From an uncultured delta proteobacterium (GTDB lineage Bacteria; Desulfobacterota; WTBG01; CAIYCZ01; CAIRTM01): 64,000 bases of DNA. The translations under genes and the position numbers were made by a program. Each line of letters begins with the position of its first letter. Positions within the stretch are counted from its first letter, which is position 1. Below the pieces are notes generated by a model. The model saw nothing but the letters and a program-made list of their open reading frames with translations, ran no database searches and was not told the origin of the DNA. Where the stretch lies: the NCBI GenBank assembly GCA_963804955.1, contig CAWDSQ010000020.1:1-64000 (forward strand), written 5' to 3'. Below are positions 1-64,000 of this stretch, piece by piece.

Positions 1-2
1 CC

Positions 3-356
3 TCAAGGCCGGTCGATCTTATTGTAACCGATATCAGCGGCTGCGATCAGAAAGCAGACGCAGCAGAAAAAAGTCTTATTCATGGAGTGAATGTTCCTGT
101 CATAATTAACACCGGCTATCACGTGCGCATGATTCGTGGGCATTTATCAACCCGCATTGCCCATGTTTTGAAATCGTCAAATCTGGCAGTGCTTAAACAA
201 AAAATAAAAATCCTGCTGGCAGGGAGAGCGCATACCGAGGCTCACAAAACAGGCCCGCTTGCACCGATGAAAGACGGCCGTCAGAGACTGCTTGCGAAAG
301 GCAACAACATCTTTCTGGCTGGTAAAACCAGCAGGCTTGAGTGTTGCAATGGCTAA
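3..356 (+). CDS. Response-regulator receiver-like protein (5'-truncated by window edge)
   Basis: The frame is open from base 3 and reads SRPVDLIVTDISG...VPVIINTGY...HVLKSSNLAVLKQKIKILL, a receiver-type beta3/beta4/beta5 pattern resembling the regulator at 43029. Confidence 0.55.
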   Translation, partial: SRPVDLIVTDISGCDQKADAAEKSLIHGVNVPVIINTGYHVRMIRGHLSTRIAHVLKSSNLAVLKQKIKILLAGRAHTEAHKTGPLAPMKDGRQRLLAKGNNIFLAGKTSRLECCNG

Positions 357-480
357 GCGGCACACTGATGAAGGCGGCTCGATGCATGCCAAAAAAAATT
401 ACGGACTGAGCGGCATTCCTCTTCCTGCGGTTCGTGACACAACACGCAGTGTTTGAATTGTTTTCAAGAAAGGAAACAGC

Positions 481-669
481 CTGAATGTACGCATTGACAA
501 AGACAGCTGTGTCGGCTGCGGCAATTGTGTTGAAATATGCCCGGAAATATTTGAGATGGATGGAGATCTGGCATTAGCAAAAATACATTCCGTTCCGGAG
601 AATTTGCAGGATGCCTGCAGAGATGCGACAGAATCCTGCCCCGTGGAGGCAGTCATCATTGAAGACTGA
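481..669 (+). CDS. Single-cluster [4Fe-4S] ferredoxin, 62 aa (CTG start; absent from ORF track)
   Basis: Manual translation gives (M)NVRIDKDSCVGCGNCVEICPEIFEMDGDLA...CRDATESCPVEAVIIED*, with CxxCxxCxxxCP plus a distal CP. AAGGA lies just upstream and there is an in-frame TGA at 454. Confidence 0.9.
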   Translation: MNVRIDKDSCVGCGNCVEICPEIFEMDGDLALAKIHSVPENLQDACRDATESCPVEAVIIED

Positions 670-782
670 GTTGCTGAGTCAGACTTACTGCTTTATGCCC
701 CGCACGCAGGGATGAAAAAATGGCGGAGCGTCCAGAAGGCGATACGTGCACTATCTCGACAATAACCGGTGGAGGATTAATC

Positions 783-1073
783 ATGGGATCAAATTTTAAG
801 CTGCTTACCTATAACAACAGTGAAAATCTGCACATAAAACTCACGGGAGATTTTGACGAGGAGGCAGCCGAAATCCTGATGAAATCGCTTCACAAGCACC
901 ATAAGAAGTTTAGAAAAATTTTTATTTACACGAGTTGTTTAAACAGTATTGAATTTGCCGGCACGGAGGCCTTTCAGAACCGCTATGAGCTGCTGGCCGA
1001 TGATTTAAACGATATTCTATTTACGGGTGAACATGCAGAACATATTGCCCCGTATGCATGGCAGGTTTTATGA
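783..1073 (+). CDS. Small STAS-like (anti-anti-sigma-like) hypothetical protein
   Basis: GGAGGA RBS before ATG 783. The sequence NLHIKLTGDFDEEAA...KIFIYTSCLNSIEFAG resembles STAS-fold proteins. Confidence 0.5.
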   Translation: MGSNFKLLTYNNSENLHIKLTGDFDEEAAEILMKSLHKHHKKFRKIFIYTSCLNSIEFAGTEAFQNRYELLADDLNDILFTGEHAEHIAPYAWQVL

Positions 1074-1225
1074 ATGCCAGCTGCAGGAGGGCATCAACAT
1101 GATGAAGCAGGCAATGCTCTATGTCGAAAGCCCCGGCGACTTGTTTGCGGAGCGAGAAAACCCGGCCTGGATGGACAATAGCATGAACACCGATTGAAAT
1201 CATTATGGACAAAGGGCCTACGTTT

Positions 1226-1434
1226 ATGACGGTTTTTAAAAGCAGATATTGTCGTTTTAAAAAGTCAGTGACCACCATCTCGCTGTCGATAGCGGCCCTG
1301 CTTTTTTTATGCCACACTATGCCACAGCCAAGGCGCTGCCCGGCGGGACATTGGATCCGACGTCGATAACCAAATATGTCACACCGCTGGTCATACCACC
1401 GATGATGGACACACCAGGCGTAAACTTTTTATGA
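1226..1434 (+). pseudogene. Truncated N-terminus of a secreted CotA-like multicopper oxidase
   Basis: A signal-peptide-like stretch is followed, after a poly-T indel near 1305, by ALPGGTLDPTSITKYVTPLVIPPMM, a typical multicopper-oxidase N-terminal motif. A stop follows at 1432 and no copper-binding motifs follow. Confidence 0.55.
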
Positions 1435-1496
1435 TGCAATTTTTGGAATAGTTTACTGCATCATCCTAACATTGTGGGGAAAGAAGGGAGATTGTT

Positions 1497-2904
1497 ATGC
1501 GCTTCATACAATATGGCAATATAATAATTTATTTGGCTTTTATCTGTATAGCTGCATCGGGTTGCAAGCCCAATGGATTGACCGTGGTGATTTCTCCCAT
1601 GGCAGTTCGCCTTAATGGGGCGCAATGGCGTGTGGATAACGGAACCTACCATAACAGCGGTGAAACCGTTGCTGATCTTGCCGCAGGTAAACATGTTATT
1701 TCTTTCAACGCTGTTCACGACTGGGTGAAGGCAGACGATCAGCTCATCACCGTAGCTGCAAATGCTCATGAAACCGTTAAGGCAACCTACACAGCCCTGA
1801 GCTCCTCCTACGCTGTACTGGCCTACAATGATCTTGGCATGCACTGCCTGGACCAGGATTTTTCAGATTTCATGGTGCTGCCGCCCTATAATAATCTTTA
1901 TGTGCAGGTAATCCGCCGCAGCGGGGAAGACCCCGAGATAGTGTCAAGCGGCCTGAACGTAAGCTATTATATCCCAGCAAATACGACATCTGCTGATAAG
2001 ACCAATTTTTGGGACTATGCAGGGAGTTTTTTCAGTCCCGCTCCCGCGCCTAATGTGGGGCTCACCGGCAACGGTCTTTCAGGAGAAATGGTGGCAAGCG
2101 GAAGAAATGACTGGGTTGCAACCGGCATACCGATAACCCCCATAAACGATGCCGGACAGCTTGACCCCTATCCGATGGCCACGGTTATCGTCAAACAGAA
2201 CGGGGTCGAAGTCGGCCGGACGCATACCGTTGTGCCGGTCTCCTGGGAAATGAGATGCGACCTTTGCCACACGGGAAACACTACACAGGCCGTTGCAGCC
2301 AACATCCTCGCAGCGCATGATGCCCTGCACGGCACAGCACTTCAGCAGCAAACGCCGCTTGCCTGCGGAAGCTGCCATGCTCAGCCGGAATTGGGGTTCC
2401 TAGGCAACCCCGCCTTGCCGACCCTGTCAAGCGCCATGCACACGGCGCATGCCCCACCGGATGGAGCAGGCAAATCTAGCCGTTCCCTGCTATGCCTGTC
2501 ATCCCGGCATTGCGACGCAGTGTCAGCGCGACATACATTTCAGCAAGGGCATTACCTGCACTACCTGCCATGGTGACATGATGAGCGTGGGTGACCCGAG
2601 CCGAACCCCCTGGGCCGACGAGCCCCGATGCGGAACATGCCATGCCAGGGCCGGCTTTGAATTTGAGCAGGCAAACACCCTGTACCGCGATTCAAAGGGG
2701 CATATGGGCGTGCATTGCGAGGCCTGTCACGGCACCCCGCATGCCATAACCCCCACGGCGACCGACCGGGACAATGAGCAGGCAATAACCGTCCAGGGCG
2801 CGGCCGGAACTATCAATACCTGTACCGTATGTCATACGTCGATGCCGGATGACAGCTTTCCGCACAGGCTTTCCGACGATGAGGGCAACGGTGGCGGAGA
2901 TTAA
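1497..2904 (+). CDS. Multiheme c-type cytochrome lipoprotein (7 CxxCH), frameshift near 2457
   Basis: Lipobox-like AASGC, a PEGA/Ig-like domain and a YNDLGMHC motif. Heme motifs CDLCH and CGSCH are in ORF 1497; CYACH, CTTCH, CGTCH, CEACH and CTVCH are in ORF 2449. Confidence 0.85.
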
Positions 2905-3055
2905 CCTTGAACAGCAGCATGAAGCCACAGGCATATGGCGGGTGTTTTTGTGATGCCTGCGGCAGGGTGGCGGCAAATAAAAATCTGCTCTGTATGCCAA
3001 AGTCCATAAAATAGTCTGTTGGAAACTTGTGAATTCCTGCGAACGCGGGTAATGT

Positions 3056-3652
3056 GTGCAGGCTGGAGAGGGTTCAAGGGGATCGGCAGCGCTCTACCCA
3101 GGACATATGCGCGATTCCCTGACCGTTACTCCGTGCATAAAAGTACAGTGCAGGCAAACGGTGCGGACAGCGAAGAGCACACAAGCTGAGAAATCATGTC
3201 GGCGCAGCACGACGCGCATCCTCCTGGATCATATCGTGCTGAATGTCGACAATATGTCAGCTGTGATCAATTTTTATACTACGGTACTGGCTTTGCCGCC
3301 AGAACGCCTTGATGAATTTCATGCGGGCGCAGTACCGTTTCCATCGGTCCGAATAAACGAAGAGACTATTATCGATTTTTTTTCCAAACAGCTTTGGATG
3401 AAACCGGGCGGACAGCAGAAAGGTTCACCGAACCTGAACCATTTCTGCCTTGCCATGAGTTTGAAAGACTGGAAAGCTCTGCGCAAGCGTCTTGATGCGG
3501 GGGCCATACCGCTCGTGGAAGGCCCGGTTGAACGGTGGGGCGCACGCGGAACCGGTATCTCAATCTATTTCCGGGATCCTGACGGCAACCTGATCGAAGC
3601 ACGCTATTACAGCACGACCACCAAAGATAAAACATGTCAGTTGGGCTCTTGA
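3056..3652 (+). CDS. VOC/glyoxalase family protein (true start probably further downstream, by ~3210)
   Basis: LDHIVLNV...NLNHFCL...IYFRDPDGNLIE motifs. Confidence 0.85.
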   Translation: MQAGEGSRGSAALYPGHMRDSLTVTPCIKVQCRQTVRTAKSTQAEKSCRRSTTRILLDHIVLNVDNMSAVINFYTTVLALPPERLDEFHAGAVPFPSVRINEETIIDFFSKQLWMKPGGQQKGSPNLNHFCLAMSLKDWKALRKRLDAGAIPLVEGPVERWGARGTGISIYFRDPDGNLIEARYYSTTTKDKTCQLGS

Positions 3653-3715
3653 AATAAGCAGAACCGGGTGATCCCGTTCCCGGGTGTGGATTATTCCGCC
3701 GGGTAGAGGTGGGGG

Positions 3716-3747
3716 ATAATCCCGGGCGGTTTAGTCCCCGGGATTAT
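3716..3747. repeat. Inverted repeat/hairpin downstream of the VOC gene
   Basis: ATAATCCCGGG-N10-CCCGGGATTAT. Confidence 0.5.
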
Positions 3748-3957
3748 TAATGAGTGCCTGTATCCCATAATGCTGCCCTGCCAAATTGGTGCTATTCAAA
3801 AAACTGCCTGAAAAATAACAGTATCCAGTGTTGCACACCCGTTTTGTTACAGTCTGCCCAGCGTCTCGCTATTTTATCAAAACAAACCACCACAGCACTA
3901 TGCCTGCAACAAACTGAAAAAACTTATCATTTGTAAACCGTATTGTTTCCGCAGGGC

Positions 3958-3973
3958 TGGCACAACTTCTGCA
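3958..3973 (+). promoter_or_regulatory. Putative sigma54 (-24/-12) promoter
   Basis: TGGCACAACTTCTGCA has GG and GC at consensus spacing, ~40 nt upstream of ATG 4016. Confidence 0.6.
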
Positions 3974-4015
3974 AACAGGAAAGGTATATAAAAACCACAT
4001 ATAAAGGAGGAAGGC

Positions 4016-4264
4016 ATGCTGGCACTAAAACAAAACCGTTCTACTGCATTTGCAGCACCATCGGACAACAAAACCCATACGACCCTGTATGATGTGATAG
4101 AAGCAGTTTCTGAGGTTATCGGCCCAGACGAGGAAGAACTTGTCAGCACTGTTGTCATCCAGCTTTTGAAAGATTATCGTGCCAGGCTTGAAGGTGATTC
4201 ATGGAATAGCCTTGTACAAACAAAAGGCGGCCATCTCTATCTTTACAGGAGGCCTGAAGCATGA
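4016..4264 (+). CDS. Small hypothetical protein, coupled to ferritin
   Basis: Strong RBS AAGGAGG; the stop overlaps the ferritin start (ATGA). Confidence 0.65.
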   Translation: MLALKQNRSTAFAAPSDNKTHTTLYDVIEAVSEVIGPDEEELVSTVVIQLLKDYRARLEGDSWNSLVQTKGGHLYLYRRPEA

Positions 4265-4797
4265 TTAATCAGAAAATATGCGCGGCAATGAATGAGCAGA
4301 TTAAGTATGAGCTTGAATCATATTATATCTATTTGTCCATGGTTGCCTATTTCCATTTTCTGAGCCTTGACGGCATGGCACACTGGCTCCGCTGTCAGGC
4401 GCATGAGGAAATGATCCATGCAATGAAATTTTTTGACCATATTCTGGACCGTGGCGGCACGGTAACGCTTCTTGATGTCCAGCAGCTTAAGACGACCTGG
4501 TCGTCTCCCCGCTCGGCATGGGAAGATGCCTATGCCCATGAAAAGTTCATAACCGGCAAGATAAATGATCTTATGAAATCGGCTCGTGAAGAAAACGAAT
4601 ATCTCGCAGAACCTCTGTTGGTCTGGTTTGCCAATGAACAAATCGAAGAGGAAAACAACACCGACAAGATAGCGCGCCAGATTGCGATGATTGAAAATGA
4701 CCAGGCTGGCATTCTCATGCTGGATCGTGAGCTGGGCACACGGGTATTCTCTCCGGGGTCGCCGCTTGACCGCACCGCATACCAGGCAGCGCAGTAA
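4261..4797 (+). CDS. ftnA: Non-heme ferritin
   Basis: NEQIKYELESYYIYLSM, QAHEEMIHAMKF, HEKFITGKI and WFANEQIEEE ferroxidase-centre motifs. Confidence 0.93.
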   Translation: MINQKICAAMNEQIKYELESYYIYLSMVAYFHFLSLDGMAHWLRCQAHEEMIHAMKFFDHILDRGGTVTLLDVQQLKTTWSSPRSAWEDAYAHEKFITGKINDLMKSAREENEYLAEPLLVWFANEQIEEENNTDKIARQIAMIENDQAGILMLDRELGTRVFSPGSPLDRTAYQAAQ

Positions 4798-4854
4798 TGT
4801 CCGCCATGCTTATTGGCAACTTTGTACGGCAGGTGCTGCGGGAAGCACTGTGCT

Positions 4855-5023
4855 AGTCCGTAGGTCGGGTGTCAACCCGACGGTATCATGAGTATTTCAA
4901 AAATTGTCGGGTTAGCACCCGACCATAAATAGAGAGAAATAAAAAAACCACCTGTTTTTTCAGGTGGTTTTTGGTGTTGGTGCATCTGGGTGAATGCTGA
5001 ATTGGTGGAGCGCCGGGAGTCGA
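4855..5023. repeat. Direct repeat copy 1 (REP pair + terminator + tmRNA 3' end; att-like)
   Basis: Near-identical to 5951-6122; ends in TGGTGGAG-CGCCGGGAGTCGA, the reverse complement of the tmRNA 3' end. Confidence 0.9.
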
Positions 5024-5202
5024 GTAATTAAATTTATAGCTGTAAATATTGGTTGTTCTCAAAATTTTACATGAAAAAATACCGACAGTGTTACCGTTAA
5101 CAGCTTGAGCACTCGCGGGAATCGAACCCACATCCGTTGAGTGTTTTTTTTAAAAAATCATTAATAACTTGTATGGCTATTGGCCGAGACAACTTTAAAA
5201 TT

Positions 5203-5508
5203 TCAGGCCACCATGCGTGCATGTATGTTGCGCTCGATAGCGGGGCCTGAGGTACGCTGGGTTATTTTAAGATCGTAGCTCGTCTGCAGGTTCATCCAGA
5301 ATTGGGCTGTTGTGCCGAAATAGCGGGCCAGCCTGAGCGCCGTGTCAGGGGTAATGGCGCGGCGCTCGCGCACGATATCATTGATTCTGGGGGCGGGCAC
5401 CTTAAGCTCAAGCGCCAAAGCATGTGCCGTCATGCCGAGCGGCGCGAGGAACTCCTCACGAAGAATTTCCCCCGGATGAATAGGGCGCATTTTATTTTCG
5501 AGCTTCAT
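5203..5508 (-). CDS. higA: HigA family antitoxin (Xre HTH)
   Basis: PIHPGEILREEFL...RINDIVRERRAITPDTALRLARYFGTTAQFWMNLQ. Confidence 0.95.
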   Translation of the reverse strand: MKLENKMRPIHPGEILREEFLAPLGMTAHALALELKVPAPRINDIVRERRAITPDTALRLARYFGTTAQFWMNLQTSYDLKITQRTSGPAIERNIHARMVA

Positions 5509-5520
5509 GATGTTTCTCCT

Positions 5521-5799
5521 TTAATGATAATCCACAATTTCGACATCGAAGGCATTGCCGTCTTTGAAACGGAAGCATACACGCCATTGATCGTTAATGC
5601 GAATGCTCCATTGCCCTTTGCGATCCCCATGCAGTGATTCAAGCCTGTTGCCGGGCGGTACCCGGAGATCCTCAAGAGCCGATGCGCTGTCCAGCATCTG
5701 CAGCTTGCGTTCTGCAGCCGCTTTGAATGCCTGAAACCGGCGCGGGCTTCCGCCCTCGAAAAGAGCCAGTGTATCCTTGCATTGGAAAGCTTTGATCAT
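5521..5799 (-). CDS. higB: HigB (RelE/ParE superfamily) toxin
   Basis: MIKAF...DLRVPPGNRLESLHGDRKGQWSIRINDQWRVCF...VEIVDYH; toxin gene lies upstream of the antitoxin. Confidence 0.95.
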   Translation of the reverse strand: MIKAFQCKDTLALFEGGSPRRFQAFKAAAERKLQMLDSASALEDLRVPPGNRLESLHGDRKGQWSIRINDQWRVCFRFKDGNAFDVEIVDYH

Positions 5800-5806
5800 A
5801 TCTTAT

Positions 5807-5835
5807 AATGTATAACGCTTAGCGTTAAACGTCAA
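5807..5835 (-). promoter_or_regulatory. sigma70 promoter of higBA with a palindromic operator in the spacer
   Basis: -35 TTGACG, 17-bp spacer, -10 TACATT; the spacer contains TAACGCT-N-AGCGTTA (5813-5827). Confidence 0.75.
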
Positions 5836-5950
5836 GCGAAAAAATTTTGTTGTGTATATCGGATTGGTTAACCCTTAATTGCACCCAGGCATGCAGCCGG
5901 CACCCTGCTTTGCCCTTCGGGTTGGCGACAGGGGCCGCATGCGCTTTTTC

Positions 5951-6122
5951 AGTCCGTAGGTCGGGTGTCAACCCGACGGTATCATGAGTATTTCAAAAAT
6001 TGTCGGGTTAGCACCCGACCTACATAATAGAAAGAAATAAAAAAACCACCTGTTTTTTCAGGTGGTTTTGGGTGTTGGTGCATCTGGGTGGATGCTGAAT
6101 TGGTGGAGGCGCCGGGAGTCGA
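5951..6122. repeat. Direct repeat copy 2, with a GTAG-type REP pair (5956-5977 / 6002-6023) and the tmRNA terminator
   Basis: GTAGGTCGGGTGTCAACCCGAC ... GTCGGGTTAGCACCCGACCTAC; hairpin AAAACCACCTG-TTTTTT-CAGGTGGTTTT. Confidence 0.9.
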
Positions 6123-6460
6123 ACCCGGGTCCGGAAATCTTCCACGAGGACCTCTACATACATATCTCCTGATTTGAATTTCATCTTTCAAGTCTCCCAG
6201 GAGCAGGATACTTCGAAAGACTATCTCAAGAGTTATTTCGCCGCTTGTCCCTTGAGCACAAACAAGCAGCTATCCCGCTGAAGTCGACGCCTCATAAAGC
6301 TCCGCAGGAGAGGGCCGTATGAGCCGCTGGCTATTTACGCAGCCAGAGCGTAGTTATAATCGTCTGCGATTATATATTGCCCTACCTTTTTAACGAGCCG
6401 ATAGGAACCTCGGTATGCAGCCCGCGCTTCAACCACCCCCGTCGAAACCGTTTCGCCCCC
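6101..6460 (-). ncRNA. ssrA: tmRNA; tag peptide (A)ADDYNYALAA* coded at 6367-6335
   Basis: 5' end GGGGGCGAAACGGTTTCGACGGGG, 3' end GGTTCGACTCCCGGCGCCTCCACCA; tag ORF ends in ALAA-stop. Confidence 0.97.
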
Positions 6461-6568
6461 GTTCTTTTTATTGCAAAGAACTTTTAAAACAGTATACAAT
6501 ATAGCATTACCTCAGGAGAAAAGCAACCACGGTGAACCTGAGATCGTTTTTATCATAAGGAGAGCGGA

Positions 6569-7531
6569 ATGGCAAAGAAAGCAGGCTGGGCATTTTTTAT
6601 CATCATACTTATCGCGCTTGCTGTGGCTGGCTTTGTGTATTTTAAGGACAAGGCTGCCAAGAACGCAGCAGAAGAAGCTGCCTTCAGGGAGCGTGAAGCC
6701 TGGAAGCATCAAAATCAGCTGCTTGAAAAGAAGATCGGCGGGCTGGAGAAAGATATCGACCAACTGGGCAAGGATCTGCTGCTTGCCGACCAGGCTCCGC
6801 CCATTGCGCTTGAAAGGCGGCAGCAGGTGTTTGGGGACAATGGCACCGGCCAGGAGTCTTCGTTGAACAGCGTGCACAGCCGGGTTATGAATTTTTTCAA
6901 ATACATTGACCAGAAAGGCTATCTTGCCGCGCGCGGCATACCCGGAACCTCCTATGAGAAATTCAAGAGCATCATGGACAGGCTGATGCAGGCATCCCCC
7001 GTTATTTCCGGCGAGTCCCAGGACATGCTGACGCTTCTCAAAAACATCACCTATCTGTTCGGGTTGCTCGGCAAGACCGATACGCTGCTGGTGCGTGACA
7101 TTATCAACGGTGAATCGGAAATCATGGAGCCGACCATGAAGCTTTTTTATCAGTGGCTGAATCCGGACATTGCCATACAGGGTGCGGAGCGCATTACCCT
7201 GCCGTTTGCAAAGCAGTATGAGTATGCAGCCTATCTTATGCAGACCATCGGCGGCAAGGCATATCTGTTCCGGCGCGACTCGAAAACGCGGCTGCTGACC
7301 AGCTTTTACTGCATTCTTATCATTGACCGCGCCAATCAGGAAACCCTTAATTCCTATGGTCTGGATATACGGCCTCTGGTAAGCAGCCTTATGACCGAGA
7401 TACAAAACTCCAAGGTTCTGATCGACAAGCAGGAATATATCGCGGCGCTGAATATCATCCGTAAGAAATCCGAAGGCATTAAAATAGATCGTCCCGTAAT
7501 AGACGATCTGCAACCTCCTGCACAGCCATAG
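6569..7531 (+). CDS. Membrane-anchored hypothetical protein (N-terminal TM + coiled coil)
   Basis: 320-aa ORF with an AAGGAG RBS, a hydrophobic N-terminus and a downstream terminator. Confidence 0.75.
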   Translation: MAKKAGWAFFIIILIALAVAGFVYFKDKAAKNAAEEAAFREREAWKHQNQLLEKKIGGLEKDIDQLGKDLLLADQAPPIALERRQQVFGDNGTGQESSLNSVHSRVMNFFKYIDQKGYLAARGIPGTSYEKFKSIMDRLMQASPVISGESQDMLTLLKNITYLFGLLGKTDTLLVRDIINGESEIMEPTMKLFYQWLNPDIAIQGAERITLPFAKQYEYAAYLMQTIGGKAYLFRRDSKTRLLTSFYCILIIDRANQETLNSYGLDIRPLVSSLMTEIQNSKVLIDKQEYIAALNIIRKKSEGIKIDRPVIDDLQPPAQP

Positions 7532-7542
7532 CAAGATGTAAA

Positions 7543-7590
7543 ACAACAAAAGGCCGGGACCGCTGTACAGCAGCCCCGGCCTTTTGTTGT
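7543..7590. terminator. Bidirectional intrinsic terminator
   Basis: ACAACAAAAGGCCGGG...CCCGGCCTTTTGTTGT between convergent genes. Confidence 0.75.
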
Positions 7591-7607
7591 GTGACACAGC
7601 AGAAATT

Positions 7608-8105
7608 TTACAGGTTCTGCAGTGCCTCTTCGGCTATTTCGCGCAAATCATCATCGGTGGCGGTCATGATGATGATGTTAAGCTTGCTTTTAAGCCCTTC
7701 CTTCAGGTTCAGCTGGGCTTCGGGTTCCAGGGCAAGCAGTGCCGCTACCGCATCTCTTGCCACCTTGGTGTCTTCATAATCAAGCAGCAGAAACAGCGTG
7801 CTCCAGTCATCGGGCATGCCGAATTCTTTGAGGTATTTTTTTACCGCAGGCCCGAATTTTTTCGTTCCGGCCCGCTCATGGACCTCTTTGAGCGCAGCGG
7901 CATGCTCTTTTGTGGCTTTTTTCCCTTTGAAAAGGTTCTCTATCTCCTTGAGGTACATTTTCTGAGCCCACTCTTTTCGGGGGGATTTTGCGCGCTGCTC
8001 GCCAGGCTCTTTGGAAGTATGCGCACTGCCATCCCGCTGCCGGTCGATATCTCTCCAGCTGGGTTTTTCCCTGTCGTCATCATCATCGTCATGTCCGGAT
8101 GTCAT
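7608..8105 (-). CDS. Hypothetical protein (acidic N-terminus, helical C-terminus)
   Basis: Likely start MTSGHDDDDD at 8105 (AGGAG upstream); last gene of the thiolase-crotonase run. Confidence 0.65.
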   Translation of the reverse strand: MTSGHDDDDDDREKPSWRDIDRQRDGSAHTSKEPGEQRAKSPRKEWAQKMYLKEIENLFKGKKATKEHAAALKEVHERAGTKKFGPAVKKYLKEFGMPDDWSTLFLLLDYEDTKVARDAVAALLALEPEAQLNLKEGLKSKLNIIIMTATDDDLREIAEEALQNL

Positions 8106-8133
8106 GGTCTGTCTCCTGTGGTTGCTTGTTTTC

Positions 8134-8919
8134 TCATCTGCCCTTGAAATCAGGGGCTCTTTTCTGCACAAAGGCCTGCATGCCTTCCTTCTGATCTTCA
8201 GTGTTAAATAGATCAGCAAATGTATCTATTTCAAGTTTAAGGGCCTCGCGAAGGGGCATTTCATAGCCGCGGCTGATGACGCGTTTTGCCTGAATGATGG
8301 CAAGCCGGCCCTGGTGGCTGATTTTTTTGGCCATATCCATGGTTACCGTCATCAGGGTTTCATGCGGCACGACGCGGTTGACCAGGCCTATGGCCAGCGC
8401 CCGTTCGGCATTGATATGATCGCCGGTAAAAATCAGCTCTTTGGTGACGGCCGGGCCCACAAGACGCGAGGTGCGCTGGGTAGCGCCCCAGCCGGGAATA
8501 ATGCCCAGAATTGTCTCGGGCAGGCCGAAAGTCGCTTTGTCCGAAGCAATGCGGATGTCGCAGCTGAGAGCAACCTCCATGCCCCCTCCAAGGGCAAAGC
8601 CGTTGATGGCCGCAATGGAGGGTTTGTCCATATCCTGTATGGTCGTGAACAGCCCGTGCCCGAGCTCTGAGTAGATGCGAGCGGTATCCGGTGTTTTGCC
8701 GAACATTTCCTGAATATCAGCACCTGCGACAAAGGAGCGCCCTTCGCCCGTGAAGACAACCGCCCGCACGGCAGAATTGCTTTGCATATCGCGCACCGCG
8801 TCCAGGGTTTCAGCAACGGTTGTCGTATTGAGCGCATTGAGCACCTCGGGGCGGTTAAACGTGATGATGCCGATCCTGTCCTCGAGTACAGCTGTTTTAA
8901 TTGAGGTGTAGTTTTTCAT
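8134..8919 (-). CDS. crt: Enoyl-CoA hydratase (crotonase)
   Basis: FVAGADI, AAINGFALGGGMEVALSCDIR, GLPETILGIIPGWG. Confidence 0.93.
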   Translation of the reverse strand: MKNYTSIKTAVLEDRIGIITFNRPEVLNALNTTTVAETLDAVRDMQSNSAVRAVVFTGEGRSFVAGADIQEMFGKTPDTARIYSELGHGLFTTIQDMDKPSIAAINGFALGGGMEVALSCDIRIASDKATFGLPETILGIIPGWGATQRTSRLVGPAVTKELIFTGDHINAERALAIGLVNRVVPHETLMTVTMDMAKKISHQGRLAIIQAKRVISRGYEMPLREALKLEIDTFADLFNTEDQKEGMQAFVQKRAPDFKGR

Positions 8920-8971
8920 ACAGTCACCTTGTGCAGGTCATTGTCGGATCAGCAGGTGCATGGGTCGCCTG

Positions 8972-10153
8972 CTACCGGTCGCGGGTCACAATAAGGCTAA
9001 CAGCCTCTGCACCGCCCAGGCACAGCGACGCCATGCCTGTTGCTGCTCCCCGCTGCTTCATTGCATGCAGCAGCGTCACCAGTACCCTGGCGCCGCTTGC
9101 GCCGATGGGATGGCCAAGGGCAACGGCGCCTCCGTTTACATTGAGGCGATCAAGGGGGATGCCCAGCTCACGCGCAATGGCAACCGTTGTGGCAGCGAAT
9201 GCTTCATTGACTTCATGCAGGTCTATGGCATCTATTGACATACCTGCCTTTTTAAGTACTTTGGGTATTGATTTTATGGGGGTCATGAGCACATCCTCAA
9301 GCTCCATGCCGGCAGAGCCCTGCGCCCCGACAGTCGCCAGAGGCTGTATGCCCAGGCTTTGTGCTTTGCTTCTCGACATAATCACCAGTGCCGCTGCACC
9401 GTCGCTGATTTTAGATGCATTGCCTGCCGTGACGCAGCCGTCTTTTTTGAAAGCAGGCCTGAGCTTTTTAAGCCCGTCGAGGGTAATGTGCCGGGGTGTT
9501 TCATCGACGCTGAAAAGCAGCGGCCCGCCCTTTTTCTGCGGCACCGCAACGGGGACGATTTCTTCGGTAAATCGGCCCTCTTTGACGCTTGCAAGAGCCC
9601 GCTGTACAGACATATAGGCGAAATCGTCCATGTCCTCGCGGGAAATGCCGTACTTTCGAGTAGAAATTTCTGCTGCTGCGCCCATGTGAAAATCGCTGAT
9701 GATGTCCCAGATGCCGTCTTGAATCATACCGTCGATGATAGGAGCATTGTTCATGCGGTAGCCGAAACGGGCTTTGTCAAGATAGTAGGGAGCCCGGTTC
9801 ATATTTTCCATGCCGCCGGCAACGATAATATCGGCATCCCCGCTTGAAATCGCCTGGGCCGCCAGCATGACGGCCTTGAGGCCCGAGCCGCAGACTTTAT
9901 TGACGGTAATGGCGCCTGCCTCTACGGGCAGACCGGCCTTGAGCATGGCCTGGCGGGCCGGGTTCTGCCCCAGGCCTGCCGGCAGCACAGTGCCCATGAT
10001 TACTTCATCGACATCATTTTTTTGTATACCTGCCCGCAGAACGGCTTCGGCGATGACAACAGCCCCGAGCTCGGTGGCTGATATGTCGCGCAGCGTGCCG
10101 TTAAAGTCGCCGATAGGCGTGCGAACAGCGCTTGCAATTACAATGTCTCGCAT
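8972..10153 (-). CDS. Acetyl-CoA C-acetyltransferase (thiolase)
   Basis: NKVCGSG, NEAFA, GHPIGASG and CLGG motifs. Confidence 0.96.
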   Translation of the reverse strand: MRDIVIASAVRTPIGDFNGTLRDISATELGAVVIAEAVLRAGIQKNDVDEVIMGTVLPAGLGQNPARQAMLKAGLPVEAGAITVNKVCGSGLKAVMLAAQAISSGDADIIVAGGMENMNRAPYYLDKARFGYRMNNAPIIDGMIQDGIWDIISDFHMGAAAEISTRKYGISREDMDDFAYMSVQRALASVKEGRFTEEIVPVAVPQKKGGPLLFSVDETPRHITLDGLKKLRPAFKKDGCVTAGNASKISDGAAALVIMSRSKAQSLGIQPLATVGAQGSAGMELEDVLMTPIKSIPKVLKKAGMSIDAIDLHEVNEAFAATTVAIARELGIPLDRLNVNGGAVALGHPIGASGARVLVTLLHAMKQRGAATGMASLCLGGAEAVSLIVTRDR

Positions 10154-10486
10154 GCAAATAACTCCGCAAGGTTAAAATGGCATAGTACGCCCCTTGTGTA
10201 TGACAGGGCTTTTAAAGCGGGAATGAGTGATTTCAGGATGGTTATTGAAATCCTATTGTTGTAGTAGCATAGTGTGTTTTTTGTGTCAAGAAACTAAAAC
10301 AATTGATTTACCATGCGGTAATGTGATTTAATTTTTCAGGAAAAGGGCTGCCTGCAACAGATGCCCTGTTTGGCCGGATATTTTATTTGTTGAGGATACG
10401 CAAGCGACTGTGTTATTATTGATAAAGTATAGACATGTACGTATGAAGCTATAGGGAATTTGATTTTTATCTTTAAAGGACTTACT

Positions 10487-11200
10487 ATGCCTCCTTCACT
10501 GTATGTAAATACTGCCGATCTACAGCTGCGCAGCAGAGGCGAAGTTTTTTGTTCAAGCCCCCGACTCAGCGCTGGTCTGCAGAGCCGATTGACGCGTATA
10601 CTTGCCGGCCTGCTGAGCACATCGATGATGTGTGCCTGTTTAATGATGCTTTTTGTTGCCCCGGCCCATGCCGAGGATGCCAAGACTGATATTATCATAG
10701 AAAAAAACCTTTTCAGCCCTGATCGCAAGAAATGGGTGTCGGAGCCTGCGTCAAGCAAAAAGGGTGCTGACAAACTGGCTAAAAAGGAAATCAATGACCT
10801 CATGCTGATGGGCACGGCCATTCGCGGCAAGGAACGCTATGCTGTGCTGCATGCAAAAAAAGATGCAGCTCAAGGCGGGTTTAAACCCTGGATGAAGGGC
10901 GACTATGTTCAAGGCTATCTGTTGAAGGAAATTGAAGAAAAGATGGTCGTTCTGCAGGATGAAGCGGAGAATAAAGAGTATATACTGTATATGAATGACG
11001 AAAAGAAAGAACGTGTCGCTGAAAAAACAGCTGTAAAAATCGAACCGCCATCAGCAGCTGTTGAAGTTACGAAGGGGCCTCAGCCCGGGAAAAGAAGAAG
11101 GCCCAGAAAAACAGCCAGCCAGCCTGCCAATCCGGATAATATTTCAAGTGCCGGCAGAGGGGCGACGGGGAGAAATTTTGAAGGTGGAGGTGGGTTTTAG
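10487..11200 (+). CDS. GspC/PilP-like membrane protein (T2SS HR-domain-like)
   Basis: TM segment, EKNLFSPDR, LMGTAIRGKERYAVL, GDYVQGYLLKEI; Pro/Lys-rich tail. Confidence 0.45.
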   Translation: MPPSLYVNTADLQLRSRGEVFCSSPRLSAGLQSRLTRILAGLLSTSMMCACLMMLFVAPAHAEDAKTDIIIEKNLFSPDRKKWVSEPASSKKGADKLAKKEINDLMLMGTAIRGKERYAVLHAKKDAAQGGFKPWMKGDYVQGYLLKEIEEKMVVLQDEAENKEYILYMNDEKKERVAEKTAVKIEPPSAAVEVTKGPQPGKRRRPRKTASQPANPDNISSAGRGATGRNFEGGGGF

Positions 11201-11470
11201 AAACGCACCTCCACCAGATATTTCCGCACCTTCTCCCGATAGCCCCGACCCTATCCGGCAACCTTTTGAGCAGAATGACACGCGGGAGGATTGATTTTTT
11301 TAGTTTTTGCTGTCCATGCCTGCCGGCATAACCTGCGGTGCTGCTGTCCGAACAGACAACCTCTCAGCTGCTGTACGCATATGCACAGAATAAACCGATC
11401 CATTGATTAACTGACGGACCCCACTGGTCTGCACATGAACGATATGTATGATTTTATGAACGGGTGAGAC

Positions 11471-14453
11471 ATGACTGCTCGAATTGAAGTTGGGTTTAGG
11501 CCTGAAGTACGGGATGCGTACGGGTGCAAGGTGCGCAAGCGCATACAGGAAGAATTGGGCCTTGAGGTGCACGAGGTTTCAACCATAGATGTGTATACTG
11601 TAGATATGAATCTTTCGCCGGATGAGGTTCTTCTGCTTGCCGGCGGGCCATACTGTGATGCTGTTACACAGATGTCTGCGGTTGACACGCCTCTTGCCGT
11701 CAATTTTGACTGGATAGCGGAAATCGGCTACAAACCGGGCGTGACGGACAATGCGGGCCGTACGGCACTTGAAACCGCCTCGCTCTGTCTCGGCAGGAGC
11801 CCGGCACCGGGCGAAAAAGTCTATACATCCCGGCAGTATCTGTTCAGGGGCGATCTTACCCGTCAGGATGTGGAATAGTATTGTCACGCAGGTCCTTGCC
11901 AATGATCTCATACAGCGGCATGTTCTTGCATCCCGCGCAGAGTTTGATCTGGCCGGCGGTCTGAGTTTGTCGGTGCCGCGCGTGACGGAAAGCGAAAAAG
12001 CTGTGGTGAAAGAGATCGACATTCAGATTGCCGATGACGAACTCGTACAGCTCAGCCGCGAGAGGCTGCTGGCTTTGAGCCTTGATGAAATGCGCACCAT
12101 AAAAGACTATTTCGGCAGGGCGGATGTGCAGGCAGTCCGCGCACAGTTCGGGCTGTCGCATAAGGCCACCGATGCCGAAATCGAGGCCTTCGGGCAGACA
12201 TGGTCCGAGCACTGCAAGCATAAAATATTCAATGCCGTTATCGACTACACGGATGAAAACGGCAGACGTGAGACGATACACAGCCTTTTTTCTACCTGTA
12301 TTAAAGGCTCCACACAGGCTATCCGGGACCGGCTCGGCAGCCACGATTGGTGCGTTTCGGTCTTCAAGGACAATGCGGGTGTCATTACCTGGGATGACAC
12401 GTATAATCTTGTGTACAAGGTTGAAACGCATAACAGCCCTTCCGCCCTTGACCCGTACGGCGGGGCGCTCACCGGCATCGTTGGCGTCAACCGCGATACC
12501 ATCGGTACGGGCAAGGCTGCAAAGCTCATTTTTAATACTGATGTGTTCTGCTTTGCTTCTCCGTTTCATGAAAAAGAGCTGCCCCCGCGCATCCTGCACC
12601 CGCGGCGCATTCTTGAAGGCGTGCGTGAAGGCGTTGAACACGGCGGCAATAAAAGCGGCATCCCCACGGTAAACGGCAGCATTGTTTTCGATGAACGGTT
12701 TCTCGGCAAACCCCTTGTGTATTGCGGAACGGGCGGCATCATGCCCCGCCGGATACTGGGTGAGCCCTCCGAGGTGAAAGTCGTGGAGCCGGGAGACGTG
12801 ATCGTCATGGCCGGCGGACGCATCGGCAAGGACGGCATACACGGCGCAACATTTTCCTCCGAGGAGCTGCATGAAGGCTCACCGGTGACAGCCGTTCAGA
12901 TCGGCGACCCGATAACGCAGAAGCGGATGTGTGATTTTATTCTGGAAGCGCGCGATCAGGGCATGTACCGCTGCATTACCGACAATGGCGCCGGCGGCCT
13001 GTCTTCGTCGGTTGGCGAAATGGCCCAGTTCAGCGGCGGCTGTGATCTGGATCTTAAAAAAGCGCCGCTGAAATACAGCGGACTTCAGCCCTGGGAAATT
13101 CTGGTATCAGAGTCGCAGGAACGCATGACATTTGCCGTGGCTCCTGAAAAGCTGGAGGCCTTTTTGAATCTTGCCTCGGTTATGGGCGTTGAGGCTATGG
13201 CTCTGGGCAGTTTTACCGACAGCGGCCTTTTCCTGATCCGGTACGGAGACACTGTTGCTGCCTGCCTCGATATGGCTTTTCTCCATGAAGGTCTGCCGCC
13301 CATGCAGCTGAAAGCGGCCTGGACGCCCCCGCAGCATGAGGAGCCCTCATTTGCCGAGCCTGTCGATCTTACGGCTTCGCTTACCCGGCTGCTTGGGCGT
13401 CTGAATATCTGCAGCAAAGAGATGGTGGTGCGGCAGTATGACCACGAGGTCCAGGGCGGCAGCGTCGTGAAGCCTCTGACCGGTCTGCTCAATGACGGAC
13501 CGAGCGATGCCGCAGTGCTGCGTCCCGTTCTGTCGAGCATGCGCGGCGTAGTGGTCAGCCACGGCATCTGCCCGCGCTATTCCGATATCGATACGTATCA
13601 TATGACCGCCTGCGCCATTGATGAAGCCTTGCGCAATTTTCTGTGTGTGGGCGGCAGCCTTGACGGCATTGCGGGCCTTGATAATTTCTGCTGGTGCGAC
13701 CCGATAGCCTCGGATAAAAATCCCGATGGCAACTATAAGCTTGCCCAGCTTGTGCGGGCCAACAGGGCGCTGTATGACTACTGCCTTGCCTACACGATAC
13801 CCTGCATCTCCGGCAAGGACAGCATGAAAAATGATTATGTAATCGGCGACCTGCGCATCGCCATCCCTCCGACGCTTCTTTTTTCCATCATCGGGGCTAT
13901 CGATGATGTGCGCAGGGCCGTTACAATGGATGTCAAGCAGGCGGGCGATCTGGTATATGTTCTCGGAACGACAAAAAATGAACTCGGCGCATCAGAGTAT
14001 TTCGCCATGCAGGGTGCTATCGGCAACAGTGTTCCCCGGGTTGATGCTGTCGAGGCTTTAAATCTGTACCGCGCTCTCAGCAGGGCGATAGGGCAGGGCC
14101 TTATCCGCTCATGCCATGACTGCTCCGACGGCGGCCTGGGCGTCGCACTGGCCGAATCGGCATTTTCCGGAGGCCTGGGCATGACTATTGATCTTCGCAC
14201 GGTTCCCAGCCAGGGCATTGCACGCAGCGACTACCTTCTTTTTTCAGAATCACAGAGCAGGTTTGTGGTAACCATCAATCAGGAGAACCGCGATGCTTTT
14301 GAAGCATGCATGAAGAATTCGGCATGCGCCCGCATCGGTACCGTTAGCATGGATGGCAGTTTCAGGGTAACCGGGCTTACTGGGTCGCAGGTCATTACCG
14401 CGGATATTTCGGCGCTGAAGCGCTCCTGGCAGCAAACATTAGAGTGGATGTAG
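11471..14453 (+). CDS. purL: Phosphoribosylformylglycinamidine synthase PurL with N-terminal PurS-like domain; frameshift near 11870
   Basis: QTWSEHCKHKIF, KVETHNSPS, DNGAGG, SESQERM, HDCSDGG; the N-terminal part is in ORF 11471. Confidence 0.93.
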
Positions 14454-14470
14454 AAAGCGGCAGAGGATTT

Positions 14471-15292
14471 ATGGCAGTGCAAAAAGTAAAAGCTCTCGTG
14501 GTGACCGGCAACGGCACCAATTGTGAAATGGAGATGGCCCATGCCTGCCGGCTGGCAGGCGCCGATGAGGTTGAGATTATACACATCTACAAGCTGCTCA
14601 GCGGCCAGAAGAAGCTCGGCGATTATCATTTTCTGAATCTGCCCGGCGGATTTCTCGACGGCGACGATCTGGGCTCCGCAAAAGCCAATGCCGCCCGGCT
14701 CAGGTATGCCCGCACCCCGCAGGGCCACAGCATGTATGAGGAAATTTGTGATTTTATCGATGCCGGCAAGCTGATTCTTGGTATTTGCAACGGATTTCAG
14801 CTGCTGGTCAAGCTCGGACTTATTCCCTCTCTGAGAGGCGACCATGCTCAGGAAACGACACTGACTTTTAATGACTCCGGCAAGTTTGAAGACCGGTGGG
14901 TCCATCTCTCGGTGAACGAAAAGTCGCCCTGCGTTTTCACCCGCGGCCTGGATAAACTGTATCTCCCCGTTCGGCACGGCGAGGGCAAATTTGTCGTACG
15001 GGACGAAGCCGTCCTTGCGGGGCTCAAAAAAAACAATCTTATTGCGGTTCAGTACTGCGACCCGGACTATGCCGGCCCAACCATGGAGTATCCGCTCAAT
15101 CCCAATGGCTCGGTCGAGAGCATTGCCGGTATCTGCGATATGACGGGAAGGGTATTCGGCATGATGCCCCATGCCGAGGCATACCTGCATTATACCAATC
15201 ATCCGCGATGGACGCGTGAGCAGCTGCCCGAAGAGGGCATGGGCGTTGCGCTTTTCCGTAATGCAGTTGAGTATATCAGGAGAGAGCTCTAA
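14471..15292 (+). CDS. purQ: FGAM synthase glutaminase subunit
   Basis: GTNCE, PGGFLDGD, GICNGFQ, MMPHAE. Confidence 0.95.
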   Translation: MAVQKVKALVVTGNGTNCEMEMAHACRLAGADEVEIIHIYKLLSGQKKLGDYHFLNLPGGFLDGDDLGSAKANAARLRYARTPQGHSMYEEICDFIDAGKLILGICNGFQLLVKLGLIPSLRGDHAQETTLTFNDSGKFEDRWVHLSVNEKSPCVFTRGLDKLYLPVRHGEGKFVVRDEAVLAGLKKNNLIAVQYCDPDYAGPTMEYPLNPNGSVESIAGICDMTGRVFGMMPHAEAYLHYTNHPRWTREQLPEEGMGVALFRNAVEYIRREL

Positions 15293-15294
15293 AA

Positions 15295-15633
15295 GCGGTT
15301 ACATTGGTTTTGTTGGTTCCATTGGTTGAATTAGTTGCATTGGTGATCTGATGCGTAGGGGGCCATCACCAGTTTGCCTGCCGATTTATTGAACACATCA
15401 AACCAATAGAACCAATTAAACTAGAGCATTTAACTAAAGAGTGTAGCCTTCATAAACACCTCACAACGAACCCTGTATCCGTTCGCCCTGAATCCTGAGC
15501 CTGTCGAAGGATCGATGGGTGGAACGGTTACAGACAGGCGCTACAATACGTTCATGGTTCGACGAGCTCACCACGAACGTTTTTATGGAGCGGCTATAAA
15601 ATAATGTTAAATGCTCTACTACAACCAATCAAA
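15295..15633. repeat. Inverted arrays of degenerate 9-bp tandem repeats (ATTGGTTnn / AACCAATnn)
   Basis: ~5 units at 15295-15345 and opposite-orientation units at 15401-15423 and 15615-15633. Confidence 0.6.
15422..15618. mobile_element. MITE (~197 bp) with TIR TAGAGCATTTAAC, TA target duplication and internal REP-like hairpins
   Basis: Perfect 13-bp inverted ends at 15422-15434 and 15606-15618; removing the element restores a 9-mer unit (AACTACTAC). Confidence 0.7.
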
Positions 15634-15644
15634 CAGAAGCTCCT

Positions 15645-16151
15645 ATGGTAAGCAAAGAGCTGAAATTTTGCCCCTATTGCGCCGGCAGGCTTGAAATCCG
15701 CATGGCTGAAGGCCGCATGCGGCATGTATGCACGGACTGTGACGAGGTGTATTATCAAAATCCCCTGCCTGCTGCCACTGCGCTTGTGGTCAACGATTGC
15801 GGTCAACTGCTGCTGGGAAAGCGGGCTGTGGAGCCGGCGCGAGGCCAATGGTGTCTGCCCGGCGGATTCGTTGAACTTGGCGAGAGTATGGAGCAGGCGG
15901 CGCTGCGGGAGCTTATGGAAGAAACCGGCCTTGCGGCCGACAGCGGCGCGTTTATCGGCTGTTTCTACCAGAACAGCCTGTACTACGGCGGTGTCATCAT
16001 TTTCGGTTATCGCATCGATGCGGTGCGCGGAGAGCCCATTGCCGGCGATGACATGCAGGAGCTTCAGTACTATTCTTTCGACCATTTGCCGCCGATCGCT
16101 TTTGAATCTCACCGCCGGCTGATCGATCTTTTCAAACAGCAGCTTGCCTGA
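15645..16151 (+). CDS. NUDIX hydrolase with N-terminal zinc ribbon
   Basis: CPYC...CTDC; Nudix box GGFVELGESMEQAALRELMEETGL. Confidence 0.93.
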   Translation: MVSKELKFCPYCAGRLEIRMAEGRMRHVCTDCDEVYYQNPLPAATALVVNDCGQLLLGKRAVEPARGQWCLPGGFVELGESMEQAALRELMEETGLAADSGAFIGCFYQNSLYYGGVIIFGYRIDAVRGEPIAGDDMQELQYYSFDHLPPIAFESHRRLIDLFKQQLA

Positions 16152-16874
16152 TCTATCTTTATACCCTGCAGGGTGGTGTGCCTGCTCATAATCCCTTCTG
16201 CTCACGGCCCGTCATAATGATGTTCGCAAGAATAATATTTTAATAAAATTAAAAAAAATTATATTAAAATATTATTTTAAATAAAAAAATAAATTTTCTT
16301 ACTTTGCAGAATTACCTGGATAGTGCTACAAAAAGAATGAAAGACAATTGCAGGAAAGCAGGCAGCAGACAGCATACAATCACTGTTACTACTATCGATA
16401 GAAATAATAAATAGCTGTGATTGCTTATATCATTCATTTCTTTTAAATGGTTTTTTATAAAATAAACCATATGTAAAATCCTCTCTCAGCCTTCTACTTA
16501 TAATATGTTTCAACAGGTTCAAGATTTCAATAGATATTATTTATCGTATCGTTTCAGGGTAATATCTATATTGTAACCGACAGCCTTGATGTACCGGTAA
16601 TTTTAAACTGTCCAATCAATGATTACATGCTGCTCTTAGAAATCGTATCGAACAATTTGGTGATAGCACGGATTTTTGCCGCATTTTTTTCTAAAGTATT
16701 AGTGGAAAAAGACTATAAGTTATAGGTGCCTTGCAACCTGAATATGAAAGATCAAAAATATTTTCTGGAAATATCACCAGTATTGCTTTATTATTTAATA
16801 TGTTATGCTTGATATCCTAAACTAAAATCTGAGGAACTATTGATCCTTAGGCGATGTGCCGAGGGACAAAGACC

Positions 16875-18155
16875 ATGTTCGCCTACTTCAGAAAAAAACA
16901 GGTCAGTCAAAAGAAGCAGATGCTCGAAGGAGTCTTCGCGCAGAACCTGAAGCTTGTCGGCAAAGCACCTGTCGAAAGGAATTCCTTCTTCACCGGCATG
17001 AACTGGTACCTCAGGCTGGCATTTTTGGTTTTTATCGGTATTTTTCTCTCCACTGATACCCGTGGTTCCCGCGTCAGTCAGAGCCCAGACATGTTCAGCG
17101 ACTTGCCGAGTCAATCAGTGCCCGGAGCCGGTGCTCAGGCCTCAGGGGTTGATGCTGCCGGTAATCCAATTTTTTCCGATATGCAGTTTCCTTCAGGAGC
17201 AAAAATTTCCTATCAGCAACCGAATGCTTCCAGCCAAACCCCTGAAGATAAAAAGCAGGTTAAGGAACTGCTGAACCTCATCAGCCAGAGCCTTGAGGAA
17301 AAGAAGCAGGTGCAGGTTACTGCTGCATCCCTTGAACGGAATTTCGAAGACAAAGCACATGTGCAGGAGTATGTGAACCTGCTGAGCCAGAGCCAGGTGC
17401 CCATCAAAAAAATGTTCGGCTTGAGCGTCAAAACCATAATCATCGACGCAGGCCACGGCGGCGATGATCCGGGCGCGATCGGCAAACTGGGTGTGAAGGA
17501 GAAGGACATCACACTGGATATCGCCCGCACCCTAAAGAAGCGCCTTGAGGCTGCCGGCTCATACCGGGTGCTGCTGACGCGGCAGGACGACAAATTTATA
17601 TCACTGAAGGCCCGCACAGTGCTGGCCAACAAAAGCGGTGCTGATCTGTTTATTTCAGTTCATGTCAATTTCGTGCCCAGCCCAACTCTCGACATCGTCG
17701 AGACATACTACTTCGGACCTTCAAAAAGCAATATCTCCATGCAGCTTGCTGAAAAAGAAAACGAGCTCTCGGACTTCAGCATGAGCGATTACAACCAGAT
17801 CATTAAGAAGCTGAGCAATACGATGAAGTTCCAGGAGTCGCGCTTATTTGCTCAGAGCATCCAGCAGAACCTCTACAAAAACATGCGCGCCGTAAGCGGC
17901 GAGGTCATGGATCATGGCATCAAGCGGGCGCCATTTGTGGTTCTTCTCGGGGCTGATATGCCGGGCGTGCTTGTAGAGGTTGCCTGCCTGAGTAATCATG
18001 ACCAGGAACAGCGACTCCGCGACCCTTCATACCGTGAGGATATCGCCACATATATTGAAAAAGGCATCATTCACTACCTAGACACAAGGAGCAGAAACCA
18101 TGACACAGAAAGAGCAGACCGGGACGTCGAGCGACACGCTTTTCGTCGGAATTGA
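16875..18155 (+). CDS. N-acetylmuramoyl-L-alanine amidase (Amidase_3), membrane-anchored
   Basis: IIDAGHGGDDPGA, EKDITL, FISVHVN, VLVEVACLSN; N-terminal TM segment. Confidence 0.92.
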   Translation: MFAYFRKKQVSQKKQMLEGVFAQNLKLVGKAPVERNSFFTGMNWYLRLAFLVFIGIFLSTDTRGSRVSQSPDMFSDLPSQSVPGAGAQASGVDAAGNPIFSDMQFPSGAKISYQQPNASSQTPEDKKQVKELLNLISQSLEEKKQVQVTAASLERNFEDKAHVQEYVNLLSQSQVPIKKMFGLSVKTIIIDAGHGGDDPGAIGKLGVKEKDITLDIARTLKKRLEAAGSYRVLLTRQDDKFISLKARTVLANKSGADLFISVHVNFVPSPTLDIVETYYFGPSKSNISMQLAEKENELSDFSMSDYNQIIKKLSNTMKFQESRLFAQSIQQNLYKNMRAVSGEVMDHGIKRAPFVVLLGADMPGVLVEVACLSNHDQEQRLRDPSYREDIATYIEKGIIHYLDTRSRNHDTERADRDVERHAFRRN

Positions 18156-19131
18156 CCTGGGTACATCCAGAAGCTCCATCTCCGCCAGCAATGGCAGCAC
18201 GGCGTGGATAGAGAGTTACGTGGGTTGGCCAAAGGACTTTATCTCCGCAAAAGTGCTGGGTAAACAAGTCATGTTCGGGGCCGAAGCCCTCGAGCACCGC
18301 CTCTCGCTTGAGATGTGCCGCCCTATGGAGCGCGGTGTTATCAAGGAAGGCATTGATCGCAACGAGGATGCCGTCAAGGAGATAATCAAGGAGCTCATAC
18401 GCCTGGTAAAGCCTGCGTCAGGGCAGAAGATAAAGGCAATTGTCGGCGTACCGGCAGACACCATGAAGGTCAATAAGCTTGCCATACGCAAGGCGGTTGC
18501 CGACTATGTGCATTCGATTATGGTCGTGAGCGAGCCCTTTGCCGTGGCCTACAGCATGGATTTGCTCGACAATGCCTTCATAATTGATATCGGAGCCGGC
18601 ACGGTGGACTTCTGCATCATGCACGGAACCATGCCCGATGAGAGCGACCAGAAAACCATTACCACGGCCGGGGACTATATAGATGATCAGCTTTTCAGCC
18701 TTATGACCGAGAAATACCCGCGCTCACGTTTTACGAAAAACATGGTGCGGCAGTTTAAGGAGCGTTTCAGCTTCGTCGGTGATGTCTCGGAAGAGATCAA
18801 GGTCGAGCTTCCCCTTGACGGCAAGCCAGCCGAGCATGATATCAAGATGGAGGTAAAACGAGCCTGCGAGAGCATACTGCCTGCAATTATTGACACGGCT
18901 GCGGATATGATATCCAGGTTCGACCCCGAGTTTCAGGCCAAGATAAAGAACAATATCGTTCTTGCAGGCGGCGGCAGCGGTATCAGAAATCTTGCCGCTC
19001 ATATCGCCCACGGGCTGAAGGATTACGGCCAGTGCACGGTTGTCAGTGTTGATGACCCGCTGTATGCCGGTTCAATCGGCGGCTTGAAGCTTGCGCAGGA
19101 CATGCCCAAAAACTACTGGGAAGAGCTGTAG
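18100..19131 (+). CDS. MamK-family actin-like protein
   Basis: LFVGIDLGTS, VGWPKD, VVSEPFAVAY, IIDIGAGTVDFC, KERFSFVG, NIVLAGGGS, C-terminal MPKNYWEEL; colinear with MamK rather than MreB. Confidence 0.88.
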   Translation: MTQKEQTGTSSDTLFVGIDLGTSRSSISASNGSTAWIESYVGWPKDFISAKVLGKQVMFGAEALEHRLSLEMCRPMERGVIKEGIDRNEDAVKEIIKELIRLVKPASGQKIKAIVGVPADTMKVNKLAIRKAVADYVHSIMVVSEPFAVAYSMDLLDNAFIIDIGAGTVDFCIMHGTMPDESDQKTITTAGDYIDDQLFSLMTEKYPRSRFTKNMVRQFKERFSFVGDVSEEIKVELPLDGKPAEHDIKMEVKRACESILPAIIDTAADMISRFDPEFQAKIKNNIVLAGGGSGIRNLAAHIAHGLKDYGQCTVVSVDDPLYAGSIGGLKLAQDMPKNYWEEL

Positions 19132-19281
19132 AAACTAATTGCAATTTAAGAAATATAATTGCGGCGACCGGTGACATTTCGGGCTCCGTTTTTTCTGCGG
19201 AAGATGTTCTGATCTAGAAAGTGTACGGGTAAGATGTTCTGCCTAAATGAAGTAAATAATTTATAGATCCATTTACGTCAT

Positions 19282-21781
19282 TTATCCAATTCCGGCCAGT
19301 TCAAACCGCCCGCGCCAGCGCTCAAGCAGCACCTGTCTGAGCATTTTATGTGCTCGGGTTTTTTCAGCTCAGGGTCGGCCTCGATGAGTGAAAATGCCGC
19401 TTCGCGGGCCTCGGTGAGGATTTTAATGTCACGTGCCAATATGGGCTACGCGAAAGTCGGGGATGCCTGACTGGCGGGTGCCGAGAAATTCGCCGGGACC
19501 GCGGATATTAAAATCTTCCTCGGCTATTTTAAAGCCGTCATTGGTCTTTACCATAACCTCAAGGCGCTGGCGGGCATCATCGGACTTGCTGTACTGGGCA
19601 AGAAGGATGCACATCGACTGAGTGGCGCCTCTGCCCACACGGCCCCTGAGCTGATGCAGCTGCGACAGGCCGAACCTTTCAGCATGTTCGATAATCATGA
19701 GAGAGGCATTGGGCACATCGATGCCGACCTCGATAACCGTTGTGGCAACCAGTATATTGATACCCCCTGATTTGAAATCCCGCATAATATCGTCTTTGTC
19801 CTTCTGCGACATTTTTCCATGTACCAGGCCCACCCGGTAGTCAGGGAATATATCCTGCTGGAGGTGCGAAGTCATGGTTGTCGCATCCTTGAGATCCATC
19901 TTATCCGACTCATCCACAAGCGGATAGACGATAAAGGCCTGGTTGCCTTTATCTAATGCCGTTCGCACGAGCCTGTAGACATCCTCCCGCTTATGTTCAT
20001 GAAACAGCCTCGTAACTATGGGTTTGCGGCCAGGCGGCAGTTCATCGATGATGGAAATATCAAGGTCGCCGTAGACGGTGAGCCCCAGCGTGCGCGGAAT
20101 GGGCGTTGCGGTCATGACGAGTATATCCGGCGATACCCCTTTCTTTTTGATAAGCGCCCGCTGCAGGACGCCGAAGCGGTGCTGCTCATCGATGACGGCC
20201 AGGCCGAGGCGGTGAAATTCAACCGCTTCCTGAATGAGAGCATGCGTCCCGATGGCAAGATGTGCGCTGCCGTCGCGCAGGGCGGCCAGGGCCTGGTCTC
20301 GGGCTGGCTTTGGCTGGCTGCTGGTCAGCAGAACTATGTTTATCGGGATTTTATCAGACAGGGCCTGAATCGTTTTAAAATGCTGCTCGGCAAGAATTTC
20401 TGTGGGGGCCATGAGAGCGCTTTGATAGCCGTTCCACACAGCCGCCATGGCGGCAATAAAGGCAACCACGGTTTTACCGCTGCCCACATCCCCCTGCACG
20501 AGGCGGTTCATGGGGCTGGGCTTTTTCATATCGTCAAGAATGCCTGTTAGAGCCTTTTGCTGGGCGCCGGTCAAACTGAAGGGCAGGGCGCTGATACTGC
20601 ATTCGAGCTTCTCCTGTGGAATCTCGAATGCAATGCCGGGTTCAAGCGCCATGCCGCGCTTGCGCAGGGCCAGCACAAGCTGGAGCATAAAAAATTCATC
20701 AAACACAATGCGACGGTGCCATGGCGTTGTGAAGTTCAATAAATCTTCAAACAGGTCGCTGTTTTCGGGATAATGAATGCGGGCAAAAGATTCTCCAAGC
20801 CCTGCAAGGCGGTACTGCGCCCTGAGCGAGTCAGGCAGATAATCGGGCAGGTCTGCGGGCATACTGTTCAACGGCCTGACGGGATATTTTATGAAGGACT
20901 TTCTGGCTGATACCCTCGGTAAGGGGGTAGACAGGTACTATGGAAAGATTTGCCGCAGGACTTTCCTCCTCCGCCAGAAGCTCAATTTCGGGGTGATGCA
21001 TCTCGATGCGGAACTTGAACTGTGTTGTCTGGCCGGCTACCAGTACGCTTTCCCCCTCGCAGTATTTTTTTTTGAGCATATGAGCATAAGGCATATTGAC
21101 ATTGAACCATTTTGCGCTGAGCACGCCGCTGCCGTCGGCAATGAGCAGGTCAAAAACACGGGTTCGCCCTGACAGATGACCAACGCGTGCGGTCAGTATC
21201 TTTCCGATGACCGTGGCATGCCGCCCCGGCGTAAGGTCGGAAATTTTTGAAATGCTGCGGCGGTCGATATAGGATCTCGGCACATGGTAGAGCACATCTT
21301 CAATGGTTCGGATATTTTTTCGCACAAGAGCTTCAGCTGTTTTTGGCCCCACACCTTTTATCTTTTCAACCGGTGTTGAAAGAAGCAGGATTGCGTCATG
21401 GATGGAGACGGCAGGTGTTTCTGACGGTTCGGCAGTTTCTGGGCCGGAAGCAGGAGGAATGGCTGGTTTCCCCAGGGCTGCATCCGGTGCTTGTAATTTT
21501 GAAAAGGCTGCAATGGTTGACAGGATCAGGTTTTTCTGCTGATCTTGCTGGAGAGTGTAGAAAGAGATAAACGCATTTTGCAGGGAAGTAAAAAAATTTT
21601 TAAGGACCGGTGTTTCTGCAAGCTCATACGCCCTGCCGGCAAGCTCGGGGATGAGCTCATTGAGCCCTTTGATCGTATGTAAATATGCGCAATCGTTTTT
21701 GGACGCAAAAAGCAGGGGCTTTTCAATTGCCTCCAGAATGCTTGCAAGGCTGCTGCCTGCTTGTGATGTCTGCGTAATCAT
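19282..21781 (-). CDS. recG: ATP-dependent DNA helicase RecG (frameshifts near 20860 and 19435)
   Basis: Wedge/OB domain, QGDVGSGKT, DEQHRFG, MTATPIPRT, QLHQLRGRVGRG, RGPGEFLGTRQSG; the C-terminus continues out of frame to TAA at 19282. Confidence 0.95.
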
Positions 21782-21944
21782 ACTGCAACAGTACAGCGCA
21801 CTGAGTCAGTCGTCAAGCTCCTGTTTATACGTATCACGATAAATAGGAATTAAATTAAAAATGGGCTTAACAATAGCTTTTACACTATATTGAAAAATGT
21901 TCTATACGGCTGAAAACTGCAATTAAAAGCAGTGAGGCTCTCGG

Positions 21945-22499
21945 CTAAGGAAGCTTAACGGCAAGAGCCTCAACATATTTCCATTTTTCAGGCGTCTGCT
22001 GCGGCAGACCGAAATGTTTGAGCCAGGTGAGGCGCCAGCGCGGGTCGCCGGTCAGCAGGGCAAGATCTGAGCAGACCCTGTCAACGCAGATCCCCATTGA
22101 CTCAAGGGAAATAGTCTTCAGTTTCGGTGAAGCGCACGGTTCGCTGTGCAGACAGTGCTGCGCAGTGCAGGCATTGCAGGGGCCCGAGCCGTAGCGCTCG
22201 ATGACAGTACCTTTCCCGAGCACGGCCTCAATATCGCGCGCCAGCCGGTGCAGCACGGCAAATTTCCAGCCGACCTTCCATCGCTCGGCCAGCAGTCTGG
22301 TCTGCAGCACGATAAAAAGATCAGCCGTATTAAGAATATCCTGCACTGTCTGAACAGGTGGTGACTGCGGCGGGCATCCCGGCAGCCATCCGTAGCCGGG
22401 GCAGCGGTCAAATCGCTTGTAGGTGCCGCCATCTACACCCTTGTAGACAGTCCAGTAGGGCATGCAGCACATGTTCTTGAAACGCTCATCAACTATCAC
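21945..22499 (-). CDS. DUF2284-like Cys-rich metal-binding protein (frame open upstream to ~22630; start uncertain)
   Basis: CPGYG..PGCPP, GPCNAC...C...PC, SLESMGICV. Confidence 0.6.
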   Translation of the reverse strand: MIVDERFKNMCCMPYWTVYKGVDGGTYKRFDRCPGYGWLPGCPPQSPPVQTVQDILNTADLFIVLQTRLLAERWKVGWKFAVLHRLARDIEAVLGKGTVIERYGSGPCNACTAQHCLHSEPCASPKLKTISLESMGICVDRVCSDLALLTGDPRWRLTWLKHFGLPQQTPEKWKYVEALAVKLP

Positions 22500-22745
22500 A
22501 AGCTCAGGAGGCAGTATGCCAACTCGTGCAAAAAGCCCGGCCCCTTCTATCCGGTATGACTTGATATGGGATGGAGTGAGGAGCTTTTGAAGCTCAGGTA
22601 TTTTAGAGATTTTGCTAGCTAATAATATTGAAAAAACTTACTTTTTTAGTAATGGAATATTTTTTTGCGAGGTTGTTGTCAGAGAGAATGCAGTCGATGA
22701 TATTGCGCACCGAATAATTAGCCGGCAGTGTGCGCTGCACAGGTT

Positions 22746-23429
22746 TCATTGAAGCATGCCTTCTTCGCGGAAGCTCCGGTAGCCGTTGCGGCCGATGACG
22801 ATATGATCATGCACCTTTATATCAAATGTTGCAGCTGCAGAGACGATAGAGGAGGTGAGATTTCTGTCATGAACAGATGGTTCGGGATTGCCGCTCGGGT
22901 GATTGTGCACAAGAATCAAGGCAACGGCATTTTCACTGAGCGCATGCTCGATTATTTTGCGGGGATAGACGGCAGTCTGATCGACCGTTCCCTCCTGCAC
23001 GACTTCATCCTTGATGATTTCGTTTTTAGCATTGAGGTAGACCACGCGAAACTGTTCATCGCCAAGATGCGCCATGGCTGCTTTGCAGTATGCAACGAGA
23101 TCGCCGGGCGATGAGACGATATCTCGCTTTGTCAGGGTCTTGCGCAGGTAATACTGGCCGCACTCCCTGAAAAGCTTTATGAGCAGGGCAGCATGCTCGC
23201 CCATGCCTTTAACCTGAGTGAGCTGGTCAACCGGCGCCTCGATCACAGATTGAAATGAGCCGAAACGTTTAAGAAGGTCTTTTGCAAGGGGCTTTAAATC
23301 CTTTTGAGCAATGGCATAGGTGAGCAACAGCTCAAGCGCTTCGTAGTCGCGAAAGGGTTCAAGGCCCTGTGCGCGAAAACGCTCCTTGATACGTTTGCGG
23401 TGCTCTTTATAATGTGAGTGATGGTTCAT
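22746..23429 (-). CDS. radC: RadC/JAB-domain protein
   Basis: HRKRIKERF, ELLLTYAI, HNHPSGNPEPS..D, HDHIVIG. Confidence 0.94.
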   Translation of the reverse strand: MNHHSHYKEHRKRIKERFRAQGLEPFRDYEALELLLTYAIAQKDLKPLAKDLLKRFGSFQSVIEAPVDQLTQVKGMGEHAALLIKLFRECGQYYLRKTLTKRDIVSSPGDLVAYCKAAMAHLGDEQFRVVYLNAKNEIIKDEVVQEGTVDQTAVYPRKIIEHALSENAVALILVHNHPSGNPEPSVHDRNLTSSIVSAAATFDIKVHDHIVIGRNGYRSFREEGMLQ

Positions 23430-23453
23430 TCATACAGGAGCATTTTTACGTCT

Positions 23454-24537
23454 CTAATCACGCCTGCCGTACATATCATGCAGCATGCGCTTGATGAATG
23501 ACGGCTTCCTGCCGACGGACTGCAGGTCGCGGTTAATTTCAAGATCATGCTGAATATGGGATACCACATTGGACAATGCATAGTCCATGGCTGCTTTCAC
23601 TGCATTTTTAATCGCCAGCGCATTGGAGCGGCCGTGGCAGAGGATAACAGGTGCATTGACACCCAGCAGGGGCGCACCGCCGTATTCAGCATAATCAAAG
23701 CGCTGCCTGAGCCGGGCAAAAGATTTTTTTGAGAGCAGGGCGCCGATCATTGACAGGAAATCTTTTTTTGCCTCCTGTTTCAGTGCGGCCGCAAAGCTTT
23801 CGGCAACGCCTTCAGCAACCTTCAGGAGAACATTGCCGGTAAAACCATCGCAGACAACGACATCGGCAGAGCTTCGGAAGACATCGCGGCCTTCCACATA
23901 GCCGATATAATTCAGGGAGCTGTTTTTGAGCAGACTGTGTGCCTCCCGTATGATGTCGGTGCCTTTGGTATCCTCAGATCCATTGCTCAAAAGCCCGACC
24001 CGCGGTTTTGTACAGTTCAGGTACCTGCTGCTGTATACTGACGCCATGATCGCAAATTGAACCAGGTTAAATGGTTTCACGGCGCTGCCGGCGCCGGTGT
24101 CGGCAACAACCACCCGGCCTGCAAGAGTCGGGAGAACAGCTGCAATTGCAGGTCGTTCAATGCCGCTGATCCGTTTTAGAACAAACAAACTGCCTGAGGC
24201 AACAGCACCTGAATTGCCTGCGCTGACAAAAGCGTCACCTTTATTATCACGGAGAAGCTCCAGACCGACCCGGATTGAGGAATCCTTTTTTTTGCGAACG
24301 ACATCAAGGGGATTATCTCCCATGTCAATGATTTGTGATGTGTGATGCAGCGTGAATGGGAAGACCGGAGGCAGCATTCAAACTCCGCAGATGCGGTGTA
24401 ATACCTTCTTTGCTGCCTACGAGAATTATTTCAACGGGAAACTCTTTGCAGGCCATGACCGCGCCCTCTACAGCAGAATGGGGCGCAAAGTCTCCGCCCA
24501 TGGCGTCAAGAATTATTCTGGTCTTATGCTTTTCCAT
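23454..24537 (-). CDS. plsX: Phosphate acyltransferase PlsX (frameshift near 24350)
   Basis: LDAMGGDFAP, KKDSS, SAGNSGA, RPAIA, VVCDGFTGN, GGAPLLG, HGRS. Confidence 0.93.
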
Positions 24538-24723
24538 GATATGTCCTTACTGCAGAAGATGCATTCTGTCTGCCTGTCAATGGTCTATATGGCAGCTCAA
24601 TCAAGGTGTCGTATCTATATTTTTTGCAGCATGTAAGCCTGTCAATTTTTATTACAACGATACCGTGTTCGTACTTCAACCAGCCTGCGTAAAACTGCTG
24701 TATATACGTATCGGAGCACTTCA

Positions 24724-25566
24724 TTACTTGTTTTTGAGCCGCGGATTGAGCGCATCCTGCAGCCCCTCACCAAGCAGATTATACCCGAGCACGGTTAGAA
24801 GGATTGCACCGCCGGGAAACACGGAGAGCCACCATGCTGTCTCGATATTATCCTTGCCGGAGGTGAGAATATTGCCCCAGCTCGGGGTCGGCGGCTGCAC
24901 GCCCAGGCCCAGGAAGCTGAGTGAGCTTTCGATCAGCACTGCTGCCGCTACGCCGAGTATGGCTGAAACAAAAACGGGCGCCATGGCATTGGGCAAAATT
25001 TGATAGAAAATGATTCTCAGGTCGCCTGCACCCGATGCCCGTGCTGCAAGAACGAATTCACGCTCTTTGAGGGAGAGAAACTCCGCACGCACCAGACGCG
25101 CTACACCCATCCATGAGGTGATGCCGATGATGGCCATGATATTCCAGATGCTCTGCCCCACAAAGGCAATGACGGCTAATATGAGAAAAAAACTGGGAAT
25201 GCAGAGCATGATATCGACGAACCGCATGATGCAGCTGTCGAACCAGCGGCCATAATAGCCGGAAAGGGCGCCCAGAATGATGCCTATGAGCGTCGAGATG
25301 CCGACGGCGACAAATCCGACGGCAAGAGAGATGCGGGCGCCCCAGATCATGCGGCTTAAAACATCACGCCCCAGCTCATCCGTGCCAAGCCAATGTGATC
25401 CGCTCGGCGGGGCAAGGATGGCCTGAACATTTATCGCCTTGAAATTGTAGGGCGCAACAAGCGGTGCAAAAATCGCAACCAGGAACAGCGTTCCCACAAT
25501 GATCAATCCAGCAAGTGCGAGAGGATTTCTCAGGAGTTCTTTGAATGTGTCGGTTCTTTTATGCAT
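24724..25566 (-). CDS. oppC: Peptide ABC transporter permease (OppC/DppC-type)
   Basis: LGTDELGRDVLSR, EFVLAARASGA, SFLGLG..PPTPSWG. Confidence 0.92.
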   Translation of the reverse strand: MHKRTDTFKELLRNPLALAGLIIVGTLFLVAIFAPLVAPYNFKAINVQAILAPPSGSHWLGTDELGRDVLSRMIWGARISLAVGFVAVGISTLIGIILGALSGYYGRWFDSCIMRFVDIMLCIPSFFLILAVIAFVGQSIWNIMAIIGITSWMGVARLVRAEFLSLKEREFVLAARASGAGDLRIIFYQILPNAMAPVFVSAILGVAAAVLIESSLSFLGLGVQPPTPSWGNILTSGKDNIETAWWLSVFPGGAILLTVLGYNLLGEGLQDALNPRLKNK

Positions 25567-25614
25567 AGGTGCGTGCTGTGCGTGTGTATCCTTTTACCTG
25601 AAAGCCTTCATGCG

Positions 25615-26613
25615 TCATTTTACCCGTATCCTCGGATCAATTAAAGCATAACATATATCAGCAACCAGATTGCCGATGAGCGTAAGAAAAGCTGTTACTG
25701 TCAGAAGCCCCATGATAACCGGGTAATCCCTTGCCATGATTGCCTGGTATGAAAGCTGCCCCATGCCGGGGATTCCGAATATAGTCTCAAAAATTACCGA
25801 CCCGCCGACAAGGCCAGGGATCGACATGCCGAGTATTGTAACCAGCGGCAGCAGTGCGTTGCGAAGCGCATGTTTGTAGATTACCGTTGTCTCTGAAAGT
25901 CCTTTAGCGCGTGCTGTTGTAATATAGTCAGCGCGGATGGCTTCAAGCATGCTTGAGCGCATGTAGCGGGACATGCCCGCTATGCCTCCGAAGGCCGAGA
26001 CAAACAGTGGCAGGATAAGATGCAGTGCTTTATCGAGCACCTGCCCCCACATGCTGAGGCTTGCATAGTTGAGAGATTTAAGACCCGAAATAGGAAGCCA
26101 TCCGAGCTTCACGCTGAAGAGCATCATCATAAGAAGCGACAGCCAGAACGTGGGAGTTGCAAAACCGATAAATACGAGCACGGTCGTAATTCTGTCGCCA
26201 ACAGAGTAGGGCCGCGTTGCCGAGTAGACACCAACGGGGATTGCTATTGCTATTATGAGCAGCAAAGAGAGAATATTAATAGTCAGCGTAATAGAAAGTC
26301 TGCGGTCTGCAACGGGAACTTTTTTGTCCCATATTTTGTCGATGACTGGCCGCGAGTCGGTTGAGAAGGAGTTTCCGAAATCAAGCAGCGCGATGCGCTT
26401 GAGCCACAGGCCATACTGAACCAGTACCGGCTTGTCAAGTCCGTAGTATTTGACCAGCCGTTCACGCGCCTCGGGCGTAATCTTCGGGTTGAGCTCGGTC
26501 ATCACATCTGTCGGCTTGCCGGGGGCAAGATGAATGATCAGAAACGAGATGAGCGTAACCCCAATCACCACGGGTATCATGGAAAGCAGACGTTTTGCTA
26601 AATAAACAATCAT
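25615..26613 (-). CDS. oppB: Peptide ABC transporter permease (OppB/DppB-type)
   Basis: [36 protein letters not shown]. Confidence 0.92.
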
Positions 26614-26619
26614 GGCTCG

Positions 26620-28230
26620 TCAGGGTATAAGGCTGTTTTTTTGCAGTTTTTTCGGCACATACCATGTGTTGATATTGTAGCTGATCCCGATAGGCGATGG
26701 TTTAATATTTTGAAACCGGGAGCTGACAATCGGCAGTGAATACGGTACATACAGAAAGACATACGGCGCATCTTCTGCCAGAACTTCCTGCATGCGGCCG
26801 TAAATTTTTTTGCGCTCGCCTATATCGAAGGTGCGGCGGCCCTGTTCAAGCAGAGCGTCGACTTCAGGGTTCTGATAGGAGATGAAATTGAGCTCTTTTT
26901 CATGGGTCTTGCTGCTGTGCCAGATATCATACTGATCCGGGTCCAGCCCGATGCTCCATCCGAGAATAATAGCTTCAAAACGCTTTTTATCAATGAATTC
27001 ATTGATGAGGGTCGACCATTCAAGCACGCGAATGTTCATCCTGATTCCGATCTGTTCAAGCCGCCACTGGATAATAGCAGCGCTGTTGAGGCGAACGGGA
27101 TTGCCCATGCCGACAAGCACGGTAAACTCAAAAGGCATGCCGTCGCGGTCGAGCAGTCCGTCACCATCGCTGTCGCGCCAGCCTGCCTCGGCAAGCATCC
27201 GCTTAGCCTCATCGGGGTTGAAATCATATTTTTTAACATGAGGGTTGTAGGGCCAGGTGTTGGGTACATAGGGGCCGGTTGCCGGCTCTCCAAGGCCAAG
27301 CAGCACACCGTCGATAATTTCTTTTTTATTGATTGCATAGGCAATGGCCTGCCGAACCCGCTTTTCGCGGAACCAGGGATGCTGAAAATTGAATGCAAGG
27401 TAGACATAGGTAAAAAGCGGATACTTGAACTTCTGGAAATTTTTTTTGAAATATGCCGTGTCGGTCTGTCGCGTGTACTGCAACGGCGTGAGGCTCATGA
27501 GATCAATAGAGCCGGACTGCAGTTCGAGAAAAAGAGTTGCGGCATCAGGAATGAAACGGTAGATATAGGAATCCAGATACGGCCGGCCATCAAAGTAGCT
27601 CTTGTTTGCCTCCAGCACAATTTTTTCACCGGAGACCCACTCCTTGAATATGAATGGCCCCAGCCCGACAGGTTTGCGCGTGAGTTCGTTTTTGGTGATG
27701 TCTTTGCCTGCCAGCAGATGACGGGGCAGCACGGTCATATTGCCCCAGCTTGAGAGGGCAGGAGCAAACGGCTTTTCATACGTGACGCGAAAAGTATAGG
27801 TGTCAAGCAGTTCAAATTTAACAACCTGCCTGAAATCTTCGGCATAGGCTGTCGGTGTTTCTGGATTTGTTATAGTCTTGAAGCCGAATTCGACATCCGC
27901 TGCTGTAAAGGGCGCGCCGTCCTCCCACTGAACGTCATGGCGAAGATGGAATGTTATGATCAGGCCATCAGGCGATACCTCCCAGGATTTTGCAAGATCG
28001 CCGATAACTGTCAAATCAGTGTCGTACTTGACCAGGCCGTTGTAGCACAGGCCGCTCACATCATGCGAGGCGCTGTCGCTGGCAAGCATGGGTATCAAAA
28101 CACTCGGCTCGCCGATTGTGCCGACGACAAGACGGTCGCCATAGGATGCGGAGGAATTATTATCCTGCGCATGCAGGGTGCATGTTTCAAAAATAAATAG
28201 GAAAATGCAGATTGTTTTTTTCATGTTCAT
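26620..28230 (-). CDS. Peptide ABC transporter substrate-binding protein (family 5)
   Basis: GDLAKSWEVSPDG..ITFHLR, FTAADV, VRQAIAYAIN. Confidence 0.92.
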   Translation of the reverse strand: MNMKKTICIFLFIFETCTLHAQDNNSSASYGDRLVVGTIGEPSVLIPMLASDSASHDVSGLCYNGLVKYDTDLTVIGDLAKSWEVSPDGLIITFHLRHDVQWEDGAPFTAADVEFGFKTITNPETPTAYAEDFRQVVKFELLDTYTFRVTYEKPFAPALSSWGNMTVLPRHLLAGKDITKNELTRKPVGLGPFIFKEWVSGEKIVLEANKSYFDGRPYLDSYIYRFIPDAATLFLELQSGSIDLMSLTPLQYTRQTDTAYFKKNFQKFKYPLFTYVYLAFNFQHPWFREKRVRQAIAYAINKKEIIDGVLLGLGEPATGPYVPNTWPYNPHVKKYDFNPDEAKRMLAEAGWRDSDGDGLLDRDGMPFEFTVLVGMGNPVRLNSAAIIQWRLEQIGIRMNIRVLEWSTLINEFIDKKRFEAIILGWSIGLDPDQYDIWHSSKTHEKELNFISYQNPEVDALLEQGRRTFDIGERKKIYGRMQEVLAEDAPYVFLYVPYSLPIVSSRFQNIKPSPIGISYNINTWYVPKKLQKNSLIP

Positions 28231-28292
28231 AAAAAAAAACCCTGCTTTATTGCAAAACAGGGTACATAGTATCATAGCGGGCTGAACTTGTA

Positions 28293-28859
28293 TTAAAAAA
28301 TGTCGGCTGAAAAGACAAAAATTTTTGTATTTTTATCTTTCCATGCAGCCGCGGGAAGCCCGGCCTTCAGGCAGGTATGTCCAAGAAATTCGTCCCGGCT
28401 CCAGCCGTATTCGGTTGCAACCTGCGGCAGAAGGAGGCCGGAATAGTTTCCCTGAATGAGCAGAAGACCGTGCTTGCCAATTTCAATTTCGCTGATATCG
28501 GTTATTTCGCGCATGGGTGTCAGCACGGATAGTTCTATTTCAAGCTCTCCGAGCTCATCTGCCTGCAGCGGCGGGAAACGGGGATCCTGAAAGGCTGCGG
28601 CAACGGCCATATCCTGAATCGTTTCATACAGCGGTTTTACCGCATGGACATAACCGATGCATCCCCTGAGTTGCCCCTTACTGTGCAGCGACACAAAGGC
28701 GCCGCGTTTTTCCTGAAGCGTCTGCGTTGGTGCTTCGAAGGCAGGCTGCGATGTTCCGGTGGTTCTGGATTCAATAACGCTGCGGGCAATGCGATGCAGG
28801 TATTTTTTTTCCTGATCGGTCAGGCCGAGATCGACTCCGACTTGCGTATGGTGTTTCAT
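28293..28859 (-). CDS. amrA: AmmeMemoRadiSam system protein A (AMMECR1 domain)
   Basis: GAFVSL...LRGCIG, AAFQDPRF, LLLPQVA, CLKAGL. Confidence 0.92.
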   Translation of the reverse strand: MKHHTQVGVDLGLTDQEKKYLHRIARSVIESRTTGTSQPAFEAPTQTLQEKRGAFVSLHSKGQLRGCIGYVHAVKPLYETIQDMAVAAAFQDPRFPPLQADELGELEIELSVLTPMREITDISEIEIGKHGLLLIQGNYSGLLLPQVATEYGWSRDEFLGHTCLKAGLPAAAWKDKNTKIFVFSADIF

Positions 28860-28900
28860 GGTTTCCCCCCATGCTGTTTCGATTCAGGGTGGCGCCGTGG

Positions 28901-29855
28901 TCAGTTTGTTGCAGTCAGGTCATCACTGGGTGCAAAGGCGACCTCTGTGCGATTGAGAATGTAGTCGTAGGGGTTGACATCCTTGCCGTTGACAGTGACG
29001 ATATAATGAAGATGATAGCCTGTCGACAATCCGGTAGAACCCATATAGCCGACAGTCTGTCCCCTGGTCACTTTTTGTCCTTCTTTGACCGCCATTTTCA
29101 TCATATGGCCATAGGCGGTTTTGTAGCGGCCTTCATGTCGAATGGTGACGATATTGCCAAAATATTTGTCGAAAACAGCACTTTCAACCGTGCCGTCGGC
29201 TGTAGCGATGATAGGAGAACCCCTTTTTCCGGAAATATCCAGCCCGTTATGGAGTTCACGCATGCCGGTAAAAGGGCTTCTGCGCCAGCCGAAGTTTGAT
29301 GTGATCCAGAGATCGGAATTTTTAACCGGCATTATGCTGGGCAGGTAATTGAGCTTTTTATTTTTTTTGGCAATATAACCGGTCAAGTCATGCATGTTTT
29401 CTCGAAGATCGCTGACACGCACATGAAGTGGTTTTTCCGGCTCATACTCGGCAATCTCTGTTTGCAGAACGAATTTTTCCGGTTTAATATTCTTCGTTAT
29501 TGTCGATCCGCCCTGACCCATTCGCTCTGCCGGGTCAGCAGTGCTGCCGCTGTCTTCAAAACCCACAAAGCTTCGCAATATACTCTCTTCCCGGCGCATG
29601 TTATCGACTCGTTTTTCAATAGAGGCGCAGATGTGACAGTGATGTTTCAAGAAGACGGGTTTTTTTATGCAGAATTATATTTTTGGTTATCGTATCGCTG
29701 CCGTTGATGCCGAATATGACCAGCAAACCAAAGGCTATTGCCAGATAGCAAAAAATACGGGTGGGTATTTCTATCGTGGTGGTCGTGCGGACTGACTTGC
29801 CCGAGGTTCTCCAGTCCGGCTGTATGATTATAGTAAGGTGGTCTTTCTTTTTCAT
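28901..29855 (-). CDS. M23 family metallopeptidase (frameshift near 29650)
   Basis: ITSNFGWRRSPF, HNGLD, YGHM, STGYHLHY; the N-terminal TM is in ORF 29616-29855. Confidence 0.88.
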
Positions 29856-30400
29856 GCTTGTAGAAAAAATTCAATTTATTATCAGTGCTATAAAATACCA
29901 GTAGTTAAATTGTAAAGCAATCAATTTTTATTGCAGTAGCCAAGCACGAAATCAGAAATTAATAAAGAAAATCAACTGGATTTCCATGCTTGCATCGAGT
30001 GAAGTGGTGCTGCGTCCCGCTCATCTCAAACAGCAGTGCAATCCGTGAAAGCGGTATGCGGGAGCAGTATCGCTTACGGATGTACGTTTATATGAACAGG
30101 GAAGATTTTTGACCTGATTTCTCCCAAAATGCGCATGCCCATAAGTGAAAAGGCGAAAGGACGCGTCCAGTACAATGGACGAATGCGGCATCGGCGCTCA
30201 GGACGGTGTTTGTACCCGTCATGTACCCCTGGACACGATCGATACTCCCGCCGGGAAAGCTGTAGATGGTTCACATACACATCCGGACGGCCTTGAGCGT
30301 CAAACGGACTATTGCCTTGACACGGCCACGTTTCACTTTTATAGTTACAGGCATTGACAGTCAACCCTTGTTTTCATTCATGCAGCAGAGGATTACGCCC

Positions 30401-30856
30401 ATGAAAGCCTATCAGCTGAGAATACCCGCAGACAACAAGCCGGGAATGCTTGCCCGTGTAACCGCAGTGCTTGCCCATGAAAAAATCAGCATTCGGGCAA
30501 CCACCATTTCATCATTTGGCGAACGGGGTTTTTTTAATCTTATTGTGGATGATCCGGAGCGCGCCAAAAAAGCGCTTACCCGTGAAGGGATTGATGCAGA
30601 GCTCAGGGAAGTTGTGGCGATACTTATTGCCGATCAGCCCGGCGGGCTTGATAAGCTTGTTCAGTATCTGGCCACCGAGAAGATCAATATTGAAAACGCT
30701 TACGGTTTTGTCATTGAGAGCCGGGTGCAGGCGGTGTTTGTGCTTGAGGTATCCGATACGGCCCGCGTACAGGAGCTGCTGAAAAAAGCCAGGTTTGATA
30801 TTCTTTCTTCTCAGGCCCTGGCTGATATCGAGCCGTTTCATTACATGAAATACTAA
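30401..30856 (+). CDS. Tandem ACT-domain protein
   Basis: DNKPGMLARV and DQPGGLDKL...INIENAY; GAGGA RBS before ATG 30401. Confidence 0.88.
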   Translation: MKAYQLRIPADNKPGMLARVTAVLAHEKISIRATTISSFGERGFFNLIVDDPERAKKALTREGIDAELREVVAILIADQPGGLDKLVQYLATEKINIENAYGFVIESRVQAVFVLEVSDTARVQELLKKARFDILSSQALADIEPFHYMKY

Positions 30857-30893
30857 GCCGCGCTTGGCAGTATAATCTTATCTCCGCACCATA

Positions 30894-30929
30894 CAGCCTT
30901 CCTTTTTCAGGGGAGGCTGTTTTTTTTTC
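30894..30929 (+). terminator. Intrinsic terminator
   Basis: CAGCCTTCC...GGGAGGCTG followed by a T-run. Confidence 0.65.
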
Positions 30930-31110
30930 AGCAAGGCCTTCGCTGATAAGAGTGTGACGAAATTCCTGCGGGCTTTTTACCAATGACTCCGGGACATACC
31001 AAAACGCCAATCACGCATCAGTCGAAGATCTCATCCTTCGTTCGATATGCCGCTGCGTACTCACGGTTTTCGATTAAAAGAAAAGCACGGTAAGGACATG
31101 GCAGGACGTT

Positions 31111-32413
31111 TCAGTGCAGCAGCGTGGGCAGCCACAGGGCAAGCTGCGGAAAAAAAACCAGAAGCACCGTTTCGAAGATAATCGCGATCAGAAACGGCAC
31201 GCAGCCCTTGAAAATAACTTCAAGGGGCACATCGCGGGCAACCCCGCTCACGACATAGACATTGGCTCCGACGGGAGGCGTTATGACCCCCATCTGTGTT
31301 ACCAGGACGATAATCACCCCGAACCATACCGGATCAAAGCCCAGCCCGATAACGACCGGATAAAAAATCGGCACGGTCAGCATGATCAGCGCCAGCGCAT
31401 CAACAAAGCAGCCGCCGATCAGATACATTAAAATTATCAGCAGCATAACGACCGCTGCAGGCAGATTAAGGCCTGTTATCCAGCCGGCTATATCATAGGG
31501 AATACGGGATATAGCCAGAAAATGGCCGAACACGGTAGCTCCCGCCACAATGACCAGTAATCATGCAGGAAATGCGCGTTGTTTCATTGAGCGCCTGCAC
31601 AAAGCCCTTCCAGCTTATCGAGCGGCGCATAACCGCAAACAGGAGTGATCCTGCCGCGCCGATTGCGCCCCCTTCGGTCGGGGTGAAAATGCCGGCAAAC
31701 ATCCCGCCCATAACCCCCAGAAACAGCAGCAGGGTTTCAACCGTTCCGGCAAGAGAGACGATTCTTTCCCGCCAGGAGGCACGGGGGCCGGGAGGGCCGA
31801 TCTCGGGCCGCAGCGTTGCCCAGATGAGTATGGTCAGGGCAAAAAGAATAGAGAGCAGTATGCCCGGTACAACGCCTGCCATGAAAAGCCTGCCGATAGA
31901 CTGCTCGGTCATGATGCCGTACAGAATAAAAATAACACTGGGCGGAATCAGAATGCCCAGGCTGCCGCCGGAGGCGACAACGCCCGTAGCAAGCTCGGGC
32001 TTATAATTGTAGCGCTTCATTTCGGGAAGCGCGGTTGCGCCCATGGTTGCGGCGGTTGCATTGGTCGAGCCGCAGATGGCGGCAAACAGCGAGCAGGCGC
32101 CGACCGTAGCTATGGCAAGTCCGCCGGGAAGATGGCCGATGAATTTATAGGCGGCATCATACAGGCGGCTGCTGAGCCCGGAATGAAAGGCAAGCTGGCC
32201 CATCAGCACAAAAAGGGGAACAACCGTGAGACTGTAGGAGTTGAACGTCGAAAAAATATCTTTGGCAAGAAGGTTCAGAGCCGCATCCCAGTTCACAATG
32301 GACGCGAAGCCGGTTACCCCGATTATGGCCATCACAAAGCCGATGGGCAAGCGGGAGAAGATAAAAACGGAAAGGGCTATAATACCGATAAGTCCGATGA
32401 TGGTTGGCGACAT
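31111..32413 (-). CDS. dctM: TRAP transporter large permease DctM (frameshift near 31555)
   Basis: VPLFVLMG, GSLGILIPPS, FTPTEGG, ITPPVG. Confidence 0.92.
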
Positions 32414-32440
32414 ACTGTTCCTTACGTGTATACCAGGGTA

Positions 32441-32936
32441 TCAGGAATTCTTCAGGTCGCGGAAGCAGCGCAGTCCGTGCAGAAATTCCACCATCAGCAC
32501 AAGGGTTAAAATGTCCACAGCCGGCGGCAATGCCGAAGACAAAGGGATAAATGGGAATCTGAATGGTCGGCGATACCTGCCCTTTTTTCAGTAAATCCAT
32601 ACCATAGAGCAGCGACTGCCAGGTGATGATGCCAAACAGAACGGTTGCAAGTATCGCATTTGCAGAGCCGATCAGAGCCTGGGCTTTCGGCGAAAAGCGC
32701 ATGACCAGAAAGTCGACCGCTATATGGCCTTTTTCAACCGAAGTGTAACCCAGGGAAAATGAAGTCACCACCGCCCCCAGCAGGCCTATTATTTCATAGG
32801 TCCCGGGAACAGAGCTTTTGAACAGGCGCAGGATAACATCAAGGGTCGTGAGCAGCATCATGATAATAAGGGCTGCAGCCGCTATCCAGTTTGCCTTTAC
32901 TGCCGTGGCCGTAATGGTTTTTTCAATGCGATACAT
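32441..32936 (-). CDS. dctQ: TRAP transporter small permease DctQ (frameshift near 32515)
   Basis: DVILRLF..SVPGTYEI, GHIAVDF; the C-terminus ILTLVLMVEFLHGLRCFRDLKNS* is in another frame. Confidence 0.85.
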
Positions 32937-33012
32937 GATGAAACCAGTATTCCCGTATAATACGCAGGGCTGCAGGCACAAGCGCCGCAGCCCGGACAGT
33001 ATGAATAGCGGA

Positions 33013-34044
33013 TTATTTCTTGCCGTTTTCCTTCAAGAGCCGCTGAATTTCGGCGATTGCCTTGTCGCCGGGAAGGCCTTTTTCATTGGCGTTTTTCTTG
33101 AAGCTGTCGATAACGGGTGCAACAGCCGTGACCCAGCGCTGGTTTTCTGCTCCCGGAAGGGCAGTGATTTCATTTTTCAAGCTGAGAGCAAATTCTTTGC
33201 CTTCTTTGTCAAGACGGTCCCAGGCCTCACCGTGCTTTGCTATCCATTCTGCGCTGGTGTCGTCAAAAATCTTTTTTATATCATCGGGCAGCGCATTCCA
33301 TTTTTTAAGATTCATTACAACAAACATTGCCGTCGTGTAGCCGATATCAGGGCAGTCGACCGTGTACTTGACAACTTCCGCCTGCTTCCAGCCTTTCAGG
33401 GTTTCAATCGGGGTGAATGTGCCGTCAACAACGCCCTTCTGCAAGGGCTTCATAGGTTTCACCCTGGGGCATGGCAACGGGCGAGCACCCAGTGCTTCGA
33501 CCACTTTTGCGCTGAAGCCGGTTGAGCGGATTTTCATGCCTTTCAGGTCTTCCATTTTTTTAACGGGCTTTTTGGTGTGCAGCAGGCCAGGCCCATGGGC
33601 ATGCAGGTACAGTACCTTAACCTCGTCCAGAGCCTGGGGCTTCATTGCTTTATAATAGCCATTGGCGACAAGGGTCGCGACTTTGCCTGAAGGGTAGCCC
33701 ATCGGCAGATCAAGCGCTTCCATGATCGGGAAGCGACCGCGGGTATAGGCAAAGCATGACATGCCGATATCGGATATCCCGTTTACCACGCCGTCATACA
33801 CCTCGGGAGCTGCGGTCAGGGTGCCGCCGGCAAATACGTCGATTTTGATTCGGCCGGCGGAGCGCTTTTCAATCTCTTTTGCCCAGGCGATGCCAGCCTC
33901 TGCCTGGCCGTGTGCCGGCGGAAAGAAAATGCTGTACGTGAGCTTGACCGGCGCTGCATCAGAGGCAGCAAGCACGTCCGTGTGATACAGACAAACAGAA
34001 ATGACAGTCAGAAAGAGACCCGAAAGCAAAGCGAATTTTTTCAT
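33013..34044 (-). CDS. dctP: TRAP transporter substrate-binding protein DctP
   Basis: Signal peptide, EIEKRSAGRI, DLKGMKIR, WNALPDDIK. Confidence 0.92.
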   Translation of the reverse strand: MKKFALLSGLFLTVISVCLYHTDVLAASDAAPVKLTYSIFFPPAHGQAEAGIAWAKEIEKRSAGRIKIDVFAGGTLTAAPEVYDGVVNGISDIGMSCFAYTRGRFPIMEALDLPMGYPSGKVATLVANGYYKAMKPQALDEVKVLYLHAHGPGLLHTKKPVKKMEDLKGMKIRSTGFSAKVVEALGARPLPCPRVKPMKPLQKGVVDGTFTPIETLKGWKQAEVVKYTVDCPDIGYTTAMFVVMNLKKWNALPDDIKKIFDDTSAEWIAKHGEAWDRLDKEGKEFALSLKNEITALPGAENQRWVTAVAPVIDSFKKNANEKGLPGDKAIAEIQRLLKENGKK

Positions 34045-34260
34045 GTGTTCCTCCCTATAAAAGTATTATGTGAGGGTGCGCCCACGTGATGCGTGAGCAC
34101 AGGTAAAGCCCGCAAGAACGGCCTAAAAATTCTGGACATTTTATGGTATTTTACAGCAAGTTGCAAGCACATATGATGTTTTTAGTAAAATCAGGCGTTT
34201 CTCCAGAGGATATGCTGATGAGGCGCTCGAGCGGGCTGCGCATGTAGCGGCAGGCAGATT

Positions 34261-35078
34261 TCAGACGTTCTCAATGCAGCGGTTCAGGCTTCCCGTGGAG
34301 TAGCCTTCCAGGTCAACGGCAATATACTGCCAGCCGAGCCTGCGAAAGGCTTTTGATATGCGGTTTTTGAGTTCAGGGTCAAGCAGGCGTTTAATTTCTC
34401 CGGATGGGACTTCAATGCGGGCAATATTTCCGTGATGACGGACGCGCACCTGCGTAAATCCTGCTTTATGCAGCAGCTGTTCCGCCGATGCAATGCGTTT
34501 CAGCAGCGGCTCATCTATCCGCGTGCCGTAAGGAATGCGCGAGGCAAGACATGCTGCGGCAGGTTTGTCCCATGTCGGCAGCCCTGATCGGCGGGAAAGC
34601 ATGCGGATCTCTTTTTTTGTGAGGCCGGCTTCAAGCAGCGGGCTTCTGATGCCGAGCTCAGTCACCGCCTGCATGCCGGGGCGGTAGTCGCCCAGATCAT
34701 CTGCATTGCTGCCTTCAATGACAAAACTGCAGCCCTTCACGGCGGGCGATTTTTTTCAGCTCCAGAAATCTGTCGCGTTTGCACCAGTAACAGCGGCGTT
34801 TTTCGTTTTTGAGAAAGCGCGGGTTCTGCATTTCACCGCCTTCATGATCATGAGGCGCGCGCCGATCAGAGCGGCCAGCGCTTTCATCTGCTTTTGCTCT
34901 TCGCGTGTCATGACCTCCGACACTGCGCAGACAGCAAGCACATTTTTTTTACCCAGGATATCCACAGCAGTTTTCAGCAGCAGCGTGCTGTCGACGCCGC
35001 CCGAGAATGCCACAAGAACACTGTTCATTCCTTAAGTATTGCCCCTGAGTTGTCAATTCTTTCTGTTTAGTCGTTCAT
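34261..35078 (-). CDS. larE: LarE-like ATP-dependent sulfur transferase (several frameshifts; start approximate)
   Basis: AFSGGVDS PP-loop, RCYWCK, EGSNADDLGDYRPG, KPAAACLASRIPYG, QVRVRHHG. Confidence 0.85.
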
Positions 35079-36138
35079 GCAAAACCTCGTTTATTATGCC
35101 GCCGCCAATGACACTATCCTCATCATAGAGTACAACGGACTGACCCGGTGTAATGGCATCCTGTAATTCGTCAAAAAGAACATTCAGGATATCGCCGGAA
35201 ACAGAGAAACTGCATGCTGCCGGCTTATGGGCATAGCGTATTTTTGCAAGGGCGCGATCCGGAAGCGATGTGTAATGCATGATGATGCTGTTTGCACGAA
35301 GACGACGCGAGCTGACATGCTTTTTATTTCCGGCAATGATGCGATTCTTTTCCGCATCAATTGCAATGACATACAGGGGCTCGGGCGCCGCTATGCCAAG
35401 CCCGCCGCGCTGACCGATGGTGTAGAAGGGTATGCCTTTATGAACACCGATTTTTTTTCCGCTCAAGTCGACAATATCGCCGGGCTGAATGTCCAGTGCA
35501 TGCTGCATAAGAAACTCCCGGTACTTGCCGTCCGGAATAAAACAGATGTCCTGGCTGTCTGCCTTTTCAGCAACCGGCAGTGCTGCATCGCGGGCAATCC
35601 TGCGGGTTTCGTCTTTTGTAGAATCTCCAAGGGGGAAGACAATCCGGTCAAGCACATTGTTGTTGACGGCATAGAGAAAATACGACTGGTCTTTGCGCGG
35701 ATCTTTGGCCTTTCTCAGAACAGTACGACCGTTATGGTACGACGGTGGCGGCATAATGGCCGGTTGCAAACATGTCGAAGCCAAGTTCGCCGGCTTTATC
35801 AAAAAGCAGGCCGAATTTGACATATCTGTTGCACTGCACGCAGGGGTTGGGCGTTCGGCCCCTGCGGTACTCGGCCACAAAGCATCGATTACATGTTTTT
35901 GCAGGTGGAGCGGAGAAATCAAAAACAAAATGCTTGATGCCCAGGTGCTCGGCAGACACGCCGTGCGTCATCAACGGCGCGGTTCGCACTGCATGATGCG
36001 CCAGTGATTCTGCCGTATGACATCCTGGAGGCACATGGTGACACCAGCCACGTCATGAGCCGGCAGTTTTTAAGCTTCAGTGCGGCAACCGATGAATCAA
36101 CACCGCCGCTCATGGCTACAAGAATTTTTTTATTGCAT
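35053..36138 (-). CDS. mnmA: tRNA 2-thiouridylase MnmA (several frameshifts)
   Basis: AMSGGVDSSVAA, TPNPCVQCN, ATGHYA, KDQSYFL, DSQDICF, YTIGQRGGLG, TPGQSVV. Confidence 0.92.
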
Positions 36139-36373
36139 AAAACAGCTATCCAAAAACAGTTTGCGCGCAGAATGCCCATACTGAGCATTAAAGCACAGTT
36201 ATCCGGGTAGAGAAATAAGAAAAATGTCCGCACTGTGTTGAGCCGTAACCTTCGCACCAGCATTTTGCCCATGATCAGCGCAAGCACGTTGTGCGCTGCG
36301 TATCCAACATCCTGAACCCAGGCGCTGGATCCAACCATGGTAGTCAGTCAATGAATACTTTCAGGTGATTTCA

Positions 36374-37183
36374 CTAGTTGATGAATTTTTCTCTGATTGA
36401 AACAGCGCCGGTAGGGCATTTCAGACAGCGGTAGCAGCGTATACAGCTTGTTGATTGGCAGGCATTGTTTTCATATGCCTTAATCTCAACAGGGCAATCC
36501 CGCAGGCAGGCATCGCAGTGTATGCATTTTTCATGGTCAACCTGCGGCCGAAGTATGCTAACTTTATTAAATAGGCCATAGATGGCTCCAAGCGGGCAGA
36601 CCGTACGGCAGAAGGGGCGTTTGCAGAGAACAAAAAGAATGATAAAGGCTGCAAGAATGCCAAGTTTAACATTAAACAGCATGCCGGTCATTTCCCTGAG
36701 GTCGGAATTAAGCGATGTGAGCGGAATGCCTGCCTCAAGCGTGCCTGCAGGGCAGAACTTGCAGAACCACGGCTCGCCTGTTATCCAGGCAACACCGAAG
36801 ACCACAACCACAAGAATCGCGTAGCGCAGCCATGTGAGTATCTGCGGGATATGCAGTTTGGGAGAAGGTATTTTATTCAGCAGGTCCTGCAGGAGCCCGA
36901 AGGGGCATGCCCAGCCGCAGACAATGCGCCCCGCGGCTGTGCCGATCATGCCGAGAAAACCGAGCACATAAAAGGGTATGTGGTAGGTGCCGTATGCCGT
37001 AAGCATTTGCAGTGCGCCCACAGGGCATGTGAACAGGGCCGACGGGCAGGAATGGCAGTTGAGGCCCGGGCATGGAGCAAGCTTGAAACTGCCCTGGTAG
37101 ATGCTGCGCAGGTAGAAGCCGTAGAAATAGCAGTTGTACAGCACCACACTTGCAAACTGAGATATGCGCTGCCAGGCTTTCAT
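36374..37183 (-). CDS. Membrane 4Fe-4S binding protein (NapH/MauN-like)
   Basis: CPGLNCHSCP, CGWACPFG, FCKFCPAG, FCRTVCPLG, CIHCDAC...CP, CIRCYRC. Confidence 0.9.
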   Translation of the reverse strand: MKAWQRISQFASVVLYNCYFYGFYLRSIYQGSFKLAPCPGLNCHSCPSALFTCPVGALQMLTAYGTYHIPFYVLGFLGMIGTAAGRIVCGWACPFGLLQDLLNKIPSPKLHIPQILTWLRYAILVVVVFGVAWITGEPWFCKFCPAGTLEAGIPLTSLNSDLREMTGMLFNVKLGILAAFIILFVLCKRPFCRTVCPLGAIYGLFNKVSILRPQVDHEKCIHCDACLRDCPVEIKAYENNACQSTSCIRCYRCLKCPTGAVSIREKFIN

Positions 37184-37185
37184 GC

Positions 37186-37320
37186 TTATCCTATCCCTAT
37201 GCAGCTCAGGCATACCACGATGGAATAGCTCATGATCATGTTGTGCTGCCCCATGATGATGCCGATGATAAATAAAGCTGCCGACAGTGCTGCAATAATG
37301 GCTGGCAGATGCTTTTTCAT
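37186..37320 (-). CDS. 44-aa membrane micro-protein with C-terminal CxxCIGIG (CD1871A-like); absent from ORF track
   Basis: MKKHLPAIIAALSAALFIIGIIMGQHNMIMSYSIVVCLSCIGIG*; the stop is 2 nt before the ATG of the 4Fe-4S gene. Confidence 0.85.
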   Translation of the reverse strand: MKKHLPAIIAALSAALFIIGIIMGQHNMIMSYSIVVCLSCIGIG

Positions 37321-37433
37321 AAAATGCACGGGCTTTTCCCTGTTTTGTGTTGCCTGCGTCAGCAGGATTTGTTATGTGATACAGTGAGCTGTTTTATATA
37401 AACCTATTTTTTTACTCCATTCAAGGAACAATA

Positions 37434-38950
37434 ATGATTATTTTAAAGCGCTTCCATGCCGTGGTTTTTATGTGCCTTGCGCTGCTGGCTGCCCGGCCAT
37501 GCTGCGTTTGCTCTCGGTATTGGCGACAAGGTTCAGCACGTTTGAGCTTGCAAATGGATTGAAGGTCCTCCTGCTGGAGCGTCATACCTCGCCGACAATT
37601 TCTTTTGCCATGGGTTTTAAAACCGGTGCGGTTGATGAAAAAAGCGGCACCACAGGGGTGGCGCATTTGCTTGAGCATATGCTGTTTAAGGGCACAAGAA
37701 CGATCGGCACGCGAGATTTCAAAGCCGAGCAGAAGCTGCTTGCCCGTATCGATGAGGTTGCAATTCAGCTCGATGCCGAGCGGCGCAAGGGCAGTGCCGG
37801 GGACGCCGACAGGATTGCACGTCTTGCAGATGATTTAAAAATAGCTGCAGGATCAGGAAAATGCCCTTATTATAGAAAATGAATTTGATACAATCTATAC
37901 ACGCAACGGCGCCGAAGGCATGAATGCCGGCACGGGTTATGACATAACCACCTATACGGTTAGCCTGCCGTCAAACCGGCTTGAACTCTGGATGCGTCTT
38001 GAGTCGGAGCGGTTTCGAGCATCCGGTGTTTCGCCAGTACTATGCCGAGCGCGATGTCGTTATCGAGGAGATGAGGCAGAGCTACGAAACCAAACCGGAT
38101 CGCCTGCTTTCAACACAGCTTTTATCGGCAGCGTTTCAAGCCCATCCCTATGGGCGGCCCATTATCGGCTGGAAGTCAGACATTCAGTTTCTGCCGCGGT
38201 CCGTATGCGAGGAGTTTTTCAAAAATCGCTACTCCCTGGCAAATGCTGTTGTGGCAGTTGTGGGAGACATTGATATTGAACAGACCAAAAAGCTTTTTGA
38301 GCAGTATTTTGCCCATATTCCTAGCCCGGCGCGGTAGATGAGCCGTTTGTCTCGCAGGAGCCCGAGCAGATGGGCGAGCGCCGCATCGAGGTTCGTTTTG
38401 ATGCCGAGCCCCAGGTGCTTATAGGCTTTCACAAGCCTACGTTTCCCGTACGAGATGATTATGTTTTTGACCTGATCGATGCTCTGCTTTCAAACGGCAG
38501 AACATCGCGGCTGTATACAATCTCTGGTGCTACATAAGAAAATAGCAGCATCGGTTGATACTTCCAATGGTTTTCCCGGGCGCTCGTTTCCCCAACCTTT
38601 TTATCATTCAGGGCGGTTCCGCTCAAAGGCGTGGCATGCCCAGAGCTTGAAAAAGCCATATATGCCGAGATCGACAGGCTTGCTGCGCGACCCCGATACC
38701 GCCGGAAGAACTCGCAAAGGTCAAAAAACAGTTTCTCGCAGATTTTTTCGCAATCTTGAACTCCAATCAGGAATTCAGCCACACTCTGTCCTACTACCAG
38801 ATCGTGTGCAATGACTGGCGCTATGTTGAAAAAAGCCTTGCGGTTATTGAGGGCATTTCTTCAGATGAAATTCAAACTGCGGCAAAAAAATATCTTGTTC
38901 CGCGCAACAGGACCGTTGCGACACTTGTGAAAGACACAAACAATGAATAG
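37434..38950 (+). CDS. M16 family zinc peptidase, catalytic subunit (multiple frameshifts)
   Basis: GVAHLLEHMLFKGT (HxxEH), NAGTGYDIT.Y, ERDVVIEE, HPYGRPIIG. Confidence 0.85.
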
Positions 38951-40382
38951 ATCACCATTCTGCTGTATTGCTGCTGCTTGTTATGCTCTGCGCATGCTCG
39001 CTGACTGCCTCTAAAGATCATCTCCTGCAGTCTGACGGCTTTCAGCCGATTGTTTTTAAAGCGCCGGCTCCCGAGCGCATTGAACTTCAAAACGGCATGA
39101 TTGTCTATCTGCTTGAAGACCATGAACTGCCGCTTATAAACATTACCGCCTCATTGCGGACCGGCTCGATATATGAACCGGCTGAACTGGCCGGACTTGC
39201 CGCCCTTACCGGTGCAGCGATGCGAACAGGCGGTACGCTGCATATGACTGCCGATGAGGTGGACCGCCGGCTTGAGGCAATGAGCGCACAGCTGGGTGTC
39301 GGCATCGGATCTGGAGCAGGGCTCGGCTTCTCTGTCTGTGCTCAAGGAGGATTTTGAAAAAGCATTTTCCATTTTTTCCGGGATTCTCATGCAGCCGGTG
39401 TTTGAAAAAGATAAGTTTGAAATATGCCCGCACTACCATGTGCCAGGGGCTCAGGCAGCTGCCCGATAACCCCCAGAGTCTGGCTTTCAGGGAGTTTAAA
39501 AAACTCATGTATGCAGGCAATCCCCGCGGCATACTGCCGACGATCTGCTTCTGTGCAAAGCATAAAAAGAGAGGATATTGTTGCCTTTCACCGGAAATTT
39601 TTTCACCCGGAAAATATCATGCTTGCAATTTCCGGCGATTTCAGCCGCGACAGTATGCTTGCTCATATAAGAAAGGAGTTTGGCTCCTGCCCGCGATCCT
39701 CGGATTCAGTGCCCGGCATTCCCTCCCCGCATGCCGCTTAAGGCAATGCAGCTTTATCATCTGCAAAAGCAGCTTTCGCAGTCGACCATTGTGATGGGGC
39801 ACTTTGCACCGCCCAAAAACCATCCGGACTATTTCGCCTTTCAGGTGCTTGATTTTATCATCGGCAGCGGCGGTTTCACGTCCCGTCTTTTTTCTCAGGT
39901 GCGCACCGCGCAGGGCCTTGCCTACAGCGTAGGCAGCTTTTACCGCGGGGACAGAGGTTACGGCGTCTTTGGCGCCTACTGCATGACAAAAGCAGACTCG
40001 ACCCATCGTGCAGCTTCGCTTATGATGCAGATTCTCGACACTATCAAAAAAGGGCGAACTGACTGAAGAAGAACTTCAATGGGCAAAGGAATCGATTCTC
40101 AATAACTTTATTTTTTCCTTTACCTCAAGCGCCCAGATTGCAGCTCAGCAGATGCAGCTCGAATATGACGGCCTGCCTCCTGACTTTATCAGCACAGCCC
40201 CGGAGAAAATCCGTTCTGTGTCCATGCATGATCTGAAGCGTGTGGCCGATACATGGCTCAATCCGGATAGAATGCTTATCCTGTTTCTCGGCGATGCCGC
40301 GCATATCGACGTACAGCCTGGCGCATGGGAGTGGGGGAGCGCTGTCACCATACAATCGGATATTATACATGAAAAGCAGTAG
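38943..40382 (+). CDS. M16 family peptidase-like partner subunit (multiple frameshifts)
   Basis: LLEDHELP, GLAALTG..MRTGGT, GGFTSRLFSQVRTAQGLAYSV; no HxxEH. Confidence 0.82.
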
Positions 40383-42098
40383 TGTTTTTTTGAAAACCTT
40401 ATGTGCTGTCGTACTATGCAGCGCACTTGCCGCCTGTTCAGTTTCGTTGCTGCTTCCCTCGAACGGGGCAAAAAGGTCCGCCGTACCGGATAACAAAACG
40501 ATGTTCCCTCCACAGGTTTATTATCATTTTCTTGCTGCCCAGTCCTGCATGGGCCAGCAGAACTGGGACTGTGCCAGAAAGGAATTTGAGTCAGCACTTG
40601 AATATGACAACAATTCCTCCTATCTGCATCTCCAGACTGGCTCAGATGTATGCATTGAGCGGTGATTTTGAAAAAGCCGCTGTCTGGGCTGAAAAGGCGG
40701 CTGTGATTGATCCGGCAGACATAGATGCGTATTATATGCTCATACGCATTTATGTAGCGCAAAACCGTGCTGAAGATGCAATCCAGCCAATACGAAAACA
40801 ATTTTCTCTCTTGATCCGGCCGATGAGGAAGCATATTTTACCCTTGCCATGCTCCTGCAGCAGCAGAAACGCCATGACGATGCTATTGCAACGATAAAAA
40901 AGCTGCTCAAGGTAAATGAACGCTCTTCCTCGGCCTGGTTTTTTCTTGGCAATATTTACATGGATATCGGCAAAATCGGTAAAGCCCGCACATGCTATCT
41001 CCGGGCACTGGATATAGATCCGGCATTTGAACCCGCGCTTATAAATCTGGCTTTGCAGTATGAAGCTGACGGGAATGTTGTACAGGCGATAGAAACGCTG
41101 CAGAAGGTAGTTGAGCTCAACTCTGAGAATTACCAGGCACGGGATAAGCTTGCTTTTCTTTATTTAAAGCAGGACCGGCTTCAGGAAGCCCTTGAAAACT
41201 ATCTGTATATTCGTGATGCCAATCCGGAGTTTGCAGCAGAGCTTGAAACAAAAATCGGCCTTATTTATTATGACCTTGAACAGTGGAACAATGCAGAGCA
41301 GTCCTTTGCCGCTGCAGTTGAAAAAAATCCGGGCAACGACAGGCTGCAGTATTATCACGGCATAGCCCTGGAGCGTCTCAAACGCAATCATGAGGCGCGG
41401 CTGGCATTTTCTGCCGTTGCTCCTGATTCAAAATTTTATGCGCAGGCACGGCTGCATATGGGGTTTATACTGGATGAAGAAGGTGAAAGAGAGCGTGCGC
41501 GCCAGGTTGTTCGTGAAGCAATTGCCACGCAGGGAAGATGATGCCGACCTCTATCATTTTCTTGCTTCGCTCTATGAAAAAGACTTGAAGATAGACGAAG
41601 GCATCGCTGCCCTTAAGGAAGGTCTTGCCGTTGAGCCCGGCAATGAGAATCTGCTTTTTTATCTTGGTGTTCTGTATGATAAGGCAAAACGCTTCGATGA
41701 AAGCATACGCGTCATGCAGGAGGTTCTGCAGAATAACAAGAATAATGCAGAAGCCCTACAACTTTATCGGCTATTCATGGGCTGACAGAGGGATACATCT
41801 GGATGAGTCTGAAAAGCTGATTAAAAAAGCCCTCAAGCTGAAGCCTGAGGACGGCTATATCATAGACAGCCTTGGCTGGGTTTATTTTAAGCAGGGCCGA
41901 ATCGATGAAGCAATAGCTGCGCTTGAAAAAGCGGTGCTTTTAGCGCCCAAGGATGCAATCATTGCAGAGCATCTTGGTTTTGCCTACCTGTCTAACAATC
42001 AATTTGAACGGGCCCGGCATATGTTTAAACAGGCTCTTGAACTTGATCCGGCAAAAGAATATTTGAAGGCTAAAATAAATGAAATTTCAAATAAATAG
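40369..42098 (+). CDS. TPR-repeat lipoprotein (multiple frameshifts)
   Basis: Lipobox LAAC, many TPR helices, C-terminal YIIDSLGWVYFKQG...EHLG. Confidence 0.82.
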
Positions 42099-42885
42099 AT
42101 CCATATACCTGTTTATTTTATTAGGTTTTTTTGCAGCGGCTGCGCAGTGCTGCCAGCGCGCCAAAAGCCCCTTCCCGTTCTTAAAGATCCTGCCGGCTAT
42201 TTTCAGGAAAGCTATCAAAAAGTCGCATGCTGTAAACGACGTATCGGGATATGCAAAGCTCAAAATTTCCACGGACGGGAAAACTTCGACATCACGCAAT
42301 GTTTTTTTCGTCAGAAGGCCCGACATGATCCGAATCGAAACCCTGGGTTTTTTGAGCAGGCCGGCCCTGTTTTTTACCGCTGACAGCAAGTCTATGTCCA
42401 TCTACGCCATTGAAAGCAATGCTTTCTATAGCGGAAAAACCACTGTTGAAAATTTACAGCGTATAATTGGCATGCGGCTCGAACTCCGGGAAGTCATTCT
42501 GTCATTTTTGGGAGAACCGCCTCTTGTCGACTGCACTCGTAAGAAGATTACCTGCAGTCAGGATAAAAATCAGTACTATTTTATTATTGCATGTGAAGGA
42601 GCAAAACAGCTCATATGGATTGACCCTGCAACAGGCAGTATTACCGGGTATAAACTTTATGAGAATAAATCACCCGTATACGAATACGCATTCTCCGATT
42701 TTCAGAATTTTAACGGCCGTCTTTTCCCTTTAAAAATTAATATTCATCACTACACTACTAATACAGATATCACTCTTGAATTTGAGTCGATAAGCTTTGA
42801 CCCGATTGCCATTGAACGCTTCAACATGAATCTCCCGCCGGGGGCGACCTCCATGAGCATTGAAGAGCTTGGCATGCCGCAGTAA
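42079..42885 (+). CDS. LolB-like/DUF4292-like outer-membrane lipoprotein
   Basis: Follows the TPR gene; RPDMIRIE..GFL motif and a beta-rich LolA/LolB-like pattern. Confidence 0.6.
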   Translation: MKFQINRSIYLFILLGFFAAAAQCCQRAKSPFPFLKILPAIFRKAIKKSHAVNDVSGYAKLKISTDGKTSTSRNVFFVRRPDMIRIETLGFLSRPALFFTADSKSMSIYAIESNAFYSGKTTVENLQRIIGMRLELREVILSFLGEPPLVDCTRKKITCSQDKNQYYFIIACEGAKQLIWIDPATGSITGYKLYENKSPVYEYAFSDFQNFNGRLFPLKINIHHYTTNTDITLEFESISFDPIAIERFNMNLPPGATSMSIEELGMPQ

Positions 42886-43028
42886 AGCAGATACAGACCG
42901 ATGGAGCCTGATTGTTTGCTGCAATCATTTAAAAAGTTTTTGTTATTTTTTCTTGATATTTTATTTTGGAAATAGTAGCTTTTCAGACATTCAATTTAAA
43001 AAAAATCAATTGATATTCGTGCACTGCC

Positions 43029-43400
43029 ATGTCAGCTAAACTGCTCGTAGTCGACGACGAGGAAAATATACGCTTTCTGTATGAACAGGAACTGCTTGAT
43101 GAAGGCTATCAGATAGTTCTTGCCCGCGATGGCAAGGAATGTCTGGAGATGGTCAAAGAGCATGCTCCTGACCTTATCATTCTGGATATACGCATGCCGC
43201 GCATGGACGGCCTTGAAGCAATCGGCAAGATTATTGAAATAAATAAAAATATTCCAATTATTATTAATTCGGCATATTCCACGTACAAGGATGATTTTAT
43301 GAGCTGGGCTGCTGATGCCTATGTGGTTAAGTCCTACGACCTGGATTCTCTCAAATCCACCATTCGGGAAGTCCTGGAAAAGAAAAAGCATAAAAAATGA
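43029..43400 (+). CDS. Single-domain response regulator
   Basis: LLVVDDE, LIILDIRMPRMDG, YVVKS. Confidence 0.93.
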   Translation: MSAKLLVVDDEENIRFLYEQELLDEGYQIVLARDGKECLEMVKEHAPDLIILDIRMPRMDGLEAIGKIIEINKNIPIIINSAYSTYKDDFMSWAADAYVVKSYDLDSLKSTIREVLEKKKHKK

Positions 43401-44614
43401 AAAAAATTCTGGCCATGATTCTCGCGGGCGGCAAGGGCGAAAGGCTCTATCCGCTGACACGCGACCGCGCAAAACCATCGGTGCCTTTTGGCGGCGCCTA
43501 CCGTATCATAGATTTCACCATAAGCAACTGCATCAACTCTGATATCAGAAAAATCTATATAATGACCCAGTATAAGTCCCTGTCCCTTGACCGTCACATA
43601 CAGCGGGCATGGAACGCTCTCAATGGCCGCTTTGGCGAATTCGTTTACATCATTCACGCGCAGCAGCGCGTCAATGAAAACTGGTATAAGGGAACCGCGG
43701 ATGCCATCTACCAGAATTTTTATACCCTGCAGCAGGAAAAGCCCGATCTTGTCATGGTGCTGTCCGGCGACCATATCTACAAAATGGATTATCGCGAAAT
43801 GGTTGAGCAGCATATACGCAAGAAGGCCGACCTGACCATCGCCACCATGGAGATGGACAAGCAGTTTTCCAAAGAATTCGGCGTTGTGCAGACGACCAAA
43901 ACGGGCCAGGTAAAAGGTTTTCAGGAAAAGCCGGTAAAGCCGACAACTGTTCCCGGCAAACCGGATTCAATACTGATCAATATGGGGATTTATATTTTCA
44001 ATACCGATGTGCTGGTCAAGCGCCTGATTGAAAATGCCCGCAAACCTGATTCGCAGCATGACTTCGGAAAAAATGTGATTCCCGCCATGCTGAAAACAGA
44101 CCGCGTGTTTACCTATTCTTTCTGCGACCGCGATACACGGCAGGCCGGCTACTGGCGCGATGTGGGAACTATAGAGGCCTACTATGAAGCGAACATGGAT
44201 TTGCTGGAAGAACGCCCGCAGTCAAATCTTTTCGACAACAGCTGGCCCATCTTCAGCTCGGAGAAGCAGTCGGCACAGGCAAAGGTGTGCGGCTTTGAAC
44301 AGAAGGACGGCCAGCTGTACGGCGTGATGATCAATTCCATCATATCGCGGGGCTGCCTTATTAACCGGGCTCATGTCGAGCATTCAATTCTGTCTCCCAA
44401 TATTCACGTTGGCGAATACTCGGAAATACATGACTCGATACTGCTGGATAATGTGAGAATCGGAAAAAACTGCAGAATCAGGCGCGCCATCATCGATAAG
44501 GGCGTTAAAATCAGCGACGGCACGGAAATCGGCTTTAACCCGAAAAAGGACGCACAGAAGGGCACGATTTCTGATGCAGGCATCGTGGTAATACCAAAAA
44601 ACACCGTATTCTGA
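43397..44614 (+). CDS. glgC: Glucose-1-phosphate adenylyltransferase
   Basis: ILAGGKGERLYPLT..RAKPSVPFGG, GTADAIYQN, GDHIYKMDY, YWRDVGT. Confidence 0.96.
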   Translation: MKKILAMILAGGKGERLYPLTRDRAKPSVPFGGAYRIIDFTISNCINSDIRKIYIMTQYKSLSLDRHIQRAWNALNGRFGEFVYIIHAQQRVNENWYKGTADAIYQNFYTLQQEKPDLVMVLSGDHIYKMDYREMVEQHIRKKADLTIATMEMDKQFSKEFGVVQTTKTGQVKGFQEKPVKPTTVPGKPDSILINMGIYIFNTDVLVKRLIENARKPDSQHDFGKNVIPAMLKTDRVFTYSFCDRDTRQAGYWRDVGTIEAYYEANMDLLEERPQSNLFDNSWPIFSSEKQSAQAKVCGFEQKDGQLYGVMINSIISRGCLINRAHVEHSILSPNIHVGEYSEIHDSILLDNVRIGKNCRIRRAIIDKGVKISDGTEIGFNPKKDAQKGTISDAGIVVIPKNTVF

Positions 44615-44702
44615 TGAGACGCCCCCTGGGGAGCAATTGTTCCTGCTTGTACCACGCACAGGCTGCGGTATTCAATTCCACCGCAGCCGCACTCATTCCG
44701 CC

Positions 44703-45458
44703 CTATGCATCTTTTTTATCAGCCAGCTGCAGAAACGGTTTTATAAGCTCCATGGGCAGGGGGAAAATGGTGGTCGAGTTGTTTTCCGTAGCAACCTCCG
44801 TCAGGGTCTGAAGGTATCTGAGCTGGAGAGCCACAGGGTTTGACATGACCACAGCGGCCTCAGCAAGTTTTACCGCAGCCTGGGCTTCGCCTTCGGCATG
44901 AATGACCTTGGCCCGGCGCTCGCGCTCGGCCTCGGCCTGCTTAGCCATGGCTCGCTTCATCTCATCGGGCAGATCTATATGCTTGATTTCCACATTGGTG
45001 ACCTTGATGCCCCAGGGATCGGTCCTCCGGTCAAGTATTTCCTGCAGCTTCATATTGAGCTTTTCCCGTTCAGACAGCAGATCATCAAGCTCAGCCTCTC
45101 CACAGACGCTGCGAAGCGTTGTTTGCGCAAGCTGTGATGTTGCATACAGAAAGTTTTCAACTTCCACAATAGCCTTCTCCGGAATCACCACTCTGAAATA
45201 CACAACGGCGTTTACTTTCACCGAGACATTGTCTTTCGTAATGATATCCTGAGGGGGCACATCAAGGGTGACGAGCCGAAGGCTCACTTTCTGCATCTTG
45301 TCGACAACCGGAATAAGAATTATCAGTCCGGGACCCTTGCTTCCTATGAGGCGGCCAAGGCGGAAAATAACGCCCCGCTCATATTCATTGAGAATTTTTA
45401 TGGCGCTTGCCAGAAACATAACCACCAGCACGATGATAAAAAAAGTCATATTGAACAT
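44703..45458 (-). CDS. Stomatin/SPFH (slipin) protein
   Basis: [38 protein letters not shown]. Confidence 0.95.
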
Positions 45459-45473
45459 GATGCCTCCTTTTGC

Positions 45474-46787
45474 TTATTCAGGGTTTATGTGTTCAGGCAG
45501 CGGCATAACGGTCAGATTCATGCCGTCCACCCGTGTGATTATTGCCTGTTCTCCCTTTCTGAGCGGCATAGTGCTTTGCGCGTTCCAGTACTCACCATGC
45601 ACGAAAACCTTGCCCTGCGGGTTGATTGCGACCATGACTTCGCAGGGTGTGCCGATAAGGCCCTGAAGACCGGTCTGCGTCTTGCGGCGCTGTGCTTTAA
45701 CCACAAGTCCGACAACTATGACAAAAAAAGCCCATATGAGCAGAGACGAGGAAATGATGACGCTCCATGAAATGCGCAGATAGGGCACGGATGAGTCAAA
45801 CAGCATGAGAGAGCCGAGCACCACGGCGATTATCCCGCCTATGGACAGCAGGCCGTAGCTCGTCACCTTGATCTCGGCTATGAAGAGAATGACGCCCAGT
45901 AGTATGAGCAGAAGCCCCGCATAATTAGCCGACAGTGTCTGCAATGAATAAAAGGCAAGCAGAAGAGAGATACCGCCAAGCGCGCCGGGCAGTATGGCCC
46001 CGGGGGTTGACAGTTCAAAATAAAGGCCTGCAAGGCCGATGAGCAGCAGGATATACGCAATAGTCGGATCGGCAAGGGATTTCAGAACAATTTCACGAAT
46101 GCCCATTGCCCGTTCAGTCAGCTGCGCATTTTTTGTTTTAAGCCTGCGCGGGCCTGCCGGCGTTTCAACCTCGCGTCCGTCGATGGCGGCAACCAGAGCC
46201 CGCGTGTCGGTTGCAATAAGATCGATGACATGCTCTTTGAGAGCGTCCGTTTCACTGGCGGACAGGCTTTCGCGGACGGCTTTGACTGCCCATTGCTTAT
46301 TGCGCTTGCGTTTTTCAGCAATGCTTTCAGCATACGCCGCCGAGTCATTTTCTGCCTTTGAAGACATTTCCTTATTCTGCTCACCAAAGCCGATACTGAC
46401 CGGATGTGCTGCGCCGATATTTGTGCCGGGCGACATGGCTGCCACATGAGCTGCAAGGGTTATTATGGCTCCGGCCGACGCTGCCCGAGCCCCTGATGGG
46501 GTAACGTAGACAATGACCGGCACTTCCGATGAGAGTATTTTTTTTATTATGTCCCGCATGGCAAGATCAAGACCGCCGGGCGTATCAAGCTGCACTACCA
46601 GGCATTCCGCCCGCGACTTTTCGGCAGCTGTTATTTCACGAATAATATACTCTGATATGACCGGCGTAATAGGATCGTTGATGGTAAGCACAACGATTTC
46701 AGAGCAGTATGCCGGTGCCGGGCGCCCGGCGAACAAGGCGCATACAATCAGCAGCCAGAGCAAAAGGGGTGAATAGTGGCGGGCCAT
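45474..46787 (-). CDS. nfeD: NfeD membrane-bound serine protease (long form)
   Basis: DTPGG, AASAG, NIGAAHP, C-terminal OB fold (GKVFVHGEYW); paired with stomatin. Confidence 0.93.
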   Translation of the reverse strand: MARHYSPLLLWLLIVCALFAGRPAPAYCSEIVVLTINDPITPVISEYIIREITAAEKSRAECLVVQLDTPGGLDLAMRDIIKKILSSEVPVIVYVTPSGARAASAGAIITLAAHVAAMSPGTNIGAAHPVSIGFGEQNKEMSSKAENDSAAYAESIAEKRKRNKQWAVKAVRESLSASETDALKEHVIDLIATDTRALVAAIDGREVETPAGPRRLKTKNAQLTERAMGIREIVLKSLADPTIAYILLLIGLAGLYFELSTPGAILPGALGGISLLLAFYSLQTLSANYAGLLLILLGVILFIAEIKVTSYGLLSIGGIIAVVLGSLMLFDSSVPYLRISWSVIISSSLLIWAFFVIVVGLVVKAQRRKTQTGLQGLIGTPCEVMVAINPQGKVFVHGEYWNAQSTMPLRKGEQAIITRVDGMNLTVMPLPEHINPE

Positions 46788-46977
46788 AGCAACTCCTTGT
46801 ACAAAACTAATTTCATTTGAAACTGATTACCATCAGGACAAGCCACAGTACAAGTAAAATCGCACCTGTCTGCACGAGACTTTCTCTGCCGGCATCCGGA
46901 AAAAACATGCTAAAAATCGCTTGACTTATGAGCGCAACTGCCTTAAGTATAAGAACTCTTTTGCAGCCAATACCGGT

Positions 46978-47053
<76 letters not shown>

Positions 47054-47169
47054 TTTTTTTGTCTTCAAATAATCCGGCCAGATATCCAAAATACCCCTCC
47101 TGTAAGTATAGCGGTTTTTTTTTGGAAACAAGGCAGGAAAAACGTAATAAATCAGGAAAGATGCGTCAT

Positions 47170-48472
47170 ATGTCAAATGTTGTCATCATTGGGACCCAGT
47201 GGGGTGATGAGGGCAAAGGCAAGATCGTTGATCTGCTGACCGAGCATGCCGACGTCATCGTTCGCTTTCAGGGCGGCCCGAATGCCGGCCACACCGTCGT
47301 TGTGGGCGATAAAAAGACCATCCTGCATCAGGTACCCTCAGGAATACTTCATCAGGGCAAGCAGTGCGTGATCGGCAACGGCGTTGTTCTGGACGCCGAA
47401 TCACTCATCAAAGAGATTGATGAAGTGAAAGCACAGGGGTATTTTTCGGATGATTCCGTGCTGCATATCAGCGAAAACGCTCATCTGATAATGCCCTATC
47501 ACAAGCTTATCGATGTTGCCCGCGAGAAGATGAAAGGCGAGGGCAAAATCGGCACTACCGGACGCGGCATAGGCCCTGCCTATGAAGATAAGGTCGGCCG
47601 CAACGGCATACGGCTTGCCGATATTTTCAATGATGAGGTCTTTCTTGCCAAGCTCAATCAGAACCTTAAAGAGAAAAATTTTTATCTGAAAAATTATCTG
47701 GGCGAGGCTGAGATAAGCTGCGATGCTATTTTCCCTGTTTTTACAGCCTTTCGCAAACGGCTCAGCAGCTATGTCGGCAATGCAGCTCTTTTTCTGCATG
47801 ATGCGCTGGCTGCCCGCAAAAAGGTTCTTTTTGAAGGGGCTCAGGGCGCCATGCTCGACGTCGATCACGGCACCTATCCTTTTGTTACTTCATCAAATAC
47901 GGCTTCTGCAAATGCCGCCATCGGCAGCGGGGTAGGGCCCCGTCATCTTGATGTAATTGTGGGTATTGTCAAAGCCTATACCACGCGCGTCGGTGAAGGC
48001 CCGTTTCCAACCGAACAGGAGAACGACCTTGGCGAGAAGCTTCGCGACAAAGGAGATGAATACGGTGCAACGACAGGCCGGCCGCGGCGCTGCGGCTGGC
48101 TTGATCTTGCAGTGGTTCAGCATGCCATTCGCATGAACAGCATCACGCCATCTGCTGATTACCAAGCTTGATGTTCTCAGCGGCCTGAAAACGATCAAAG
48201 TCTGCACCGGCTATACCTGTGATGGCAGAACTATCGCCGGTTTTCCGTCTGATCTTGCCGTGCTTGAAAAATGCACACCGGTCTATGATGAACTTGAAGG
48301 CTGGGAGGATGATTTGACCGGTGTTACCCGCTATGAGCAGCTTCCCGAGGCTGCAAAACGGTATATAAGCTATATCGAGCAGAAGACTGAAACTCCCATA
48401 AGCATGGTATCCGTGGGGTACAGGCGTGATCAGATCATTACACTGATCGACCCGTTTTCTGTCACCAATTGA
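47170..48472 (+). CDS. purA: Adenylosuccinate synthetase (frameshift near 48150)
   Basis: QWGDEGKGK, GTTGRGIGPAY, EGAQG, GATTGRPRRCGW; the C-terminus is in ORF 48260. Confidence 0.95.
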
Positions 48473-48530
48473 TTTTACAATTGTAAATCAAGACCATTTT
48501 TTGTTATAAGAATAAATTACAAGATTATAT

Positions 48531-48606
48531 GAGTCGCTAGCTCAGTTGGTAGAGCACCGGACTTTTAATCCGTAGGTCCCGGGTCCGAGTCCCGGGCGAC
48601 TCACCA
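48531..48606 (+). tRNA. tRNA-Lys(TTT)
   Basis: GAGTCGC...CTTTTAA anticodon loop...GCGACTCACCA, 76 nt. Confidence 0.93.
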
Positions 48607-48613
48607 TATACAT

Positions 48614-48650
48614 GAAGCACTTAGCCGATACCAGGTTAAGTGCTTTTTTT
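48614..48650 (+). terminator. Intrinsic terminator after tRNA-Lys
   Basis: AAGCACTTA...TAAGTGCTT followed by a T-run. Confidence 0.7.
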
Positions 48651-49073
48651 GTGGCCGCCATGAGATGCTCAAAACTAAAAACGGCTGCTTGCCCACAGGT
48701 ATACATCCATTGATTGTAAAGCAAATTCAGCCTTTGGGCAGTTTGCACATTGGTTATAACAGCCTACCGCTTAAACTTTTCAATTCCTTACAGACACCGT
48801 CAGCGTATCAAATACCAGTTTGATGCTTTTTGTACCGGTGCCGCATACAGGTATATGGAGCGTATTATATTTTTTACTCAATTCCATGCTTGTATATGTT
48901 TCTTGAGCACCACATAAAGAACCGGCAATTATATTTTTTTAAATTTTGAAAATTATTCTTGTCAAACTCCAAAATAGGATTAAAATACGAAGATTTTGTG
49001 ATATCTGCCTGCGAATGTAACATCAGGCTGAATAGGAATTGTAACCCTTAAAGCTTCATCTGGAGAGAAGAGA

Positions 49074-51709
49074 ATGAAGATTCGTTCCGTGCGGGCTTTG
49101 CGTGGGCCTAATATATGGGCAAATTTTACTGTTCTTGAAGTTCTTGTTGACCTTGAGGAATTCAAGGACAGTCCGTCCAGTATGATTCCCGGATTCAATC
49201 AAAGAGTCATGGAAGGCCTCCCCTCGCTTATCGAGCACCGTTGCGGCCGTGGTGTGCGCGGCGGATTTTTTCAGCGCCTTGAAGAGGGAACCTATCTCGG
49301 CCATGTGCTTGAGCATGTAACCCTTGAGCTGCAGACTCTTGCGGGAACCGATGTCGGATACGGCAAAGCACGCGAAACTGATGAGGGTGGCGTCTACAAA
49401 GTTGCCATTGAGTATGAAAATGAACGCCTGGCACGTGAGTGCCTTGCCGTTGCCTGGGATTTTTGTCTGTCTGCTGTTCACAATACGCAGTTTGATTGTG
49501 CGGGTCACATAGCCCGTCTCAAAGATCTTGCCGGCGATGTCTGTCTTGGCCCCAGCACCAGGGCAATTGTCGATGCCGCGCGCGAGAGGGGCATTCCTGT
49601 CCGGCGCCTCAATGACGCAAGCCTCGTGCAGTTCGGCTTTGGCGCAAAGCAGCGCCGCATCATGGCCGCAGAAACAGACCGCACGGGAGCTATAGCAGAA
49701 GAAATAGCCCAGGATAAAGAGCTGACAAAAATGATACTCAAGTCAGCCGGTGTGCCGGTACCCTACGGCAGCATTGTTCACAGCCGGGATGATGCATGGG
49801 CTGAGGCGCAGGACATAGGCTTTCCGGTGACTGTCAAGCCGGCTGACGGCAATCAGGGCAGGGGTGTTGCTGTAAATTTAAGCACGCGAAGAACAGGTTA
49901 AAGCTGCCTATGATGCAGCTTCGAAAGAAAGCAGGGACGTGCTGGTGGAAGAGAATGTGCGGGGCAGGGATTTTCGTTTCCTTGTGGTTGGCAGCCATCT
50001 TGTTGCAGCAGCATGCCGCATACCGGCCCAGGTTGCAGGCGACGGCATTCATACGGTTGCTGAACTGGTTGCGCAGGAAAACACCAATCCACGCCGCGGT
50101 GACCACCATGCCCTTACCCTCAGCAAAATACCCCTTGATACGGTCTCCCTTGCCGTTCTCAAAGCCCAGGGCCTCACGCCCGACTCAGTGCCGCCTGAAG
50201 GGGCAAGCGTGCTTATCCGCCGAAACGCGAATCTGAGCACAGGCGGAACAGCCATTGATGTTACCGATTCCGTCCACCCTCTGAATGCCTCCTTTGCCGT
50301 CGGCGCAGCCAAGTGTGTGGGGCTTGATATTGCGGGTGTTGATATTGTTGCTGAGGATATAAGCATCCCCCTTGATGAGCAGGGAGGCAAAGTGATCGAA
50401 GTAAACGCAGCACCCGGGCTGCGCATGCATATAGCGCCGTCTGAAGGTCAGAGCCAGCCTGTGGGAAAAGCGATAGTTGATATGCTTTTTCCTGAGGGAG
50501 AAACAGGCCGCATACCGCTTGTGGCCGTAACCGGTGTCAACGGCAAAACCACAACGACCCGATTTATAGCCCATATTTTGAAAAGCGCGGGCTTTCAGGC
50601 CGGCATGGTCTGCAGCGACGGCATTTATGTTGATGGCAGGCGCATCGAAAAAGGGGATTGCAGCGGCCCTCAGAGCGCCAAAAGCCTGCTTCTGAACCCC
50701 TTTATTGATGCAGCAGTGCTGGAAACCGCGCGGGGCGGCATTATCCGTGAAGGTCTCGGCTTTGACAGGTGCGATGTCGCCGTTGTCACTAATATCGAAG
50801 GCGGCGATCATCTGGATCAGAATGATATCAATACCCTTGACAAGCTGGCGGTGGTGAAGCGCACTGTTGTTGAATCTGTTTCAAAGCACGGCACAGCCGT
50901 TCTCAACGCGCAGGATCCCCTTGTCGCTGATATGGCGGAGCATTGCCGGGGGTCGGTCTGTTTCTTTGCCTTAAACGGCGACAACCCTGTTGTCAGAAGA
51001 GCACTGCGCCAAAGGCGGCAGGGCACTGTTTGTCCGCGATCACATGATCATCCTTGCCGATGGGGCACAGGAGGTTCACTTTGCCATGCTTGACATGATA
51101 CCTTTGACCCACCGGGGCACGATACGGTTTCAGGTTGAGAACGTGCTTGCGTCAATCGGCGCCGCCTGGGCCCTCGGGCTGCCGTTTGAGAAAATACTGA
51201 CGGCAGCCGAAACATTTATTGCCAATTTCATCAATCTTCCGGGCAGGTTCAATGTCGTAAGCAGAAACGGCTCAACCATCATCGTCGATTACGGCCATAA
51301 TCCTTCATCCCTTGAAGCAATTATCGCGGCACTGGACAATTACGACCATAAGCGGCGCGTGGCCATCTATTCTACAGCCGGAGACCGCCGCGACTGCGAT
51401 ATCATCCTGCAGGGAAAGCTGCTGGGCGAGGCCTTTGACTCTGTTATCCTGTATGAGGACCATTATTTGCGGGGGCGGCAGAAAGGTGACATCATACGGC
51501 TGTTCAGGCAGGGTCTTGCGGGGTCACCCCGGACCAAGGAAGTCAGTGAAATATTCGGTTCGCTTAATGCCATCGATGCCGCCATGAGCACTCTTGCCAC
51601 AGGAAGCCTGCTGCTCATACAGGCCGATGAAGTTGATGAAACAGTCGATTATATGCGCAAGTACTTTCCTTTTGAAATACCGCTGCCGGCAGCAGCGGCA
51701 CATGCCTGA
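49074..51709 (+). CDS. cphA: Cyanophycin synthetase (frameshifts near 49890 and 50995)
   Basis: N domain LRGPNIW...GHVLEH, ATP-grasp KPADGNQGRGV/EVNAAPGLRMH, Mur-like VTGVNGKTTT, ETARGG, DYGHNP, GDRRD. Confidence 0.93.
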
Positions 51710-54043
51710 TGCTCCTGCGCCCGGCTGACAGAAACTTTAACGACACGAGTGGCTCCTTGCTTGAACATAGCCCTACAGCATATGCCGGCAGTGAAGAAGT
51801 GCAGCAGGCGTACTTCGCCCATGATCTTGACGGCAACCTTTGTTACCGCCCGTTCGCCCTTGTTCTTACCAACCGCCGGCTGCTGCACAAAGAGCTGCCT
51901 GCGGGGAGCCTGTCCGGGCAAACTGCGCAGAGCCCGGCTCAGCCCGAAGGCGTTCCGGATGAAGTTTTCGAACTGAGCCCTGATCTCACCGCAACGGCCC
52001 AGGCCTATACCGGAGTCGGGGAAATTGAGCTCAGATGCCCTCAGCGCCTGCTCGCACGCTGGCATTATACCGTCGGCAAACATGCCGATGCCTGCGCATT
52101 CGTCAAAACAGTAAACTCCCTGGCTGCCAAACCAGCTGCCGATCAGCCGGATCGCGAGCCTGCTGCCGGCCTGCAGGAGCCTGCCTCCGATGCGGCACCT
52201 GAGGCGCCTGCCGAAATCACCTCAACATCAACGATGCGGTATCTGGGCCGGATTGTGAGTTTTGCCCGGCCCTGGGCCGGATTTTTCCTGCTGAGTTTCC
52301 TGCTGAGTGTCGCCTGCACCGGAGCGGGCCTTATACCGCCCTATATTACCATGCCCCTGATCGACAAGGTTCTCATCCCCTTTCAGAACGGCAAGCCCAT
52401 TGATGAGGGCCGTGTTGTTTTATTGCTGGCCGGTCTCGGGGGAGCGGCTTTTTTTGCATGGCTGCTTGGCTGGGCGCGTACTTTTGTGCTGGCGCGGGTG
52501 AGCGAGCGTGTCAGCGCTCAATTGCGCAATACCATTTATACGCATTTGCACAGGCTGTCGCTTGACTTTTTTAGCGAAAAGCGAACCGGTGATTTGATTT
52601 CCCGCGTCAGCACGGACACGGACCGGATTTGTTTTTTTCTGTCGGTCTACGTGCTTGATCTGGCAGCCGATATACTCATGATCATTATGACCGCCGGCAT
52701 ACTTTTGTATATAAATCCCCTGCTTGCCATTGTTACCCTCTGCCCGTTTCCGTTTATTGCCTGGCTTACCCACCGGGTGCGTAAAACCCTGCGGCGCGGG
52801 TTTTCCAAAGGAAGCCGCGCCTGGGCTGACATGACCAGCGTTCTTGCCGACGCCATACCCGGCGTCAGGGTGGTCAAGGCATTTGCTCAGGAGGATCGGG
52901 AAACCGAGCGGTTCAAGGAAGCAAACCGGCTCGTCCTGCGGGCCAATGACCGCGTCAACCGGGTCTGGTCTTTTTTCGGCCCCATGGTCACGCTCCTGAC
53001 TGATTTGGGCGTGCTGATCATCTGGGGATTTGCCGTGTGGATGATATTTAAAAATCAGATCACGGTCGGCGTACTGACGGCCTTTGTTGCCTATATCAGC
53101 AAATTTTACGCCCGCCTTGAGTCCATGATTCGCATGGTGTCTGCCTTCCAGCGCACCGCGGCAAGCGCCAAGCGCATTTTTGACGTTATCGACATCGAGC
53201 CCCGTATTGTTGAGGTTGCCAACCCCGTCATTCCGGGCAAGGTGCAGGGGAAAATAGAATTTAAAAATGTCGGTTTTTCCTATGGCAAGCGGGATGTGCT
53301 GAAAAATGTCAACCTGACCATTAATGCCCGGTGAGATGATCGGCTTTGTGGGGCCGAGCGGATCAGGTAAAACCACGCTCGTCAACCTGGTGTGCCGTTT
53401 TTATGACGTGTGCGAGGGCGCGGTCATTGTCGATGATACCGATATTCGTGATATGTCCATTGCCGGGTACCGCAAAAATATCGGCATCGTGCTGCAGGAC
53501 CCGTTCCTTTTTTACGGCACCATCGCTGAGAACATTGCCTATGGCAAGCCTGATGCCTCCCGCGCCGAAATCATAGAGGCAGCGCGTGCGGCATGCGCCC
53601 ATGATTTCATTATACGCCTGCCCGACGCCTATGACACGCTGGTCGGCGAGCGCGGACAGCTTCTTTCAGGCGGCGAGAGGCAGCGCATCAGCATAGCCCG
53701 GGCCATTCTCATTAACCCGTCGATTTTGATACTCGACGAGGCCACCTCATCGGTCGACGTGGAAACGGAAAAGGAAATTCAGCAGGCCCTTGAAAATTTA
53801 ATCGAAGGCCGAACAACGCTTGCCGTTGCCCACCGCCTCAGCACCCTGAAGCGCGCCGACCGGATTGTGGTGCTTGAGGAAGGCACAATAACCGGTGTCG
53901 GCGGGCACACGGAGCTTCTGAGCACGAGCCTGACCTATGCCCGGTTTCACCGGACAAATGCCGAGATGTATCTGTCAGCCGTTCATCAGCTCAAGGCCGG
54001 AGATGAAAAAAACGGGCTCGAGGAGGAAGAGCAGTATGCGTAG
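51709..54043 (+). CDS. ABC exporter (fused TMD-NBD) with N-terminal PH-like extension, cyanophycin-associated type (frameshift near 53325)
   Basis: LVLTNRRL N-terminus, six TM segments, GPSGSGKT, LSGGERQR, LDEATSS; start overlaps the cphA stop. Confidence 0.9.
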
Positions 54044-54512
54044 TTCAGCTAAAACCATTATTGCAGGTTTTCGCAATAGCCAGGGCATGCTGGTTCTCAC
54101 CGACGATGAGGGCACCCAGTACACGGATGTGCTGCCGGTGCGCATGTTTCCCATTACGGACCCCGACGGGTGGCTGTCTATCTGCGACAGGCAGGCAAAA
54201 GAGCTTTTCTGCATCGAGAACATCGAAACCATACCCCCTGAACTAAGGCGCATGCTCCAGGAGGAGCAGAACCGCTGCATGTTTACGCCTCTTATCACGC
54301 ATATCAAACGGTCAATGCCCTTTGGCGATCATGTTCGTCTTTTCATAAAGACCGACCGGGGCGAGACGGATATTACCGTTGATACGGAGGATATTTACCG
54401 CCTGTCCGGCAACCGGATACTCATGAAGGATGTCAACGGCATCAGGTATCTTATCCCCGACTGGCAAAAGATGAGCACCCACAGCCGCCGCATACTGGAT
54501 ATGTATTTATAA
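54036..54512 (+). CDS. DUF1854-family protein
   Basis: VLPVRMFPITDP..WLSI, FTPLITHI, TDRGET, DVNGIRYLIPD, SRRILD; overlaps the ABC stop. Confidence 0.82.
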   Translation: MRSSAKTIIAGFRNSQGMLVLTDDEGTQYTDVLPVRMFPITDPDGWLSICDRQAKELFCIENIETIPPELRRMLQEEQNRCMFTPLITHIKRSMPFGDHVRLFIKTDRGETDITVDTEDIYRLSGNRILMKDVNGIRYLIPDWQKMSTHSRRILDMYL

Positions 54513-54740
54513 AACGAATTCCTGCCTTATTTCCCCGTGCTCAGCTTCACGTGGTTTGTGTATTTCCCCTCAAACAGTTTCTCCTGTCCGCCTTTTGATC
54601 GAGATAATAAACTGTCCATACAGGATACAGAAAAAATAGCTCTTACCTCCTTTGTATACTTCTTAAAATTCCAGCAATCAAATCTGTATTTTAGAGAACC
54701 AAATACGTTCTAATTTAAAAAAAATCATTTTTTTTTGATA

Positions 54741-54792
54741 AATACTGGCAATAAACCAGTATTAAATCTGAAAAATTGAGTATTTGTACTCA
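54741..54792. promoter_or_regulatory. Two adjacent palindromes (putative regulator sites)
   Basis: AATACTGG-N7-CCAGTATT and TGAGTA-N4-TACTCA in the AT-rich region upstream of the giant gene. Confidence 0.4.
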
Positions 54793-55140
54793 TAGCTTTT
54801 CCATTTTTTCTATGATAGCTAATTTTAAGCTAGATGGTTAAGTTCACGTTAGCTAACTTTTTACAGACGTTTATTTTTATTTTCGGATAGAACTTTTAAG
54901 GGGCAGGAGGGGAGGGGAAACAACATGCCGAAACACCAGTCCATTTACCATCTATCTTCTCATTTGATTCAAGATAAGCGTAATCCGTTGTTCCGTCTGT
55001 TCATTATGCAGAGCTAAATAGCATGATGTGGAAACGACGAAAGTTTTAAAGTTTTTTCTGCATAGCTAATGGCATGCTGTCATGTTTCGGCTGTTTCAAA
55101 ATTAACTGATGATAGGTGGAAATTTTTTAAGGTGCAATCC

Positions 55141-58100
55141 ATGAAGTCGACATTGGTGAAAAAATTTTTTACAACAGGTACACTATTTCTGGTTTTCATG
55201 TTTGTGCTAATCTGGCTAATGCGCAGACAACGACTATACGTGCCGGATAGCAGCACACCACTACCACAATTTCAGCAACGTTGATGATTTCGGGAATGCT
55301 TGTAACACTGCGCAACCGGTGTCTGTCAATGCCACGATAAGCGGTGCAATAAATTATGGTGGTGATTATGATTACTTTGTAGTGCAGGTGCCGGCGTTTG
55401 GAGCACTGAGTGTGTATACAACAGGATCTGCCGATACTTTTGGTTTTTTGTTGGATGCAGGCTGCACTGATTCCAATGATCATATTTTTGCGCAAAATAA
55501 TAATTTGGCTGAAGCACAAAATTATAATTTTGCAATCAACAAAAACGTTCCAGCAGGCACATATTACATTGCAGTACGGCTTTCTGCTTCCGATAGCGTT
55601 GGCGCATATACGCTGCATGTTCACTTTAATCAGGCAGCCATAACATCAGAGCTGGTTGATTAACAGGGTAGCGGGCAATGGGCAGTATGATTATACTGGC
55701 GATGGTTTACAAGCTACTGAGGCAGCGTTTCGTAATCCATTCAGTATTGCCGTTGACAGTTCGGACGCTTCTTATATTGCAGATTGGGCTAACAATAGAA
55801 TCCGCAAAGTTGCATACAATGGAACGATTACAACGGTTGCTGGCGGCGGTATGTATAATAATAGTGATTATACCGTTGCAGGCAACTGATTTCATGCTTA
55901 ATTATCCTTCCGGCATTGCTGTCGACCTCTGGAACAATATTTATATTGCAGACTCAGGCAGCAGGATGATTTTTAAAGTCGATGCTGCAACAGGTACTAT
56001 CGGCCTTGTTGCGGGTGGAGGCACCAGTGAGGACTGTAATTATACAGGCCCGGCCACAAATGCCCTTCTGTCTGGTCCCTGGAGTATCGCTTTAGACAAT
56101 TATGATAATATATATATCGCAGATTACGGCTGCGGCTGTGTGCGTAAAGTTGACGAACATGAAACAATCAGCACTGTGGCGGGGGGCGGAACGCCTCCCG
56201 ACGGACGCGGTGATGGCGGTTCAGCTACGGCTGCAGCGCTTTATGGGCCCACTGGCCTGGCCTTTGACAGCGACGGAAATATGTATATTGCAGACTGGGA
56301 TGACAAACGTGTACGCAAAGTTGATGCGCTGACACAGTCTATTACGACGATTGCAGGGGGTGGCACACCCGATGATGGCCTTGGCGATAACGGGACGGCA
56401 GCAGCGGCAATGCTGAATAATCCTTCCAGCGTTGCAGTTGATAATACTAACAATATCTACATTGGGGATGTCGGTAATCAGCGTATTCTAAAAGTCGACG
56501 CAATAACAAAAAAAATCAACACTGTTGCGGGTGGAGGCCTGGTCAGTGATATCAACTATAATGGTCCGGCATTGGCCCCATTCTTTTTTCCTGATTCGGT
56601 TGCTCTTGATAGCCAGGGGGGTATACTCATCGCTGATTCCGGTAACAGTGTTATCTGGCGCATGTATCATGGGTGCATCGACAACGATGGCGACGGCTAT
56701 GGAGTTGGATCAGAATGTTTTGCAGTTGACTGCAATGACAACGATGCATCAGGACATCCCGGCGCACCGGAAATATGCTACAACGGCCTTGATGATAACT
56801 GTAACGGGGAGTTTTCTGAAGGCTGCGCGACGTGGTATAGGGATGCGGACGGTGACGGTTATGGCAATGCAGCTGAGACGATGGCAGCAATTAGCCAGCC
56901 AGAGGGGCATGTGGCAGACTCCACCGATTGCGATGACACCAGCGCTTCGGTATATCCGGTGGCAACGGAGCTGTGCAACGGAATTGACGATGATTGCAAT
57001 GGCCAGATTGATGAGACCTGTGCCTGCGTTGACAACGATGGCGTATACGCTATGGCCGTTACCGCAGGCTGGCCCCGACTGTGACGACAGCAACGCCGCG
57101 GTCCATCCGGGCGCCACGGAAGCGTGCAACGGCATCGATGACGACTGCGATGGCCAGATCGAAGATACGTGTTCTTGTGTTGACAACGATGGCGACACCT
57201 ATGGCCATAATTGCAGCGCGGGCCCAGTTGTGACGACAACAACGCCGCTGTCCATCCGGGCGGCCACGGAAATCCGCAATGGCATTGATGATAATTGCGA
57301 CGGTTTGATTGATGGTGGAGATACTGATGGCGACGGCCTTTTTGATCTTTGCGGCAATTGCCCTTCTGCCGTAAATCCGGAACAGCAGGACAGGGACTAT
57401 GACGGCGTGGGAATGCATGCGACAACTGCCCGGACACCTGCAATCCGCTTCAGTTTGATGTTGACTCTGACGGCACAGGCGATGTGTGCGACACGACACC
57501 CGGTTGCGGCGGCTGCGCGAGCAAACACCTTGTGTGCATGATTGCTCAACTTTTGATTTTGATAAAGACGGCATCAGCAACAATGCTGATAATTGCCCCG
57601 GCAGTGCCAACACCTCTCAGCAGGACTCGACTCTGACGGGGTGGGTGAAGTGTGCGACAGCTGCCCGACAGCATCAGATCCGGATCAGCAGGACAGCGAT
57701 GTTGACGGTTTTGGCGATGTCTGTGACAATTGCCCTGCAGTTGCAAAACCCGCACAGCGGACTCGGATTATGAAGGCGTGGGGGATGCCTGTGACAACTG
57801 CCCGGAACCTGTGTAATTTTTTACAGAAGGATACAGACAGTGACGGTGCCGGCGATGTGTGTGATGCTTCGCCCAATTGCGGCAGTGGATGCGGCCAGAC
57901 GCCCTGTGAAACCGATTGCACAGCTTCCATGGGGCCGCTGCCTGTCATAGCCATACTGTCGCCAGTTGAGAATGCCACAGTCGGTTTAACAGCTCTTTAC
58001 CGTTGCCGGCCTCTGTTTAACGCTGTGCAGGTTGATGTTAACGGTGTGCGGGCATTTATTTCCGGCAGCTTGTTCACGGCAAGTATTCCTGTCAGTGAGG

Positions 58101-61100
58101 GCATCAACTCAATTACCGCAACCGCCACGGATACCTATGGCCGGCCGGTACAGGCCGGCATAACCGTTACAGCCGGTCAAATCCCCTATTTTATTGAAAC
58201 AATAAGTGATCTGGTTTTCAACCTGCAAGTATAGCTGTCGAATACGGAGGGCGTTGCTTATATTGCCAATGGCAATGGCCACAGGGTCCATAAAATAGAT
58301 CCTCATGACTTAACCCAACCCTTATTACGGTTGCAGGCGCCGGCACAGCAGGATATAACGATGACGGCATACCGGCCCTTTCAGCGCAGCTTAACAAGCC
58401 TACCGGAGTTGCAGTAGACGTCTCCGGCAATATCTATATTGCGAGACAGCGGAAACAGCCGTATTCGCATGGTTGATACTGCAAATCCCCCTATCATTAC
58501 AACAGTTGCCGGCAACGGTGTTTTCGGGGCTTGCGTCCCCGGGCAGTAGCGCAACCCTCAGCCCCCTTGCCAATCCCGTAAGAGTCGCCTCTTGATTCAA
58601 ACGGCAATATCTACATATCGTGTTACTATGGGATGTGCGATGAGGCGCGGGTGCTCAAGGTCGATGAGCAACAAGAATTATTTCAGAATTTGCAGGAAGT
58701 GGTTGTCGGCAAACGGTTCATGAATACTTGTGAACTTACGAGGCCAATAGGCTTGGCGGTTGATGCTTTGAACAAGCGTCTATGTCAGCCGACCCCGCCA
58801 ATCTCTGTATCCGTCAGAAAAGCCAGGAGGATTTTTTTACACAGGATGCGGCCGGACATTATATTTATATGGGATCTTCAACGTGACTATCGATATACCT
58901 CCCAACAGTGAAAGCGGTGATGGGTTACCGGCGACAAGCACCGGGTCTCTCTCAACGAACCCAATGGTGTTGCCGTTGATGCTGCCGGTAATATGTACAT
59001 TGCGGACACCATGCACCATACGATCCGCAAAGTTACCGGCTTCGAGCGGTATTATCAGTACCATTGCGGGCACCGGTGCGCAGGCAGCAGATACGGAAGA
59101 CGGCTTCGCAACTGAGGCTCCGCTTAACAGGCCTACTGATGTTGCCGTAGACGACGCAGGAAATGTCTTTGTTGCAGACTCCTATAATAACCGCATCTGC
59201 AGGCTTTCGCTGCCATCATCGGGCACGGTGCTGCAGGGAACCGCGCGTGACGCCGCCACCGGCCTGTCGCTGCGGTGTTATCCTGTCCGTCATTTCCTCC
59301 GGCATTTCATATACGGCGGTCAGCGGCGCTGACGGGTCGTTTGTGTTCTCCGGCATCATGCACGGCAGTTACACCCTTACCGGCCTCAAGGATGGCTATC
59401 TGCCGAAAACCGTTTCAGGCGCCATCACGGCCGGAGCTACACATACTATTGCCGTTCAGATGGAACAAACGAGCGCATCACTGACCGTTGCCATCACATC
59501 GCCCGGCGATGGCGCCACTATAACATCGGCATCCATCACCGTTACCGGCCTTGTCTCGTGCCCTGCCCAGGTAACGGTCAATGGAGTCGAAGCAGCCCGT
59601 CAGCAACAACACCTTCAGCGCGGCGATTACGCTTGCCGAGGGGGTTAACACCATAACCGCAACCGCCACGGATACGCTTAATCAAACCGCAACCGTTCAT
59701 ATTCAGGTAACGGTTGTCACAAAAGGGTCGCTTGCCGGAACGGTTACCGACAGCCAAACCGGCCTGGCCCTGCCGGGTGTTACGGTAAGAGCTACCGATG
59801 CCGGCGGCGCCGTCCACCAGACAATGACCAATGAGCTGGGTTTTTATGCATTTTCCGATGTGCCTGCCGGCTCGATCACCACCAGGTTCAGCAAGAGCGG
59901 GTATATTGGCCAATACAAACAGGCGGTGATAACCGCCGGCTCTTCAACCACGGTGAATTTGCAGCTGGCTGTAGCCCCGGCATTAACCATTACTATTGTC
60001 CAGCCGGATGATGGCGACACGGTTACGTCACCGTTTGTTACCCTGATGGGCACAGCCAGCAATGATGCGGACGTCGCCATCAATGGGCAACAAGTAGCCA
60101 GCATGGCAACTATCTTTTTGTGTGACCTTGTGCTTCATGCGGGGGTAAATATTCTCACCATAACCGCTACCGATACGTATGGCCAGACAGTTACTATATA
60201 TTTTACGATCAATTATATTATTCCGCAAACACAAGTATACTTGTCCCGCGTCTGAAACCACTATTCTCATCGGCTCATCAGTAACTCTTTCATGGAATTC
60301 GTATTATGCTGGAGAGTGTGTGCTGCAACCCGGTATTGGCGTTGTAGCAAACTCGGGCTCAATCACTGTCAGCCCAACAGAAACGACTACTTACATCATG
60401 TATGCTACCGGGCCGGCCGGTACGGCAGCCGACAGCGTTACGGTGTATGTCATACACCCGGTAAAACCAACCGTAACGCTCAGTTCAACACCGGCAAGTA
60501 TTGCCCCTGGAGCTACCGCAACCCTGTGCCTGGATCTCAACCGACGCACTGTCCTGCGCCATAGCGCCGGGTATCGGTACGGTTGATCACCATGGCTCGA
60601 TACAGGTAGCACCTGCTGAAACCACCACCTACACTATTACGGCAACCGGGCCGGGTGGCGAATCAGACCCGGTAAGCGTTATCGTTATCGTAGCCCAGCC
60701 CGCGCCCACAGTAACTTTAGCCGCTTTACCGGAAACAATTGCGCGGGGACAGTCAACAACACTTACCTGGACCTCAACCGATGCTGACTCCTGTGTCATC
60801 GACCCCGGCAATACTGCCGTGGGGTGCAACAGTTTCGCTACAGTAACGCCCAATAATACAACCACCTATACCATCACGGCGACAAACGCCATGGGTTCTG
60901 CTACAGCAACCGCCATGGTAATTGTTATTGTGCCCCGCTCCGTGCAGATAACCTATCCGGCAGATAATGAACGTATCAACCGGCCCGACACGCTGGTGCA
61001 GGGGTCGGTGGAGGGATTTACCGGCAGCGATATCGGGGTAACGGTAAACGGTGTGGTGGCGCATGTGTACGGCACCGAGTTTGCGGCAAATCATGTGCCC

Positions 61101-61781
61101 CTGCAGGAAGGAGACAATAACAGCATAACCGCCTTTGCCGTAAATGATTCCGGAGACAATGCAACAGACGCGATCAATGTGCGCGCAAGCACAGCAGGTA
61201 ACCATATAACCCTAACTGGCAGCCCATCCTCGGGCATAACGCCGCTTGAGTTTACGATGAATCTGACCAAAACCTATGCCGGCACGACATATGCTTTCAG
61301 CTATACAGGCCCGGGCGCAGTTGATAACATGGGTGATAATGCCACAATCATGGAGTTCAAGCGCCGCGTAGCCGAACCGGGGCTGTATTATATTACCGCA
61401 GAGGACAATGAAACCCTGGACAACGGCACGCAGATACTCCATACCGACACCATGGCTATCATGGCTGATAACCGCACCGCGTTGGATGCGAAGCTGAAAG
61501 AAAAATGGGAGGGGATGAAAGCCGCATTGTCACAGAGTAATATAAATAATGCGATAAGTTGGTTTGATAATTCTACAAAAGAAGGTTATACGGAGGCTTT
61601 TACAGCCCTTTTTTCACAGCTTCCTCAAATCGCACAGGATTTAAGTAATATACAATTATTGGATATGCAGAACAGCAAAGCGCAATATGATATCCGGATA
61701 TTCAGAAGCGGGAACGAGTTTTCGTATTATCTGGTGTTTGTAAAAGACAAAAACGGAATCTGGAAGATAAAGGCATTCTAA
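55141..61781 (+). CDS. Giant secreted multidomain protein (~2,200 aa if reframed; many frameshifts): PPC-like, NHL repeats, MopE-type metal-binding repeats, thrombospondin type-3 repeats, Ig/carboxypeptidase-regulatory domains, C-terminal globular domain
   Basis: Signal-peptide-like start; NHL units (PTGLAFDSDGNMYIAD); four DCxDxxAxxxPxAxExCNGxDDxCxGxxDE-type units; DxDGxGDxCDNCP units; L.EG.NTITATATD units; C-terminus ...VFVKDKNGIWKIKAF. Confidence 0.75.
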
Positions 61782-61808
61782 ACATTCAACCATTACAGTG
61801 GTGCCCAT

Positions 61809-62459
61809 ATGAAAAGGTTAAAACTAAAACTGACAGCTATCCTGCTGGGGGTAATGATTCTCGTTGGTTTATGCTCACTGGTATATGAAAAGAGCTGGTT
61901 GTTTTATTACAAACCCGCGTTCAAAGGCAGGCTGGTTGACAATGAGACCAAGGAGCCGCTAGAGGGGGTGGTAGTGGTGGCGATATACGGGACTTCACCC
62001 TGGTTCTGTCTTGGCCCGGGGGGGTGCTCCGGGTCAATAATACATGTGAGGGAAACCTTAACGGATAAAAACGGGGAATTTTCTATACCTTCTTATATTG
62101 GGATCATCCACCCGTTTGATTATGAGGGTGATACTGACTTCATTATTTATAAGCCAGGGTATGGGAGTTTTGACAATTTGTATACGTTTAATATTTTCCC
62201 GATTCAATATCGGGGTATTATGTACTGCGGCCCTTCCTGGCTGTTTTCACAAGAACGCACGTATGGAGAAAAAATAACACTTTCGAAAGAAGGTGCAACC
62301 ATCACCTTTACCTTCGGAGAGGCGGAACTGCCAAGGTTAAAGACAAAAGAAGAAAGAAGAAATGCATTAGTGAGTGGGTATGTGTATGATTTTGGCCCAA
62401 AAGATTTGCCTCTTTTAAATGGGGCAATAAATGAGGAAAGAAAAAAGCCTATTTGGTGA
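61809..62459 (+). CDS. Membrane-anchored protein with carboxypeptidase-regulatory-like (transthyretin-like) domain
   Basis: N-terminal TM, FKGRLVDNETKEPLEGVVVV, TLTDKNGEFSIP, IYKPGY. Confidence 0.75.
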   Translation: MKRLKLKLTAILLGVMILVGLCSLVYEKSWLFYYKPAFKGRLVDNETKEPLEGVVVVAIYGTSPWFCLGPGGCSGSIIHVRETLTDKNGEFSIPSYIGIIHPFDYEGDTDFIIYKPGYGSFDNLYTFNIFPIQYRGIMYCGPSWLFSQERTYGEKITLSKEGATITFTFGEAELPRLKTKEERRNALVSGYVYDFGPKDLPLLNGAINEERKKPIW

Positions 62460-62492
62460 TTAACAATTAAAAAAAAGTTAAAAGGATCTATT

Positions 62493-64000
62493 ATGAAAAA
62501 GATACTATTTATAGTTGCAGGAGTGTTTATTAGCTTTCCTGTGTTCTGTTTTGCTTTGAATGTAGATTCTCACAAAAAAATCAACGATCATATAGCTGGA
62601 GCAACTATCAATGGATTTTCGTTAGGTTCTTTTTTAAGAAACCAATTAGATATGCCAAAGGGAAATGATACTAAAATGATGAATAGTGATAATAAAACGG
62701 TACAAGATTGGCTCTCAGACGGTGGAGTTAAAGAAGATAATCCTTACTGGCTTATGACACTCGTGCCAGTGCGGGCGATGTATCATTTTCACGATCCATT
62801 CAACGAACAGGGGTGGGCCGGGAAGGAGTCTGCGGTGTTCTGGACACAGGAGGGTATAGGTCAGCAATGGTATGGGGGGTATTATTCATGGTTTGATGTC
62901 AGGCAGTACTATTACGATGCTTTAATTGAAGAAGACAATGCTGCAAGAGATGTAAGTTTTGCTGAAACCTTCAGGGGTCTTGGTCAGCTCATGCACCTTG
63001 TGCAGGACATGTCTGTGCCGGAGCATGCCAGAAATGATTTTCACAACCCCTCAGAATATGAAGAATGGGTAAAAGGAAGTACTGGCGGCACGGCGCATGT
63101 TAATATTGGCTCGTATACGCCGCATTCCTTTGACTGGGATTTATTGCTTTTGGACAGCAAATTTATCAGCAGCGCTCCGGTGCCCATAGCAAATCTTTTT
63201 GATACCAATCAGTACGAGGGCAGTAATCCGAATCCGGATATTACAATGGTTCAGGGAATTGGACTTGCAGAATACACGAATGCTAATTTCCTCAGTCCTG
63301 ATACCATTTTTACTGGCTATCCATATCCTTCCATAACCACCAGCGTTGAGGTAGATAATGATACCATCACAGACCCTCGCGACCCCTTCCGGCAGGTTTT
63401 GCGGCAATACTATAAAAAAATTGCAGATGGTGATACCGGCTACCGGCTGGCAAACAGGCCTTTACTGTGTGACTATGCTTTAACTCCGGTTCCGCCGGAG
63501 GGTTGGGCATATAATCTGCCGGTTTTTGATGATAATGTGTACAGGGATTATGCCAACAAACTTCTGCCCTATGCTATAGGGTATTCTGCTGATTTACTGC
63601 ATTATTTTTTCCGTGGCAAGCTTGAGATATCCCAACCTTCACGGTTTGTGTATTCAATACTAGACGGCAGTCAACCCTATAAGGTGTTTCATTACATTCA
63701 GGCAAAAGTTAAAAATGCATCGCAGACCAATGGCACATTTGAAGAAATAGGTGGCGGCACTCTTGTCGCTGTAGCAAAATACCGGCTGCGAACAGATACA
63801 GACCCGTATAATCCCGACTTGTCAAAAGACCCGCCGACCGATGCTTCCCGTGATTCTAAATTTTCATACTCTGTATCTGCTCCAAAGGATATTAATTCTT
63901 TGCCGACCAGCGGTGATGGTGAAGAGTTTGAATTTGACTTTTCGCTTTCCCCCATCCCTGCGGGCATTACCGACCTGTATGTGCAGGTGGTGTATCAGGG
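62493..64000 (+). CDS. Secreted Zn-dependent phospholipase C / P1-nuclease-fold protein (3'-truncated; absent from ORF track)
   Basis: Manual translation is open to the window end: signal peptide MKKILF...CFA, then LNVDSH, GVKED, HFHDP, LGQLMHLVQDMSVPEH, FHNPSEYEEW, GLAEYTNANF, LLHYFFRG. Confidence 0.8.
   Translation, partial: MKKILFIVAGVFISFPVFCFALNVDSHKKINDHIAGATINGFSLGSFLRNQLDMPKGNDTKMMNSDNKTVQDWLSDGGVKEDNPYWLMTLVPVRAMYHFHDPFNEQGWAGKESAVFWTQEGIGQQWYGGYYSWFDVRQYYYDALIEEDNAARDVSFAETFRGLGQLMHLVQDMSVPEHARNDFHNPSEYEEWVKGSTGGTAHVNIGSYTPHSFDWDLLLLDSKFISSAPVPIANLFDTNQYEGSNPNPDITMVQGIGLAEYTNANFLSPDTIFTGYPYPSITTSVEVDNDTITDPRDPFRQVLRQYYKKIADGDTGYRLANRPLLCDYALTPVPPEGWAYNLPVFDDNVYRDYANKLLPYAIGYSADLLHYFFRGKLEISQPSRFVYSILDGSQPYKVFHYIQAKVKNASQTNGTFEEIGGGTLVAVAKYRLRTDTDPYNPDLSKDPPTDASRDSKFSYSVSAPKDINSLPTSGDGEEFEFDFSLSPIPAGITDLYVQVVYQ

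Follow-up and report, generated by a model that had tools for sequence, protein, structure and literature searches.

To our knowledge, functions have been assigned to only a handful of bacterial actins, namely MreB, FtsA, the ParM-type proteins and MamK. In the E. coli divisome, the FtsA - FtsN - AmiA/B/C loop combines an actin-fold protein, bitopic proteins with short cytoplasmic N-termini, self-inhibited amidases and a SPOR reader. A cytoplasmic polymer and a membrane-spanning wall hydrolase also meet in Hyphomonas neptunium and Rhodospirillum rubrum, where, according to a published report (eLife 2024, PMC10945521), the bactofilin BacA works with the bitopic M23 peptidase LmdC. As described there, LmdC consists of a short conserved cytoplasmic N-terminal tail, a membrane helix and a periplasmic catalytic domain, and the tail is the docking site. 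Two MamK relatives from bacteria other than magnetotactic ones complete the background: saltatorellin, reported beside MreB without magnetosomes and forming filaments in E. coli (bioRxiv 10.1101/817700), and Bbp, encoded in an operon with a Kelch-domain protein (PMC10580974).

The locus described here pairs a MamK-family actin with a peptidoglycan amidase. A literature search whose scope stopped short of subscription journals and bioRxiv supplements found no paper on such a pairing, and the word "amidase" is absent from the actin papers that were checked for it. The window is the whole stretch of DNA analysed, 64,000 nucleotides in length, and the features of the locus within it are as follows.

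15645-16151, plus strand: NUDIX gene, the upstream flank
16152-16874, no strand assigned: AT-rich spacer, 723 bp, separating the NUDIX and amidase genes, presumed promoter region of the pair
16875-18155, plus strand: amidase gene, 426 aa, predicted bitopic N-acetylmuramoyl-L-alanine amidase (ORF and Pfam Amidase_3)
16875-17000, plus strand: predicted cytoplasmic N-terminal tail, residues 1-42, with a conserved motif that reads MLEGVFAQNLKLVGK here
17001-17054, plus strand: single hydrophobic segment, residues 43-60, predicted membrane anchor (hydrophobicity and AF2)
17055-17429, plus strand: predicted periplasmic linker, residues 61-185, poorly conserved, of low complexity and longer than in most relatives
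17430-18089, plus strand: Amidase_3 catalytic domain with an AmiA/B/C-type regulatory insert (alignment to solved amidases)
18086-18091, plus strand: Shine-Dalgarno sequence AAGGAG for the actin gene, within the amidase gene (direct sequence reading)
18100-19131, plus strand: MamK-family actin-like ATPase gene of the amidase-linked subfamily, 343 aa
19335-19359, plus strand: terminator-like hairpin with a T run behind it, 204 nt past the actin stop and before the convergent recG (consensus scan)
19429-21781, minus strand: recG, the convergent downstream flank, split here into two frames

The arrangement of the two genes is the one that a sequence-only reading of the window had proposed. The ORF list and a domain search confirmed that the two ORFs lie between a NUDIX gene and recG, and the ribosome-binding site and start of the actin gene do fall inside the 3′ end of the amidase gene. 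The overlap is 56 bp, from the actin ATG at 18100 to the amidase stop codon TGA at 18153-18155. An in-frame ATG at 16854 opens the amidase ORF and would add 7 residues; we set the start at the ATG at 16875 because the N-terminus conserved in 67 relatives begins there. The AT-rich leader of about 700 bp claimed for the pair held up as to size and composition, with a GC content of 31.7% in the spacer compared with 50.6% for the whole window, but the spacer is not a leader alone, since a conserved ORF of 52 codons lies within it, on the other strand. GC content below 34% occurred in only 108 of 42,408 sampled 700-bp windows of the genome. The spacer is 71-84% identical in two congeners and has no second copy elsewhere in the genome. 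A search of it for RNA elements returned no Rfam match at E values up to 0.1, and its one promoter-like site (16766-16794) is of a kind no more frequent than chance, as judged from shuffles. Terminator-like sites in the region were likewise no commoner than in shuffled sequence, so the hairpin at 19335-19359 counts for little.

The actin matched MamK along its entire length. It scored 409.2 bits against the NCBIfam MamK model NF040964 (positions 1-330 of 335), a narrow margin over the cut-off of 400, and 411.2 bits in the genome-level search with the same model; the competing scores were 202.6 bits for BeeR and 81.8 bits for MreB. Among solved structures, MamK 5JYG aligned with residues 5-343 at 288.9 bits, compared with 136.9 for BeeR 8R2N and 43.7 for MreB. 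The alignment with 5JYG pairs GWPKD with GYPKD, KERFSFVG with KEQFSFVG and P.NYW with PPQYW, and it also contains GIDLGTS and VVSEPF; together with the NF040964 score it bears out the original description of MamK motifs throughout the 343 residues. GIDLGTS, VSEPF, DIGAGT and GGGS, which we take to be nucleotide-binding motifs, were invariant in 28 actin sequences. The protein carries no membrane-binding segment of its own. We assign it to the MamK family, closer to the solved MamK than to MreB or BeeR.

A phylogeny with MamK and MreB had been proposed as a check on this assignment. In our tree, which was built by a "quick" method and has several long branches elsewhere, 67 MamK-family rows split from 4 MreB rows with a support of 100, and the actin does not fall within MreB. 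The window actin and 18 other amidase-linked actins formed a clade of their own (support 98), and 11 MamKs from magnetotactic taxa formed a distinct one (support 100). At 50% identity the amidase-linked clade collapses into one or two clusters; source names of actins about 70% identical to ours point to Nitrospirota, Thermodesulfovibrionales, Methylomirabilis and Thermodesulfobacteriota. Identity to the window actin was 68-94% for amidase-linked actins and 40-46% for magnetosome MamKs. These values bear on the idea that the gene is a remnant or relocated copy of mamK from a magnetosome cluster, as its passing of the NCBIfam cut-off and the presence in the same phylum of magnetotactic members with MamB/M-, MamE- and FeoB-type neighbours (G039, G049) might suggest. 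Both the identities and the separate clades contradict such an origin, and so does the rest of the genome. The assembly is 87% complete, which sets the scope of every genome-level absence reported here. Within it the actin is the single MamK-family match, in keeping with its description as an orphan, and a search with 34 ORFs from MamK-bearing contigs of two magnetotactic relatives found no MamB/MamM-type transporter and no magnetosome-specific protein; the queries matched only a generic CDF transporter (24-26% identity), HtrA, FeoB and a NapH-like protein. The claim that magnetosome genes or a magnetosome island are missing thus stood up to the genes of two magnetosome clusters. We give a displaced mamK almost no credence, and since the actin lies outside the magnetosome clade with no magnetosome cluster found, it would not qualify as a MamK in the strict sense of a magnetosome chain organiser.

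The check for gvpA that accompanied the one for mamABEMQ gave no Gas_vesicle match in the genome, but the same search was silent in 14 of 14 control genomes and is weak for that reason. No MreB match above 293 bits was found in the window's genome, whereas all four congeneric genomes, pair carriers included, encode a normal MreB; the gene is most likely missing from our assembly because the assembly is incomplete. The same four genomes led us to reject the actin as a replacement for MreB, and they make it plausible that, as first suggested, the pair operates separately from MreBCD.

The sequence-only reading had called for a survey of amidase-MamK synteny, and the pairing proved to be conserved. 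Of 80 metagenome loci from the clade of about 70% identity, 78 have the amidase gene immediately before the actin gene; the remaining two begin inside the actin gene, with the upstream DNA absent. All three near-identical genome loci show the same order, as do the two further carriers in a set of 301 genomes of the phylum, only three of which carry the pair in all. By contrast, none of the 21 Planctomycetota loci of the clade with 42-49% identity has the amidase pairing. Across the 79 loci in which both ORFs are present, the position of the amidase stop codon ranges from 8 nt inside the GIDLGT codons to 31 nt before them, and the start of the actin gene must therefore always overlap the amidase gene. 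Other flanking genes are varied housekeeping genes. We regard the pair as the core of a conserved module, in which a putative polymer gene adjoins the gene for a hydrolase with a conserved, predicted cytoplasmic tail. Operon partners often have only their regulation in common, and the two genes could be co-expressed without contact between their products, the actin serving in an MreB-like or some different role and the amidase working on its own. An overlap kept across deep divergence in every locus fits poorly with this, as do unconserved flanks around a pair that has entered, as one unit, a phylum with so few carriers, and a conserved cytoplasmic tail that has no evident role but to bind something cytoplasmic. 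Co-expression without contact is unlikely in our judgement. Conserved gene order is, by itself, no proof of binding.

The amidase belongs to the Amidase_3 family (PF01520), with an E value of 2.2e-48 and a score of 165 bits against a gathering score of 27; Pfam reported this domain alone, and no AMIN domain. Residues H194, E209, H263 and E368, which we assign as putative zinc ligands and catalytic Glu from AmiB and CwlV structures, are invariant in 28 sequences, together with Q320-E321-S322 in an insert. The Pfam match covers 212 residues for a 174-position model, and the CwlD model matches in two stretches. We conclude that the catalytic domain contains the regulatory helix insert of the self-inhibited AmiA/B/C type, as judged from these alignments. 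The best NCBIfam matches (AmiA, CwlD and AmiC) were all below their own cut-offs, at 123 bits for AmiA (cut-off 400) and 113 for AmiC (700), with AmiB at 101 (532). The protein is thus not an AmiA, AmiB or AmiC equivalog, and its N-terminus, a conserved tail followed by one hydrophobic segment, is not that of a soluble enzyme with a cleaved signal.

A motif that reads ILRGVYEENL..LGK in most relatives, and MLEGVFAQNLKLVGK in the window, marks the tail. An alignment of 28 sequences shows no variation at L17, N24 or L25 and at least 90% conservation at G19 and V20; residues 1-30 have a mean pairwise identity of 0.52, compared with 0.17-0.28 in the three segments that follow. All 67 amidases in which the motif was detected have one hydrophobic 17-mer at a constant spacing behind it, and AF2 places a helix at residues 44-61, matching this segment. 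The linker beyond it is gapped in alignment, with a mean identity of 0.26 and pLDDT below 50 over residues 61-122. The amidase is predicted to be bitopic, with its tail in the cytoplasm and its catalytic domain in the periplasm. The AF2 helix at tail residues 2-27 is modelled with moderate confidence only (pLDDT about 57-62), and the window's tail is divergent, at 32% identity to 23 distant tails over residues 1-30. When the tail of one relative (L090) was used as a query, with 60 candidates in a band of 201-643 aa, all 59 matches carried only Amidase_3, and we rejected the notion of a portable docking peptide attached to other domains.

The N-terminal region invites another explanation, in which the actin-fold ATPase acts on export, binding the amidase precursor in the manner of Tat proofreading chaperones and gating release of the hydrolase. 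In E. coli, AmiA and AmiC are exported by the Tat pathway, Hsp70 chaperones have the actin fold too, and 24 of 67 relatives have a twin-arginine pair ahead of the hydrophobic segment, which may also serve as a Tat export signal. No such pair is present in the other 43 relatives or in the window's amidase, no signal-peptidase site is evident after the segment, and the actin matches a filament-forming MamK from end to end. We consider a role in export highly doubtful.

The next gene after the actin encodes a SPOR-domain protein in 57 of 83 related loci. The third-gene product consists of a pseudo-receiver, a membrane helix and a SPOR domain; among six proteins scanned, all had the SPOR domain and five the receiver domain, and in 45 of 46 cases another residue stands in place of the phospho-acceptor Asp. 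SPOR domains bind amidase-processed peptidoglycan. The link between SPOR proteins and amidases is also drawn in PMC7822825. The window has no third gene, the actin being followed by a 297-bp spacer and then the convergent recG, and a genome search found no receiver-SPOR protein elsewhere. Three relatives (L007, L038, L039) also lack a SPOR gene after the actin. The window's lineage carries the two-gene core only.

The original proposal was of filament-guided wall remodelling or organelle positioning. Invariant catalytic residues, the conserved tail and the SPOR gene in 57 of 83 loci favour the first half; no result obtained here supports the second. If the filament instead positioned a cytoplasmic cargo such as an organelle, a storage granule or DNA, the bitopic amidase would serve mainly as an envelope anchor, fixing the filament in place through the wall. 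MamK proper positions organelles, and MamK relatives in non-magnetotactic bacteria have other partners, coiled-coil proteins in two genomes (G060, G048) and, for Bbp, a Kelch protein (PMC10580974). Yet no conserved cargo gene lies beside the pair, neither gas-vesicle nor magnetosome genes were found (with the silent Gas_vesicle controls noted above), the amidase's catalytic residues and regulatory insert are all invariant, a constraint needless in a mere anchor, and the recurrent third gene is wall-directed. Cargo positioning seems to us unlikely, a shade more so than co-expression without contact.

Our best reading, which we judge slightly likelier to be right than wrong, is that the amidase tail docks on the filament, which would thereby set the place of wall cleavage. 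Judging from its family and its intact nucleotide-binding motifs, the actin would polymerise with ATP in the cytoplasm. One N-terminal helix would hold the amidase in the inner membrane, with the self-inhibited AmiA/B/C-type domain in the periplasm and the conserved helix of about 30 residues in the cytoplasm, where the actin filament would bind it. The filament would gather or place the amidase at one site or along a line, and so confine the cutting of stem peptides from glycan strands to that place. Most relatives would add a third bitopic protein, with its pseudo-receiver in the cytoplasm and its SPOR domain reading the amidase product in the periplasm. That partner points to daughter-cell separation or other local wall splitting; the septal reading leans on the relatives, since the window has no SPOR partner. 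The genome contains two additional Amidase_3 loci, so that the window's enzyme need not be a division amidase, and we rejected it as the sole one.

More tentatively, and with the balance tipping somewhat against it, we propose that the amidase-linked MamK clade is an unrecognised cytoskeletal system: a filament wired through the membrane to an amidase, and mostly also to a SPOR reader, forming a self-reinforcing machine by which a chosen site of the wall is marked and split. Thousands of uncultured bacteria from several phyla would have it in addition to FtsZ and MreB, and this delta-proteobacterial genus would have gained it, as a two-gene cassette, by horizontal transfer. What the data provide is a large, highly conserved actin clade tied to a defined enzymatic partner, and a concrete hypothesis in the docking of a tail peptide on a filament. 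They also warn that a "MamK family" annotation is no evidence of magnetotaxis, which is relevant where mamK is used as a marker gene, as in bioRxiv 10.1101/682252.

MamK of Magnetospirillum magneticum AMB-1 (PDB 5JYG, 5LJV, 5LJW) is of the same family, shares motifs and an end-to-end alignment with the window actin, and, like it, lies far from MreB on the tree. The window actin differs in its separate clade, in having no magnetosome cluster, and in its constant partner, a peptidoglycan amidase in place of MamJ-type or Mca-type adaptors. Saltatorellin and Bbp are, like it, relatives of MamK in bacteria that have no magnetosomes, where they accompany MreB; no amidase partner is reported for either, and the Planctomycetota loci, which may encode saltatorellins, have an amidase in 0 of 21 cases. 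AmiB (Bartonella henselae 3NE8), AmiC (E. coli 4BIN) and AmiA (8C2O) align with the catalytic domain and insert over their full length at about 98-100 bits, although the window's amidase scores far under the cut-offs of the NCBIfam equivalogs, shows no AMIN domain in Pfam, and has a predicted cytoplasmic tail and membrane helix in place of the cleaved signal. As in the described BacA-LmdC system, a cytoplasmic polymer gene adjoins a gene for a bitopic wall hydrolase with a conserved tail; here the polymer would be an ATP-dependent actin homologue, by family, and not a bactofilin, the enzyme is an amidase and not an endopeptidase, the tail is predicted to be a helix and not a β-hairpin, and binding is a proposal. 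Compared with the FtsA - FtsN - AmiA/B/C loop, the actin is MamK-type, the amidase is itself membrane-anchored, and the SPOR protein, missing in the window, has a pseudo-receiver; in relatives, all the comparable parts are encoded in one operon.

The unit lies between a NUDIX gene and recG, as the sequence-only reading had placed it, and is arranged as follows.

15645-16151, NUDIX gene, flanking the pair on its near side
16854/16875-18155, plus strand, amidase ORF with a single Pfam domain, Amidase_3 (E 2.2e-48)
18086-18091, AAGGAG ahead of the actin start, inside the amidase gene (read from the sequence)
18100-19131, plus strand, MamK-family actin ORF, 343 aa (NCBIfam NF040964 and alignment to 5JYG)
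19429-21781, recG, flanking the pair on its far side and convergent with it

The actin gene starts (ATG) at 18100 and the amidase gene ends (stop codon) at 18153-18155; the two therefore overlap by 56 bp, and the ribosome-binding site and actin start are indeed contained in the end of the amidase gene. The AT-rich leader of about 700 bp that had been described is a 723 bp spacer ahead of the amidase gene, with 31.7% GC as opposed to 50.6% for the window; when the genome was sampled in 42,408 windows of 700 bp, just 108 shared such a composition. The spacer is not leader throughout, since it also holds a 52-codon minus-strand ORF (16312-16470) encoding a small hydrophobic protein. This ORF is intact in two congeners, at L006 (94% protein identity) and L007 (67%), the DNA of the region being only ~71% identical in L007, and it probably represents a genuine gene for a small membrane protein, oriented divergently to the amidase operon. 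Downstream, recG is split at 20831-20871 (minus strand): its wedge domain lies in a 316-aa ORF and its helicase domains in an overlapping 480-aa ORF in another frame. Both parts share one frame in L007, and the split is due to a frameshift or to faulty assembly.

A survey of amidase-MamK synteny had been proposed, and the pairing proved to be conserved. The protein search returned more than 5,329 relatives; the best 120 are 68-94% identical and, where a source is named, come from Nitrospirota, Thermodesulfovibrionales, Methylomirabilis and Thermodesulfobacteriota. Using an alignment of the best relatives, we fetched 80 metagenome loci with actins 67-94% identical to that of the window. The amidase is directly upstream in 78, and in the two exceptions (L056 and L066) the sequence starts inside the actin gene. 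It is also directly upstream in 3 of 3 near-identical genome loci, but in none of 21 genome loci, mostly from Planctomycetota and Myxococcota, with actins 42-49% identical, and in no magnetosome-type or coiled-coil-type locus. At all 79 loci that include the two ORFs, the stop codon of the amidase gene falls from 8 nt inside to 31 nt before the GIDLGT codons of the actin gene, which starts 33-48 nt ahead of those codons; the two genes therefore always overlap. Flanking genes vary by lineage and include ScpA, pyruvate phosphate dikinase, RibD, CysRS, a MATE transporter and a histidine kinase.

The actin scored 409.2 bits against the NCBIfam MamK model NF040964 (cut-off 400), 202.6 against BeeR and 81.8 against MreB. 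Residues 5-343 align with the solved Magnetospirillum MamK 5JYG at 288.9 bits, compared with 136.9 for BeeR 8R2N and 43.7 for MreB, and this alignment bears out every MamK motif that had been picked out by eye. In a quick IQ-TREE analysis of 71 rows, which has several long branches among unnamed representatives and a weakly supported deeper order, the MamK family was separated from four MreBs with support of 100, ruling out an MreB. Equally, a displaced magnetosome MamK is ruled out: the actin sits in an amidase-linked clade of 19 rows and one representative (support 98), apart from a clade of 11 MamKs from magnetotactic taxa (Magnetananas, Magnetomorum, Desulfamplus, Magnetococcales, Magnetominusculus and the G049 cluster; support 100), whose sister is formed by Planctomycetota/Myxococcota rows (support 98). 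At 50% clustering the amidase-linked clade gives one or two of 158 representatives with E up to 1e-30, and on its sequences it is compact and slow-evolving. Other MamK-family representatives (P0250, P0252, P0253, P0257, P0259-P0262, P0265, P0266 and P0269) are 700-1,230 residues long with a C-terminal actin domain, which suggests that large N-terminal regions have been fused to the actin; representatives of this kind are many.

The genome assembly holding the window, G000 (36 contigs, 4.26 Mb, 87% complete), has a single MamK-family match. Real magnetosome clusters occur elsewhere in the phylum, in the genomes G039 and G049, where MamK adjoins MamB/M-type transporters (~240 bits), a MamE-like protease and FeoB. 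When 34 ORFs from the MamK-bearing contigs of these genomes were used as queries, the matches in G000 were the window actin (38-46% identity), a generic CDF transporter (24-26%), HtrA proteases, FeoB and a NapH-like protein; no small magnetosome-specific protein was found in this 87%-complete assembly, in keeping with the claim that magnetosome genes are lacking. The NapH/MauN-like ferredoxin-type membrane protein (window 36374-37213, minus strand) is 43% identical to NapH-like proteins inside the G039 and G049 clusters. The Gas_vesicle profile had no match in G000, and all control genomes were equally empty. MreB also had no match in G000. Replacement of MreB by the window actin was rejected, and we read the gap as assembly incompleteness, because all four congeners, carriers of the pair included, have MreB at ~538 bits. 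Another orphan MamK module was seen in the same phylum, at L128:7907-11214 (genome G060) and L129:2029-4106 (genome G048), where the actins (435 and 409 bits) adjoin long coiled-coil, SMC-like proteins; the scanned stretches of both loci contained neither amidase nor magnetosome genes.

MamK-family matches with E up to 1e-60 occurred in 7 of 61 relatives and, within the window's family, were confined to its own genus. The congener G003 has the same purL-purQ-NUDIX-pair-recG order, with the pair broken by frameshifts. At this locus (L007/L123, G003:C38) purL, amidase and actin are all frameshifted, a pattern that suggests systematic errors of assembly and not a decaying module. Among 301 genomes sampled across the phylum, 3 had an actin homologue with E up to 1e-130, and both other carriers have the overlapping amidase. 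Such a patchy distribution fits either gain of the cassette by transfer or numerous losses, and at 51-54% GC the two genes carry no signal for transfer or against it.

Alignment of 28 full-length amidases showed that H194, E209, H263 and E368 are invariant; from the AmiB and CwlV structures, we take these to be the zinc ligands and catalytic Glu. A Q-E-S motif is likewise invariant in an insert whose aligned counterpart in AmiB 3NE8 and AmiC 4BIN is the regulatory helix region, and by this comparison the catalytic domain is of the self-inhibited AmiA/B/C type. The window amidase nonetheless differs from AmiA/B/C in its N-terminus, and all NCBIfam equivalog scores are far under their cut-offs. 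Most relatives begin with M.S.F.RK.E.K.R..ILRGVYEENL..LGK (MFAYFRKKQVSQKKQMLEGVFAQNLKLVGK in the window), followed by one hydrophobic segment and a variable linker. Mean pairwise identity is 0.52 for residues 1-30, the predicted cytoplasmic tail, 0.17 for the pre-membrane stretch, 0.28 for the membrane segment, 0.26 for the linker and 0.66 for the catalytic domain. The AF2 model (mean pLDDT 63), in which the catalytic domain is well modelled, has helices at 2-27 and 44-61 and disorder at 61-122. With the tail as the sole query, 59 proteins were found, all with Amidase_3 as sole domain. In 24 of 67 relatives, though not in the window amidase, the hydrophobic segment comes after a twin arginine. 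The linker of the window amidase is extended, and its C-terminus is longer, which stretches the overlap to 56 bp. A second Amidase_3 locus (G000:C10:46051-46696, plus strand) consists of two adjoining model pieces (positions 1-54 and 55-172) in different open frames, possibly split by another frameshift.

In 57 of 83 loci a third gene directly follows the actin gene; 10 of the 26 loci lacking it have <700 bp of DNA beyond the actin gene. Scans of six products placed a SPOR domain at the C-terminus of each and, in five, an above-threshold receiver domain at the N-terminus. When aligned with three ordinary receiver domains of G000, 45 of 46 products have N, K, R or E in the phospho-acceptor Asp column, and the domain is therefore a pseudo-receiver. 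It is followed by an acidic low-complexity spacer, one membrane helix and the SPOR domain (for example L040:7047-8354, among L040-L117). The third gene is absent from the window, its congeners and the relative L039, and no receiver-SPOR protein was found elsewhere in G000. Some SPOR-less relatives have a small ORF of ~90-100 codons with hydrophobic stretches (L065:6914-7216; a cluster of 12 loci), which lies either immediately behind the actin gene or immediately ahead of the amidase gene.

Full-text literature searches found no paper describing a MamK-family actin paired with an amidase, and the window adds the two-gene form of the module in a delta-proteobacterial genus. MamK relatives outside magnetotactic bacteria are described with other partners, as in the papers on saltatorellin (bioRxiv 10.1101/817700) and on Bbp, whose partner is a Kelch protein (PMC10580974).

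With neither a hydrophobic nor an amphipathic end, the actin needs adaptors to reach the membrane, and the one conserved cytoplasmic element that accompanies it in the window is, by predicted topology, the tail of the amidase. E. coli has an FtsA-FtsN-amidase loop, which the SPOR partner of relatives resembles. Together with the conserved pairing and the BacA-LmdC analogy, these features lead us to lean slightly toward placement of the amidase by guidance of the actin filament; of the wall remodelling or organelle positioning first proposed, it is filament-guided remodelling that they would support, and a septal site of placement is a weaker sub-claim. The closest worked example, with a polymer gene beside a bitopic wall-hydrolase gene, is BacA-LmdC, in which a bitopic M23 peptidase uses its cytoplasmic N-terminal tail to bind bactofilin (KD ~15 micromolar), the enzyme is recruited by the polymer, and the genes are neighbours in many species (PMC10945521).
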